This document shows positions 1 through 9,495 of a stretch of DNA of 9,495 bases, in pieces; positions within the stretch are counted from its first letter, which is position 1, and the number at the start of each line of letters is the position of its first letter. This DNA is from Octopus sinensis (lineage: Eukaryota), in NCBI RefSeq assembly GCF_006345805.1, contig NW_021827972.1:1-9495 (forward strand), read 5' to 3'. The notes below the pieces were generated by a model. The model saw only the letters and a program-made list of their open reading frames with translations, made no database searches and was not told where the DNA came from. The translations under genes and the position numbers were made by a program.

Positions 1-344
1 TCAGTCCTTTCAGTAACGTCCAAGATGGAACTGCTGTCGCTAGGGTAAACATACGAGACTGCTTGCCGTTCCCCACCAAAAAAAGGCGCGGGACGGTCTT
101 CACGGTCCTCCATCTTGTATGTGACAAAATTTGTTCGATTAAATTCCAGAAGTCAGTAATGTTTAGACATTGAGTAAGTACTCGGTACCCGTATAGGACG
201 GGATTAGTTGTCTGCTCTGCCATACCTGAAGAGATTTTTACAAATCACAATATCCTGCAGTATTACTGCAATGTCGATTTCTAGAGGTTAACCATAACTC
301 CCAACACAAACTACTTAAAGCATACCAGTATAATAACAACAATA

Positions 345-770
345 ATGACCTAGCAGGTGGGGCCCAGTTAAAATTTTCTTCTGGTCGAGTAGCCCATCCC
401 GCTCAAAAGGTTCCTGAATAAAGGTTGTTTAAGGATGTTGAACAAAAGATCCATGTTTCCAAAGGTGAATTATTCAAAGTCCAAAGAAATCCTCTCAACA
501 TACGGCTATGATGCTGCCCCATAACCAGTTGAGCATGTCCCTTAGTGGCTGACGAAATGTGCATCTCTGATAACGAGCTGAAATAGTGGGGGGCGGCATC
601 ATAGCCATGTGTTGAGAGAGATACTTTGGGGTTTGAATAATTCACTTCTGAAAACATGGGTGTTTCGTTCAGTTCAACATCCTTAAACAACCCTTACTCG
701 GGGACCTTTTCAGCAGGATGGGTTACTCGACCAGAAGAAAATTCTAACTGAGCCCCACCTGCAAGGTCAT
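345..770. repeat. Long imperfect inverted repeat: arms ~345-521 and ~587-770, spacer ~65 bp
   Basis: Left arm ATGACCTAGCAGGTGGGGCCCAGTTAAAATTTTCTTCTGGTCGAGTAG...GGCTATGATGCTGCCCC is the reverse complement of GGGGCGGCATCATAGCC...TTACTCGACCAGAAGAAAATTCTAACTGAGCCCCACCTGCAAGGTCAT. Hand alignment gives about 85% identity over ~176 bp, with one 5-bp indel. Confidence 0.97.
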
Positions 771-930
771 GTGCTGTTTATCCTGATATGAGATCACTAT
801 GTCGCGCACATATGGTTACGAGGCATGAGCCTGGTGTACCCTTATCAGATGGGTAGTCACGATGGGTATATTGGGCTTCGTATATTTTATCCCAGTGTCA
901 CTTCGATGGCATGCACTGCTCTATCATCAA
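522..930 (+). mobile_element. 3' end of a 5'-truncated non-LTR retroposon with an (AAT)n tail, possibly Dong/R4-type
   Basis: A complex non-coding segment runs directly into (AAT)n at ~929, and a partial inverted copy sits next to it (345-521). The composite is bounded by AAT/AAC repeats on both sides (330-346 and 929 onward). Dong (R4 clade) elements are known to target (TAA)n. The family assignment is inference because no coding sequence remains. Confidence 0.55.
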
Positions 931-1096
931 TAATAATATAATAAATAATAATAATTAATATAATAATAATAACTAATACAATACTAATAATAATAATAAT
1001 ATAATAATGATAATATACCAAAAACAACAACAACAACAACAATAAAATAATAATAATAATAATAATAATAACAATAATTATAATAATAATATAATA

Positions 1097-1129
<33 letters not shown>

Positions 1130-1348
1130 TAATAACAACAACAACAACAACAACAATAATAATAATAATAATAATAATAACAACAATAATACCAGCAGTG
1201 GTAATAGTGGTGGTGGCGGCGGTTATGTTATTGGTGGTGGTGGTGGTGCTGCTACTGCTGATGATAATGATTGTGATGATGATGAGGATAATGACGATGT
1301 TAATGATGATGATAATGATTATGATGATAGTGACGATGAAGATGACGG
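929..1348. repeat. Compound trinucleotide microsatellite (AAT)n/(AAC)n/(GGT)n/(GAT)n
   Basis: Directly visible. It explains the poly-Leu/Ile/Met ORFs 887..1186 and the start of 1126..1950. Confidence 0.97.
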
Positions 1349-1374
1349 ATAAAATCTCTCAATATAAAAGATAT

Positions 1375-1383
1375 ACGTACCTT
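1375..1383 (-). other. Candidate 5' splice donor of a 3'-UTR intron (AAG|GTACGT)
   Basis: The minus strand reads CCTTGAAAG|GTACGTAT 44 nt after the stop codon, and the sequence becomes microsatellite about 30 nt later. Confidence 0.5.
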
Positions 1384-1424
1384 TCAAGGACAGAGATCGG
1401 TATTGATGAGTCAAAAGTAATTTA

Positions 1425-3716
1425 TCAACCAATAATACCTCCTTCATCACGTGTTGGTCTATGGGTGGTGAACCACGGTCTATATTGTGTTGTCCACCAT
1501 CTTGGATGCCAGGTAGTGTACCGAGGTCTATATTGTGTTGTCCACCATCTTGGATGCCAGGTAGTGTACCGAGGTCTATATTGTGTTGTCCACCATCTTG
1601 GATGCCATGTAGTGTACCGAGGTCTATATTGTGTTGTCCACCATCTTGGATGCCAGGTAGTGTACCGAGGTCTATATTGTGTTGTCCACCATCTTGGATG
1701 CCAGGTAGTGTACCGAGGTCTATATTGTGTTGTCCACCATCTTGGATGCCATGTAGTGTACCGAGGTCTATATTGTGTTGTCCACCATCTTGGATGCCAG
1801 GTAGTGTACCGAGGTCTATATTGTGTTGTCCACCATCTGGGTGGCCAGGTAGTGTACCGAGGTCTATTGTGTGTGTCCACCATCTTGATGCATGTAGGGT
1901 ACCGAGGTCTATATTGTGTTGTCCCCCATCTTGGATGCCAGGTTGTGTAACCGAGTCTATATTGTGTTGTCCACCATCTTGGATGCCAGGTAGTGTACCG
2001 AGGTCTATATTGTGTTGTCCACCATCTTGGATGCCATGTAGTGTACCGAGGTCTATATTGTGTTGTCCACCATCTTGGATGCCAGGTAGTGTACCGAGGT
2101 CTATATTGTGTTGTCCACCATCTTGGATGCCAGGTAGTGTACCGAGGTCTATATTGTGTTGTCCACCATCTTGGGTACTGAGTGGTGTACCAAGGTCTAT
2201 ATTGTGTTGTCCACCATCTTGGATGCCATGTAGTGTACCGAGGTCTATATTGTGTTGTCCACCATCTTGGGTACTGGGTAGTGTACCAAGGTCTGTACTG
2301 TGTTGTCCACCATCTTGGGTACTGGGTGGTGTACCATGGATTGTAGCAAGGTGTTGCCCACCACCTCGGGTACTGGGTGGTGTACCAGGGTCTGTATCTA
2401 GTTGTCCTCCATCTTGGGTAGCTTGTAGTATACCACGGTCTGTATCTATTTGTCCTCCATCTTGGGTAGCTGGTAGTATACCAGGGTCTGTATCTAGTTG
2501 TCCTCCATCTTGGGTAGCTTGTAGTATACCAAGGTCTGTATCTATTTGTCCTCCATCTTGGGTAGCTGGTAGTATACCAGGGTCTGTATCTAGTTGTCCT
2601 CCATCCTGGGTAGCTTGTAGTATACCACGGTCTGTATCTATTTGTCCTCCATCTTGGGTAGCTGGTAGTATACCACGGTCTGTATCTATTTGTCCTCCAT
2701 CTTGGGTAGCTTGTAGTATACCAGGGTCTGTATCTAGTTGTCCTCCATCCTGGGTAGCTTGTAGTATACCACGGTCTGTATCTATTTGTCCTCCATCTAG
2801 GGTAGCTTGTAGTATACCACGGTCTGTATCTATTTGTCCTCCATCTTGGGTAGCTTGTAGTATACCAGGGTCTGTATCTAGTTGTCCTCCATCTTGGGTA
2901 GCTTGTAGTATACCACGGCCTGTATCTATTTGTCCTCCATCTTGGGTAGCTTGTAGTATACCACGGTCTGTATCTATTTGTCCTCCATCTAGGGTAGCTT
3001 GTAGTATACCAAGGTCTGTAACTATTTGTCCTCCATCTAGGGTAACTTGTGGTATACCAAGGTCTGTAATGCTTCGTTCTCCATCTTGGGTAACTCGTAG
3101 TGTACCACGGGTTGCATAGATTTGTCCACCATTGAGGATTACTTGTGGTGTACCACGGCCAGTTGGGAGTAGTACCCCATCTTGGGTAGTTGGTAGTGTA
3201 CCACGGCCAGTAGTTTGTTGTCCTCCATCTTGGGTAGTTGGTGGTGTACCAAGGTCTGTATTGTGTTGTCCACCATCTTGGGTAGTTGGTGGTGTACCTC
3301 GGCCTGTACAGAGTTGTACCCCATCTTGGGTAGTTGGTGGTGTACCAAGGCCAGTTGCGATTTGTACCCCAGTTTGGTGCAGGATGCTTGGCGATGATAT
3401 TAGACGAAGCCTCTGGTTTCCTCGTTGAGTTTTCTTGCTTCGTTTTTATAGTATCATTTCTTGCTTCCTTCTTTAGGTGACTACTATTGTTTTGTGTTAC
3501 TGCCGACTTCGAAGGAACAACAGTCGTAAACGAAGTCCCTGTGTCTTTCCTAACCAAATCCGGCGAAGACGGAGATTTAGAACTTCTTGCTATCTCGTGC
3601 AATATCTCTTCCGCATGTTCGGTGGCTGGGGAACTTGTTCTTTCTAGTTTCGCGTTGGTTCTAGACGAGAAGAAGCAGCACAGCCCAAATATCAGGAATG
3701 CGCGATAAAGCAACAT
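1425..3716 (-). CDS. Secreted Trp/Tyr/Arg/Thr/Pro-rich tandem-repeat protein (763 aa), unknown family
   Basis: ATG has a purine at -3 (AGACATG) and is followed by a signal-peptide-like N-terminus. A non-repetitive 123-aa N-terminus is open and in frame with a 39 x 16-aa array. Indels in the array preserve the frame, many unit differences are synonymous, the ORF ends in a double stop (TGA TAA), and a TATA box lies ~95 bp upstream. Confidence 0.9.
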   Translation of the reverse strand: MLLYRAFLIFGLCCFFSSRTNAKLERTSSPATEHAEEILHEIARSSKSPSSPDLVRKDTGTSFTTVVPSKSAVTQNNSSHLKKEARNDTIKTKQENSTRKPEASSNIIAKHPAPNWGTNRNWPWYTTNYPRWGTTLYRPRYTTNYPRWWTTQYRPWYTTNYPRWRTTNYWPWYTTNYPRWGTTPNWPWYTTSNPQWWTNLCNPWYTTSYPRWRTKHYRPWYTTSYPRWRTNSYRPWYTTSYPRWRTNRYRPWYTTSYPRWRTNRYRPWYTTSYPRWRTTRYRPWYTTSYPRWRTNRYRPWYTTSYPRWRTNRYRPWYTTSYPGWRTTRYRPWYTTSYPRWRTNRYRPWYTTSYPRWRTNRYRPWYTTSYPGWRTTRYRPWYTTSYPRWRTNRYRPWYTTSYPRWRTTRYRPWYTTSYPRWRTNRYRPWYTTSYPRWRTTRYRPWYTTQYPRWWATPCYNPWYTTQYPRWWTTQYRPWYTTQYPRWWTTQYRPRYTTWHPRWWTTQYRPWYTTQYPRWWTTQYRPRYTTWHPRWWTTQYRPRYTTWHPRWWTTQYRPRYTTWHPRWWTTQYRPRYTTWHPRWWTTQYRLGYTTWHPRWGTTQYRPRYPTCIKMVDTHNRPRYTTWPPRWWTTQYRPRYTTWHPRWWTTQYRPRYTTWHPRWWTTQYRPRYTTWHPRWWTTQYRPRYTTWHPRWWTTQYRPRYTTWHPRWWTTQYRPRYTTWHPRWWTTQYRPRYTTWHPRWWTTQYRPWFTTHRPTRDEGGIIG
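1476..3347 (-). repeat. Coding minisatellite: 39 units of 48 bp (one of 51 bp, one of 45 bp)
   Basis: Example plus-strand unit GTCTATATTGTGTTGTCCACCATCTTGGATGCCAGGTAGTGTACCGAG. The span is 1872 bp = 39 x 48. Protein units are WYTTNYPRWxTTxYxP, WYTTSYPRWRT(N/T)RYRP, WYTTQYPRWWTTQYRP and RYTTWHPRWWTTQYRP. Confidence 0.98.
3651..3716 (-). other. Predicted signal peptide MLLYRAFLIFGLCCFFSSRTNA (22 aa)
   Basis: Basic n-region (R), hydrophobic core AFLIFGLCCFF, and small residues at -3/-1 (T-N-A|K). Judged by eye, not by software. Confidence 0.8.
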
Positions 3717-3777
3717 GTCTAGCTTGGTTGTGTGCGTCAGCTATCCTGCGTGTCTTGCGAAACACGTCGCAAGTGGA

Positions 3778-3814
3778 CACTGGCGAAGAATTCCCAGACA
3801 GAATGCATTTTATA
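3778..3814 (-). promoter_or_regulatory. Candidate core promoter: TATAAAA (3814-3808) and Inr-like CCAGTG (A at 3781)
   Basis: A canonical TATAAAA lies 33 nt upstream of an Inr-like CCAGT and would give a ~65-nt 5' UTR with no upstream ATG. An E-box CACGTG is at 3855-3860. The CAG could alternatively be a splice acceptor. Confidence 0.6.
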
Positions 3815-3856
3815 AAACCGGGACGAGTATTGATCGCTCGCTTACAACCCATTCCA

Positions 3857-3883
3857 CGTGTGTGTGTGAGAGTAATGCAAATG

Positions 3884-3917
<34 letters not shown>

Positions 3918-4224
3918 ATATATATATGTGTGTGTATGCATAGATAGGTACACACATACATATGTATATATATATATATGCGTGTGTGTGTGTGTGTGTT
4001 TATATATATAGACATATATACATATGTATATGCACATATATGTATATATAGACACACACACACATATATATGTGTATGTATGCATGTATGGGTGTGTATA
4101 TATATATGCGTGTGTGTGTGTTTATATATATAGACATATATACATATGTATATGCACATATATGTATATATAGACACACACACATATATATATATATATG
4201 TATGTATGCATGTATGTATGGGTC

Positions 4225-4264
<40 letters not shown>

Positions 4265-4383
4265 CGAGTGCATGTATTTATGTATGTATGTATGTATGTA
4301 TGTATATGTATGGATATATATATATATATATATATATGTATAAATATATACATATATATGTATATATGAGTGGCTATATTATA

Positions 4384-4417
<34 letters not shown>
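3857..4417. repeat. Compound (TA)n/(TG)n/(CA)n/(TATG)n microsatellite with an internal ~125-bp tandem duplication
   Basis: Directly visible. The motif TTTATATATATAGACATATATACATATGTATATGCACATATATG occurs at ~3999 and ~4121. Confidence 0.95.
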
Positions 4418-4419
<2 letters not shown>

Positions 4420-4579
4420 CATTATTGTTTGTTTTTAAAACGGAATGAGATAAAACAATTTCATATGAAATTGTATGTGTACTCCATATTTTTTTTACTA
4501 AGTACATATTTATTTAAGTCTTACAAGGAAAAAGCTGACAGCCAACCTGTCAAACATTTTCGTGTAAAAGCTCATTGAC

Positions 4580-4660
<81 letters not shown>
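4580..4660. repeat. (TATC)20 microsatellite
   Basis: Directly visible. Confidence 0.98.
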
Positions 4661-4663
<3 letters not shown>

Positions 4664-4945
4664 TTTTTCCTCTTCCCCTTTTTTTCCCCTTTTTTATTCT
4701 TTTTTCATTTCTCTTTCCTTTTGTTCCTTTTCCTTTTCTTTTTTTTTCTTTTTATTCTATTTATTTTATTCAATTTTTTTTGTTTTTTTTGTTCTTTTCT
4801 TCTCTTTTACGATCCCTCTTGATCGAAAACCTACGCCACCCCTTTTTTTTTTTCTTTTGTTTTTTGTTCTCTTCATCCCCAAAAGAAAGCTCTACCTTGT
4901 AACTTGTCCCATCTGTGTGCAGCCTATGTGGCCAATAAAGAAACT
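4661..4945 (+). mobile_element. Probable 3' UTR remnant of a non-LTR retrotransposon inside a (TATC)n tract
   Basis: A T-rich tract is followed by a complex segment ending ...GTGGCCAATAAAGAAACT (AATAAA at 4934-4939), and (TATC)n resumes immediately. The same microsatellite is present on both flanks. Confidence 0.5.
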
Positions 4946-4976
4946 TATCTATCTATCTATCTATCTATCTTCTATC

Positions 4977-5058
<82 letters not shown>

Positions 5059-5059
5059 A

Positions 5060-5090
<31 letters not shown>

Positions 5091-5100
5091 CATCTATCAA

Positions 5101-5153
<53 letters not shown>

Positions 5154-5176
5154 GTCTGTCTGTCTGTCTGTCTGTC
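4946..5176. repeat. (TATC)n grading into (TGTC)n microsatellite
   Basis: Directly visible. It is the source of the YLSI-repeat ORFs. Confidence 0.97.
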
Positions 5177-5269
5177 CATCACTATCTATAGATATACACA
5201 GACATACACGCGTGCAGACATAAATATAAATATGATTTAATTGTCTAATAATTAACTTCTTCCTCTCTC

Positions 5270-5273
<4 letters not shown>

Positions 5274-5310
<37 letters not shown>
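5274..5310. repeat. (TC)n microsatellite
   Basis: Directly visible. Confidence 0.95.
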
Positions 5311-5313
<3 letters not shown>

Positions 5314-5568
5314 TGTCTCAGCTCCAATTTCAATCTATCATTTCTCATCTCTTTTCAATTTACACATTTAAAAATGCATGTGTAAATATTTATCTCTGTA
5401 TCGATCAATCTACGCATACAGACTCATGCATACACGCAAAAACACACTCACATAGACATACAAACACATACACAGGAGCATTCGTTACATTCGAATTATC
5501 TTATTTCTTTTTGAATGAGGAAAATCATTACATATACCTAGTGTATACGCCCATTGACAATGTGCGAG

Positions 5569-5569
5569 T

Positions 5570-5611
<42 letters not shown>

Positions 5612-5699
5612 ACATACACACACATATAATATATACACCACATATATATATAATAGATATATAATATATATACACATATATATACATATACACACACAC

Positions 5700-5746
<47 letters not shown>

Positions 5747-5839
5747 TATCTATCTATCTATCTCTCTCTCGTTTCTCTCTCGTCTCTCTTCTCTCTCTCT
5801 CCTCTATATATATTATATATATATATATATATACATATA
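5569..5839. repeat. (TA)n/(CA)n/(TC)n compound microsatellite; supplies the TA target of the mariner
   Basis: Directly visible. TA at 5838-5839 precedes the left TIR. Confidence 0.93.
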
Positions 5840-6023
5840 TCAGGTTGAGTAAAAAGTAAGCAGCGTTTTGAACCATGAAAAACGTGTACCGGATTTTTGC
5901 TGGGTTTTGAATATTTAAAAAATACTTTTTGGGCAATCATCTGATAACAAAGACATAGATTTGCCCAAAGGCATCGATACATTAACATTGATATTGTTTT
6001 CACCGTTGTTACAATAATCTGAA

Positions 6024-6676
6024 ATGAAACTCTCAAAGCGCGATATTCGAGCAATTTTGCTATTTAACTTAAAAAAGGGACGTAAAGCAGCTGAAACTGC
6101 TCGCGATATCAACGAAATATTTGGTGAAGAAATGACCAGTGGGTGGTCAGCTCGAAAAGGGTTTAAACGATTTCACAGTAGAGACCTGAGCCTTAAAGAT
6201 CGTGAGCGTAGCGGACCCCCATCTGTCATCAATGACGGTCAATTAAAGACCGTCATTGAGAAAGATCCACGTAAAACCATTTGAGTACTGGCAAAAGAAC
6301 CTCAAGTTAGCTGGAAAACTGGCTGCAACCATTTGCGTGTGGCCAGAAGATCCAAAACCTCGACAAATGGGTAACACACGATTTGAATGAAAATCAGATA
6401 TGAAATTTGCCCATCACTTCTTTTCCGTAACCACACCGATCCATTTGTCGACCGTATTGTAACTTGCGATGAAAATGGATCCTTTAACAACAACAACAAC
6501 AACAACCCACAACAACAACAATAATAATATAATACTGATGATGATGATAATATAATAATAATAATAATAGTAATAGTAATAATAATAAATAATAATAATA
6601 ATAATATAATAATAATAATGATGATGAGAATAAATAATATAATAATAATAATAATAATAATAATGATGATGATAAT

Positions 6677-6717
<41 letters not shown>

Positions 6718-6745
6718 AAATAATAGATGATAATATGATAATATA

Positions 6746-6788
<43 letters not shown>

Positions 6789-6869
6789 GATATAATAATA
6801 ATAATATAATATAATAATAATAATAAAATAATAATATAATATAATAATAATAATAACGATGATTAGATG

Positions 6870-6931
<62 letters not shown>

Positions 6932-7462
6932 CGTTATTCGTAGTGGTTGGACCAAAATGAAGTACCGAAAAACTTCCCTAAACCCGAATTCTTCAAAAAG
7001 AAGGTTATGGTGACTGTTTAGTGGTGTATTGCTGGACTCATCCACCATAACTTCTTAAAACTCGGAAAAACCATTACTGCAAAAACATATTGCCCTGTAA
7101 TTGACAAAATAAACGAAAATCTGCTACTCCTCCGTCTCACAATGGTCAACAGAAGAGGACCAATCATTCTTCATGACGATACTCGACCACACGTTTCACT
7201 AATGATGCTCCAGAAGTTGAGAGAACTTGGTTACGAAGTTCTTCCCTACCCAGCTTATTCCACACACCTTTCGCCTACCGACAACCACTTTTTCTAGCAA
7301 CCTTGAGAGTTTCCTGCGAGAGAAGGAGTTTAAAGATCAAATCGATGTTGAAAGTGCGTCCAGTCCAAAGAACCCCAAATTCTTATCTTACCGGAATTAA
7401 CAAACTTGTAACTCGTTGGTAAAAAATGTACTGATTGTGACGGTACTTAATTTGATGAATAA
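6024..7462 (+). pseudogene. Mariner transposase pseudogene
   Basis: The N-terminal HTH (KAAETARDINEIFG) is followed, across stops and frameshifts, by LDKWVTHDL (WVPHEL motif), RIVTCDE, KKVMVTV*W, GPIILHDDTRPH, YSTHLSPTDNHFF (YSPDL motif) and TGINKLVTRW. There are 34 residues between the second and third catalytic Asp. Confidence 0.95.
6486..6928. repeat. (AAC)n/(AAT)n/(GAT)n microsatellite inside the transposase
   Basis: Directly visible between the WIL(Y) and KRYS*WLDQ codons. Confidence 0.98.
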
Positions 7463-7865
7463 AATTTCCTCATTGATGAAATATATTGGGAGGAATTTCA
7501 TGTTCCAAAACGTTGCCTACTTTTTACTCATTTCCCCCCCTTTTTCTACTTATTAGAGTAACTTCCTTTCTAGTCAACGATTTTTCATAGCGTCTGTTGC
7601 CATTAATAGTCGACAAGAATGTATCGTAGCTCTTCGCTCCAACATTCGAAACTCCGAGTACTATAATGACAAAATTTACTGATTGTTCTAAATTATAATA
7701 TCCTCTATTTATCAAATATCGAGGTCTCATTCTTTTGTTGTTACTTATTATTATTATTAAGTTTCATCCCGTACATTACAGCATTTTCTCTAAGAGGCTA
7801 ATACAGCTTATGTTGAATAGTTGCTATTAATCAGTTGAGGGAATTCTTCCACAGAAGAATCTAAT

Positions 7866-9023
7866 ATGGATCCTTACAGAATCCATTACTCAATAAAAAA
7901 ACATGCCTATACCATCCAGGGAACTATACTCTAAAAAACTACTGGAGAAAATTACGAATCTTAAACGTATGAGATGGAAGGTCTTCCATTACAACAATGA
8001 AGAGTTTATCACAGAGAACATATACCATGAAATGAAATCAAAGAAATTCCCTCCCAAAATGAATGACTTAGATGACTTCGAAACAGACCAAATTTCGTAA
8101 CACTTTTCAACAGAAACTGAAAAAAAGACATTAAAATCATAAAAAATTTCCCCATGATAAAACCAAGAACTTATAACAGCACATACTCACAATTCCTACA
8201 TAACAATATTATTAATAATTACACTAAAGCTAGACCGCAAGTTTATCAAGACATTAATAAAGAAGCTAGTATCATCACCGCTAGGTTTAAATTTGATAAA
8301 AGATAGAGATCCTTCCAAAGAAAGATGCCTTTATAACTATTAAGAATCATTAAAAGAACTTCCTAACTAATCCTAAATGCAGATTAATTAACCCTGCAAA
8401 ATCAGAAATTGGAATAATTAGTAAGGAAATTTTAATAAAAATCAATGCTAAATTTAGAAGGGCAACTAATTTAGTACAATGGTCCAATAGCATAGTCGTT
8501 AACTGGTTTAATGCAATTAGAGATAAGAATAAAGCAAGATTTACCCGATTTGATATTGTGGATTTCTATGCATCTATTTCTAGAAAACTGCGAGATAAAG
8601 CCCTCACTTTCGCAAGCGATTTTACAGAAACTAGTGAACAACGTAAGGATATAATCCTCCATTCTAGAGAGAGACCATACTCTTCAGTGAGAACACAGAG
8701 CGGGTCAAGACATCATACACAGACGGTTCTTTCGATGTGAGCATGGGGTCATATGATGGAGCAGGCATATGTGATTTCATTGGGCTGTTCCTGCTTGACA
8801 CTTTGGGAAAATCTTTTCCTGGTGTCTATTTCGCTATTTATAGGGATGATGCTCTAGGTTTAGCTAAGAATACCAATTGACCAGCGCAAGATCGGTTTAG
8901 GAAGGATATTATCCATCTTAAGAAAGCATTCGATCTTAGCATAACAATAGATACCAATTTGACGGTTGTCAATTTCCCTTGACGTATCTCTAGATTAATA
9001 AAAGAATATTTACAAACTCTATA
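7866..9023 (+). mobile_element. Decayed Penelope-like element reverse transcriptase (probably Naiad-type), 3'-truncated
   Basis: Conceptual translation across stops and frameshifts gives YSIK/NMPIPS..KRMRWK, AFITIKNH, PKCRLINPAKSEIG, FDIVDFYASIS, FDVSMGSYDGAGICDFIG, YRDD (8839-8850) and VVNF/LDVSLD. No GIY-YIG domain is retained. The clade call is from memory. Confidence 0.9.
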
Positions 9024-9069
9024 GTAGACGAAAACTGAATGAAGACCGTCGTATATATATATACATACA

Positions 9070-9124
<55 letters not shown>

Positions 9125-9352
9125 GGTGTGTGTGTGCGTGGTGTGGTCTATGTTTGTGTGTCTGTGTTTGTACCCTGCAACATCGCTTGGCAACCGATGG
9201 TGGGTGTTTTATGTCCATGTAACTTAGTGGTTCGGCAAAAGAGACCATAGAATACCTACTAGGCTTACCAGTATAAGTTCTGGGATCGATTTGCTGGACT
9301 AAAGGCGGTGCTCCAGCATGACCGCAGTCAAATGACTGAAACAGTAAAAGAG
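9024..9352 (+). mobile_element. 5'-truncated octopus-type SINE with an internal (TA)/(TG) microsatellite
   Basis: GTAGACGAAAACTGAATGAAGACCGTCG-(TA/TG)n-...GGTTCGGCAAAAGAGACC...AAAGGCGGTGCTCCAGCATGACCGCAGTCAAATGACTGAAACAG matches my recollection of the body and tail of an abundant Octopus tRNA-derived SINE. The tRNA head (A/B boxes) is absent. Confidence 0.75.
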
Positions 9353-9495
9353 ATATATACGGATAGATAGATAGATGCATACATACATGTATATATATCT
9401 ATATTAATATATGTATATATATGTATATATATATATATATATATAATATCTATATATAAATACCATTCACTACACACACATGTTGTGTATATCTA
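9353..9495. repeat. (GATA)/(TA)n low-complexity tail
   Basis: Directly visible. Confidence 0.85.

What the first reader, a model, noticed from the sequence alone, without database searches (positions are those of the whole stretch)
1425..3716. Unrecognised secreted Trp/Tyr/Arg/Thr repeat protein: candidate new cephalopod biomaterial (adhesive, coacervate or coat) protein
Seen: a signal peptide, a ~100-aa S/T/K-rich spacer with N-glycosylation sequons (NNS/NSS, NDT, NST), then 624 aa of 16-aa repeats. The main units are 5/16 Trp+Tyr, 3-4/16 Arg, 3-4/16 Thr and 2/16 Pro. The array has no Asp/Glu apart from one frameshifted unit and almost no aliphatic residues, so net charge exceeds roughly +100. 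Known: Arg-aromatic cation-pi contacts drive salt-triggered coacervation, and Tyr/basic/Pro repeats typify mussel foot protein mfp-1. Described cephalopod material proteins differ: reflectins are Met-rich with no signal peptide, suckerins are Gly/Tyr/Ala-rich, and beak HBPs are Gly/His-rich. Inference: this is a secreted polymer that could self-condense in seawater, bind chitin or polyanions, or be Tyr-crosslinked (egg cement or string, spermatophore, cuticle, mucus). Trp content of 12-19% per unit is extraordinary.
Basis: partly seen in the sequence, partly recalled or inferred. Interest (0 to 1): 0.9.

Follow-up and report, generated by a model that had tools for sequence, protein, structure and literature searches.

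The report
Tryptophan-rich secreted octopus repeat protein
This octopus gene encodes a strongly positively charged protein built of 39 near-identical repeats that are 15% tryptophan, with no relative found in the databases searched; it is predicted to be secreted and likely condenses outside the cell into a coat or glue, but its tissue and role are untested.

Summary
A 763-codon frame (3716-1425, minus strand) encodes a predicted signal peptide, a 102-residue spacer, 39 sixteen-residue repeats (Thr 23%, Arg 18%, Tyr 16%, Trp 15%, Pro 13%; net +115) and a 15-residue tail. It behaves as a real gene: a TATA box lies upstream; differences between repeat units are synonymous in this frame (36 of 79, 17 expected); two transcriptome-sized public runs cover it at depth 500-1,900, one stopping 30 bases below the TATA box. 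The host is an octopod (hemocyanin match). The gene is single-copy, alone on an unplaced 9.5-kb contig. No homologue was found in five protein collections, Pfam or the PDB, and motifs of reflectins, suckerins, beak proteins and mfp-1 are absent. Best reading (0.55): a secreted cationic-aromatic polymer that condenses when seawater or sulfated glycans screen its charge, working like mussel coat proteins mfp-1/Pvfp-1 without belonging to them. Tissue, translation and function are untested; antimicrobial, mucin-like and optical roles stay open. Conservation is shown only among near-identical (about 98%) relatives. Earlier notes of this scan held nothing similar.

The parts
3808..3814 (-). TATA box (TATAAAA), 98 nt upstream of the ATG
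   Evidence: Sequence; contig of run X1 ends at 3784, 30 nt below it (weak hint)
3717..3784 (-). Likely 5' UTR, about 68 nt, no upstream ATG, no intron
   Evidence: X1 record 8 covers 3595-3784 with 0 differences and no joint
1425..3716 (-). Open reading frame, 763 aa, one coding exon; mature chain predicted 741 aa, 97 kDa, pI about 11
3651..3716 (-). Predicted signal peptide, aa 1-22
   Evidence: Hydropathy and -3/-1 rule; SignalP not run
3345..3650 (-). Non-repetitive spacer, aa 23-124, Ser/Thr/Lys/Glu-rich, four N-glycosylation sequons, three dibasic sites (aa 56, 82, 99), net about +5
   Evidence: Pfam Mucin PF01456 17.8 bits, below its cut-off of 34.7
3057..3344 (-). Repeat block A, aa 125-220, six divergent units, net +12
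2385..3056 (-). Repeat block B, aa 221-444, 14 units of type YTTSYPRWRT(N/T)RYRPW, Arg 24%, net +53
1473..2384 (-). Repeat block C, aa 445-748, 19 units mostly of type YTTWHPRWWTTQYRPR, Trp 17%, His 5%, net +50
1857..1997 (-). Three damaged units with single-base indels that sum to -3 and restore the frame; likely long-read assembly errors
   Evidence: Unit sequences; error origin inferred, not tested with reads
1422..1472 (-). 15-aa C-terminal tail, stop TGA and an immediately following TAA
1375..1383 (-). Splice-donor-like site (8 of 9 consensus positions), junction 1381/1380, 44 nt after the stop; possible 3' UTR intron with the last exon off the contig
   Evidence: Only donor scoring 8 or more between 900 and 3800; no AATAAA/ATTAAA in the 1,424 nt downstream. 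Splicing not tested

Best explanation
This octopus gene encodes a long, strongly cationic Trp/Tyr/Arg/Thr/Pro repeat chain that is predicted to be secreted and likely condenses outside the cell into a coat, cuticle matrix or glue. Shown: the gene structure, the composition, selection on the repeat's protein sequence, and heavy coverage in transcriptome-sized runs. Inferred steps: (1) the signal peptide sends it through the ER, where the spacer would be N-glycosylated and many Thr could be O-glycosylated; (2) charge repulsion (about +118 at pH 8) would keep the unfolded chain dispersed or loosely packed in granules; (3) on release, seawater salt or sulfated glycans would screen the charge so that evenly spaced Trp, Tyr and Arg residues stick chains together (cation-pi, aromatic stacking, hydrogen bonds) into a dense phase that wets or binds polysaccharide surfaces such as chitin; (4) oxidative cross-linking of Tyr or Trp may then harden it. 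The fixed positions Y1, T2, T3, P6, W8, T10, P15 would set the sticker spacing.
For: Coding in this frame: 36 of 79 inter-unit changes synonymous vs 17.4 expected, 0 of 2,000 randomisations reached it; 7 of 16 residue columns invariant over 34 clean units although only 1 is invariant as DNA. TATA box and clean 5' UTR. Depth 500-1,900 (X1) and about 950 (X7) over the unique head in runs whose contigs total only 77 and 105 Mb against a 2.72-Gb genome. No indel in the head in 4 of 4 runs; 7 of 7 joints step by multiples of 48 nt. No fold predicted (single-sequence model, pLDDT 33; weak), no enzyme or binding domain. Analogy: recombinant mfp-1 self-coacervates above 0.7 M NaCl through Lys-Tyr cation-pi contacts (PMC9999432, passage); Pvfp-1 is Thr-O-glycosylated, uses modified Trp with only trace DOPA (PMC4275877) and shows cohesion (PMC12721214); poly-Lys binds poly-Trp more strongly than poly-Tyr.
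Against: No tissue, protein or biochemical evidence. Runs X1 and X7 are only guessed to be RNA and contigs give neither strand nor true level. Conservation is seen only in sequences about 98% identical; the 4 of 7 synonymous differences in the head are not significant (p = 0.054). Dense O-glycosylation could prevent condensation. A model Tyr/Arg system found cation-pi contacts not essential for phase separation (PMC13339138, abstract), so the driving force may differ. The egg thread is already accounted for by octovafibrin (PMC10336842). The 3' end of the transcript was not examined.
Confidence: 0.55

Rival explanations
1. Antimicrobial polymer or precursor: the Arg/Trp-rich units, whole or cut out by proteases, bind and disrupt microbial membranes on skin, eggs or in saliva.
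For: Arg+Trp+Pro composition resembles Trp/Arg-rich antimicrobial peptides (recalled: indolicidin, tritrpticin); 13 minimal RxxR sites in block B, one per unit; octopus antimicrobial peptides exist (PMC12734493, table and references).
Against: 0 dibasic sites and 0 strong furin sites in the array; block C (19 units) has no RxxR; invariant Thr-Thr and Tyr positions are not typical of such peptides (own knowledge). Not exclusive with a coat role.
Confidence: 0.14
2. Mucin-like glycoprotein: the Thr/Pro array is an O-glycan scaffold and the product is a soluble mucus component, its charge paired with acidic glycans.
For: Pro+Thr+Ser = 38% of the array, 66 Thr-Thr pairs in the protein; single large repeat exon with unit-number variation (one X7 contig lacks 48 nt); weak Pfam Mucin score on the head; best Atlas look-alike a polysialoglycoprotein cluster at 0.79 (below the level that shuffled proteins often reach).
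Against: 31% Trp+Tyr and 18% Arg are foreign to mucin PTS domains (own knowledge); no Cys-rich or vWD gel-forming domains in the frame; Pfam score half the cut-off.
Confidence: 0.12
3. Optical or UV-screening material: with 40% of the array's mass as Trp and Tyr, the condensed protein would have a very high refractive index and UV absorbance, serving in skin, eye or egg coverings alongside or instead of reflectins.
For: Trp 21% and Tyr 19% by mass; predicted A280 of 7.1 per mg/ml. Reflectins owe their high index to such polarizable residues and condense on charge neutralisation (PMC11931252 section 7). UV protection was proposed for Tintinnidorin at only 3.5-4.7% Trp (PMC13408134).
Against: No reflectin motif, 2 Met in 763; predicted secretion and glycosylation differ from intracellular reflectin platelets; no tissue data.
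Confidence: 0.1
4. The frame seen here is only the first coding exon or a mis-assembled version: the true protein continues through the downstream donor to further domains, or has a much longer array.
For: Strong donor 44 nt after the stop, no polyadenylation hexamer in 1.4 kb downstream; indel errors at 1857-1997 show imperfect assembly; unplaced contig ends 1.4 kb downstream.
Against: Double stop TGA TAA in frame; units on both sides of the damaged zone are in the same frame, so the stop does not depend on those errors.
Confidence: 0.06
5. Non-coding minisatellite, or a gene read in another frame (the plus-strand Cys/Pro/Ser frame 1461-3119).
For: Minisatellites are often stop-free by chance; similar W/Y/R-reading minisatellites exist elsewhere in the genome without gene features.
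Against: Synonymous excess only in the Trp frame; the Cys frame shows none (26 vs 25.5 expected); the mirror antisense frame shows some (28 vs 19.7, p = 0.013) but carries 6 distinct stop codons; signal peptide and TATA box in register.
Confidence: 0.03

Closest known systems
Perna viridis foot protein 1 (Pvfp-1)
   Same: Secreted molluscan protein with Thr O-glycosylation and functionally important Trp, low in DOPA, cohesive by cation-pi contacts (PMC4275877, PMC12721214; passages).
   Different: No sequence hit. The WxxW motif associated with Trp C-mannosylation (recalled) occurs 0 times here. The cation here is Arg (2 Lys in 624). The primary paper was not held, so its repeat unit was not compared directly.
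Mytilus foot protein 1 (mfp-1), byssal cuticle
   Same: About 100 kDa, pI above 10, tandem short repeats with Tyr, Pro, Thr, Ser and a basic residue after a non-repetitive head; 15 SYP triplets here echo its decapeptide.
   Different: Decapeptide AKPSYPPTYK-type motifs absent (0 of 3 patterns); 16-residue unit, Arg in place of Lys, 15% Trp where the mfp-1 decapeptide has none.
Reflectins
   Same: Cephalopod, cationic, disordered, rich in Tyr/Arg/Trp, under 2% aliphatic residues, expected to condense on charge neutralisation.
   Different: No MDX5MD repeat, no conserved N-terminal motif, almost no Met or Asp; predicted signal peptide and sequons; 23% Thr.
Suckerins and squid beak His-binding proteins
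   Same: Secreted cephalopod repeat proteins that build hard or tough materials.
   Different: Gly 1.6% here; GGY/GLY and GHGxY/H motifs absent.
Pinctada KRMPs; mfp-3; Tintinnidorin
   Same: Secreted matrix proteins that pair Trp with basic residues (KRMP, mfp-3) or use Trp/Tyr stickers (Tintinnidorin).
   Different: KRMP about 10 kDa with Gly-Tyr domain and RKYKY-type end (absent here); mfp-3 about 6 kDa and non-repetitive; Tintinnidorin acidic, folded, 3.5-4.7% Trp against 13% of this whole protein.
Octovafibrin
   Same: Octopus secreted structural protein of tandem repeats.
   Different: 29 disulfide-bonded EGF domains; this protein has 3 Cys in the mature chain and no EGF match.

Membership tests
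Reflectin | MDX5MD repeating motif and conserved N-terminal motif (PMC11931252) | tested here: not met
   0 matches; 2 Met in 763
Reflectin | Under 2% aliphatic residues, rich in Tyr/Arg/Trp, disordered | tested here: met
   7 aliphatic of 624; pLDDT 33 without alignment (weak)
Suckerin | Gly/Leu/Tyr-rich M2 and Ala/His-rich M1 modules | tested here: not met
   Gly 1.6%, Ala 1.4%, 0 GGY/GGL/GLY/GYG
Squid beak histidine-binding proteins | GHGxY/H pentapeptides | tested here: not met
   0 matches
mfp-1 | AKPSYPPTYK-type decapeptide repeats | tested here: not met
   0 matches to KPSY, YPPT, PPTYK; period is 16
mfp-1 | Large, basic, tandem Tyr/Pro/Thr/basic repeats behind a signal peptide | tested here: met
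   97 kDa, pI 11.1, 39 units; signal peptide rule-based
mfp-1 | DOPA and hydroxyproline; self-coacervation in seawater salt | not testable with these tools
   Needs native protein or recombinant units
Pvfp-1 | C-mannosylated (hydroxy)Trp; WxxW context recalled | tested here: not met
   0 WxxW and 0 WxxC; the modification itself cannot be tested
Pvfp-1 | Extensive Thr O-glycosylation | not testable with these tools
   Thr 23% and Pro 13% make it plausible
KRMP | About 10 kDa, Lys-Trp domain, Gly-Tyr domain, RKYKY-type C-terminus (PMC3896809) | tested here: not met
   763 aa, 0 C-terminal motif, no Gly-Tyr domain
Mucin | Pro/Thr/Ser-rich tandem repeat domain | tested here: inconclusive
   PTS 38% of the array, but 49% Trp+Tyr+Arg; Pfam PF01456 17.8 bits vs cut-off 34.7
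Mucin (gel-forming) | vWD / Cys-rich domains | tested here: not met
   None in the frame; further exons off the contig not excluded
Multi-copy peptide precursor (neuropeptide or antimicrobial) | Dibasic cleavage sites flanking each copy | tested here: not met
   3 dibasic sites, all in the spacer; 0 in the array; 13 minimal RxxR in block B only
Octovafibrin | Tandem EGF domains | tested here: not met
   No EGF hit, 5 Cys in 763

The most novel reading that the evidence does not exclude
The founding member of a tryptophan-dominated animal biomaterial: an Arg/Trp polymer, 40% aromatic by mass, that sets in seawater without needing DOPA, for example the polycationic 'mucoprotein' that a sulfated mucopolysaccharide polymerises into octopus egg cement, or the matrix of an octopus chitin cuticle, doubling as a UV-absorbing and antimicrobial coat, and missed by gene catalogues because it looks like a minisatellite.
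Probability: 0.25. Interest if true: 0.85.

Novelty: new variant of a known kind. Interest (0 to 1): 0.65.

Why it matters
Trp at 3.5-4.7% was recently called much higher than in known proteinaceous biomaterials (PMC13408134); this protein has 13% overall and 15% in the array, held by selection. Cephalopod materials science rests on few families (reflectins, beak proteins, suckerins, octovafibrin); the proteins of octopus egg cement are described only as a mucoprotein plus a sulfated mucopolysaccharide (PMC8976471). A short, exact, naturally selected Trp/Tyr/Arg/Thr unit is easy to make and gives a direct test of how Arg-Trp stickers behave in seawater. It also shows that an apparently abundant transcript can be absent from protein collections of billions of sequences, likely because repeat masking hides it.

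Tried and rejected
Homologue searches: the search for homologous proteins at near, shorter and longer lengths scored 259, 6,184 and 538 candidates, none at E <= 0.01. phmmer over 1.84 billion representatives gave 4 hits (E 1.5e-5 to 5e-4), all on the repeat part, read and rejected as unrelated Trp-spaced repeats. Exact look-up: neither the 763-aa nor the plus-strand 552-aa product is in the collection. ESM Atlas, two searches, best 0.79, below lead level. PDB sequences: 2 hits at E 0.044 and 0.2, chance. Metagenome scan: 1 of 230 candidates passed, a chance match inside a bacterial ORF that looks like a glycosyltransferase (label from recall). Own genome: head and 3' end single-copy; repeat queries hit 2 and 12 other places; two were read in full and 12 loci were screened for frames of 90 aa or more with over 5% Trp and Arg: 5 of 12 had such frames, all short minisatellite read-outs with other units; only 150 of 274 and of 945 candidates were scored. 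Placing the contig by its flanks failed, both are dispersed repeats. Literature: 10 searches, including the repeat's own peptide words, showed no description of this protein; only open-access text is searched and no supplements were read, where octopus transcriptome or proteome tables may list it unannotated. The Pvfp-1 primary paper and a refractive-increment table were not held, so no refractive index was computed. Earlier notes of this scan: 3 look-ups, one unrelated bacterial note.
Full report
Observation. The window holds a 763-codon frame on the minus strand from 3716 to 1425. It reads as a 22-residue hydrophobic leader, a 102-residue non-repetitive spacer with four N-glycosylation sequons, an array of 39 units (aa 125-748, window 3344-1473) and a 15-residue tail. 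Tandem Repeats Finder gives period 48, 39.3 copies, 89% matches. The array is Thr 22.8%, Arg 18.3%, Tyr 15.7%, Trp 15.4%, Pro 12.8%, with 1 Asp, 0 Glu and 7 aliphatic residues in 624; net +115. The predicted mature chain is 741 aa, 97 kDa, pI 11.1. The array has three blocks: six divergent units, 14 Arg-richer units, and 19 Trp/His-richer units.

Is it a gene, and in which frame? An open frame across a minisatellite is cheap: 98% of 20,000 random 48-mers of this composition are stop-free in at least one frame, and two other frames are open over this array, including a plus-strand Cys/Pro/Ser frame of 552 aa. I therefore tested the frames by how the units differ. Five of 39 units were left out (the 17-aa unit and the damaged units with their neighbour), leaving 34 units, 21 distinct. 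On a minimum spanning tree of the 21, 44 of 79 changes fall on third positions and 36 are synonymous in the Trp frame, against 17.4 expected; none of 2,000 randomisations reached 36. The Cys frame shows 26 against 25.5; the other sense frames show deficits; the mirror antisense frame, which shares the codon register, shows 28 against 19.7 (p = 0.013) but contains 6 distinct stop codons. Seven of 16 residue columns (Y1, T2, T3, P6, W8, T10, P15) never change although only one of them is constant as DNA. Units are related by gene conversion, so the p-value is not exact, but the pattern is that of purifying selection on this peptide. The non-repetitive head adds 124 open codons (chance about 8e-4), a leader that fits signal-peptide rules (SignalP was not available), a TATAAAA at 3814-3808 and an ATG-free leader of about 68 nt.

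Expression. Twenty public runs of five coded organism labels in eight studies hold 3300-3800; none is on record as RNA, 14 are guessed RNA. I laid 4 of the 20 on 3200-3880. Over the unique head, contig depth is 500-1,900 in X1, about 950 in X7, about 4-5 in X17 and about 5 in X20. X1 and X7 have only 77 and 105 Mb of contigs against a 2.72-Gb genome, so such depth points to transcriptomes with an abundant transcript (inference). The X1 contig ends at 3784, 30 nt below the first base of the TATA box; X17 ends at 3768, X7 at 3656, and the genome-sized run X20 goes on to 3813: a weak hint of the start site, not proof. No indel is seen in the head in 4 of 4 runs; 7 of 7 joints step by multiples of 48 nt, most of them simply the array continuing, one (X7) a 48-nt in-frame loss. 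Of 7 coding differences in the head 4 are synonymous and 3 conservative, which is not significant alone (p = 0.054). All these sequences are about 98% or more identical, so deeper conservation is not shown. Strand and tissue are not given.

Host and setting. The window is the whole of contig C4443 in a 2.72-Gb assembly of 13,516 contigs. The genome has 37 matches to the molluscan hemocyanin domain PF14830; one functional unit matches PDB 1js8 at 851 bits against 732 for the equivalent chain of 4yd9; that 1js8 is an octopus and 4yd9 a squid hemocyanin is recalled. The host is thus an octopod. The head and the 3' end occur once in the genome; repeat-like hits elsewhere are short minisatellites with other units and no gene anatomy in the loci examined. 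Flanks are microsatellites and dispersed repeats, so neighbours cannot be read.

Loose ends in the sequence. Three units at 1857-1997 carry single-base indels summing to -3, probably assembly errors; they do not move the final frame. The stop is doubled (TGA TAA). Forty-four nt further lies the only donor-like site scoring 8 of 9 between 900 and 3800, and no AATAAA or ATTAAA follows in 1,424 nt: a 3' UTR intron with the last exon off the contig is likely but untested.

Relatives. None found: three word-seeded searches of 5.8 billion proteins, phmmer over 1.84 billion representatives (4 weak unrelated repeat hits), exact look-up, ESM Atlas (best 0.79), PDB, Pfam (only Mucin, half its cut-off), metagenome contigs. 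Since near-identical sequence is in many public runs, absence from protein collections suggests that annotation pipelines mask it (inference). A single-sequence AlphaFold2 model has pLDDT 33 and no secondary structure, compatible with disorder but weak.

Mechanism. A secreted, unfolded polycation with five aromatic residues per 16 and no catalytic domain is best read as a material precursor. In mussels, recombinant mfp-1 self-coacervates above 0.7 M NaCl via Lys-Tyr contacts (PMC9999432, passages); Pvfp-1 carries O-glycosylated Thr and modified Trp with only trace DOPA (PMC4275877, passages) and is cohesive, and poly-Lys binds poly-Trp more strongly than poly-Tyr (PMC12721214, passages). I infer storage in granules, condensation when salt or sulfated glycans screen the charge, adsorption to polysaccharide surfaces, and possibly oxidative hardening (0.55). 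Against over-reading: a model Arg/Tyr system found cation-pi contacts not essential (PMC13339138, abstract), and heavy glycosylation could keep the chain soluble. On location: octopus egg slime is described as a mucoprotein plus a sulfated mucopolysaccharide (PMC8976471, passages), which would suit a polycation, but the egg thread itself is octovafibrin (PMC10336842, abstract start and passages), and presence in runs of at least five studies fits a commonly sampled tissue at least as well (inference). Rivals: antimicrobial polymer (0.14), mucin-like mucus protein (0.12), optical or UV material (0.10; A280 of 7.1 per mg/ml), incomplete gene model (0.06), non-coding (0.03).

Comparison and novelty. 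Motifs defining reflectins, suckerins, beak His-binding proteins (PMC11931252, passages and section 7), mfp-1 and KRMPs (PMC3896809, passages) are absent. It works like a mussel coat protein by inference but is a member of none. Trp content is three to four times that of Tintinnidorin, itself called much higher than known biomaterials (PMC13408134, passages). Passages of PMC5995198, PMC12817120, PMC12734493 and bioRxiv 10.1101/2021.11.08.467834 showed nothing like it. Ten searches of open-access text found no description; supplements were not read. Lineage-specific low-complexity secreted proteins are common in molluscs, which tempers surprise. Verdict: real, undescribed as far as searched, a new variant of cationic-aromatic repeat biomaterial proteins; function untested; interest 0.65.

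Noticed in passing
window 321-930: High-copy dispersed element with an internal inverted repeat (321-790 matches itself on the other strand at 76%); copies at about 91% identity on many chromosomes. MITE-like; not classified.
   Followed up: partly
window 5850-7460: Decayed mariner-type transposon: Mos1 HTH domain (PF17906, E 1e-11) at 6024-6281, interrupted by a 450-nt (AAC/AAT)n microsatellite at 6486-6930.
   Followed up: partly
window 7540-9025: Old dispersed repeat with many 71-88% copies in the genome; a YRDD-like stretch near 8840 suggests a decayed reverse transcriptase (seen by eye; Pfam on one 64-aa piece gave nothing).
   Followed up: partly
window 1461-3119 (+) and 3445-1321 (-): Two further frames are open over the whole array (Cys/Pro/Ser on plus; Gly/Thr/Pro/Gln/Asp on minus, running past the donor site). 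Neither shows a synonymous excess; by-products of the codon pattern, and a trap for gene predictors.
   Followed up: yes
window 3808-3817: The TATA element is a perfect 10-nt palindrome (TTTTATAAAA), so it reads as a TATA box on both strands.
   Followed up: no
G000 C5:90.61-90.71 Mb and C28:3.45-3.51 Mb: Hemocyanin genes appear as three near-identical tandem copies on C5 and an inverted pair on C28 with identical scores: recent duplications or assembly duplication.
   Followed up: no
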